A stretch of 55,319 bases of DNA, counting the filler, from Platydemus manokwari (taxonomy: Eukaryota): NCBI GenBank assembly GCA_037951405.1. It is 6 parts of 6 records of this genome, joined end to end, with 100 filler letters (N's around TTAATTAATTAA, not from the genome) between each part and the next. Parts side by side here need not be neighbours in the genome. Positions count along the whole stretch, not along the records: positions 27,075 to 36,050 come from JBBMOY011320316.1; 5 more parts are not named here. One strand, 5' to 3'. The position numbers and the translations under genes are program-made. A model generated the notes under the pieces. It saw nothing but the letters and a program-made list of their open reading frames with translations, made no database searches and was not told where the DNA came from. Below, in pieces: positions 1-55,319 of this stretch (positions are counted from its first letter, which is position 1; the number at the start of each line of letters is the position of its first letter).

Positions 1-500
1 TGTACAAGATTTTCTTTAATAAACACTCAATTGTTCTAAAAAAATTCCGGTTTTTAAGTTATAGACCCAATATAAAAAATAATAACTTGGGCTCTACTAA
101 AAATTTGGCAAATAATGTGATTCGGGAATCGGGACCTCGAGTATTTAATAATTGTGGATTGTTTGAGTTTATGTTACGCTTACATTGATCATAAAGATGT
201 TCAGTAACACTCTAAATTTGCGGAGTCGATGTTATCGGAAAAGCTAATTCGAAGTCAAAGCAATTCCAGCCTTTCTTGACGGAAGTATTATTGAAAATTT
301 GAATCAAATAACTTATTTTTCTTCAGCATTATCCAAGGTAAAATAAAGCTTCGTTGTTAACCCATTACTAAATTGCCTATATTTCATATAAACAACAACT
401 CTTAAGAACGATTCATCTTCAATATTAAGAACTGGATCAAGAAATCTTTCATTGAAGTTTAAGTGCGACGATATACAATTAAGGATTTTTATTTTGCATT

Positions 501-1266
501 TGTGTATTCTTGCGATATATTTCTATATTTCTTATTTTGGTCTTTATTTAGTTGATTTAGTGATTTATTTGATTCAATAGATTTATTTGACTTATTAAAG
601 CAATCGATAATTGGTTAAAGAATCATTTCATTCACATTATTGAAGTTGTTCGCACGGTTGTCACAGAGCCGGATCAACATCAACAATATCTGAACAGCCC
701 TCAATGTCTTCAGTGATATCATGTTATCAATTCCTGTCTTCAGCCTACCTGAAAGTAAGACCCAAACCCCACAAATCCCAGTCTCAATCTTTTTAATCAA
801 AGTCTGTAAAGATTCAGGTGGAAGATGGATATCGATGATGACAATTAGTGATATTTTTATTTGACTCTTTTGTGATTCTATTTTAACCCTTTGTACCATA
901 AGACTCTTTACATGAAATGAATATGATTTATTTGTGAATATTTTGATTATTCACGTAAAAAATTCATAGTACACATAGAAATCATATAAATAAGGGGACA
1001 TTTCAATGTAGGAGAAACCGCTAGGAAGAACTCAATCACTCTGAAATTCTATCAAGATCTACTATCACCTGTTTAATACCTTACGAGTTTGAAGATCATT
1101 GTCATTTTAAAAATTGAGAGATTTACAGTAATGTTTTGATCAAGACCACTTTATAAATATCAATATCAAATATTTTTAATATGATCATTTGAAAATATTT
1201 TTTATTTTATTATTTTGATCTTATCTAAATCTGAATTATTTATAGTATTCTTAAATAAATATCACA
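501..1266 (-). repeat. Probable 3' LTR of the Gypsy element
   Basis: On the minus strand it begins TGTG directly after a purine-rich tract and can end at ...ATACACA (501), giving TGTG...CACA termini with AATAAA signals near that end. The left boundary is uncertain; an alternative end is ...CCTACA at 1007. Confidence 0.45.
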
Positions 1267-1279
1267 TCCATCCTTTTTT
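1267..1279 (-). other. Polypurine tract (PPT) of the Gypsy element
   Basis: Minus-strand AAAAAAGGATGGA lies just downstream of the integrase region and immediately before TGTG. Confidence 0.6.
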
Positions 1280-4200
1280 AAAATCTTTGATTTTTTCAAT
1301 ATTTCTTGTTATTACCTTTTCCATTTTGCAATAGGTAGCTTCTTTCATGATTCTTTCCAATCACTTCGAATGAGCCTTCATATCTTTCCTGATCTATATT
1401 TCTCAACTCTTTCTCTATTAGTACCTCACCTCCTTCTTTGAATTTAAGTTTAGTTGTTGTTTTTCTTCCATGTTCTTCTTTAACTCATTTCTATCTATTC
1501 TATTATTTGCTTACCACTGTAATCTGTCTGTCTTTTTGTGTTGTACTGACCTCGATAGTTTTTTCTATTGTCATATTCAACGTGTATTCTATTTCTGGTA
1601 ATATTGAATCTCAGTTCTTATTTTGTCTTTCTTTTATAGTCTTGTTTATGTAATCCCTAATCGTTCGAAATTGCTGTTCAATGATTCCATTAGCGCTGTG
1701 ATGATGAGGTCTCGAGAATATCAACTCCCTTTCCATTTTGAAAGACATATCGTTTTTTCTCTGTGATTCGAAACATTTCCCACTATCTACTTCTATTTCC
1801 TTGAGTGCTCCGTATTTCAATACCCATTAATCCTGGATCACCCTTTCTACTGTCTCCTCGTTTTTTTATTTATGGGTGTCATTATTATATATCTACTGAA
1901 CTGGTCAATTATCACAAGTATATATATTCTCCTCTAATCGTTTCTTTCCACAGTTCATAAATGTCGATATATATTTTCTCGAACGGCTCTCTCGCTTGCA
2001 ATGACTTTGGTTCTTCCTTCGTTTTTGTTGTTGTCACTTTAGCTTTTTGGCATGCTTCACACCGACTTATAACTTCTTTGATTTTCTTTACCATGTGTGA
2101 CATATCGAAATTATTTTTTATATATTGTGTGACTTTTTCCATTCCTGCGTGACTTAGCAACTTGTGTGTGTTCTATAATTTCTCTTTTTTTCACTGCTGG
2201 TATCCATTTTGTTTAATTCATTTTTTATTTTGTTTCCATTGAGCATGAAATTACTACTTCACGTTCGGCTCATTCCTCTTTTTATCATTTCTTTCTCATC
2301 ACTGTTGATCTGCCATTCTTTTCTTTTGTTCTTTGTTATTGTTGTTAATATCCTGGTTTTCATTTTTTCCTTGCTTTGGTTCTCAATTTTCGTTAAACAT
2401 TGGGAACATGTCGTAGAGTAATTCTTGACAGCATACCTGCATTTCCATGATTAGCTTCTTTTCTGAAGATCATATTTATATCCAGACTACTTAGATAATT
2501 TAAACATGTTTAAGATAGTGAGGTTATGAGATTCTTTGTCTTCAGCATGAATGTGATTGCTTTATGATCAGTTCTTAGTGTGAATCTTTTCCCGTACAAA
2601 TAGTGATTGAAAAGCTGACAGAAGTAATATATGGCTAGCAATTCTTTCTTGGTGATACAATAGCCTTTCTCATGTTTGCTCATTGCGTGAGGTCCGTACG
2701 CAATGACTCGTTTATTTTCTTGGTTATCTCTTTGCTATAATAATGCTCCTATTGTGTCGAAACTTGCATCGGTAACTAGTATGAACTCCTTATTATAATC
2801 AGGGAATGACAATATCGGTGCTTCTGTCTGAGCTTTTTTCATGTCTTCGATGCTGCGTTGCATGCTTCATTCCATATGAGTTTTTCATTGCTTTTATCAG
2901 ACAATTCTTTCTGTGTCTTGATTTTTTCTAGTATTCTTTTATAAATTTCCTCTAATATCCGCTATTTTAAAGAAAGTTTCGTAGATTCTTTATACATTTT
3001 AATCTTTGAAATTTATGATATGATCCAGAAACTTAATTTCTTTTCTCATTATTTTAAATTTTTCTGGATTAATGCTTAGTCTTGCATTTCCTATTCTTTT
3101 TATTGCTTTTTGCAGTATTTCGTAGTGTTCTTCTATCGTTATTGAGAATATTAATGTGTTTTCGAGATAAACCATGACTCTTTTTTATATCTCATAGTAT
3201 TTTTGTCATAAATTCTTGAAATGTTCCTAGTGTAGCTGGGATACCAAACGGCATCCCTGCAAAACAATATTGCCCATCTTTCGTCGAGAATTCCATTTTT
3301 TCTTGTGATTCTTTGTCAAGCTCTATCTGATAATATGCATTTCCCAAGTCTATCGACATGAAATACTTAGAGTCGTGTAGGGTGTCTAATAGTTCTTCTA
3401 TATTTGGCATGAGAAACGCTTGTCTCCCCGTTATTAAGTTTATTTTTCAAAAATCAAGGCATAATCTTATACCCTTTTTATCTTTTTTTCATATACATAC
3501 AAGTGACTTATTCCACGGTGAATCGCATCTTTTTATAATCTTATTTTTTCTTAAATTCTTGATTGGCTCCTATTTTCCTTCCAAATTTGCTGGTTGTCTC
3601 AGTGGTTTCATATTTATGGGACTCCCATTTGTTACAATCCTATGTTTTACTAAGTTTGTACAACCAATATCTCAATGATCTGTCATGAATACGTTATTAT
3701 TCGTTTTTAATAATTCCCATTAACGGTATTCTTTTTTCACCCTAAGACATTATTTTGTTTTCTTTAATCTATATTTATCTACCAAATCTTTATCTCCCAC
3801 TGGAAGTGTTTAGTTCTGTTTCTTTGTGTAGAGAGTTCCTTTTCGATTGTAACTCCAATACAAATTCTTCTTGAAACTTTATTCCATTCATAATCACTGG
3901 TTCTATGTGCTCAACTATTATGGATGATATCGTATTGGACTGGCTTCTTAACTTGACTTTTATTCTTATTCTATCAACAACCTCTAATTTACTGTCGTTG
4001 GCATATCGTTGGCACACATGAGCTTTCACTTGTATATTCGAATTTTACTTGTTCGAGTGTCTTTAATATCGTTTTATCCATGACAATTACTCTTGCTCCA
4101 GTATCTAACAAGCATTGATACCCTTAATTCTCTGTTTTTAAAGTTGTGCTAGATCCCCCTTGCATTTTATCATAAGAAATCTTGGGAAGCTTTAATTCAT

Positions 4201-6868
4201 TGATTGGTAATATTCTTACTTCTTTCTCGACTCCCTCTGTTCCTTTTCTACATCGTCAATTATCTCCTTCTTTATAAATTTTACAATTTTCCATTGTACT
4301 CTTTTCCTTATTCTATGTCATTGTTGTTACTTGTTACAACTTTTTTTCTACTTTCTGACCTTTTATGTTTTGGACACTGCCTTGTTTGTTTTTTTAGTTT
4401 TTATTTTGTTAATTTTATGTAAATTACTTTTATTATAAATATTAATGTGGCTACTTATTTTGCTCACACTTCGATTTACTGTTTAAAGTATTACCCCGAC
4501 TCACTCTCTTTTGGATGTTCTTCGTTGAATTCTGAATCCGATTCTTGTTCGACTGCAGATACTTGTCTATTATTTCGGTTTACCATTCCGTAATTTTGTC
4601 CGTTGAAACTCTGTCTGTTTTCATTTATTGAACCTCTTCTTATGGTACTCTGTCTCTGATCAATCCTTCTCTAATTCTTCTGTCTTTTTTATATCTTCTC
4701 TAGATATTTTCCACATCTTCCTCTGTCTTTTCCATAATTTACAGTCATTGATCTTCTCAGAATCGAATCCAGATGCATGGTCACCACGAAAGCCGCTACT
4801 ATTTATATGAAACACACATCGAAAACAAACTGAAAAGTCACGTCATCGAAACGTGTATTTAAAAACACAACTATTTGAAAAAATGAATGTAATTTTATAT
4901 TCAATTAAATTTACAAAAATTTTATTCCATTTTATAATTCTCACATAAAACAATGAATGAGAATGATGCCATCATTTTGAAACGGAATCACAAATTAACA
5001 TTTACCCAACAACATCATCCATTAACAAGAAATATACATAAATTGGTATCAGATTAGCATTTTTCTGGATGAAATTCTTCTATATATTTTTCTGGAATCT
5101 TATTGGATTAATGTTATAATCTCGTGCAGACTCAACATTTGTTGAATATAATGGACTCATGTGTCTACTATTATAATCATTATGATGTTAGGTTTATAAA
5201 AATCTCTAATTAACCGTTTTTATATCTGATGAAAATAAAGAAATTATTAACAGAAATAATTTTTTGAGAAAATTTTAATTAGTGAAGTTTCTAATGCATG
5301 CTAATGAAGGTTGACTTGCATTATTAATTTGAGAATAATTATTCCATTTAGAGAATAGAGATAGAGAGAGAATATTTCACATTGACATTTCAGTAATTTT
5401 GTTTAATCATGGTTGATTAAAGATAAAATGTTTTCGTCCACGTCGTTCTGGAGTTGGGCGAAAAAAATAATTAATTCTCTAGCTCGACAAAACAAATTTT
5501 TTTTTGTCGAAATTCCACAATTTTTGCTTCATGATTTTTAAAATTATATTTTTATACTACTTATAGACCCGTGGAAATTTTATCTTTTATACGATCTATG
5601 TTTGATATGCATCCAAGGATAGTATGTTAGGAGTTAGATTCATGTTTTGAATGAGATGTCGTTGAAGAATAAAATTTAAAACACCTCGTCGTCTTAAAAT
5701 CGTTAGCATATTAAATTGCCGTCAATTTATTAAGATAGTCAAAGCTGTTTATTTAATGACAAATTATTATTAAATTGACCAAGATTGCTTTTATATTTTA
5801 ACACATATTTTATCGTTAAAAATACCAAATCATGTGCAGTTATTAAATTATCATATTTGATCAATGAATTTCTTAAGGAAAACTTTTTGAAAACTGGAAT
5901 CAAATCAACATCTTCTATTAATTAAATTCAATAAAATAAGTTGTTGTATCCCTGGCCGTAAAAAATGAAAAGACAGCAAGGATATACAAGCATATTCTAC
6001 TGAAACAAAACCATGTTAAAATAATATTACTTATAAATTGAAAGTAGTATTAATAGAATTTTCAACTATCAACTTTCTGTTTAGAATAAGAATCACTGGA
6101 ATAACGTTTGTGATGTGTGGCGGTGGTGTTGAATTGTTTTAGAAAATGTTCCATTATCAATTGTACTCATTGATTTTTATAGAATTACCAAAGGAAAGTC
6201 TATAGTTGTGTTAGCATTTGTTAATAATTATCTTTCATGGTCTTTTGCCAATTATTTCGCATTCACTATTGTTCTCACAATAGCGAGACATTGATTAAAT
6301 ATTTAATTACAATTATTAAATTAATAATTAAACAATTTAAAAAATCGATAAAAATGTGTTATCTATGAAGAAATAATGATAATTTTCAAAATAAAACAAT
6401 CATTGATTCGAGATTGATTACTCGATTGATGATCATCAAACCCGATTGAGTATCAATCTTAAGTTTTATTTAGGAAGTTGATTTATGATTTCTAGTGTCA
6501 TCATGCAAGTTATGGAATCAAGCTGCTTGAGTACCATCGAATTTCATTGAAAACCACATTGGGATAGATATGTGACATTCTTATCAATTTGATTTTCCCA
6601 TCAATTAAATAATAATTATGGATAAATTGATATTGTAAAACATAAGAAAATATTATGTTGTATAAAAATATATTATCACAAGCTCAAAACACATAAAAGT
6701 TTTTTTTAAATATCCAATATTCCCACTTTAAAAGGTGTTGAATTACTTGTAATGCTGTTTTGGATGGGGATTTTGTTGTTTATAAAAGCCCATCATTTCA
6801 CGAATCAAATATATCATCATTTTGAAAGATTGTTTCAGATTATGTCTCTTCCTCTCTAATTGTAAATA

Positions 6869-7388
6869 CCTGGTGGACCAGAAGTTAGGGGGCAATACCA
6901 AAAATGCTGGCTTAAGTATCTGTTCAGTTTATTTAAGGTATTATATCTATGCACAACATTGTATTGGATTAAAAGCGATACTTTTATTGTCCACCATTTA
7001 CTTCGATATACTTCAAAACTCTGTTCTTCATCGATGAACACATTTTGTGACAAAGCTCTGGAGTAATTGAATGAAGAGCGTTGGTTATTCTTTCTTTCAA
7101 TTATTCCAATGAACGTAATGTAGAACAGTAAACAGCTTCCTTTATAACTCCCTAGAGGAAGAAGTCAGACGGAGTATGGTCGGGGAATCTAGGGGCCACT
7201 TGAGTCCTCTCCATCGGCCTATCCAACGACTACCAAAAGTATGGATCAACCACTTACGAACCATATGTCCATAATATGCTAGATATAAATATTGTTAATC
7301 TCAGCACTTGTTTGATGTGTAGATGAGTGAGTAGATGAGTGATTGAATAATGTATGTATCACTGGCCCCAAACTTCTGGTCCACCCTG
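6869..7388. mobile_element. Non-autonomous Tc1/mariner-type element (MITE, 520 bp)
   Basis: Terminal inverted repeats: left CCTGGTGGACCAGAAGTTAGGGGGCA versus reverse complement of right CAGGGTGGACCAGAAGTTTGGGGCCA. TA flanks both ends (6867-6868, 7389-7390). No transposase inside. Confidence 0.85.
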
Positions 7389-7513
7389 TATATCAAATTT
7401 TTTGACACCTTATTGAAGGAAATGACGAACCCCAGTCATCATGATAATCACATTGAAATTCAAAATATGAAACTTTGGTAAGAACTTGTTCCGCTATGAA
7501 AATAATCATCTGC

Positions 7514-8880
7514 TCATTTCATTAATTTTGAGTTGAATGAATTTCGAAAATATAAGCGCATGAGATGATTTGTTTTGCATTTGTAAGTAGTAATGTTTTG
7601 TGAGATTCTATAATCATCCAAATAATCGATCGACCAACAACTTAACTGGTTATCCCTGATAATGAATGTTGAAATTGCAATATTATTTAAGGATTCCCGT
7701 GGTAAACAATGCAGGACACTGAACGACAAATATTAATGTCAATAGGAAAGTTTTTGAAATCGTTAAATCTAATGGGAATATTTTGAACAAGAACCAAAAG
7801 TGATATAAATGTTATAATTAATAATAAATTATTACCATAACTAATATCGATATTCAAACGGCCCAGTTGTGAACTGATGGAATAATTTGAAAAAACCGAG
7901 AAATATATAAAATATCTGATTAGTGAATCTGAATTCCAGATGAGATTTTCCATCATTATTGGAACAATCGTTTGTGTGAAATATTAGAAAAATTTAATTT
8001 TCATTTCTCTCTGAAATTCCAGAATTATCTTGTTGTAAAAGATCGATTTATAATTGGTTTATAGATTATGATAAATATAGAAATGGAAATCAATGATGTG
8101 ATTCAGAAATGTGAACAGATTGGGAATGAGTTCTCGCTTAAAACAAAAAAATCAAAACTAACAAAAATTTTTAAATAAAATTTCGATGTCAGTTTTTAAT
8201 GTTTTCTATAATCGATAAAAATAAAAACATTTTTGAGGTCTCAACTGATATTTGTACCCCCTTAATATATCTGGTTGAATTTGGATTTCCAGGCTTCAGA
8301 AACGCCTTATTGTTCTAAACATAATTGATTGAATAAATTTAAGTAATGGATTAAAAAATTCTGGAAATAACACTCCATCCAGTTGGACATAAACTTCTAA
8401 CGTGGATCTTTATTTTGATCATATCATGTTTTGTTCTAAAACTGCTTGAAGACCAGGAGATATTCTTTCGTAAATTAGTTTCTGGTATTGTTGAACCACA
8501 TTGTTACATTTGATAAGCATGTGGTCACTCCTGGTGGAAAAAATCAAAGTTGAAGTTTAATTGTGGGTTGGAAGATTCACAGAATCCGATACCGATCTGC
8601 CTATTTCTACCAAGACAACGATAAATAAAATATGTACCATTTGATTGTTTCGAGATTTGAGGCGTAATTTATTTATTTTTTATCTGATTCGCTTAAAATC
8701 TTTTATAGGATTTTGGAAAATTTTATCGGAGTAATTTCTAAATATCGATTAATGGTTCGGCTCTTTATTTTCAAAACAATTATTCCGACTTATTATGAAA
8801 TTCAATATTTTCAATACTTAATTAGTTCCGAATGAATAAAACTTCTCAATGTGATAGATAATCCTCCAATTATTCTCCCT
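7514..8880 (-). pseudogene. Decayed coding sequence, possibly an LRR-type surface protein
   Basis: Broken minus-strand frames with coding-like text. LPRESLNNIAISTFIIRDNQLSC resembles a terminal LRR leading into an LRR-CT. Many stops and frameshifts; the family call is weak. Confidence 0.2.
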
Positions 8881-8937
8881 TCCTAATCAATATCTACTGA
8901 AATATGATTCATTAAATAAACGTAAATGGCCGCTATT

Positions 8938-9037
8938 NNNNNNNNNNNNNNNNNNNNNNNNNNNNNNNNNNNNNNNNNNNNTTAATTAATTAANNNNNNN
9001 NNNNNNNNNNNNNNNNNNNNNNNNNNNNNNNNNNNNN
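8938..9037. other. Artificial contig linker
   Basis: N44-TTAATTAATTAA-N44, exactly 100 bp; the 12-mer is palindromic with stops in all six frames. Confidence 0.95.
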
Positions 9038-12000
9038 GAATTTCATTAAATAAATATTTTAAAAAATGTTTTTGTTTTTAAAAAAAAGCCGGAATCATAC
9101 TAATACACCTAATAAAAATCCATTAAATTCCTTAAACAATGAATTTATTTTCATAAAATTATAACATGTAAAACACATTATCACGTAATAACATTGATAA
9201 ATGAATTCCCACCTATTATCGCGCACAATAAATACAATCACTGAAGAGAATTTCTCTCTCCGATAAATAAATTCCACCTAGAAAATAAAAAAATTCACTA
9301 GCATTAAAGCATTGCTCATTATCATTGGTTTCATCATACTTAGCAATTTAAATAGATTGCATTTATTGATATTGATAGTTATATCACTATTGCCACACCT
9401 ATTGATTCCCTAAAATAAGATTGTACAAGATGAAGATTGAACAAAACAAGCTAGATTACATCCGCGCTCTTAATCAAGACCTCATAGAGACTGATAAAGA
9501 CAATAGTTATAGCAGATAGAAATAAGCTTAATAAAACAATAAAATCAATAAAGCCCAAAGGTAATACTTATCAATACCTCTATTATTGTCTCAACTGTAT
9601 CTTTTATTTTTTACCAGTCACTTTCTTTACTAACTTTAATTACACATTATTTACCAAAAAAGTAATGAATGGCAATGAATGTATTAACTATGAAATTAGA
9701 AATCCTAATGCCTAACTGCAGATTTGAAAACAAAATGTTTATTGCAAATGACATATACACAAATCTACTACTTTTATACAATGATTTTAATACTACTTTA
9801 TACACTTAAATATTGGTAATATAAATGGACATTTCAGGGTAGCGGATCATGGACCAACAAGTCCTTTTTTTTGATATTGCGAAAGTGTCTTTCACAAAAA
9901 AAATTTTGGCTTCCCTAGACAAATAGGAAAAATATGACGATATAAATATTTTATATATTATTTTACAAAATGTATCTTACTTCACTTCTGATTGTCGGGG
10001 ATTATAATATTTCTATTCTCTTCTGTGGAATTACAGGGCATATAAATCTACTTGGCTTGAAGAATTGACTCGGCTTGGCAAAATATAAATGAATGTTTTA
10101 TCTTCCGGAATAAAGTTACCGTCACTTTACTAGTGGTTTCCGGACAAAAGCATTTGATTGTTACTGCCTTACATACGATATTGAAATCCTAAAATAATTA
10201 TAATTATTACTAACTAAAATTATTTTCATAATTATATTGTAATTTTAGGATTTCAGAATTATTGCAAATTGAAGAATAAAGATAAATAACATAGAATTAA
10301 TATTTTAATATTTACAATTCTCATTTTTTAAATTCAACCATAAAAATTAACTACTTTCATACATCGGCAATCAGATATTTTACTACTTCTATACATTGAT
10401 AGTCAATGAAAATTTCATGCAATTGTCAATTTTTCGAGAACTCCAACATAATTAAGGATGTTCTTTTTTAAATGACCCTATAATAATTGTATTTTTTAAT
10501 GACCTTATAAATTTATTTTAGGATGTGCTTCCAAGTACTGGTTTCATTATCTGGTGTAATATTTATAATGTTTTTATTGACAATTTGACATTTTTTATCG
10601 CTCATTTGTAGTGTTTTTGTTTATATGCATTTAAATGTGGCCTGTTATAATTGTCTTTTGTTTAAAAATATGACGTCTTATTGATACAAAATATCCTAGA
10701 AAACAAAAACAAAATTATTTTTTCAGAATGTGGCTCAAGTACTGGTTTTCTGACTATTTAGACTCATACACGACTATACAGGTACAGTAGCTAACTAATC
10801 AGAGATAACATAAATTGAAGATTTTAATTAAGTTAAAGGACATAACTACATGGCAACACAAACATAATGATTGACAAATTCCGATCATAGAAAATCTATA
10901 GACTTTATTGAAATAAAAGAAATAGAACATCAAATTAAATTCTCACACATGAACATACACAAAAGGTTCAGATATAAATAATCCCATTCAAAAACCGAAA
11001 AATGTTGACTTTTAATTGTGTTAAGACTTGTCGTTGGCTGATAGATATTGTTTTTTATTATTATTTAATTCAAATATCTATAGTTACTTGTGTGAACGAG
11101 AATGCTGAATAACACGATTTTCTTTGAGAATACAATTTGCAACCGTCACTCATTTTAACAAACTCAATAATTGGAAGCACCAGCCTGAAAATGCCACTTT
11201 CTCAATCAGAAACTCAACAGTTTTTTATTATCCCCTATTTTGGAAGTAGAGAAACGTTTTAAGATTAGTAATCCCATCTTTGGTAAACGAAGAATACTAA
11301 GATTATCAGCACTTTAGACCAAAAAAATAAGTTTGTGAATGACGTATTAAGGGATACTAAGAATAAACACAAAACTTAACATCAAAATGCAGTGACCGCA
11401 ACAAATGGTGCTTATTCTAATTTTTCAGATATTGATCTTTTTGATCCACACTTATGATATTATTTCTCTGATACTCTTTACTTTCATAACATTTATAAAT
11501 CTTCAATAATTTTATTACTAAATGGTTGAAAATCGCTGGACTACTGACACATGTATCGACATCTTATCGAAGTTAGAAATTTAGAATTTATTTGTTACTG
11601 AACTTTAATAATTTTGGTTGAAAAACTCTGAAATAGACTAAAATGATTAAAGATGGATGAACGTATAGCTTCAAAAATTCCTGATTAACTATGTGAATTA
11701 TTTAATTTCTGCAGTCCAGGTCATTTATATAGTGCATGGTAGTAAAAAATGTCGAACCGAAATTTGTGCACACATGGAAGCAGTAAAAGATGGTTACAAT
11801 AAATTGTATGTGGCAATATTGATTAAATATTGACGCACTGATTGAGATATCAAAAAATTTAGTAACTTGCAGTCAAAATTGAGCATATCCCGTTATATTT
11901 ACCAAGCCAAAGTAGCTCGCAAATCCGCCTTCATACAAAGATTAAAAGGTTTGTTTACATAAACAGTAATTGCAAGTGACAATGATTTTCATGACATCAG

Positions 12001-14136
12001 ATTGAAATTGTAAAGTACAAAAATCTTTTGATGCAAAACTATCCCATATTTTTTAAATTTTCAATAATTCTTAATTCAACATTGTGGAGCTTCTACTGCC
12101 ATTTTATTTATAATAATTTTTATTATAATTCTTGAGTGAGTTAAAATCATTTGCAAAAGAAAAACAGATTTGTACCGAGGGATCCTTATTTTAGAATTTT
12201 AAATGTTGTGTTTTGGGTTTGCTTGGTCAGTTTTATTATCAGTCTCTGTATTTTATAATTTATTGTGAATCAATGCTGACTTGACAAGCCTCTGTGAGCT
12301 CTGATCAAACCTTTAAGGTACACACTATGAAACCTTATTTTAAAATCTTCTTTCTTCACCTCGCTATCAATACTATATGGAGATAGTACGATATGCAGCA
12401 ATGATCCAGTCGCTATATTTTACAACGATCAGTCTCAAACACAATTTATTTTATACAATTTAATCACAATCAGTTTCAAGTTATTTAATAGTCCTATCCT
12501 ATATAATATCTAATCAACAACTTAACAACTTTCAGTTACAACTGTTAATTGCTAACACTTCGTCGCTTTTTAGGTTATATTCAAAACTCATAACTAAGTG
12601 CAAAAAATATATTTTCATACTAAATATTATTTAAACAAATATTCCTTCTTTTAAAAATTCCACTTAATACAAAAAAAATATTTTTAAACACATTTAAATT
12701 TTATAAATGATTTTTTAAAAGAATTTTGAGAGGTTACAGTAACGGTCTGAGCAATATAAATATTAAATATTTGTTAAAATAATTAAAAATATTCTTTGTT
12801 TTAAATTATTAAATTTAATTTAACAAATTAAATTTAAAATAATTCGATTTAAATTTTGAACCTCACAACAACAATGTTTATTAACTACGAAATATACAAC
12901 AAAATACAAATTATACACAAATGGTTTGGTTAAAACTACACTACACGGCAAATATAAAAATGACCTAGACAATGACACCTACAACTTTTGGAGAATAAGA
13001 ACTGTTGCAAACTTCAACTCGAGAAACCGAACCTTTACTCTTAAGAGTTTTTTGTGAGACACAGCTCTATATTATGACGATACAACGAAATACAATATAT
13101 ATAACATTGATTATGATTTTACAGTATCAATCTAACTCACTTGATCAAAATAATGGCAAAATCGAAGGGTATATAACACAAGGCTTCTATGGCGAATATG
13201 TATTCTTAGTTTCGAGTATTCTTCTTAATGTTGAATTTAACTTCACGTATTCTAGTGGTTTCACGATAAGGGCCGGGCGAGTTGTAATGATTTCAACTCT
13301 TATTTATATGTTTTTGAGAGTCGGCGCAGTTTAATTTCTCCGAATAAAATATTTGGATACATTTTTTGGAAAAAATCCCTCATCTTTAATTTATAAAATC
13401 CCTTTAATCTTTCCGCTATTATATCCATTATCATTAAACTAATCGTTTATATAAAATATACTTTATTTTATATAAATACCGTAATACATTATTACGCAAT
13501 AATTTATATTTTTTCCTTTCAGAAATGTAGGCTTTTAAAATTATCGTTACATAAATTGTTACATAAAAATATATCGCTACAATGCGATGAAAATAAACTT
13601 AACAATATCGCTACAGTGCGATAAAAATAAAATAAAATAAAGTAGTTGCTTCATGCAATAGCAACTAAATGTTCCGATTTTTAGTATTATCATAAGAATT
13701 TATTAAACTTTAGACGTCGATAAACTTTACATTTTCTAATAGATAAAAATCGTTACAAAACTAATTAATTTTTAATACAACCAAATTATAAAATACCATA
13801 ATATACACCAAATATTTCATACATTCTACTTTTATACACTGAATATTGTCACTATTATACACGATATTGTTATAGTTATTTAGTCAGAACCCCAACATAA
13901 ACATTTATATACGTACACAGCCACACAGCCTGGCAATCAACCAGTTACAATGGAATTAGATAGTAAGCGAAAAGTCGAAAAGGCGACATGGAAACATAAC
14001 AACATACACATTGACTAATCCCACACATTGAAAAACCAATATGCATAATAGAAACATTAGAAAGTCAAGATCAACTCAAAACTTGTTACAAACATGACAG
14101 AAAAAATTACAAAGATCTCGTGTATAAATACTTATG

Positions 14137-14176
14137 CAAAGTTGGCCAACTGCCAGTTTGAGGCCAAGTTTTAGCT
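14137..14176. mobile_element. Remnant end of a hAT-like MITE, same family as 40196-40300
   Basis: CAAAGTTGGCCAACTGCCAGTTTGAGGCCAAGTTTTAG aligns with the reverse complement of 40262-40300 (CAGGGGTGGCCAACCGGTCGATCTTGAAGCCAATTTTAG). Confidence 0.45.
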
Positions 14177-14795
14177 ACGTGTTTAGATATTGTATTAAAT
14201 TTGTTAATAGTACTGAGTTTTACGCGTGTTGTTATAGGTGAAGTTTTAATTGTAAAATTTTGATATTTTATGATAATTAGAAATAAAGATCCAACCTTTG
14301 ATTTTTGGAGTAAGCAACAATTTGGTTATTCAGAATCAAGAACGCAACATAATATTTTCAGTGAATATATGATTTATAAATTAATGTTTTCTATAATACG
14401 TCTTCAAAAAATTACTGAATATTATCATAGCAAGTGTCTTAAAGATTTACAAATAAAAATTTTAAATAATATTTAGCTCTATTGTTTATTCAATGATTCG
14501 TGAAATTAAAGACAATAATTTATGCTTTTTAAAATTTAAAACAAACGTAAATGTAAACATTTTAAAATTACAGAATCACTATAATCATATATAATGATAA
14601 TTATTGCTTTTATTTTCTATTTACACATTAATGTTAAAACAGGACATTTGTCGAAAATTATTTAAAATATCCTAACGAAATATCAGTGTTTTGTTATTTT
14701 ACTTTGTCTAAACATGTTTAGTTTAAAACAATATTTAACATCCTAATGTTCTAATTGTTCGTGACCTACACAGAATATATGTTGACCCAGTTATG

Positions 14796-14809
14796 GTTAC
14801 TAAGGTAAC
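14796..14809. promoter_or_regulatory. RFX X-box-like motif
   Basis: GTTACTAAGGTAAC resembles the X-box GTNRCC-N0-3-RGYAAC and lies upstream of the exon-like block at 15372-15630. Confidence 0.35.
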
Positions 14810-15371
14810 AGATATAATTAAATTTATTATCACTTTTATTTGATTATTTTCTTTTATGGTTTTATATTTCCTATTATACTTAAATTATTTAGTTCTTCAC
14901 ATTTCATTTAACTTCACTAAATAGATCAATTCATTTAGTAGATGAAATAAGAGTGTGGATATCAAGAATTATTTAAAGAACCTGAACTGTATCGATACAT
15001 AATAAAATTTTGTAAATTTAATGATAAGATTTAACTGATTCTGAATTTATGGCTCATTTACCTAAGGATCATTGTATCATTTTACGGAAATATGTTTTTA
15101 ACGTTAAATCATAGAAATATCTTTTTTCAATAATTGACAAATTGTCGATTCATAGTTTCCTTTGATTCCATAAAATTTGATTAAATAAAAAGCTATATGA
15201 AATTCTTGATTGCCTTTTGAAACTAGTAACGTTAGAGAGTTACCATGGATACGAGAAGTATGTCATCAAAAAATTTTGAATTTATGTTGTTAATATTCTA
15301 ATATGTATAATCAATGTTTTATAATCTGTTCCTAATACTATAAGTATTTTGTTCACTTTTTATATTTTTAG

Positions 15372-15630
15372 GATATCGATAAATTTATTAAAAGTCGATT
15401 GAAAGATACGAACGTAAGAGACATGATATTTGATTATTTTTAGTATGTTATTTTAGGCCATTAATGAAATAAACGAATATTTTAGTCCCAAAAGTTTAAA
15501 AAATCATAATTCGAATAATGATCCTAATTTAATCGGTTTATATGATAAATTTTATAAATTGAAGAAGAAGTTACAGATCAGTATCAATTTATTCAATCAT
15601 TATGAACAATACAAAGGTTGTGTGGTTTTG
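15372..15630 (+). CDS. Two in-phase exons of an unidentified gene or pseudogene
   Basis: Exons 15372-15413 (DIDKFIKSRLKDTN) and 15457-15630 (AINEINEYFSPK...YEQYKGCVVL) have TTTTAG acceptors and GTAAGA donors, with a 43-bp phase-0 intron. Upstream exon-like pieces could not be joined without a stop. Confidence 0.35.
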
Positions 15631-17762
15631 GTAAGATTTTTATTTGTCTTTATTATTATCATATCTTTTTGGCTGTAAAATATGATTCGAATCATCTCAT
15701 TTTTAACATATTTTATTTGACAGTAATTCAAGATCACCAGTGCTAATTAATTAATTACAAAAGAGATTGATAAATCTTCACTCGTGCTTATCATAACTCC
15801 AATGAAATATGGCATTTGTTTTCTATTAGGAAAATTAGTTCAATTTTTCATAGATTTGGAAATCTATTTTTAGTAATTTAACCAATTTTTGTTGTGTAAC
15901 AGAAAAATATTGAAAACCAATTGTCCTTAATGACGCGATTAATAAATATTATGAATTAATCAGAATGTTAATGAGATAAATTCCCAAGATTTAGTTTTAA
16001 TTGCAAGCAATTACTTGTTTTTAATTTTAAATTCTCCACAAGTCACACCTTACTTATAATTTAATAATAAAGTATCACAAGTTGTCGTCCATTTTAAAGA
16101 TTCTACAACAGACCTACACTTGAGGCCTAACATTTATATTTGCAGTTCTGGTTTATTTGTTTATTAAAAATAATTACGCTTCATTGTTTATAAATAGAAT
16201 ATATAAAAGGTTTCAAAGTAAATTTTAATCAATAATTAATTATTATATTATCATTATATATTATAACAGATTATTGTTTTTGAAATTACTGATGTGTTGT
16301 TTTTGGAACTACTAAAACTTAACAGACTCTTTAATTTCAATTTGGCTCCTTTCTGGGAACTAGGTACTCAACAAGATTAAACAAAACAAAATTTTTTATT
16401 TCAAAGGTATATTTTTATTACAATTTCCACAACGAATAAAGAAAAAACTCTGATAATAATTCAGTGAAATTCTTTATAAGCGAAAGGGAAATTTCTTCAC
16501 TTCAGCTGTACAATAAACCTTCATAACAAATACAGTTACTTCTACTTCTATAATACAATACAATGTCACACCGCTTTTACAATCTTACAGTCAATTGTAA
16601 ATCATTACTCTCAATTTTCGTTCTAATTTGAAATGATAAATCCCTTGATTTGATCACAGTAATTATACTACTTCAATAATGCGCTTTATCTTGAGAACAA
16701 CAACGTAACTAAATCCTATTGCATATCGCATCGTACGAAAATCGAGAATAAATTTCCTATGGCAAAATAACATCGTCAATTTATTTGACGTTGATTGATC
16801 ATGGTCCAATAACTTTCTCAAACTTAAACCCATCTCTAACCTTTATTTATAAAATATTAGAAATTACAAATGTATTAAAAGTTAAGATAGACCATGTCCG
16901 AAATATCGATCTGGAGATGTTATAAGAAGTAACTTTTTATTATCATTATCAATACGAAACAGCGGAAATTTCGGAACTCCGTAATTTCAAATTATAATTT
17001 ATTGTTGTTAGTAGTTACTTCGTTTAAAATTGAAGATTCAATGAAAGAATTTATTTTTAGGATTTTCTTAAAATAATTTAATATTAAATTTTCTATTAAT
17101 TTCATAAAATTTTAATATATTTTTTTATTTTCGAAATTATTATTAAATAATCAAGATTATTATTTAAATTTTTTAATTAAATTAGTATTTAATTTTTTCT
17201 TTTAAATTTTCCTCACAATCATTATGCTTTTTTTCTGTGGATTAAAAATTTAGCGACTGGTATGTGCGTTTTATTTTATTTAAGATAAATAAACACTTAC
17301 ATTGAACATTATTATCTTTTTATTATCTATATGTCAAAGTTAATAATAATTTTAATTAATATTAATATTATTTTATAGAAATTCTAATCGATTTTGTTTT
17401 TCAAAAGCTAATGATCTAATGCAATGTAGAGTATCACTAAAACATTTTAAATTTAATTAAAGTGCCTGGATTGCCATCAGCTAGTATTGAATGGTACATC
17501 GGAAAGCATTGCTAGCAAGGCAAAATATTTAATAAAATCATATAAGAAGTTATTTGTCAACTGTGGTTGTTGAAACAATTGATGTTGTTAACTAATCTGA
17601 TGTGATCGAATTGGAAAATGAATAAATTGTTCGGCGAGGCAGATATCGAATTTATAGATTGTTTTTGTTTTGATAATTTAAAATACTTAGTGCGAATAAT
17701 TAATAATTTATTTAAAATTTTAAATTTGATTATCAAAGATATGGACCTAAGTGAAGAAAATT

Positions 17763-17820
17763 GGTCCTTTGGCCTACTTTCGTAATAATGAATTCACGCA
17801 CATGAGATAATTTTATAACG
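17763..17820 (+). repeat. Dispersed repeat fragment with a second copy at about 21968-22024
   Basis: GTCCTTTGGCCTACTTTCGTAATAATGAATTCACGCACATGAGATAATTTTATAAC versus GTCCTTTGGTCTACTTTCGTGATAATGCATTTTCGCGCATTAGATAATTTATAAC. Confidence 0.7.
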
Positions 17821-17822
17821 AA

Positions 17823-17922
17823 NNNNNNNNNNNNNNNNNNNNNNNNNNNNNNNNNNNNNNNNNNNNTTAATTAATTAANNNNNNNNNNNNNNNNNNNNNN
17901 NNNNNNNNNNNNNNNNNNNNNN
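17823..17922. other. Artificial contig linker
   Basis: N44-TTAATTAATTAA-N44. Confidence 0.95.
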
Positions 17923-19009
17923 TTTTAGGCATAAGTATGGATGATGGATACAACAAATGAGCTATTTCTACAAATTAATGGCAGAAACATTTTTATAGAT
18001 TGAGGTTATTTTGACTTCCAGATAAGTATATTATTTATCAAGTCAACGAATACCACTGTTGTCATCTAAGCAGTGGTTGACCCAATTGAGTGCATAAGTG
18101 ATAAAAGAGGCTATCACGTTCGGATCTATGACAGTGTGAATATGGCATTAATTAATATAATTGATTGGGTTGGTTGTAGATCAAGTCCCTCCCAAGACAT
18201 GTCCATTCCATCTGACGTTATTGCCAAAATCTCTTTGATGTCTTATGTACTAATTGTGTTTCGAAAATAAAATTTCGAGTCAAACAAACGATGGAGCATT
18301 TCATTAAATTTTAATTTCCCTCTCTGATAGCCGAGTTGAAAAGATTAATGGGGAGTAATGCATACTTGATTTTCTGCTGAGAAATTGCAATCTGCTGTTA
18401 TAATTTTTTTGCACCCAAACAATTATATTTACATTTCAATTCATTAAATAACGAATAATTTTATCAAAAAATCTAAGACTCTTTATTCGAATTATTTTTA
18501 CTTTAAGTTTCCAATGACGGTTTTTCGTTATCAATATCATTTTGATAATGGAAAGCAATCCAATTCAGAACTGGTTCGATGACCATACTGATGAGTATAT
18601 AAATTGTTTCTATTTAATGTAATTTTATACTACTCATAAATTTTTTTAGTAAGTAGTATTATTTAAAAAAAAAACAATTCGAAATTATTATTATTGAAAT
18701 AATTTGAAAAAAAATTCTTTTTTTGTTTTAACTAATTATTCTGCTGTGTTTAATTTGAATTGGCTTAATAAAAAAGTTAAATAGCCAACTTGAGGAAAAC
18801 TAAAGAAAAGATTTCCTTTTTATTAATCATTAAATTGTTCTTTTATCTGAATAATTTTTTTTTCTTTGAAATAATATTTTAAATATTATTCGATATTCAA
18901 ATAGCTACCATATAGTTAACCATGTTTATTTTATTTTTTTTATTCTTAAATATGAAAGAGTAAAATTTTGTAATTTAATTAAACACACTCGAATAATCAT
19001 ATTTTCATT

Positions 19010-19464
19010 ATGCGCGTGCCTCATCCGAAATTCATTTCCGTGGACTCGTTCCTTTTTGGGGTGTAACAGCTATTTCTAGACCTTCTTATTTCAAAGTTGC
19101 AACAACATTATTAAACTGATGCCTTGTAATTGTTAAAAGAAAAGACGATAACACAGCTAGACCGTTTGTCAGTCCCAAAGTCGGATTTTCACTTTTGAAA
19201 AGAATAATCACTTGCCCTTGAAAGTCTGAAATCTGTTTCCTGTTTTATTCCATGACCAAAACAAATCAAAATAGAAATCAGTAGCCACGCATTTTATTCA
19301 TGATCTCATCTGACACTCAAAGGTTGTTGCGTAGCGCACGGGCGACATTGTGAGCATCTATGAGTGTAATTTAACATATGCCTTCAAAAAGCTCTATACA
19401 AGTTATTCTTTGTAAGAATAAATAGCAGTTTGACAAATTTTCCTCCTTTTTAGCGACCACCTTG
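19010..19464 (-). mobile_element. 5' terminal relic of a Tc1/mariner-superfamily element, same family as the DD37D relic at 38356-38740
   Basis: Ends in ...GACCACCTTG followed by TA (a CAAGGTGG TIR-like end on the minus strand). 19359-19441 closely matches 38645-38726, which abuts a DD37D transposase fragment. The left boundary is approximate. Confidence 0.6.
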
Positions 19465-19550
19465 TATTATTATTATTATTAATAATAATATAAATAACAG
19501 TAATAAGAATATTTATAATAAAGTTAATGTGTGTTCCCTAAGAAATAATG

Positions 19551-19601
19551 CATATATACATATACATATACATATATATATATATATATGTGTGTGTGTG
19601 T
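19551..19601. repeat. (TA)n/(TG)n microsatellite
   Basis: CATATATACATATACATATACATATATATATATATATATGTGTGTGTGTGT. Confidence 0.9.
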
Positions 19602-22600
19602 AAAGCGAGCTCCAAATAAAATAACAATTACTATTAATAATATACAATTAAAATTAATAGTAGCTAAGTGTAAGTCTAATAGACAATATAGACTATTAAT
19701 TATTCGATTAATTAATATTTTGTTTCTGTTGAAATGAATTTCAGTCTCCTGTGTCTTCGCTACAAGTGCCCTAGTTGTTGAATAATTTACCGAGGTTTGG
19801 ACCTGTATGTGTAAGCAACCCATCTTATTGTGGTAAGTTTACTGTAATGGTTAGACTGTAACCAATATATTTAAAGTTAGGATAAATTCATGTAAATACA
19901 TTAATACAATGATAATTATTATATTCATTTTAGCAAATTAAAATTATTTGGAAGTTGAAATTAATTTGTCAATTATAGGATTGTTCCTTTTCAATAATTC
20001 GAAATTGTAATAATTGCTTATTGTAAATAGAATAGTCAATTTGTGATTTTTCTGTGGCTGTTTACCGAATTTTTTAAAATTAGAGTTGCATTTCCAGTAT
20101 TTTGTGGATTAATTGCTTATTTTTCATACAATAATGTGCAATAAAGTTTATTTTTAAATTGTGGTACTGTTTTCTCTTCAGGATTATAGCTCAGAAAATT
20201 TGTCGACAATGTTATTTTATATATAAAAGTTATCCAAATATTTCGGTAGATAGTTTTGGGCAGTAATTAAATAGATTAACTAGACATTGATAAAGTTATA
20301 AATTGGTAAAAGTATAGTTTAACAGTTATTTCTAATAAATCTATTGTCGAGCTCACGCTGTTTGAGAAAGCATTGTAGGCATTCAGATCAATTTATATTC
20401 ATATAATATTTTTTATATAATTTATGTAGTTAAAATCCTCCTACATCATTGCTAAAGGCCATCGAAACATAACGTTTGATATCTCAAATTGAATGGAGTT
20501 TGTTTTAATTAACAATAAACTTTGTACAACAAACCTGGCTCTCGATTTGATAATTATCATTATTAATTGATAATTATAATTATTATAATAATTGTTTTTT
20601 CTTTGAAGTTCCTTTTATAGTTGCAATATAAAAAAACTCCTACGAGTTAGTTTATTACCGTAAACTAATAATTGGCAAAAATTGAAGCTAGTCTACACTC
20701 ATTCAATTAATTTATAAAGAACATTGAATTGTGCCTTATCCTTGCTATAGTATGGTTATGAAATTTAATCTTAAAAGCCCCTTCACATTGAAGTATTATA
20801 AATTAATATAAAGAATATCAAGTAAAAGGGCTTTGAATATAATTGATCATGTGATTAATTCCGATTACCCATTATTTGTCTTTAAGGTTTTTGTGTTCAG
20901 GTTGCGCGTATCAACAACAGGCGTCAGACACCAAGATAAGCCAATTGAATATAATACGAAGAGAATTTATTAATAAATTAGTATGGAGATTGTTCCACCA
21001 AATAAAAAGGTACATTAATAAGGCAATACTTCAATGTAATTAATTAATTAATTAGAAATTATGCTTTGAGAGTTGTATGTGAGCATTTACAATATATTTT
21101 CCTGAAGTATTAATTAGGCTAAATGTTTTCGAAATTGAGGCTCGAATATGTGTGTTATCAATAGAGATGAATATTTGCAATCAGAATTTATCTTAAAATG
21201 ATTAAGAAAATAACAGTAAGTGCGTTTATAGAGATACAATCCGCCACACAACCACGCAAAATCCAGGATTGTTCTATCAGTCTTGAAGGTAATGATTTCA
21301 ATTGTATAAAGATATAATTGGTTAATGAAGGTAATCAAAGCTTATATACCTCTGTAGTGACGCTTTATATTACATCCATAAGCTGATTTATCCCTTTAAT
21401 TTGATGGTCCCCGGAAACCCGTAGTACCACGAAAAATAGATATATTAATTGAGCCAAAAATAATTAGGTGATGTGGAATATTGATTGAATGAGAGATTTG
21501 AGTGTGAAATAAAAGATGATCATTGATATCAATAAATAGATAATTTTAATAATAATTTCAATAGACAAAATATTTAATTAAATTTTAAGAGCAGAGTATT
21601 ATTGATTATAGTAATTAGGGTAAATAATGTATCGAATAGAGATGCAAATAAAATTCTTCATTTCCAATCATGAATGATACAACAACTGAAAAATTAGGAT
21701 AGAAAGTCCATGTGTTGGTTTTATTTTAATTTATTTTTACTTAAATATTTCAGAATTATGATTGATGATTGCTGCTGTCATTTATTTAAAACTTCTCCAG
21801 TTATTTATATTCTTTCTTTATTTCTTTATTATTTCTGTCATTTTCGATGCTAAGCGATTTTAAAAAAATACTTCCATCTTCTATACTGATTCGAACATAC
21901 ATAAAAATAACAAAGTTCTCGAATTCATTTGAAGAAAATCAAAATTCTGGCTTAAAATAAGAAAAAGTGTCCTTTGGTCTACTTTCGTGATAATGCATTT
22001 TCGCGCATTAGATAATTTTATAACTTAATTTTATTTAATATATAACGGTTATGTTTGATTTATTCGTATAATTCAGTTAATATTTCATTTTTTAAGATGT
22101 CTAATAGTGTAAAAAAACCAAGTTTCCATTCTAATCACAACACTTCTATATGATTATTTGAGTTTTTAAATTATAATTTTTATAATTATAAATCGAGTTG
22201 GTTAATTACAGATATGTTTAATAATATCATTGCTTATTTTCATAAAATAATTGTAAAAATTGAGAATATCTCTGAATTCGCTTCTAATATTAAAAATGGG
22301 TCCTCGCTAATTTTCAATAAATTGCAATTCGACCTACTTTTTTGTATTGTTTCAAATAATCAAATTTTAGGAGGTTTATTTAGCTTTAATCTATTAATAT
22401 TTGATTCCAAACAACTAAAATTCATTTTAAGTACTTAAATAAAAAATTCAAAATGTTTTTAAAGAATATAATTAAATTAACTATATAGAATTTTGCAACA
22501 CACTCAACAAATTTAAAATTTCATTTTTCATGGTCCAAATAAATCTTCTCTTTAGAAGTAGCTCATATATAACAAAGTGATATGGTGCTGAAATAAATAA

Positions 22601-22746
22601 TTTTTATCAAGTAATTGTAAATATTTGTATCTGATCTGAAGTCATATAACAAAAATATGAAGTAGCACAACAGCATTTTTAATAAATTGACATCACAGCG
22701 TAACATTTTTAAAAAAAATCAATCTATCATGGATAAATCTTAGATT

Positions 22747-23218
22747 TTAATGAGGCCATTTGAATCTTCTATTGTATTCTGAAATTTTTTCCACATGTTC
22801 CGGTTTCTGAAAATTCACTCTTTCCAATAATCCTTCATATGTAGGATTAATGATGCTTTCAAATTCTAAATCAAACTGAGGCCATTTATAACGTCTTTTG
22901 TATTCAGATATTCCAGGATAATTAACCATGATTCCAGCCATTTCCTTGAATATTTCATATTTTATTATACATACCTATTGCAATATTTAATAACTTGTGG
23001 AGTTCGTTCTGTTGTAGAAGCATCATAATAGGGCATATAGGTTTCTTTTTGAGAATGGTCGTTTATTTGATCATTATAACTTCGCGATTCTTTTAAATTG
23101 AATCTAGGGCTAACTGAACTACGAATAGGATCCTCGCAAAAAGTAACCTTGGAATTAATTGGTAATAAAATAATAAAATTTAATTAGATTATACTTTCTT
23201 TGAAACCGATAATTCCAT
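22747..23218 (-). CDS. Small three-exon protein (124 aa) with two MDM1/SAXO-like motifs; candidate microtubule or ciliary inner protein
   Basis: Exons 23218-23195, 23147-22995 and 22944-22747 with phase-0 GT-AG introns of 47 and 50 bp give MELSVSKKVTFCEDP...TPQEMAGIMVNYPGISEYKRRYKWP...KISEYNRRFKWPH*. The repeated ISEYxRR[YF]KWP resembles the SEYxRxFxW repeats of MDM1 and SAXO-family proteins. Confidence 0.65.
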
Positions 23219-23552
23219 TTATGATATTTTTTTAAATTTTCAAATGAATACAGATAGATTTATAATTAGTCTTGTAACCATATCGACCAGGAATAAAGCG
23301 ATTTTATTGGTCAATGAAATTGGTGAATATATTTGTAATACCAATGCTTATCATAATATTTTATGTGAAAATGTTTATTAATATTTTGATAAATGAATGT
23401 GAATTTGTAAAAATGGTCAAATATTTTTAAAAAATTCTCAAAAATTCCATCTAAATAAATTATTACATTATAATTGTATACGGAAAATTATGACACATAA
23501 TGCACAATGTCGTGTCTGCATGCCTATTGTTAATGTGCATTATGATAACAGA

Positions 23553-23566
23553 ATCACCAAGACAAC
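23553..23566 (-). promoter_or_regulatory. RFX X-box-like motif in the divergent promoter
   Basis: Minus-strand GTTGTCTTGGTGAT, about 70 bp upstream of the DYDC-like ATG. A weaker motif, GTAACCATATCGAC, lies about 55 bp upstream of the opposite gene's ATG. Confidence 0.4.
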
Positions 23567-23637
23567 CATTACCAATTCGTTGTTATTGACTTTAAAGCGT
23601 GAATTTGAAAAAATTATTATTTATTTGAAGTACTTTA

Positions 23638-24945
23638 ATGTCTATTGATTCAAGATCAGGAACATCATTCTCTCAGGAGAATATTACTAAAGAGGCTGAT
23701 TATTTGATCGATCATGTTGGTGATGCTCTACAACGCGGTTTAACAGCCATACAAACATATAAACCCAAAGATCCTATCGAATATTTGGCAAGATATTTAT
23801 ATAAATATGTGGACAATATGAAATGCCGAAAACAAGTGAGTGGGTTACGGTTAATATTATAATTAATGGGAATTTTAGCTAGAGATCGATGCAGAAAACT
23901 TACAGAGAGAAATTTTGGAACACGAAGAAGAAATAAGATTACAGATCGAAAGAGAAGAAGAAAGAAAGAGAATACAAATTGAAGAAGAAGAAAGTCGAAA
24001 GGTAAGAGCGAATAATAATATATAAAATTGTTTATAAAACTCTGTAACATTAGGCAAAAGAATTAGAAGAAAACCAAAGAATAGCCGAGGAAGAAGCGCG
24101 TTTAAAAGCTGAAGAAGAAGAGAGAATAAGAGCGGAGAAAGAAGCAGAAGAAGCATCGAAAGCTTTATTAGAACAATCTGCTGAAGTCAATGAAGAACAA
24201 GATGGATTGAATGAAAATGCAGTTGAAGATGGCAAACTACCTCCAGTTGTTGAGACTGATGAATATGGTTAGGAGAAGAATCTTGAATAAATATAGCGAT
24301 AATAATAACATTAATAGTAATAATTATAACAGCATAATATTAATATTAAGACTAATTATGATAGTAATAACTTAATATAATAATAGTACAATAATTATTA
24401 CAATGATAATAATTATAAATATAAACATATGAATAATAATAGTTATTATAATGATCAGTTTAATGGTATCAACATCAGTATTGATTAAAAGTAAATTAAT
24501 AATAATAAAGTTATAATAACATATGTTATACTATTACTAATAATAATTATTATAATTTTTAATAATATTATTAACAGTGTTTATAATAATATTAAGACCA
24601 AATAATAATAGTATTATTACCAGTATTAATAGTTGAAGTAATGATAATTAATATTTTAAAATTTTCAAANNNNNNNNNNNNNNNNNNNNNNNNNNNNNNN
24701 NNNNNNNNNNNNNNNNNNNNNNNNNNNNNNNNNNNNNNNNNNNNNNNNNNNNNNNNNNNNNNNNNNNNNNNNNNNNNNNNNNNNNNNNNNNNNNNNNATT
24801 TTTAAATTATGTTTATCCAGAAAATTCGACAAGAGAAGCAACAAAAGCTCTAGATGAAAACGAAGAAGATAATACAATACATGATAATATCGACAACAAT
24901 GAAAATCCAGACGATCAAGCAATAAATGAAGATCTTGATGAATAG
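23638..24945 (+). CDS. DYDC: DPY30 domain-containing protein (DYDC1/2-like, radial-spoke type), about 219 aa
   Basis: Exons 23638-23835, 23879-24001, 24054-24267 and 24821-24945 are all GT-AG and phase-consistent. N-terminal Dpy-30 motif DYLIDHVGDALQRGLTAIQTYKPKDPIEYLARYLYKY is followed by a Glu-rich coiled coil and an acidic tail. An N gap in intron 3 could hide an exon. Confidence 0.85.
24298..24660. repeat. Degenerate (AAT)n low-complexity tract in DYDC intron 3
   Basis: AAT/TAA/ATT triplets run up to the N gap at 24670-24797. Confidence 0.85.
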
Positions 24946-26545
24946 ATAAAGATTTTCAATAAAATTTTCATTTTTCTTTAAAACTTTTGTCCAAGATATT
25001 TTCAAATAATCTAATAATAACTTATTAATAAAATGTCTACATTTTTAGCTTCTGATACCATTTACTTTTTCAGATTGTCAGAGACATGTCAACTCATTGA
25101 TTATCAATTTTTGTGAAAATAAAGTAAAATTTTTAGAAGTAATTTCAGTCACATTCATGGTCTTCAACACTTGAAAATTCCTTCATGATATTTTAATATA
25201 TCGGAAATTATATATGGTGTGTGTGTTATTCATAAATACCCTGAAGAAGCATGAAATTTGTAAACATTTATTCAATTATCAATAGATCTTAATAGATGAG
25301 TATTTTACTCATCGTTAATTTTCACTGACAGCTTTTACATTAATTTCAAATTATTAATCACAATTGGACTAAGTAATATAGAAAGGAAACCTTTCATATA
25401 ATTTTGAATTTATTAACGGTAAATATACAGAAACTTGGCCCAATTAGCAGACATTAGATATAAATAATGTTTATACTTTCCTAACAAAAATTATAGATCT
25501 AGATATTTCAGAATGTACTGAAATTTATGAGAGGAAAAAAAATTAGAAAAAACATCCTTACATGTCCATATAAGCAATTTATCAATTTCAAATTCAATTT
25601 GAAAATAACCGACATTATCAGTTAAGTACTTATTGTTTTAACCAATTTCAGTATCGAGATTTCGGTTAATCAATTCTTTCGGAATATCATTTTTTTATTT
25701 TGGAGTTTATAATTTCCAGTAAAAATTTGAATTTAGAAGCATTAGACCTGTGGTTCCAGCTCTCTTATAATTTCTTCATTGTACACATTTCTTCGTCACA
25801 CATTTGTCCACATATTTATTGTATTTTATCAAGTCAACTTATAAAGCGTCCATTAGTTATCTATCTTATTATTATACATATTCATTAATTACAAGAAACA
25901 TTCTTCCGTAAACATGCTAGATTATTGATGGGTCTTACAGATTCCAAATCGCATAATTAATGAACGTAAATTCTACTTAAATTAAAAAAGATTTTATAGA
26001 TAATTTATTACAGATAAATATCTGTACAATTGATCATCAAACCCACACATCCGATAATGATAAACAAATAAAATCAAAATGAATTTTAATCAAAATGCCC
26101 TTTTTCGTCAGAACAAATAAAGTATAAATCAAAACTCAAAATGATAAGCTTGAAAGTGACATTATAATAGAAAAGAAAGATAAACTGACACAATTATAGA
26201 AAACAATTAGAGTATTGAAAAGGTCATTTTGGTAAAAATATAATTTGCTCTAATTTGTGTTCATTAATTTAAATATTAACAACATAAAATAAATTTTAAA
26301 ATTTCAATTTTTATATGAAATATATTGAATAAATTTTAAATACTGTTAAATAAACAGAAATAAAGCTTTTATGACTCAATAATTAATACATTGAATTATT
26401 TTATTTCCATTTTGTAATGTTGTTTAAATCAATCAATTGTAAAATATTAACCTTGAATTCAAATAAACTTTAAATTATAATTTATTATCGTGGTAATTAA
26501 TGTCACCAAATTAACTTGTGCAATTATAATAACTAATTACAAACA

Positions 26546-26904
26546 ATGGAAATCTGTGTTCCATACATGAATGGAAATTATTGGGATTCATTATCCAGTG
26601 AATATCAAAATCCATTATCTGATGATGAAGAAATCCAATACACTAATGTGACATCAAAAGTTTTCGAAAGATCACGAATAAAAGCATTAGCTGGTTGATT
26701 TATATATTTATGCATATACTGATTTTTTAAAATTTCGATTCTTTATTATCAGATGAACGGGAAAATGTTCAGAAGAAAACTTTCACCAAGTGGATAAATT
26801 CATTCTTAATGCACATCAGTGTGACGATTGATGACCTCTATATCGATTTGAGGGATGGAAAACATCTTCTAACTCTTTTGGAAATTCTATCTAAAGAGAT
26901 TGTG
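26546..26904 (+). CDS. beta-Spec: Spectrin beta chain, first two coding exons (start of the CH1 actin-binding domain); truncated by the contig end
   Basis: Exons 26546-26693 and 26753-26904 encode ...[32 protein letters not shown]...[22 protein letters not shown], the characteristic beta-spectrin N-terminus. Confidence 0.95.
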
Positions 26905-26974
26905 GTACGTATGTTTATGTCCATTTTATTAAGGTTTTTATTTGCAAGTTGATTATTATGATTTCTATTATTAT

Positions 26975-27074
26975 NNNNNNNNNNNNNNNNNNNNNNNNNN
27001 NNNNNNNNNNNNNNNNNNTTAATTAATTAANNNNNNNNNNNNNNNNNNNNNNNNNNNNNNNNNNNNNNNNNNNN
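26975..27074. other. Artificial contig linker
   Basis: N44-TTAATTAATTAA-N44. Confidence 0.95.
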
Positions 27075-27208
27075 GTCTCTTTTAATGTAGAGTAAGTAAA
27101 TTTTATAGAACAAATAATTTGAATCATTTCTTTTAAAATATTAATTAAAATTTAAAAATTTGTTTTATTATATTAAAATCGATTATTATTATTAATAAAT
27201 CGATTAAC

Positions 27209-27958
27209 ATGAATCATTGGAATGAAAACCATTGTCCGATTTGTTATGATTTATTAGATTTCGATAATTATATCGTATTTAAAGCCTGTAATCATGCATT
27301 TTGTCAAAGTTGTGGAGATGAAATCATATTCCAGGAACACGTTTCCTGTCCATTAGATAGGAACTTTGTCAATGTAATCGAACATTCAGATCTAGTTCAA
27401 GATCTTACAAGTTATCAAATAAAGAAATGTCATGTCGATACGAACTTCATAAAATACACATTTTTACAAAATTGGAATCGTTCTCATAAAAATCTCGTGC
27501 AATATTTGAAAACATTAATTAGGTTATTGATAAAAGTGTATCCATTGGTGAAGAGTTTTCTTTCCAAGGAATTCGATCTTGAAAACACTGAAATAATAAG
27601 CATTAATAAATTATTCGAAACCATCAAGGATTCGTTTCTTGATATTATTAGAGAAGTCTTTGGACCAAGGCCGGTAAAAATAAAACTTGTGAAGAATATT
27701 CTACAAGAATATTCAAATCCAAGCCCTTCACAGAAGACGGTTTTGGGATTGGATAATAAATTGTTATCGAAACTCAAAATATCCTTGAAAAAATGTCTTC
27801 GTGATTACATGAGATTCAAATTAAAATACGTGATTGACAAGGAATACTTTGAAATTATGAAATCGAATATTGAAGATTACGTTGTATATTATACAGAAAC
27901 TTTGGAATCTGTCAATCAATCATTTTTATCGACAAAAAATATTGCTACAACCCTATAA
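27209..27958 (+). CDS. Intronless RING-finger (C3HC3D) protein, paralogue A, 249 aa; putative E3 ubiquitin ligase
   Basis: Open 750-bp ORF in very AT-rich DNA; CPIC-x14-CNH-x2-CQSC-x11-CPLD; aligns along its length with the ORFs at 31858 and 35016. Confidence 0.88.
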   Translation: MNHWNENHCPICYDLLDFDNYIVFKACNHAFCQSCGDEIIFQEHVSCPLDRNFVNVIEHSDLVQDLTSYQIKKCHVDTNFIKYTFLQNWNRSHKNLVQYLKTLIRLLIKVYPLVKSFLSKEFDLENTEIISINKLFETIKDSFLDIIREVFGPRPVKIKLVKNILQEYSNPSPSQKTVLGLDNKLLSKLKISLKKCLRDYMRFKLKYVIDKEYFEIMKSNIEDYVVYYTETLESVNQSFLSTKNIATTL

Positions 27959-30900
27959 CCTAATATATAATTTTACATCATTTATTGATTTATATATCTC
28001 GCTTTATAAATTATGATGTAATTGATAATTGTATTAAATGTGAATGACGTAATATTCCATATTTTTTCATATGTTGTTACTCAATACTCAAAAAGCTTTT
28101 TTGTTTATGTAACTTCAAATTTGTACGTATTCTTTCGAAAAATCTATGTTTTAATAATAAATATTTATAATTGATTTTTGCACTAAATAAATCGTTTATA
28201 ATTAAAAGTACTTGATTGACATGTTTAAGACTGTGCAACACTTTCATACTAACTGAAAAATCTTCATACAAATGACACGATAACAGGTAAGAACTTCATG
28301 AAATAAGTCTAGATAACAACGAAAGGCTGGATTGTTAAAATATTTATGGGATTCCGAAGTATTATAATTACCTATGAGATCAAAGTACAACGTCTTATTG
28401 TTATAAATCAACAATTCTGGTCCTGTCATAAAGCAAAATTCGTTATTTACACCTTTGGGAAAGCATATTAGCACAGGAAAAAAATCTAAGTTCTGGTTTT
28501 AATCGTAATTGTTCCGAATATTTGACATAATTTGTTTAATAGATTCCGAAAGTGATATCATTGATTACACTAGGTGAAATCAAATCTTCGTCTTGCTATA
28601 ATCAAGCAATTTGCTGCAACACGATTTCTAATTAGCCGGTGATTTTTTCCAATTTACTGTTCCATCAGGGTGATGGCAGATATATTTTGTTCTGTTACCA
28701 TATTATTCTAATTTTGTATTTAAAGTTTAAAATGATGGGTTTCAGGAGCTCTATTTAAAGGTTTTTGCTAAACATCAAAGACTACAAAATATAAAGAACT
28801 AAAAAACATGATAAATCAATATGGCCTTGTTTGATAACTAGATGATTAGCTTTAATAATGATTTGCAGCTTGTTGTTGTATGGTTCGAGTATGTATTTTA
28901 AATAATTATGAAGTCTATAGGATGTATGGGGTGCATTATCGATTTTTACATTTAGCACTTAATCTTGTTTAATGATAGATTTATTCATTTGCACGATTAT
29001 GGGTTTTATTTCAAATAATATTTTAGTTACATTTTGTCTTTCAAATGTTTTTGAAATTTAAAAATTCGAATTTGTAATCACATAATCTTCATGTGCTTTT
29101 TAGGTACCGACTTCAATTTTGAGAATTATTAATTATTATTATTGCTGCCAAACAAAAATAATTATTAATAATAGTTGTGATTGAAGAGACTGACTGTATT
29201 ATATACATACATATGAATTAATGATTTATTAGTGAGTAGTAATCGATAATATAACAAATTCGGTATAATTTTTAAAATATTTTTTAAAATATATTTGTGT
29301 TGAAATCAATTTCATCAATAGTTAAAAAATTAAAATCTAAACCCAGACAAAGCAAATAAGTTGTGTCTGAATAAAATTATTTTTCCAAACACTATGACAA
29401 GCGGTGTGAAAAATGGTTATAAAAAATACTAGAAAACATTAAGATATGATATTAAAATGTTCTTCACAACTTTTGTGCAGTATTCGATGAAAATTATCAA
29501 AGAAAAATTGAATATCTCTGCATTTAGATACGCTTCCATATTGTTGGTGCTCAATGTCAACAGTGCTTGCAGTACTTGTGATTCACCAACAGCAAGACTG
29601 GATGCCAAAACCTACTTACTAAAATATGAATTTCAATCCGATATATTGATGTTAACAAATGGGCCGCAAAGTTTGCCTGCACGCTTTTGGATGAAGAACA
29701 CTGTTGCAATTGCATGGTTTACTCGAGCAACTTTTTGAAAATTAAAATTATGCCTGCAATGTGCAATTGCAATGCATTGGAATATTTCTAATAATTTATT
29801 CTTTATTTTTAATAAAAAACTTAAAGATTTATCAATGTTGAAACCAAATTAAAAACTATAGTGATTATATTACTGATTAATTTGATTGATAAAAGTAATA
29901 TATTCAATATTTTTAGATAATGTATTATAATTGATAAAAAACAATGATTTTGAGGATTTTGAGAGTAAAGATATAAATCTTCATCTAAAGAAATTCGAAA
30001 TTTTAAAGATAAAATTCACTTAAAAATTTTCAATTCCTTCGAAATGGAACCAATAATAAAACAACTGAATATAATTAATAGTTATATCTGAAGCATCAAA
30101 TCTTTTATCTATGCTGCTACAGAGTTATTCTGATATCGAAACCTTTTCCTATAAGATATATTATAAAAACATATTGTCATGTAGCAAGATTCTGTCATTT
30201 TATCTGATTTTCGCAAACCGTATTGAATAATATAAACAAATAACTCCTTATTTACTTTCATCAGATCAACAAATTTTGAAAACTTTATGAAATATGAAGT
30301 GATACAAATTATTGAAATTTAATTTTGACACAGCTCATTTATTGATTAAATTTTCTTCAAAGATCGCACATTATTATCGATTACGTTTTAAAATGTCTAG
30401 TTTATAAATAATATCTCAATTAACTCGGTATTTTTTGATTAAAAGTAATCGACATTGTTTGATGGATTTTGCAGGATAATATTATTTAACCTTCTCTATA
30501 CGTGAGTCGTTTTTTAAGTAAGATTGATTTTAAAATCAAAAAAATTAATTCAATTTTATATTTTTATCACGAAACCACAATTTTTGTATGTTGAAACACT
30601 AAAACAAAAAATAATTGTCGCCTTCTTATTTTTATAACTAGATTTTTAAGTAGTTATGATTTTGTTTAATCGATTTGAATAACTGCGATTTTTAAATGTC
30701 ATTTAAAAAAATAATGACTTAACAAATAAGTTTTAAAATAATACTTCATTAAACATTGTTTCAAGGTTTGAAACATTTTAAATTTTAACTTTTAAATTAA
30801 CAAATATATCAGAGTTTTGGATTAAGTTAAGATAAGTGTTTTGAATTTGCTGAGAGCATTGCAAAAAACCTTATCGTTTAATTAATTATTTTCATTGAAC

Positions 30901-31857
30901 ATATCTCGAATTTAATTATCTAAAATGAATTTTAGTAATTTGAAAATAAAATTAACTAAATTTCACCTCTGAAATCTTTTAAAAAATGATTGTTTCGTAA
31001 AACGAGTCAAATTGAAAATAAATAAAAACTAGCAATAGCATCTTGTTTTAACATTAAAACCAAATGAAGAAATTATCTATATGTTTACATTTATTTTTTA
31101 GAATTAATAATATTAGGTTTTTGAAACATGTCACGGGTTTTAAAGCCAAATTACACTTAAATCAAATGAAATATTAATCAACAAGTTGAATACACAAGTG
31201 GCAGGAATGTAGTTGCGGGGGCACTACTGAGATTTCTGGTAAATGCAAAGAATCATATAAATTGAAATAACGCCAAGGCAATCGTATTGATTAGAATACG
31301 AATTTGATTTAATTATTCTGCACTGACACTTTTTGACATCCTTGTTTCTTATTTCAAGTCTATTACTATAATGAAAACCATAATTTCAAGATAAAGATAA
31401 AATAAACGTTTGATGTGTTACTGAATATTTTATTGAATGTCTCTAAGACCGAAAAAAATCAAATATACTATTTATTGGAAATCTTACAGCTACTTTCAAA
31501 GCTTTTTTATCAACATGGCATTGTTAACCATTCAACGACCTTCACCACACCACAAAATCGAATTATCTACAATAACAATGATAATACGAGTTTTGAAATC
31601 CAATAAATGCACTTAATTCTTTGTATAGAAATGAATTTTATAAAATATTTACTTTTAAGATTGATTGTAAAACAAGTCATCCGTTAAAATTCATAATTAA
31701 TTTGTCAAAGGACTTCATTTATTAACTTAAATTAAGATTTCTTACGAGCAATGAAACATATGAATTATAAAAAGTTATGAAATAATTATAATAATTTTTG
31801 GTTTTTAATAAAATAATATCAGCAGTAATGAATAGAACACATTTAATAATAATAAAT

Positions 31858-32637
31858 TTATTTACTCAATAATATTTGTTGTTTTAATTTCTCCATTTTC
31901 TGTTCAATACGCAGAAAGAGTTTTTGTGAAATTTGTAGAGATTTTTTGTGATGCTTGATAATTTTTTCCAATTCAGTTTTCTTATTATTTAAATAAGATC
32001 GCTCGTTTATCATATCGATATCGAATCGGTAAACATGAAAGCTGAAACGATCGAATAATAAACCATTCAATTCAGTAGCTTTCATATCGAGATCTTGAAA
32101 TGTTTTATGGTACACTTCATTCAAGTTAAACAACATGAACATGTTTTTGATTATTTTCCATTTATTGGTTTCGAACTTGCTCAGCGAATAAATCATATCA
32201 ATGAATAACCCGTCCACATTAAAAAATAAAACACTGATATCGTAAATTTCTGATGAATCAAAATCCATTTGTCGATGAAAGCCATTTTGAAATCGGATCA
32301 AGACGTTTTCGAGTGTTGAAATAATATTGGTCATTATATCTGTTATCTTTTTATGGAATCCTAACCAGGCATTTTCGAATTCTTCTTTTAAAAATGTTAT
32401 GTCAACACACATTTCATACTGATAATTGAAAATCGACATTGGTGTATTCATTTTTTCTAATTTTGTTATAGGAATCTTGTCAAGAGGGCATGAGGCAGAT
32501 TCGGTAAAGATAATTTCTTTGGAACAAACATCACAGAAGATATGATTACAATCCTTAAACTTAATGAAATTTTCTTCATTCAATAAATCGTAACAAATTA
32601 GACATTCCGTTATTGTCGGATCTGCTCCATTTATCAT
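31858..32637 (-). CDS. Intronless RING-finger (C3HC3D) protein, paralogue B, 259 aa
   Basis: First ATG at 32637 (MINGADP...; the ORF track starts at a non-ATG codon); CLIC-x14-CNH-x2-CDVC-x11-CPLD; heptad-like C-terminus. Confidence 0.88.
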   Translation of the reverse strand: MINGADPTITECLICYDLLNEENFIKFKDCNHIFCDVCSKEIIFTESASCPLDKIPITKLEKMNTPMSIFNYQYEMCVDITFLKEEFENAWLGFHKKITDIMTNIISTLENVLIRFQNGFHRQMDFDSSEIYDISVLFFNVDGLFIDMIYSLSKFETNKWKIIKNMFMLFNLNEVYHKTFQDLDMKATELNGLLFDRFSFHVYRFDIDMINERSYLNNKKTELEKIIKHHKKSLQISQKLFLRIEQKMEKLKQQILLSK

Positions 32638-33249
32638 AGCTCTACCAATCAATAATCGCGGAATAAATAAACAAAATTTTCATATTTATTGGAAATATTA
32701 AAAAAATTTAAAATTTACTGGATATAAATTACTAATTTATAAGATAGAAACCTCTACATAAATGATTATGTTAAAATATTATAATAAATGTAATTATAAT
32801 GTATTTAAAATTATTATTTTATACTAATTATTGATTTTTCTGAAATTGAATAATCTTTTGTAGAGCTAAAAATCGAAAGTAACCATACAATTCCTCTTAA
32901 GAGTGTATGAGGAATGAATATGCAAACGAGTATGTTTGCGGAAGAAGCACTAATGAGGCTTGATCATTGAAATAATCAGAGAAAGTCAGTCCATGAACTG
33001 AAGAAACTTATTAGAAAATTTTTGAAAAACATCGAAAACTCATCGAAAAAATACTAAATAGCAAAAGAGATACTGCAGAGTTTTAATGAAAGATCTAATG
33101 ATGGATTTTAATTAGATACATAGGATAAGTCAATAATTTGAATATGTGATTCCGTGTTATTGTCTTACAAGGCAAAAATACAATCGCAAAAGATCTGCAT
33201 TCAATTTTCGTTCAATATCTCGTTTTAACGATTTTCTATTATGCTCTTA

Positions 33250-34500
33250 ATGTTCTAGAAAAAGGATTGGTCGACTTCAGGGCTCATGACATGATATGAG
33301 CATAGGTTTTGTAGAATTGAAAATCCCTTTCTAATATGTTTCTGATTGAGCGCTGGTTGACATATATGTGTACATTAATTAAAATCAGTGGTTTTTGTGT
33401 GTGTTTATTTAATCAATATCCAATATACTTAATTGTTTTCTGAGGTGTTTCTTATCTCCTTTTCATTTATCAAAGCTTCTTCACAGTGAGGATTTATTTC
33501 CACTAACACTCTTGTCCATTCCTTATAGAGAATTTCTCCTGCAGATGTCATGAAAATTGATATTCTAGAGACGGTAATGTCATTGTTGTCCTTTTATTTC
33601 TTAAAATTTACTGATATAATTACCAATCCAATTTTAAATTGTCCAGAAGTAAATATAAATATTACACAGTATTTTCAAATACAGTATAAGTAGCAAAAAA
33701 ATAATTTTCACCTGCCATCTACATTGAATGAACTGAAATATTATTTGAAAAATCAAGCGATTATCGTAGATTTAGTGATGGGTTAAGCACTGAAATTTAA
33801 TCCGGATAAGTTTGAAAACTGTGTTTGTAATTGAACGCTAATCGGTTTGTTAGTTTTCTTCAAATGTGTCAATGTATTGTGATCGGTACGATTAATAAAT
33901 CTCTTTCCCGGTAGATAATGATTAAAATACATAGTAAACACGTGGATTACCAAGAGCTTTTTCATAGTGACGCAATAAACTTTTTCATGACTTTTAAGAG
34001 TTCTAGAAGCACAGGCTACTACTCTCCCTTTTCCAGTGTCACACAACTGGTATAGAACGCTGCAAATCACTTTTTTTTATTTTGGATCCAGAACGGCCAA
34101 AATCGGAGCTGCGTGTAATTGCTGCTTTAAGTTTCTAAAATTTCCTTACACTCTGTAGTCCACTTCAATTTCCTGTCACTTCTGGTTATCATCGCATATA
34201 AAGGAGCCCTCATTCTTGCGTAGTCTTTGATAAATTGTCTGTGGAAATTGTATAATCCAAAGAACAAATACAACTGGATTATATAACCGGGTTTTACTGC
34301 TTCCTTAATCTTCTTTTCTTTGTCGTAATTATAGTTTCTAACCACCTTCTAACCGTATCACCGAACAAATTCAATTTTCTAGTGCCAAAAGTGCATTTAT
34401 CGCAATTGATTTTCAAACCTGATAATTTAATCAACCTGAATACCTTTCGAGTTCCTTATTGTGTCTCTCTACTGTTTTTTCATACAATAAATTATGGTGA
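33250..34500 (-). mobile_element. Heavily decayed Ty3/Gypsy pol fragment (RT thumb and RNase H)
   Basis: FFGLYNFHRQFIKDYARMRAPLY (34127-34345) and RVVACASRTLKSHEKVYCVTMKKLL...HYLPGKRFINRTDH (33783-34070) are Gypsy RT-connection and RNase H motifs. Boundaries are approximate. Confidence 0.85.
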
Positions 34501-35015
34501 ACATACATTATTTCTTATTATTTCAGAAATTAGTAAATTTATTGATTTTAAATTCTTACATTACTAAGTTCGATACTAGTAGTTGTGTTCGATTATTACT
34601 GGTTGAACGTTTGGGATTTATTTGTGAATCCATCATAAAACACATTTCTAGGATAATTTAATTAACTATGGATTCACTATATAATACCTCGTGAGGTGTG
34701 TTACTGGATCTTTTATTTATTTATTTTTTTATTTTATAAATTATTATCTTTTTTCTTATTTATTATTTCAAAGTGAAAAATTGAATTTATTTACTTGCTA
34801 TAATAAACCTTTTACGTTTCTAAATTATCATATTTCACCACATAAATTTATAAAAATATCAAAAATTTTTTGCCAAATTTTACATAAATCAATTTTAAAT
34901 TCAAATGTTTATGGAAATCAAACTATCGATTGGAATTTAAAGGGAAACATGAAAAACCAATAACAGCTTGAAATTTTATTTAAAAAAATTATTTAAGAAA
35001 AATAGTAAAAGCCAT

Positions 35016-35780
35016 TCATTGATATAAGATATTCATCCTTCGATTGATCTCTACAAAGAATTCATCTGATGTTTTAATATATCTCCTGTACACTCTGAGG
35101 CTCATTATCAACTCGCTATTCTTACTCTCGATATATAATTGTTTATTTACACTCTCTAACTCAAAATCGAATCGGAAATTTCGAAACTTACCGAATAAAG
35201 CATTATCATAATGATGAATAACCTCGCTATCTATTTGTCGAATTGATTGATAAAATGTGTCATTGGAATTTATCGTCGATAAAATATTTCTTATTTTGTG
35301 TTCTTTGCCAGGTTTTGTGTATTTCATGCAGTAAAATATCTTGTAACGTAATTCATTACATTTATGTAATGAATCCCGAATGATATTGACTTCGATTGAG
35401 GTGAAATCGATTTTGCAGGTTAAGAATTTTCGAAACATCTGTGAGATATTTTCAAAGATGTCTACAATATCATTCATTGATTTGATTATCTCTCCACGGA
35501 AATCCAACCAAATTTTTAGAAATTGTTGTTTTAGAAATGATTTGTCCAAACACATCCGATATTGATAAGAGGCAGTTGTCATGGAGATATTCATTTGTTC
35601 AATCGTTTTAATCTTTCTCTTGTCGATGGGACAGGAAACATTATTTTGAAAAATAACTTCGTTTGAACATTCTCCACAAAATCTATGACGACAATCTTTG
35701 AATGTGATAACATTTTCTCTGCTCAAAGAATCATAACAAATCAGACATTCATTTTGTGAATCACCAATTTCATTGAACAT
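35016..35780 (-). CDS. Intronless RING-finger (C3HC3D) protein, paralogue C, 254 aa
   Basis: CLIC-x14-CRH-x2-CGEC-x11-CPID; colinear with paralogues A and B. Confidence 0.88.
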   Translation of the reverse strand: MFNEIGDSQNECLICYDSLSRENVITFKDCRHRFCGECSNEVIFQNNVSCPIDKRKIKTIEQMNISMTTASYQYRMCLDKSFLKQQFLKIWLDFRGEIIKSMNDIVDIFENISQMFRKFLTCKIDFTSIEVNIIRDSLHKCNELRYKIFYCMKYTKPGKEHKIRNILSTINSNDTFYQSIRQIDSEVIHHYDNALFGKFRNFRFDFELESVNKQLYIESKNSELIMSLRVYRRYIKTSDEFFVEINRRMNILYQ

Positions 35781-36050
35781 CTCAAATTGATTAAAATTGA
35801 TTAATTAATTAAAAAATAAACAAATTTTTTAAAATTAAATTTTTAAAAAATTAAAATAAAATATTTTAAAATGATTTAATTTATTTAATTTATTTTTATT
35901 TATTAAATAATATTAAAAAATTCTACATGTAGGTTTCATTGAAAATTCGATTTATTTTTTATACTATATTATTTTATTATCATATTATCATTATCATTAT
36001 CAAAATCGATAAACGTAAAATGTTTTTCAATATATTGATTTAAAAATTTT

Positions 36051-36150
36051 NNNNNNNNNNNNNNNNNNNNNNNNNNNNNNNNNNNNNNNNNNNNTTAATT
36101 AATTAANNNNNNNNNNNNNNNNNNNNNNNNNNNNNNNNNNNNNNNNNNNN
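36051..36150. other. Artificial contig linker
   Basis: N44-TTAATTAATTAA-N44. Confidence 0.95.
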
Positions 36151-38250
36151 GTTCAGCGTTATAACAATTTGTGTTAATAAAATACCTGCATAAAAACATG
36201 AATAACTTTTGACTCAACCTGGTATGTTCACCCGACGTGTATGCTAGATTCTATGATTCATGTCAGACTTTCAGCAAAGCTAAATTTCCGACTCCAAAAT
36301 TATAACTTTTTTCATATGTTCAGAAGGACAGTCAAACCATGAATTTGTACATTTATCCGAACTTACTTTCACATTATTATGATATTATGTTTTTTCGTGT
36401 TATACTTTACTTTATATAAAAATTTCTTCCTAACAACATTCACAAAAATACTTACCCATTTTTCAATAATTTTTTAATATTGCAAAAAACTCTTAAAACC
36501 TGATTTATATTTGTAATCAAAATAAAGTAATATTTCATATTTATGAAGAGATTCCTTCATCTTTTAGAATGTTAATTGTTGGAAGTCCAGGTTGGGGAAG
36601 ATCTCTATTACTTTGAAAATGGTATTAAGTCTAAATTATTTAGATTATAATAATTTAATAATAATTTTTAAAGACTGTTTCTCAACAAGAAAATCAAATT
36701 TTATTACATGGTTTTAAAAATGAATATTTAAACGAAAGTATTATGAAAATATTTAAAGAACAAAATGAATTTGTTAAAAATTGGTTCGTTTGAGAAATTT
36801 GTGAAAGATATTCAAAAAGTTTCCACTACGAGGGTTTCCTTATAGATTTTATAATATTATTACACTTTATGGATTTTGTTATCAACTATTTCCGAGCTTT
36901 TAATTTCTTAAATAATGTACACAAGAATTATAAATTCTAAGAGTGTATACCTTTATTAAATTTGACGATTTGAGAGATATCTCAAGTTTCAATTCTTCTT
37001 ATAGGATTTTATTTCCAGGAAAGTGTACATGATTATTAAAAATAAACCACTGAAAAATAAATCCCTTAAACATCATAAAAATATAGGAATGAGTTTGAAT
37101 TAGTTGAAGAGATTAATTCCATGTCAGTTAAGTTAAAACCCATGGATTAAATTACAATCCTCATATTAAAGTAATTCCACACGAGGATCAAGAAAAGGAA
37201 AATGATGTTTATTAATCAGAAAAACAACATAGAATAAATAAATTAGTGACACTTCAATAAGTATGTAACCATAGTGAAATAGTTCAGTTGATCCGCAATT
37301 CAAGAAACCACTGACTAATCCGTGATTCAAAAATGGCGCTATACGAATTCATTGTCGATATTTGCAAAGAGACGCAGTCATATTTTTGTCAGTGTTTACT
37401 GGAAGTCAAATTTCAATAGTCACAGAGAACCTAGTCACATACCCGGAAATAGATATCATTTCCTTTTACAACTTTTGAAATTCTATTATATAACTCTTCA
37501 ACTGAAATCTGACATTAATAATATGAAGGAGATCTCAAGCATTGCAAACTTTCTTGGAAGTTGACATGTAAAATTTCAATTTGGTACTCATAAATTGATC
37601 GACTGTCTAATTAATTTTTGCATCTCATATTCTCTCATAATATATTTCATTTGCATATCATGACTTTGATTTTATATTTTAAGGTAAAAGTTTTGATTAT
37701 CATTTGTTGTAATTATTGCAAACAGTACTGATCAGTTAATATCATCTCATTTGAATAGAAATTATTTAGTAGCATTAGTTCACGATCATTACCATTGTTT
37801 ACAGCTTGTGTGAACTGCGTGTTTCTTTATTTCGTAGAAATAGTATTTTCTCTTACATCTAAAATATGTTCAATATCTAATGCAGTGGCTAACATGAATA
37901 AAATAATAATATCCTCAGAAGTAACACATCTATCAAGTCAGTAGTTAATATTAAAATCAAAATTTTAATCGCTGCTGACGCCGCTCACACAATCTCTTCA
38001 CTGTTGTCTGAGCGCATCAAAGAAAGTATTATTACACTGAGGGCTGTCAGACCGAATTCAGAAGACTGATTAGATAAGTTGTCAATAACTTGGAAATAAA
38101 AACTAGTAACCAAATACCTAATAAGGCTCAAACGAAACACATTTATAGTCTCTTCTGCCATATTAATCTTGTCCTTATCATTGGTTATTTATCCATTGAA
38201 TAAGTAACGAATGGAGTTATTATATGTTAAAAGTTTTTCTTTGTATCTCT

Positions 38251-38849
38251 TCATTGAAAGGTAAGTTAACAGTTGTCTTGTGTTTTTGTTTCTTGCCTGA
38301 GTTCCCCATTGTCAAGTAATTTTGTGTCGGTTTTCATTGTATTTGGATTTTACTAAAAAACAAGAGAAACTTGTGAGATATCGTTTCTAGCTCTTTTCGA
38401 GCTAGTTTTCAAATCATCAATAGAGTTCATATCACGTCGACAATTTTGAAGCTCTGTTAATAATTAGCTCTAAATGCAACAATCCATTACATTTAAGTCT
38501 GCACTTTTTGGAGGCCAATCCTCCGGTTCAATGAAATCAGGAGTAGATTGGTGAAAAAATTGAACTGATGTCGTTGCTGTGTGAGTCCTGGCACCATCCC
38601 GCTGACATGTCCATATTTGGTCGACCATTACATTTTGAGCATTTATGACTGTAATAAAACATATGCCTTTAAAAAACTTTGTAAAAGTTATTTTTTGTAA
38701 AAATAAATAGCAGTTTGATAAATTTTATGCTTATCTAGTATAGTAAAATCGAAATAAAATAAAAACTGACATAAAAATACATGACAATGGGGAACTCTGA
38801 CAAAATTAAAAAAAAACACAAGACAAGCACTTCACTTGCCTTTAAATGA
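38251..38849. repeat. Long imperfect inverted repeat (arms of about 105 bp, weaker extension outward) enclosing a transposase relic
   Basis: 38251-38355 (TCATTGAAAGGTAAGT...GAGTTCCCCATTGTCAAGTA...GATTTTACTA) matches the reverse complement of 38741-38849 (TCATTTAAAGGCAAGT...GAGTTCCCCATTGTCATGTA...GATTTTACTA). Confidence 0.8.
38356..38740 (-). mobile_element. Internally deleted DD37D (maT-type) Tc1/mariner element
   Basis: Minus strand reads QRDGARTHTATTSVQFFHQSTPDFIEPEDWPPKSADLNVMD, with 37 residues between the second and third catalytic Asp, then in-frame stops and SIDDLK. It is fused directly to 5' terminal sequence shared with 19359-19441. Confidence 0.85.
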
Positions 38850-40195
38850 GCAGATAATTTTGTTTAAATTAATTACCATTTATTCACAGAAATAATAACA
38901 AATGCTCAATGCTTCAAAATGGTCGCTTTGTTTCTTTCTGTGCAAAGAAAATCAATGTAGATCGAAATCACTACACCAATCCAATGAAACTTTTGTAAGA
39001 AAAGGGAAAATATATTTTATTGATTTTTCTCGTTAGATGGAAGAAAGCAGAAAACATTTTATCAATATTCCGGAAATATTTTTAAAAATTGCACGAGTAT
39101 AATAAAACATAAGCAACAAATACTGTACCATTACGAATGTAGCTAGAGTTGACGAAGACGGCTTAGTGAAAGAATCGGAAACATGTTCTCGAATTTTTTC
39201 TAGAATCTGCTTTGTTTTTAGTTCCTATTTGCTTTTCATTTTCTTTAATTATTGCGTCAGTGCTTCTATGATATTTACCACTAGCCTAATTTTGACTTTT
39301 CCATTTTTGATTGGATTATCCTCAAAATTCTCTGCTATCGACATTTTTAATTAAATTTGTTGATTGTGTAATATGATATTTTCTTCAAAAAAAAGTTATT
39401 TATTATTATATTTTTATTTTTTTCACAAATTACATATTGTTCGATATTGTTCGATTCCCACTAGTTGCAAGACATAAAAGATCAATTCGACACAGCAATC
39501 AACAAATTTATTTCACTCGCAACCAGTGTTTTCCATTAATCACTTCCTCTCACATATCAGTGAATGATAACGTCCTTTGGTGAGTTTTATCTCTCAGTTG
39601 CAGAAGTAAATGTGAAAATACAAGAAAATGTCATTAACAATAACTAAGTTGGTATTACAATTCTGAAGATAATTCCAGTCACTCAGTCCCAATAATGGTT
39701 AGACAACATAGGTTATAGTTTCTACTGTTTTGTCGTAACGCACTTGATCAAGGATCTATTTTTATTTTAACTTTATGATCTATATTGATGGGAATCATTT
39801 ATTTGACGACTGCTTATGACATTCAGTAAATTAGTGAATTCATCTATCGAGTGGCTAAAATTTAAAATCATAAAACTTTCTGAAAGGGAAGTTTTTTCTA
39901 CTGAAATTTTCGATAAAATTATTTCTAAGAGGATTATCCCTATTCTTTCATAAGATGACATTTACGTATCTCTCAATCTTCTTTTTGACTATCATTAAAA
40001 TTACTAATTTAATGCTGATAGTATTTTGATGAAATCATCTTTAGATCACAATACTTGTATTTTCTGTTAAATTCCATTGCAGTGCACATTTGATATTGTG
40101 AGAACTTTAAATTGAATTAAATTTTCAAAGATTTCATTCAAATTTTATATAAAATTTAATTGTATTTGGTGTCGCGTCTTTTCAGTGCTGTATAA

Positions 40196-40300
40196 CAGAA
40201 GTGGCCAACTTTTGTGTACGTAAGATCGACTTTTCATTTGAATAACATCTCACGCGACCAACTAAAATTGGCTTCAAGATCGACCGGTTGGCCACCCCTG
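40196..40300. mobile_element. Short hAT-like MITE (105 bp)
   Basis: Left end CAGAAGTGGCCAAC versus reverse complement of right end CAGGGGTGGCCAAC, a hAT-type TIR. No 8-bp target-site duplication is preserved. Confidence 0.6.
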
Positions 40301-43300
40301 AAATAATACTTGCACAGGATTTTTAAAATCTAATAAAAATGAATTATTTGAAAAACAGGTCAAAGTAGGTCAAAATGCAATTAATTGAAAATTAGCGAGG
40401 ACTTCTTCTTTTACCATTAGAAGCAATCAGAATAATATCTAAGATTTTTAGAGTTATTTTATAAAAAGTGACTTTGAAATTATTGAGAAGTGCTAGGAAC
40501 AAGGTACTTGTGTTCTCTCCCAAAAAAGTATTTTAATATTATTTAATATATTGGATACATAGACCCCAAAACTTGTCGATGCTGTAATGAAATGAAGATT
40601 TGATCCAAATCAAATAAATCGTACAGGTGAAGATGCCACAAATATATAATTTTCGAAATTCAAATAGGGACTTGTTTCAAAATTCAGGCTTGCCTCTTTT
40701 CGACATTGTAAATAAAGAATTTTTGGTGCCCTGGGCTAACACAAAAAATTATATTTACAAAATGATATCCATTATTAAACTAACAACGAATAAATATTGA
40801 CAATTTTTATTAAAATAAAATCAACAATTTAAAAATATTTATTGAGATACAAAATTTGAAGATTCCTAGCCAATGAAGGAATATCTTGGCATAAAAATAT
40901 AATTGAAGGTCTAAATATCGTCGTAGAAGTTGTAAAGGAATGCTTTGAAAGTGCCAAATATAGTAGCGGGCATAGAAGACATGGTTTTTGATTGTTAGTG
41001 TTGATTTTTGGTTTTTAATCTAAATTTGAATTTTATGTAAAAATTTCATTAAAAATGATTACAAATAAATTTTAATATCAAATAACTCACGAAAAGTCAT
41101 TATTTTAAAATTGGGTCAAAGGACCCATTTTCTTAATTTTTCTTAATTTTTTAAAACATTTTAATTTACCGATAATATTAATTAGAAAACCTTATTTTAA
41201 TATTGTTAACTAAAATAAATAAAGTCCAATTTTAGTTTATGTAAAAGAATTGAGTTTTTATACCTAATTTCATAATGATGAATTTTCACTTGTGAATTAA
41301 TTTTATAATTTATATTTTTGGATATTTTTTTAAAATTTTATGTCAACATTTACATTTTCAAAAAAATTCATTATAGATCAAAATTGTAGGAATTAACTGT
41401 TTTTCATTGCTATGATTGTAAATACCTTTAAATGATTAATGTTGCTAATTGATAACCAATGCTTTGAAAGCAACTGTAAGGCATCAAATTTTAAGTTTAT
41501 TGATATCTGGTAAATTTTGATCCTAGAATTCTGACTCATCGTGATACAATATGATCTTTTTCTTATTTTAACATGTTAGTTTTTAGTTAGGTCTAAGTTG
41601 AATTGAGTTCAAGCAAGAATTTTTATAATGACGGACATATTAATCTTGATTTCATTAATAATAATATAAATTACTTGGTATAATAAAATTCCTTTTGAAT
41701 GATTGTAGGTAATCAAAATGAAATAATGCATATTTCTTTAACCGGTTGTGACAAATCAAAATGTTTAATAATTCACCTTGGGACGCTTGTCTAGATATAA
41801 TAGTTTAAGCAAGCATGACTTGTTGATCAAAATTGCTCTTCGTATTTTAACAAATCTGTTGTAGGATTTGGTTGATAAAGTAATTAAAGCACACTGAATT
41901 GAATAGTTTGTAGTAACAATTTTGTAAAAGGTGGCTTTATTTTGCACTTGTTCCTTATGTTCTATTTTCTAATTTATTTTATTATATATAATATTATTGG
42001 AATTTACTAATACTATTTTTATAAATTTTATTGTCATGGTTATTAATTATTGTATTTTTATTATTATGAAGGCTGTACACAACACTTTATTTCGATGACA
42101 TTTTTTACAATTTTGTGAAGATTGATCTACTCATAATATTTATTTGCTAGCACATGTTTTAGAATGTCTAATGAGGACAAATCAGAATTTTTGAACTAAA
42201 TTTGTGTTCTAATTATAGCACTAATTATATCATTGTCACTTTTATGACTATATCATTTTATGAACTTAAATTGTAGCTAATAATTAAATAAATTACATAG
42301 TTTTTTGGAATACACTCAATAAGTTGTAAATGTTATTAAAAAACCATTTTTCTTATCTTCAGTTCCAATTTTAAATATCAATTATTTATTAAGGAATTCA
42401 TTCTTATACTATATTTGTTTTTAAGTATCACTTAATTCTTTCAGAATATCTCATCTAGAATGTTGACTATTTTAGTTTCCGTATAACAAAAATGTTGTTA
42501 ATTTTAAAATTTTAAAAATATTTTTATTAAATATTACAAATTGGAATTGTTTTGTATCAACTTGAAAATATACACAGTAGGAAGAATTAAGTCACGTCTG
42601 TATTCAATTTGAAAATATTGTTATTCAGAATTTCCGTGATTTAAATTCTGAAAATAATGTTGAAAAATTTTTCACATTATTTTATCAAATGCATAATGAG
42701 GATTTCTTTTATATTTATTTTAATAATTTGTTGTTATTTTTTAATAGTTTAGAATTTTAATTTTTAATAATGATATTGTAAAATTTTAATATTATTTTAT
42801 TTTCTAAAATTCTGTAAAATAAATAATAAATTAGTAAAAATAGACTTCTTGATTGTACACTGCATATCCGACTTTGATAATAAACTTAAAAAATTATTTC
42901 TGGTTATAAGAAGGGTATTTTATTAAAATTGGAGCAATGAGTGCATTTAGAAATATACATAATCTGTATGTGGTCAAAAAAGATGGAATGTACAATCATT
43001 ACAATCGACCCAGAATAAGATAGTCCTAGTTTTGCCAGTTTTATAATGTGATTATGTATTCAATTACAAGAGAATTAAAGTTCTTGGAAATTTAAAATTA
43101 AAGCAATACAAGTAGGAAATTTAAAACAAGTCATTAATATTCGAGGATCGAACTAAATTTCCCGATACCGTCAACGAGAACATTTTAATATACCAAAATT
43201 TCAAACGACGTTCGAAACAATCACAAAGAAAAGGGTGGCATATCTGTTTTATACGGATAAGTAGAATAATTGAAATACCGTAGAATGAATCATAAATCAA

Positions 43301-43841
43301 TCAATCAACCTCGCGCAATTTGAAGACACAAAGAAAATAAGGAATGATATACGATGGATGAATACACTGACCCAACTGAAGTCGAAATCTAGGATATATT
43401 TTATAACGAGTTACAAAAGATAATTTATTAGATAAATTATGTTTAAGTGGATTAATATTCAGATCTGTTAAATTTTTATTTATAACCTATTTTTAAAAGT
43501 TATTATACTAAACGTCTCTTTATTGTTTGATGGTTACTTTAGTTTTTAATTAAAATTAATAAATTTTATATGACTTTTAATTACATATAAATTTAATAAT
43601 TTTAACGAAAATAATTAAAATGTATTATCTTGTGATTTAATTATTTAAAATGTATTAATAATGCTTTTCAAAATTTTAAAATAGTTTTTAATTTTATTAA
43701 ATTAACATATTCATCGAATATTTAAAAATTTTAATTATTATATAAGTAAATAAATTAAATTTGCAAAATAGTTTGTTTTAAATTTCACTATTACTGTTTC
43801 AAATAAATTATACCGAACAATTCAATTTGATAAATTATATT

Positions 43842-44537
43842 ATGTCTTGTCTTACTGTTAAACGACCTTTCAACGAAATTGAGGAAGAACCAAAAGTTTT
43901 CAAACGAAACAGACACACTTTCGGTGACACATCCAATAGACTGGAATCATTTTTTAATTCTAAAACCAAATTTAGTTTAGGTATTTCATTTTTATTATCA
44001 ATCGAATGAAATTTTCATTTTGCAAAATTTCAGATGATATAGCTCAATGTGTTGCTCGTGAAACGAAAGTTCTTCACCGAACAAAACAATTGCACACAAC
44101 TAAATCAGGACAATATATTAGCAGATTTCTTAGTAAACCTTGTTTAGGTAAACAATTTGTTATTATTATTTTTTATTATTTACCAATTTCGAAAATATGA
44201 TTTTTAATTGATTATTTGATTTAGCTTCACAAGTTGATGATAATAGTCCCATCTTGACATCGAATCAAGCACAGTTTATTTGCGAATCAATCGTTAAAGA
44301 ACGAGAAAGTATTCTTCGTCAAGAATTTACTTTTATTTTAACCAACAAAATTGCTGGTAAATATAATTCTATTCTTTGTTGGCTTTTAATATTTGATCTC
44401 TAGAACAATATAATAGCTTTATAAAATCCAATCACAACAATCTCAGTAGGAAATTTTCCCAAATCGATATGTCTTGTAAGTTTATTTGGTTATCCAAGTG
44501 ATTGTGTTTAATCATTATATTTTCAGATGTATCGTGA
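43842..44537 (+). CDS. akirin: Akirin, five exons, 155 aa
   Basis: Exons 43842-43980, 44034-44147, 44225-44356, 44404-44475 and 44527-44537, all GT-AG phase 1, total 468 nt. N-terminus MSCLTVKR; C-terminal ICESIVKERESILRQEF...KIAEQYNSFIK...SYVS* are akirin hallmarks. Confidence 0.93.
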
Positions 44538-45956
44538 TGAAGCTGTTGCAATTTTTATTTTTGTTTTATTTTTTGTATTAATAAATTTGTATCAGTTTTA
44601 TATTGAATTTGTTTTAGATAAAAATTTGTTTAGTTCGGCCTAAATATTGTGATACGTTAGCAAAATTTGTATTAGCTTTTTTTTACATTCGTTTATAAAA
44701 AATTCCTTCTTGTTTTAACATTAGATCCATTTAAATTAGGAAGCATTTGAGATAATAACAGAAATATTTACCTTAACAACTTTGCGCTCGAATCTGAAAT
44801 TGGTTGATATTTGTTTTCATCTGGTATATTCGATAAATTTGTTGAATAAAATTTCACATATCGTATTTGATATTATAGCAATTGATAATTTAATATAATC
44901 GATTAAAAATTGATCACCAATCACCTTGGTAACGGCTATAAATAGAAAATTTATATTGTATTCGGCCTAAAATCTTGGTTTTCAAAGCTTGAATTTTAAT
45001 TTGTCCAAATATTTGTTGCCATTATTTGTGTGTACACGGGAAACTTTTCGATATTAAAATTTATTATTTACAAATTATTGAATTCCTAACGAAATCTGAT
45101 TGACACTTAAAAGTAAACAAAACCATCATCAAATATACAAGATGATGTTTATTATTAGCCTCGTGTTCTGTTTTTGGATTTAGGTTGTCATTCGAGACGT
45201 TATGAATTTGAAGTCTATCGTAATCGAATGGTTCTATAGGCTTGAAGAATTCTGAGGCATGAGCACTAGTGCAGCCATATTTATATGTATCGATTATTTA
45301 ACGCATTAAAAGAATAATATCAGAAGCTTGTAAAGCGTATGATGTAGTGCACTTTCGATTGCCAGTAATTTTTTTGAGCATTTTTATGTTGTTTAATTTC
45401 CTCGAAATGAAATGGTTAATCCCTATAGTTACATCATCGTATGTGTGTTTGTGCGAGGCTTATAGTGTGTCATGAGTCGTTATTTTGTCACGAAATTCTT
45501 CTATGCTCATCAAATCCCACTGCTTTTGAAGATTTTATAATTAAAATCTTTCACCTAAATATATCAACATGATAAAAGTATTCACACAATGATATTCCTA
45601 AACATCCTAGTTGGCGTGTTGAAATTCTTGGTTCACAGCATTTATTTCTAATAAGCAGATTTAGGATTAACGAGATTATGTGAACAAGATCATTTTGACA
45701 TAAAGATAATCCCCGCTTCCGGTTGAATCTTCGTCAAGCTATCAATTTACGGAGTTTTCGGAAAAGACGGAGATGTTTTCCTTTTTTAGGACATACTTAG
45801 AGTAAGTGAAATATATGGTTTGTAATGCCGTTTATATGAGATCATTCAATAGTATAAAAGTCATCAAGACGTAATCAGATAAATATATTAGGTGTATAAC
45901 CTTAAAATTTCGGTTTTTTTTGAAAAATATTTATTTATTTAAAGTACATTTTGCAT

Positions 45957-46056
45957 NNNNNNNNNNNNNNNNNNNNNNNNNNNNNNNNNNNNNNNNNNNN
46001 TTAATTAATTAANNNNNNNNNNNNNNNNNNNNNNNNNNNNNNNNNNNNNNNNNNNN
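45957..46056. other. Artificial contig linker
   Basis: N44-TTAATTAATTAA-N44. Confidence 0.95.
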
Positions 46057-46232
46057 TGATTTGCTACAGCACACACACAAGTGTTTACATCTGGTGTCAA
46101 ATTCCGGTTATTAAGTTATAGACCCAATATAATAATAATAATCGTTGCTATTACTTATTTCTACAAAAATCATAATAATTAATTATTATTGATTATATTA
46201 TAATGAGATCTTAAATGATTTTTAACACCAAC

Positions 46233-46700
46233 CTGCAGAATAACTAATGATACCAACTGGTTTGTATTGAAAAGTCGTAAAGGGAACAAAATCGATAATA
46301 TTCATTAATGGTGGTGGAACGGATCGATTATATTCTGCTGTTAGAAATATCAAAGCATCAGATTCCTTAATGGAACTGTTCAGATTTTTCAACCAGTCTG
46401 GTGCATCATTTTCATTGGCATAGAAATGAAGTGGAATATCCAACAGAGGCATCACAATGTCACGTGGATCTGAAATGATTATTGGATTATATCAGATTAT
46501 TCATCAAATTATTGATTTCACCAATAACTTCAATTTGACAATCAAATGACGAAAGAATCGATTTGACTGTCAAACATATTCTGTCTGCTTTTCTGTCGGG
46601 ACGGACCGAACTAAGGATAATTTTCACCAAGAAACTTTTTCTTTGACTAAATGGAATGGAAATATATTATTTACTATATTGTAAAAATAAAATCTTTCAT
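46233..46700 (-). CDS. NADPH-dependent FMN reductase (flavodoxin-like, ChrR/SsuE/Lot6 family), 5' part; 3' exons lost at the contig end
   Basis: Exons 46646-46522 (KIILSSVRPDRKADR...) and 46469-46233 (DPRD...SDALIFLTAEYNRSVPPPLMNIID...YKPVGIISYSAG) contain the family motifs. A tentative first exon at 46700-46675 would need a 28-bp intron. Confidence 0.85.
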
Positions 46701-47253
46701 CAATATTTATCGGTTCGATAATTGAACCAAATAATTCATTAATCATTAACGGAGATCAATGAATCATTTTTCGATCGAAAATTATCTAGTCCCTGTTATT
46801 CCACAAATATCAGATATTTTGATTGTGGCTATTCTACAAGTCAATCATATTAAATTGTCTGGCAATGGGATTAATTTGTTCCATTTTCAGATTTCTCTGT
46901 AGGCCGCAACAAGAAATACAATGCCTAGTTACCAGATGAATTTCAATGTCTGTAACATATGACTAAGAGAGAAAATCAGAGATAAAATTTTAATGGCTTC
47001 CTTACTGAGATCGCAATAAAAATGGGAAATAAAAAACAATCAATACAAATCGATATTATATTTATTTAAAATCAAGGACAAATCAAAAATCAGGAGGTCA
47101 ATTTACCCACCGAATAAAAATTTTGAATTAAAATTTCTTTATAAATATTATTGGACTCACTTTTTTACAAATCGAGAATACATTTTCTGTTTAAGCTTTA
47201 TTTAATGATAAAATTTTCATGAGAATTTTTTATAGGTTTACTATTGGAGAGAT

Positions 47254-47658
47254 TTGTTGCTATTGGGAACAAGTTTAATTTATTGTCAGTTTCTGTCTAA
47301 AAATTCTATTTCAATTGATGCCATCATTTCCTCTTTACATGGAAATGGAGTTCAGCATCGATGTGTGCGAAATATTTATCACGCAAATATGAAAAGAGAT
47401 AATATATTCATTACAAATGCTACATCTCCATTTATTTATAACGCTGCATGGTTTGTGGCTTGTTTTTGTGTGATATTCCTCAATCTAGGATTATTTATAT
47501 TCTATTCTATTCTAACCAATTGGGTTTTCTTTGATACAAATCCAATTTGTCCTGTATTACATTTTTATATGGATATGCTCGATGGTGGCTCGTTAAAGCA
47601 CCACACGAATAGAATATCGATAACAAACCAGATCCATAAATATACTTTTATATATTAA
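47254..47658 (+). CDS. Possible membrane-protein exon or pseudogene, family unknown
   Basis: 134-codon open frame with a hydrophobic stretch AAWFVACFCVIFLNLGLFIFYSILTNWVFF; non-ATG start and no recognisable family motif. Confidence 0.2.
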   Translation: MLLLGTSLIYCQFLSKNSISIDAIISSLHGNGVQHRCVRNIYHANMKRDNIFITNATSPFIYNAAWFVACFCVIFLNLGLFIFYSILTNWVFFDTNPICPVLHFYMDMLDGGSLKHHTNRISITNQIHKYTFIY

Positions 47659-48689
47659 ACGATATCAGAATATTAAACCGAAAACCCATTCAAGAACAGT
47701 AGGGAAATTTTCGCAATTTGTAGCTGGAAGTTTCTTTCACAATCTTGTTTAGGACGGCATCATAAAATATGTTTGATAAAGCTTAATATCCTTTTACTCA
47801 TTAGTTCATTCATAAATCTGACTCGTATTTAACAGATACAAGCTTATTCTTATACTGATAGTCACATTAATCTCATCGCTAGTTAATAATCATAAAGGAT
47901 TATTTGCAACTTATCGATACTGTTACGTTAGCGATTAAAAACATGGCGGCTTTTTAGTGGTCATACACTGAAATCCTTTCTACTCATCAGTGTTGGGATT
48001 ATAAAAGTTTTTAACACAACGTTGGCGTTAATTATAAAATAACTAAATTATAGAGCATATCTATTTTTAGCCACTAATTATTCCAGCCCACTTTGTAAAT
48101 GTCTTCTGCAATAGTTTGGCTAATCCAATAATATAGTATTGATTAAATTTGTTGATGGTGCTGATGTTACGATATGGCTGTACAATTTCATCATTATCTT
48201 ACTTAAGGTGCCAAGGCGTAGGGCAAGGGTGTTAATAAAATTGATTGCTCAAATGACAACAAAATTAATCACTATAATAGAATTATTATAATTACAATGT
48301 ATATTTTGATATGTGATGTTGTAGTGTCCTTAAGGTGTGAAAATTCCAGTGTTGGGAACTGATTCCATTCAATTCGGATAAAAAATGAGGCCAGAGGAGA
48401 AGTAATTTAATGGGAAATAAAATGATCTTTGAGAACCTTGTCTAAGTTTATTGATTAGTAATTCCTCTTCTAACAAATCATTGAGTTAATTAAAACAAAC
48501 AGAATTTACTCGTGATTTCCACATTGTGTCAAGTGTAATTCTGCAATTTAATTCGTGCTTGGATGTTACTTCGATTTCCCACAGTTTCATGTTTATTTCG
48601 TGTTTCTTTAATTTTTGTTTGTTTCTAATTGGTTGTTGCTGTTGTTGTTTATTTACTTTCTTTTCTCAGTGGTCATAATAACTATGTAA

Positions 48690-48703
48690 GTTGTCATGGT
48701 AAC
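48690..48703. promoter_or_regulatory. Strong RFX X-box match
   Basis: GTTGTCATGGTAAC is close to the canonical GTTGCCATGGCAAC palindrome. Confidence 0.45.
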
Positions 48704-49717
48704 TTGCAAATTATCGTGAATGTTTAATATTTATAGCTTTATATCTACAATTTTATAAATTTAATATTACTTTAATGTTGTTTTAATTTTCATATTATTC
48801 TAGTCGTGTACTTGGTGCTTTATTGATTATTTAGGAAAAACAACTCAGCCAAGTGCCTCTTGAGGTATTATTTAGGAATGCTCGCGTTTAACATACTGAA
48901 CTTCACTCCAAATCTCAAATTAATTTAAGCAGAATTTAATCGATTACTACTTGTTGTCATAGATTCAAATGCATTATCTTGTAGAAATGATTTAAATATT
49001 TCAAAAATATTTTTCAAAATAAAATGTGGTAATCCATTGTAACATAAACATGGCATAATGTGGTAATGATAACTGTGAGATATTTCAAATGAATTGAATA
49101 ATTCTATGAATCAAAATTTTAATTCTAATTTAATTCTTATTTAATATGGAATCATATTTGTGTAAAATTAAATTTATTTGTTTTAATAGATTATTGGTGT
49201 CTTGATTTTTTAGTTTGTTTTAATGTGTGGTTTTTAAAATAGTAGCGGCTAATAGTAACAATGGTACAACAATGTGGCATAAACATAAGTAATGTGCTTC
49301 TTTAGGAAATCTTACAATGACACATGGGGAAAAATGATTTTACAATTTCAAGCAGCGTCAATTAGGAACGACTGAAGAGTAATATCAGCCATTCGTGACG
49401 ACATTTGTAAACAATTCTATACAATATAGTCGAATATACAAGGCTTCCATAATGAATGCTTATGTATGGGTTCATGATGTGGTTACATTTTGGCGGATAT
49501 CAAGAGATTTTGATTACAGTAACCATGGTTATCATTACTACAATTATTTTGCTTAAGCACTACGACTTCATAAAATACATTACTGAATAAGAACTTCAAT
49601 TCACAAAAATATATTTAACCAAAATATTCTAAAAAATTATATTGATAATTTATATTTTTAATATCGATATATTTTCTATGCCAATCAATCGTTAATTGAT
49701 TAAAAAATCCAGATATT

Positions 49718-49870
49718 TATTATTATTATTAATATTATTATTATTATTATCATTAATATTATCATTATGACAATAGTAAGCATTATCATTACCATCAGTC
49801 TCATTATTATTATCATTATTATCATTATTATCATTATAATCATTATAATTATTATCATGATTTTATAATT
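49718..49870. repeat. (ATT/ATC)n simple repeat
   Basis: Runs of TTA/TCA triplets. Confidence 0.85.
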
Positions 49871-52800
49871 TAAAGACTATGATATTGTAGATCCTGTACA
49901 AGTGTTATGAGGAAACAATTTCGATAAGACAATGTGCAGACATTATCCGACTCAGAAACAATAAAATCTGAATTCGCGCAAGTGTTCTTCTTTATAAAAA
50001 AAATGCTATTATTGCTTGCTTGACTGGAAATCATAATGACCAATAATATGATAAAATCAATAATGAATACCAAATCCAACAGAGATTAATCTTAATTCTC
50101 TAATAATTCAAGATATTTCATTGTGTCCCGTTGCTTATATATTTAGTTCTTAATCCCAACAGTGTCGCCTAACAACCGAGCACCAGGTACTTATGAATAA
50201 AAAACCCAGGGATAGTAGAGTGTGATTTTAATCTTAAAGGTTTTCAATTAGCGAACGCTTATTAATCTATCGTGAATCTGTTCCATTAATGAAAACAACA
50301 ATTACCATGCGTGAATTGTTTAATCCCTTAGGTGAATACATAATAGCATAGTTGATGCAGGAACAATTACTGTATGTCTGAGCAGGTTATAACGCTTAGA
50401 CTGCAGGAACTTTACTGATGAATAAGGAAAACTTGATTACTAGTAAAATTTATTTCTGAATTTGTGTTTCAGGTGTGTTTTTCAGCTTCTGATATTTCGA
50501 GAACGATTTTCGATTAGTGATTTTGTCTAGTGATTTTATGTTGAATTTTGAGAGTTGAGCTAGTTTTTATAGCTACCCTGTCTTTGTTTCTCAACGCTTT
50601 ACTGGCCGTAACAAAGCCACTGATTTCCCGTTTGTTTCTGTCTGATCTCTTTTACAAAACCTTGGATTGATGACCTCAGTTTCGCTTTGTTTCCCCTTTT
50701 TACCAAGTAAAAGTTGTGTCTTGATTCCTCACGAAATAAAGCTCAGTCAAGATTATTATCCATTGTTAACAAAGTCCAATAAAATTTTTCTAAACTTTCT
50801 AAATGTTATTAAATATGTAATGTTTTGTGGGTTTATGATTTTAGCTGGTCCCACTGAGGGCTTCAATAGCTCGCATGAAGACGATGATATCGGAAATAGA
50901 CTGAATAAAGAAATACTATTAACCGAGGCAACAAGGATTCGCAACATCGCTTGGACACCTGTGAAGCCTATAATATAAACGATATTAAAGATCCCTATCT
51001 AATAACTACGATAACACAGCGAAAAAACAAGTCAAAAAAAACAAAAACAAATCTGCCAAACTGCGCAAGCAAATAACTACGTGATACTCAAAATAGCGGG
51101 TACCGGAAGGAGATTGAGAGAAGATGATACACAAGAGGCAAATTTAGTTAATTAAAATTAATTTAGAAATAATTCTGCAATAAATAGAATCAATCAATAT
51201 GCAGTTACGAATAATAACGGCTCGTAAAATATCACTGACGGTAAATTCGATCGATAACGGCTTTCAGTGATCGCTGTGAACGTGTTTTTTTGAATGTGGT
51301 TAATGCTTATATTTTGTGTTGTTCATATATTATTTTTGATGATGCTATTTCTGTGACTGGAGCCACTTTTATTCTTTCTTGATAAATTTTATTCTTCATA
51401 TTTGTACAGCACAACTACTGTTACTATATTTATTTCCCATTGTTACATTCTTTATTTCTTTGTAAATCAGATAAAATTGAATACTATAGAATATATTTTT
51501 TGTAACTATTTCTATTCCTTTGTTATTCGCTCTAGTTCGTTTTCTTTTTGATCAGATAAAATTGAACTATTTTGTTGGGGAAACCGCAAAAAACAATAAT
51601 CAATTTAATCCAAAAAACTGTAACAATATCTGCAATTCGATAATTTAATTTTATTATTTAAAAAATTTAAATTATTTCAAAATCATTTATTGATTTTAAA
51701 ATAATTCAATTTTAATTTTAAAATTAAATTAATTTTAATTTCAAAATTATTTAATTTAGATTTAAAGCCTCACAGATAGCATTAATTTGAAATAGAGACT
51801 GACAGTTCAATTAAAACCAACATAGTGTTAATATAGGTATAGTTTTCGTAGTAAACATTGATCATTGTTGCCGTTGGACATTGTCATCATACAATATTAA
51901 ACGCGAGGCGAAGAAATAAATAAATAGGCTCAATAGATCGTACCTATTGCTTGATCAGAACCACGTGTGACTGATTAAGATAACAGTGATCAACAACAAT
52001 AGAATATATTTCGAGGCTGATAAGGTTAAGGTTAATAGAAATAAAATTAGCGAGCCCCAAACGCATCAANNNNNNNNNNNNNNNNNNNNNNNNNNNNNNN
52101 NNNNNNNNNNNNNNNNNNNNNNNNNNNNNNNNNNNNNNNNNNNNNNNNNNNNNNNNNNNNNNNNNNNNNNNNNNNNNNNNNNNNNNNNNNNNNNNNNNNN
52201 NNNNNNNNNNNNNNNNNNNNTATTATTTTTGTTATCCGACATAATTTACTGTTCTCATTTCTTAAACTTATCTATGTTACTCTACCGTCCATATATGATT
52301 CTCGCTATTTATTATCACTCAATTATCATTTAACATTGTGTCGCTCTTAATAATCTTTACCTTCCAGTTTAAAATTCAAAAGAGATAAAATATATTTTTT
52401 AAAATGATTGTTAATGATACCATAATTCAGACACTGTCATACATACCAAATATCAAACTAGCAACATCAAATTATTAATGTAACTTTAAACGTCAAAATA
52501 AAAATGAAGCGAATCACTAAATAGAACGTTGTTGTTTTATAGTCAATTAGGGGGGTCAACTGATCGGGATTGATGTCGAAGATATAAGTTGAATATTTAT
52601 TGATTTTTTTGCATTGCATCCGGTTTTGGAGACTGATTTGATGATACATGGTGTGTTGATATGGGTTTGATTTTTGTCGCATTTGTCGGGTTTACTGGGA
52701 ATGTTTGGTGTATTTTATTTGAAGAGATTCGATGATGACGGCTAAAATTTGTTGAAGAATAATGTGGTAGAAGGTTTAGTAGTCGAGATGTTGCTTTGAG

Positions 52801-53666
52801 GCTTTGATCGAACAGTTATTGATTTGATGGTTTGAATATTGATGCATATGAGTTGTTTGGGTGGAGTGTATCCTCAACAATGTTATGCCGTGCGATTCAT
52901 AAGTCTCGATCTCTAAAACTAAAATAAAACAAAACACAATATAATTTATACTCACATATTTATACTCATTGATACTAATTATTATTCGCTAATTAATGTC
53001 CTTTATTTCTTATTTCTTATTAATGAGTTGCATTATTACAATATGACAAAAGCAGCTGGTGATGTTTATAGTTTGCCATGTAATAGTATAACAGAGTAGT
53101 TGGCTATGAAGCTATATTAAAGATCGAGATCTATAACAAATAGACAACGCTCAACGAACGTAAATGTTATTCAAGCTTCAGGAAACCATTCAATTTCTGT
53201 TTGGAGCAAGATAGTGAATATTCTGAACAGTTGCTATAAAATGGGTTTTTATTTATCGTAATTTGTGCTTACCGTTATTGTGTTTTGTTGCACATTAAAG
53301 TAACTCAATACATGTAGTTTGTTCTTACTGTTGTTTAATTTTAGTTTTAGAGACAGGGACGTATGAATCGCACCGTATAATGATTCCTAATCGATTTCAT
53401 TGATTAAATATGAAGGAGCCCAATAATTAGTACAATATAAAATTAATTAGAATGACAAGTCAAAAATAAAGAGGTTAATGATAAAATATAAATTCTAAAA
53501 ATAAAATGTAATATTTCAGGAGTAGAAATTAAAATAGAATAATAACATTTAAATAAAATTATGATTGTGAAAAATAAATATTAAGGAGAAATAATATAAA
53601 ATAATTATTTATTAATTATGGTTTGTTTAAATGTTTCAAAAAACTAAAATAGGAATAATTTCCTGA

Positions 53667-54323
53667 TGTAGGAGGTTATTGATTAAAGTTAGGGAGAGGG
53701 AATTTTGCTGTAAGCAAAGTTCTATATAAATAAGGCAATCAATAGTTGATTGTCGTAGTCATTCGCAGATATTAGCAGAACATTAGCAGAATATTACCAG
53801 AACATTACCAGAAGAAAATAGAAGCAGATATTAGTAACCACTACCAGAGTCGACAATAGGATATTAACGATTAGGATCAGTAAATCATTCAGGAGTATAC
53901 AGTTTATTGAATTTTGTTATTAATCTTTGATTTTGCAGCTTAATATTCGAGGAAATTATTTCCAGAATATTTGAAGAAAATAATAAGCATGAATTGTAGG
54001 ATATTCGAGGGCGTTCTCCCGAATATCGTTTCTAAGGTAAAATAGAGTAGTGCGTCCGTAACTGTTTGTTGTACACTTTTGTATTGTAGTAAAGGCCAGG
54101 AGTAGCTTCTCGGCCGGTAGCTCAATATTGGGAGCGGACAAGTTCCGTGATTTTCTGAACTGAATATAAAGGTTGGACCCTTGATTGTGATTTCTATTGT
54201 GAACTGAATAAAGCTTGTACAGTGTTTTAAAATATGTCTTAGTGTTTAACTACTATATTTTTGGATTCAGATAGATGGGATCTAGCGAGGTTTTGTTGTG
54301 CTCTACAGCAGGTAGACCCAACA
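53667..54323 (+). mobile_element. Candidate solo LTR with an internal 11-bp tandem repeat
   Basis: TGTAGG...CCAACA ends, TATATAAA near 53722, tandem CAGAA[CT]ATTA[GC] units at 53766-53814, AATAAA near 54207, and higher GC than the flanks. No target-site duplication seen. Confidence 0.35.
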
Positions 54324-55319
54324 TATATATAATGCCATAATTCGATTATTATTCTTGAATATTATAAATATTATTATTATCATTATAATTATTGGTTATT
54401 ATTAAAATTATGAGTAATTTTATATGAAATTAAATTCTATACAAATTAAAATTGTGTAAAATAAAATCGATAAAAATGTTAATATTCTAACAATAATTAT
54501 AATCATCTCCTCTATTTAGTGAATATAAAATTTATAAAGCTTGTTATACTATAATCATAATGATTATAATTATAATGTATATTGATAATTATAAATGTTA
54601 ATCAAATACAAACAGTATAAAACGATAAATTATGTGATGGCAATTGATTTTCACTAACTAAAATCGATGATATGATAGAATATTGTATCCCACGGACCAT
54701 TAAGTAAAAGGATTTGAGTATTCATATTACTGGTTTGGAAATCTTTAACAACCCACAAAAGAAAGTGCGAAGGTTTGAAGGGGAGTCTAATCGTGGGGAT
54801 TAACAAATTTACTCAAAGGTACGGGATAATCGTAAAAATTCTTCGTCTCTTGAGAACGTTTTGATTTCAACAACGGTTACTATCAGAAATCGTGCAAGTG
54901 ACCATTAAAAATTAATCGAATAATTTATTGGACAATAATTGTTGAAACATTTAATCTGATCTTGGCATAATCTGCAATTAAATTTCTGTTCGTATTTTGT
55001 TACTATTTTCTCAATCATGTGGTTGACATTTCAGCTGGTGTGATGTTCTTTGCCACATGCATATCGATTTTGCTTCGTCTAATCGACAAAGCTTAATTTA
55101 TATCTTCCTGGTTTTTGGACATTATATATTACGAATTAGAATTATTATTGTTAGATTGTGAGATTTATGTTTTATAGATATGGGGGTCAATGATGATCTT
55201 TGTTTTTGGCATTAATAATTTTATTATTATTTATTATTATGATTAAGTTTTCATATAAATTTATCCATCAGTTATTTTGTGTGTGAAGATAACCAACATG
55301 CCAAAGATAAATATCTATT

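What the first reader, a model, noticed from the sequence alone, without database searches (positions are those of the whole stretch)
27209..35780. Cluster of three intact, intronless, highly diverged C3HC3D RING genes sharing an unrecognised C-terminal domain of about 190 aa
Seen: one 9-kb contig holds three uninterrupted ORFs of 249-259 aa, whereas every other confidently identified gene here has short introns. All three have identical RING spacing (C-x2-C-x14-C-x-H-x2-C-x2-C-x11-C-P-x-D). After the RING they share YQ-x3-C-x1-2-D-x2-F[IL]K-x2-F-x3-W, D[LF]-x3-E[IV], [IV][KR]N[IM] and a late F...Y block, and otherwise differ at most positions. Known: an Asp as eighth ligand occurs in TRAF6- and Roquin-type RINGs, but these proteins lack TRAF zinc fingers, MATH, ROQ, B-box and SPRY domains. 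Inference: a lineage-specific, fast-evolving E3-ligase family, possibly of retrogene origin, with a helical substrate-binding module; this pattern is typical of immunity or germline-conflict genes. Paralogues A and C lie at the contig ends, so the array may be larger.
Basis: partly seen in the sequence, partly recalled or inferred. Interest (0 to 1): 0.72.

Follow-up and report, generated by a model that had tools for sequence, protein, structure and literature searches.

The report
Orphan RING ligase gene trio
Three old, intact, intronless paralogues in this AT-rich eukaryotic contig encode a probable ubiquitin ligase, with a standard RING finger joined to a helical-bundle domain that has almost no relatives in public data; it is a real but fairly ordinary lineage-restricted gene family.

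Summary
Three uninterrupted ORFs (A 27209-27958 +, B 31858-32637 -, C 35016-35780 -; 249, 259 and 254 aa) have identical C3HC3D RING spacing and a shared C-terminal region of about 190 aa. They are far longer than chance allows in 26% GC DNA.

Pfam recognises only the RING. The C-terminal region matches no Pfam family, PDB sequence or solved or predicted fold beyond generic helical bundles. An exhaustive HMMER scan of 1.84 billion representatives found only two relatives, 248 and 250 aa with the same architecture, both from one metagenome assembly.

AlphaFold (pLDDT 82) gives a RING, a beta hairpin and an up-down bundle of long helices. The Ile and Pro at the positions that contact E2 in solved RINGs are invariant, and Arg/Lys at the linchpin position is present in all five.

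Synonymous sites are saturated, so the copies are old. "Fast-evolving" is not shown. Retrogene origin, virus origin and transposon cargo are unsupported; a dead Ty3/gypsy fragment simply lies between C and B.

All five genes carry A[AT]TTTGTTT 40-52 nt before the ATG.

Best reading: a lineage-restricted RING E3 family. No expression data could be obtained. Interest is moderate to low.

The parts
27209..27958 (+). Paralogue A, 249 aa, single uninterrupted CDS with TAA stop. RING ligands are residues 9-50 (27233-27358); the C-terminal helical domain runs from about residue 60 to 249.
31858..32637 (-). Paralogue B, 259 aa from the ATG at 32637, with TAA stop. RING ligands are residues 12-53 (32479-32604).
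35016..35780 (-). Paralogue C, 254 aa, with TGA stop. RING ligands are residues 12-53 (35622-35747). This copy was modelled with AlphaFold at pLDDT 82.
27157..27165 (+). Upstream element AATTTGTTT, starting 52 nt before the ATG of A.
32669..32677 (-). Upstream element ATTTTGTTT, starting 40 nt before the ATG of B.
35818..35826 (-). Upstream element AATTTGTTT, starting 46 nt before the ATG of C.

Best explanation
The three ORFs are functional, old paralogues of a lineage-restricted family of RING-type E3 ubiquitin ligases.

Shown: an N-terminal cross-brace RING of the C3HC3D type (Asp as eighth ligand, as in TRAF6). It keeps the Ile between ligands 1 and 2, the Pro after ligand 7, and an Arg/Lys directly after the last ligand, which is the linchpin position of RNF4. 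Also shown: a short beta hairpin followed by a domain of about 185 aa, predicted to be an up-down bundle of long helices.

Inferred: the RING recruits and activates a ubiquitin-charged E2. The helical bundle, which diverges much more than the RING (16-33% against 42-56% identity), provides substrate choice, self-association, or both. Each paralogue would therefore target different partners.

The copies arose by old DNA-level duplication together with their 5' regions. Each keeps the element A[AT]TTTGTTT 40-52 nt before the ATG, probably a core-promoter or 5'-leader signal.
For: - ORF lengths are far beyond chance. All five known members stay open although synonymous sites are saturated, and pN is below pS in every pair.
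- Pfam zf-C3HC4_2, zf-RING_2 and zf-C3HC4_3 score above their gathering cut-offs.
- A PDB profile search hits only RINGs: RNF4 1e-7, HOIL-1, RING1B, TRAF6 1e-4. The family's Asp aligns with the last Cys of RNF4, and the following R/K aligns with the Arg after it.
- All eight ligands, the Ile and the Pro are invariant in 5 of 5 sequences.
- The AlphaFold model from five sequences has pLDDT 82 and pTM 0.70, with helices 80-122, 128-154, 159-169, 175-199 and 214-253.
- Two further members with the same architecture and length (P0001 E 2e-24, P0003 E 7e-6) are the only true hits among 1.84e9 representatives.
- Upstream element: the exact 7-mer TTTGTTT occurs in 5 of 5 genes within a 12-nt positional window. 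This was matched in 0 of 5000 mononucleotide shuffles and 1 of 5000 Markov-1 shuffles.
- C3HC3D is a recognised RING type (PMC3166285).
Against: - There is no transcript evidence.
- No biochemical test was possible.
- The role of the helical domain is pure inference. Its structural matches are generic bundles, within the noise the tool states for helical proteins.
- Selection could be measured only crudely, because dS is saturated.
- The source organism is unknown, so the biological context is missing.
Confidence: 0.7

Rival explanations
1. The genes come from a large DNA virus (for example Nucleocytoviricota) and sit in, or were assembled with, a host genome. They would be viral RING proteins that manipulate host ubiquitination.
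For: - By language-model features, the nearest ESM Atlas clusters are RING proteins of 130-270 aa from Nucleocytoviricota, with scores of 0.89-0.92.
- The genes are intronless and AT-rich.
- A short conserved motif at a fixed distance before the ATG resembles giant-virus promoter organisation (the comparison rests on my own knowledge).
- The closest RING matches in IMG/VR and JGI metagenomes lie on giant-virus contigs.
Against: - Those matches cover only the RING (residues 1-63). The proteins have other architectures, such as SNF2-RING or a C-terminal RING, and none carries the C-terminal domain (hmmsearch E > 0.02).
- Only about 25% of the 9-kb piece is coding. It holds no other viral gene but does hold a decayed Ty3/gypsy fragment.
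- The Atlas recognition score was below the tool's reliability level.
- BFVD Foldseek gave nothing at E < 0.001.
Confidence: 0.07
2. The proteins are RING-containing partners or adaptors without ligase activity of their own, such as the inactive half of a heterodimer or a scaffold. The RING would serve only as an interaction module.
For: Many RING proteins are inactive partners; BARD1 and BMI1 are examples (my own knowledge). No activity data exist here. The helical bundle could be a pairing module among paralogues.
Against: The positions that typically decay in inactive RINGs are kept in all five members: Ile after ligand 1, Pro after ligand 7, and Arg/Lys after ligand 8.
Confidence: 0.13
3. 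The genes are cargo or a domesticated gene of a transposable element, or they are retrocopies scattered by retrotransposon machinery.
For: - A Ty3/gypsy pol fragment (RT end plus RNase H; Pfam RT_RNaseH 8e-16) lies on the same strand between C and B.
- The genes lack introns.
Against: - The pol fragment is about 0.7 kb, frameshifted and isolated.
- No LTRs, TIRs or other long repeats flank any of the genes.
- The family has no match to PFAM transposon domains.
- All copies keep the same upstream element at the same distance from the ATG. That fits duplication of the gene with its promoter better than independent retroposition.
Confidence: 0.05
4. The ORFs are recently dead or never-functional open frames, that is, pseudogenes or chance ORFs.
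For: No RNA evidence is available.
Against: - Three open frames of 262-273 codons stand against a simulated maximum of 211.
- All zinc ligands are retained across five sequences that are saturated at synonymous sites.
- The shared fold is predicted with confidence.
Confidence: 0.03

Closest known systems
TRAF6-type (C3HC3D) RING domains
   Same: Same ligand pattern, with Asp as the eighth ligand in a C-P-x-D ending. The PDB profile match to the TRAF6 RING is E 1e-4. The type is described in PMC3166285.
   Different: There are no TRAF-type zinc fingers, no coiled-coil/MATH (TRAF-C) domain, and no further Cys/His clusters. The loop between ligands 2 and 3 is 14 residues here; by my recollection it is shorter in TRAF6.
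RNF4 RING (small RING E3 that activates E2~Ub)
   Same: It is the best PDB sequence match (E 1e-7). The alignment places the family's D-[RK] on the C-R at the end of RNF4's RING, which includes the linchpin Arg.
   Different: RNF4 has N-terminal SIMs and a C-terminal RING that dimerises through its tail. Here the RING is N-terminal and is followed by a helical domain of about 185 aa.
Baculovirus CG30 / IE2-type proteins (N-terminal RING plus C-terminal helical or leucine-zipper region, about 260 aa)
   Same: Similar size and order of parts. Several CG30/IE2 models appear in the BFVD list.
   Different: These matches are not significant (E 0.045-0.27, TM 0.13-0.2). There is no sequence similarity beyond the RING.
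Microsporidian NemLGF2 (expanded RING family of Nematocida displodere)
   Same: It is an example of a species-restricted, expanded family that carries a RING (PMC4928854).
   Different: NemLGF2 proteins average 467 aa, mostly have a signal peptide or N-terminal TM segment, and carry the RING at the C-terminus. This is the opposite architecture, so the resemblance is only an analogy.
Generic up-down helical bundles (designed bundles; CINP/C1orf109; flagellin D0/D1)
   Same: They are the best structural alignments to residues 76-254: Z 13.6 for 8gl3, 11.5 for 9gwj_C and about 10-11 for flagellins.
   Different: Sequence identity is 4-10%. The Z values lie in the range the tool reports as common for helical bundles. 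No shared function is implied.

Membership tests
RING-finger E3 ubiquitin ligases | Eight cross-brace zinc ligands with canonical spacing | tested here: met
   C-x2-C-x14-C-x-H-x2-C-x2-C-x11-C-x2-D in all three window genes and in P0001 and P0003
RING-finger E3 ubiquitin ligases | Match to curated RING profiles above the gathering threshold | tested here: met
   zf-C3HC4_2 scores 32.2, 27.0 and 34.7 bits (cut-off 27). zf-RING_2 scores 32.6, 28.7 and 33.4 bits (cut-off 27.3).
RING-finger E3 ubiquitin ligases | E2-contact residues and linchpin Arg/Lys retained | tested here: met
   Ile between ligands 1 and 2 and Pro after ligand 7 are invariant. R/K follows ligand 8 in 5 of 5 sequences and aligns with the Arg after the last Cys of RNF4. 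The functional meaning rests on established knowledge of RNF4 and c-Cbl.
RING-finger E3 ubiquitin ligases | E2-dependent ubiquitin transfer | not testable with these tools
   Needs an in vitro ubiquitination assay.
TRAF family | TRAF-type zinc fingers after the RING | tested here: not met
   No zf-TRAF hit at E <= 1. Only one semi-conserved Cys follows the RING.
TRAF family | C-terminal MATH/TRAF-C domain | tested here: not met
   No Pfam hit. The model is all-alpha after residue 69.
TRIM/RBCC | B-box zinc finger between RING and coiled coil | tested here: not met
   No B-box hit and no Cys/His cluster.
Roquin | ROQ domain and CCCH finger | tested here: not met
   No Pfam hit.
Nucleocytoviricota RING proteins | Homology beyond the RING to a viral protein, or viral gene neighbours | tested here: not met
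   Loci in IMG/VR and JGI match residues 1-63 only. The C-terminal HMM finds nothing in them. There are no viral genes in the piece.
LTR-retrotransposon cargo | Gene lies inside an element bounded by LTRs with intact or recognisable gag-pol | tested here: not met
   No long direct repeats. Only a frameshifted 0.7-kb RT/RNase H relic lies between C and B.

The most novel reading that the evidence does not exclude
The C-terminal domain of about 185 aa is a previously undescribed substrate-recognition module of a taxon-restricted E3 family. Its paralogues have diversified to follow different targets, for example in a host-parasite or other genetic conflict, and are co-regulated through their own conserved upstream element A[AT]TTTGTTT.
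Probability: 0.2. Interest if true: 0.55.

Novelty: new variant of a known kind. Interest (0 to 1): 0.33.

Why it matters
If active, these would be E3 ligases whose target-binding part has no known relative: a small new entry in the catalogue of ubiquitin-ligase architectures, and a marker family for a poorly sampled AT-rich eukaryotic lineage. The fixed-position upstream element gives a testable handle on promoter structure in that lineage. Orphan RING families are common in eukaryotic genomes, so a specialist would not be surprised. No long-standing question depends on this one.

Tried and rejected
- Word-indexed protein searches with C, with the five-sequence alignment and with P0001 found nothing beyond P0001 and P0003.
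- The third hit of the exhaustive scan, P0002 (811 aa, six short stretches in a tandem-repeat protein), was rejected as spurious.
- IMG/VR and JGI metagenome scans gave RING-only matches with other architectures.
- Pfam on the C-terminal parts alone gave nothing. A PDB sequence profile gave only noise, with mineralocorticoid receptor at E 0.05.
- Foldseek against PDB (twice) and BFVD, and the Atlas structure search, gave no match at E <= 0.001 or TM >= 0.5. VIA-wide gave generic helical bundles only.
- The Atlas feature search on the C-terminal part gave no usable hit.
- dN/dS is not interpretable because pS is 0.66-0.88.
- A search for degenerate extra copies in the piece found none.
- Rfam and tRNA scans found none.
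- Pfam on 15 other open segments of the piece found only the RNase H relic.
- The 15-nt form of the upstream motif with one mismatch was not significant on its own. Neither was "any 9-mer with <= 1 mismatch in 5 of 5", which 206 of 500 shuffles reached. Only the exact, position-restricted statistics were significant.
Scripts that scanned for motifs or ran BLAST stopped at 35828; one local base-composition count covered the whole piece.
- The source organism could not be identified with the tools at hand.
Full report
**What is there**

The piece (27075-36050, 8976 bases, 26% GC, CpG observed/expected about 1.1) holds three long open frames:

| Gene | Coordinates | Strand | Length |
|---|---|---|---|
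| A | 27209-27958 | + | 249 aa |
| B | 31858-32637 | - | 259 aa from the ATG |
| C | 35016-35780 | - | 254 aa |

Stop-to-stop they span 269, 273 and 262 codons. The next longest open frame in the piece is 106 codons. In 2000 Markov-1 simulations of the piece, the longest frame averaged 97 +/- 16 codons, with a maximum of 211. With a stop probability of 0.084 per codon, 250 open codons have a probability of about 3e-10.

A and B are convergent. C and B are in tandem on the minus strand.

**Domain content**

- Pfam recognises only a RING finger at residues about 7-59. Several RING models score above their gathering thresholds.
- The C-terminal 190 aa give no Pfam match, alone or in context.
- A PDB sequence profile of the whole family hits RING domains only: RNF4 1e-7, HOIL-1 RING1 8e-7, RING1B 4e-6 and TRAF6 1e-4. 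In the RNF4 alignment the family's C-P-x-D-[RK] lies on C-P-T-C-R. The Asp therefore takes the place of the eighth ligand, and the following Arg/Lys takes the place of the Arg after it. From my own knowledge of the RNF4-UbcH5~Ub structure, that Arg is the linchpin that locks E2~Ub in the closed state.
- All eight ligands, the Ile between ligands 1 and 2 and the Pro after ligand 7 are invariant in five of five family members.
- C3HC3D is a recognised RING type, exemplified by TRAF6 (PMC3166285).

**Structure**

With three sequences the model was poor (pLDDT 65). With five sequences it reached pLDDT 82 and pTM 0.70. It shows:

- a RING at residues 11-58;
- a beta hairpin at 59-68;
- a short helix at 69-78 carrying the invariant Y-Q;
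- long helices at 80-122, 128-154, 159-169, 175-199 and 214-253.

Foldseek against PDB and BFVD gave nothing at E <= 0.001. The Atlas structure search stayed below TM 0.5. The exhaustive VIA search aligned residues 76-254 to designed helical bundles (Z 13.6), CINP/C1orf109 (Z 11.5) and flagellin D0/D1 (Z about 10-11), at 4-10% identity. By the tool's own note this is the level expected for any helical bundle. The fold class is therefore an up-down helical bundle, and no specific relative is known.

**Distribution**

An HMMER profile of the C-terminal domain was run against 1.84 billion representative proteins. It found three hits.

- P0001 (248 aa, E 2e-24) and P0003 (250 aa, E 7e-6) have the same length, the same RING and the same C-terminal domain. 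Both come from one ENA metagenome assembly, on contigs of 1.5 and 0.9 kb with 28% GC.
- P0002 is a repeat protein and is spurious.

Word-indexed searches added nothing. The window's own proteins are not in that collection. The family is therefore known from five genes in all.

**Age and selection**

Proportions of synonymous differences are 0.66-0.88, which is saturated. Non-synonymous proportions are 0.36-0.52 and lie below the synonymous value in every pair. RING identity is 42-56% and C-terminal identity is 16-33%.

The paralogues are therefore old, and their divergence does not show fast evolution. Five sequences this diverged all remain open and keep every ligand. That is the best available evidence for purifying selection.

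**Upstream element**

All five genes carry A[AT]TTTGTTT in sense orientation, starting 40-52 nt before the ATG. In the piece this pattern occurs only five times on both strands, three of them at these sites. In each metagenome contig it occurs once, at the equivalent site.

- The exact 7-mer TTTGTTT in five of five upstream regions within a 12-nt positional window was reached in 0 of 5000 mononucleotide shuffles and 1 of 5000 Markov-1 shuffles.
- An exact 9-mer in at least four of five regions was reached in 11 and 50 of 5000 shuffles.
- Looser statistics were not significant.

I read it as a core-promoter or 5'-leader element that was duplicated with the genes and then kept. This argues for DNA-level duplication rather than independent retroposition.

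**Surroundings**

Between C and B lies a frameshifted relic of a Ty3/gypsy pol gene, at 33786-34455 on the minus strand. It comprises the end of RT plus RNase H (Pfam RT_RNaseH 8e-16).

No LTRs, TIRs or other long repeats flank the genes. No further family copies, no tRNA or Rfam matches and no other recognisable coding segments were found. About a quarter of the piece is coding, which fits a eukaryotic chromosome and not a virus.

**Virus lead**

The language-model search placed protein C nearest to Nucleocytoviricota RING proteins (scores 0.89-0.92, with recognition below the tool's reliability level). RING-based scans of IMG/VR and JGI metagenomes returned giant-virus contigs.

Those proteins match only residues 1-63. 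They have other architectures, and none carries the C-terminal domain. I consider the viral reading unlikely (0.07).

**Expression**

Expression is untested.

**Verdict**

Fast evolution, retrogene origin and an immunity or conflict role are not shown.

The most likely mechanism is a RING-type E3 ligase (confidence 0.7). The RING activates E2~Ub, and the helical bundle mediates substrate choice, self-association, or both. The RING features are shown. The activity and the role of the bundle are inferred.

It is a new variant of a known kind, of moderate to low interest.

Noticed in passing
window 27157-27165 (+), 32669-32677 (-), 35818-35826 (-); L011 555-563; L012 126-134: The conserved element A[AT]TTTGTTT starts 40-52 nt before the ATG of all five family genes. 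AATCRAT-like words often follow it nearer the ATG. It is a possible core-promoter or leader signal of this lineage.
   Followed up: yes
window 33786-34455 (-): A decayed, frameshifted Ty3/gypsy pol relic (end of RT plus RNase H; Pfam RT_RNaseH 8e-16) lies between paralogues C and B. No LTRs were detectable.
   Followed up: partly
window 30659-30722 (+): This is one of only two other copies of the upstream element. It is followed by AATCGAT and, 37 nt after the element's start, by an ATG that opens a frame of only 8 codons. It could be the promoter relic of a fully decayed paralogue, or chance; no family similarity is detectable downstream.
   Followed up: partly
window 27959-31857: A 3.9-kb stretch between A and B has no ORF over 101 codons and no Pfam, Rfam or tRNA match. 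Its content is unexplained.
   Followed up: partly
L016 131-274 (WLWG01014304.1): A metagenome ORF of about 190 aa has an N-terminal RING that also ends C-P-x-D-R, and a C-terminal CCHC knuckle. Its RING resembles the family's, but its C-terminus is unrelated.
   Followed up: no
They lie upstream of gene C and were left out of all later searches.
   Followed up: no
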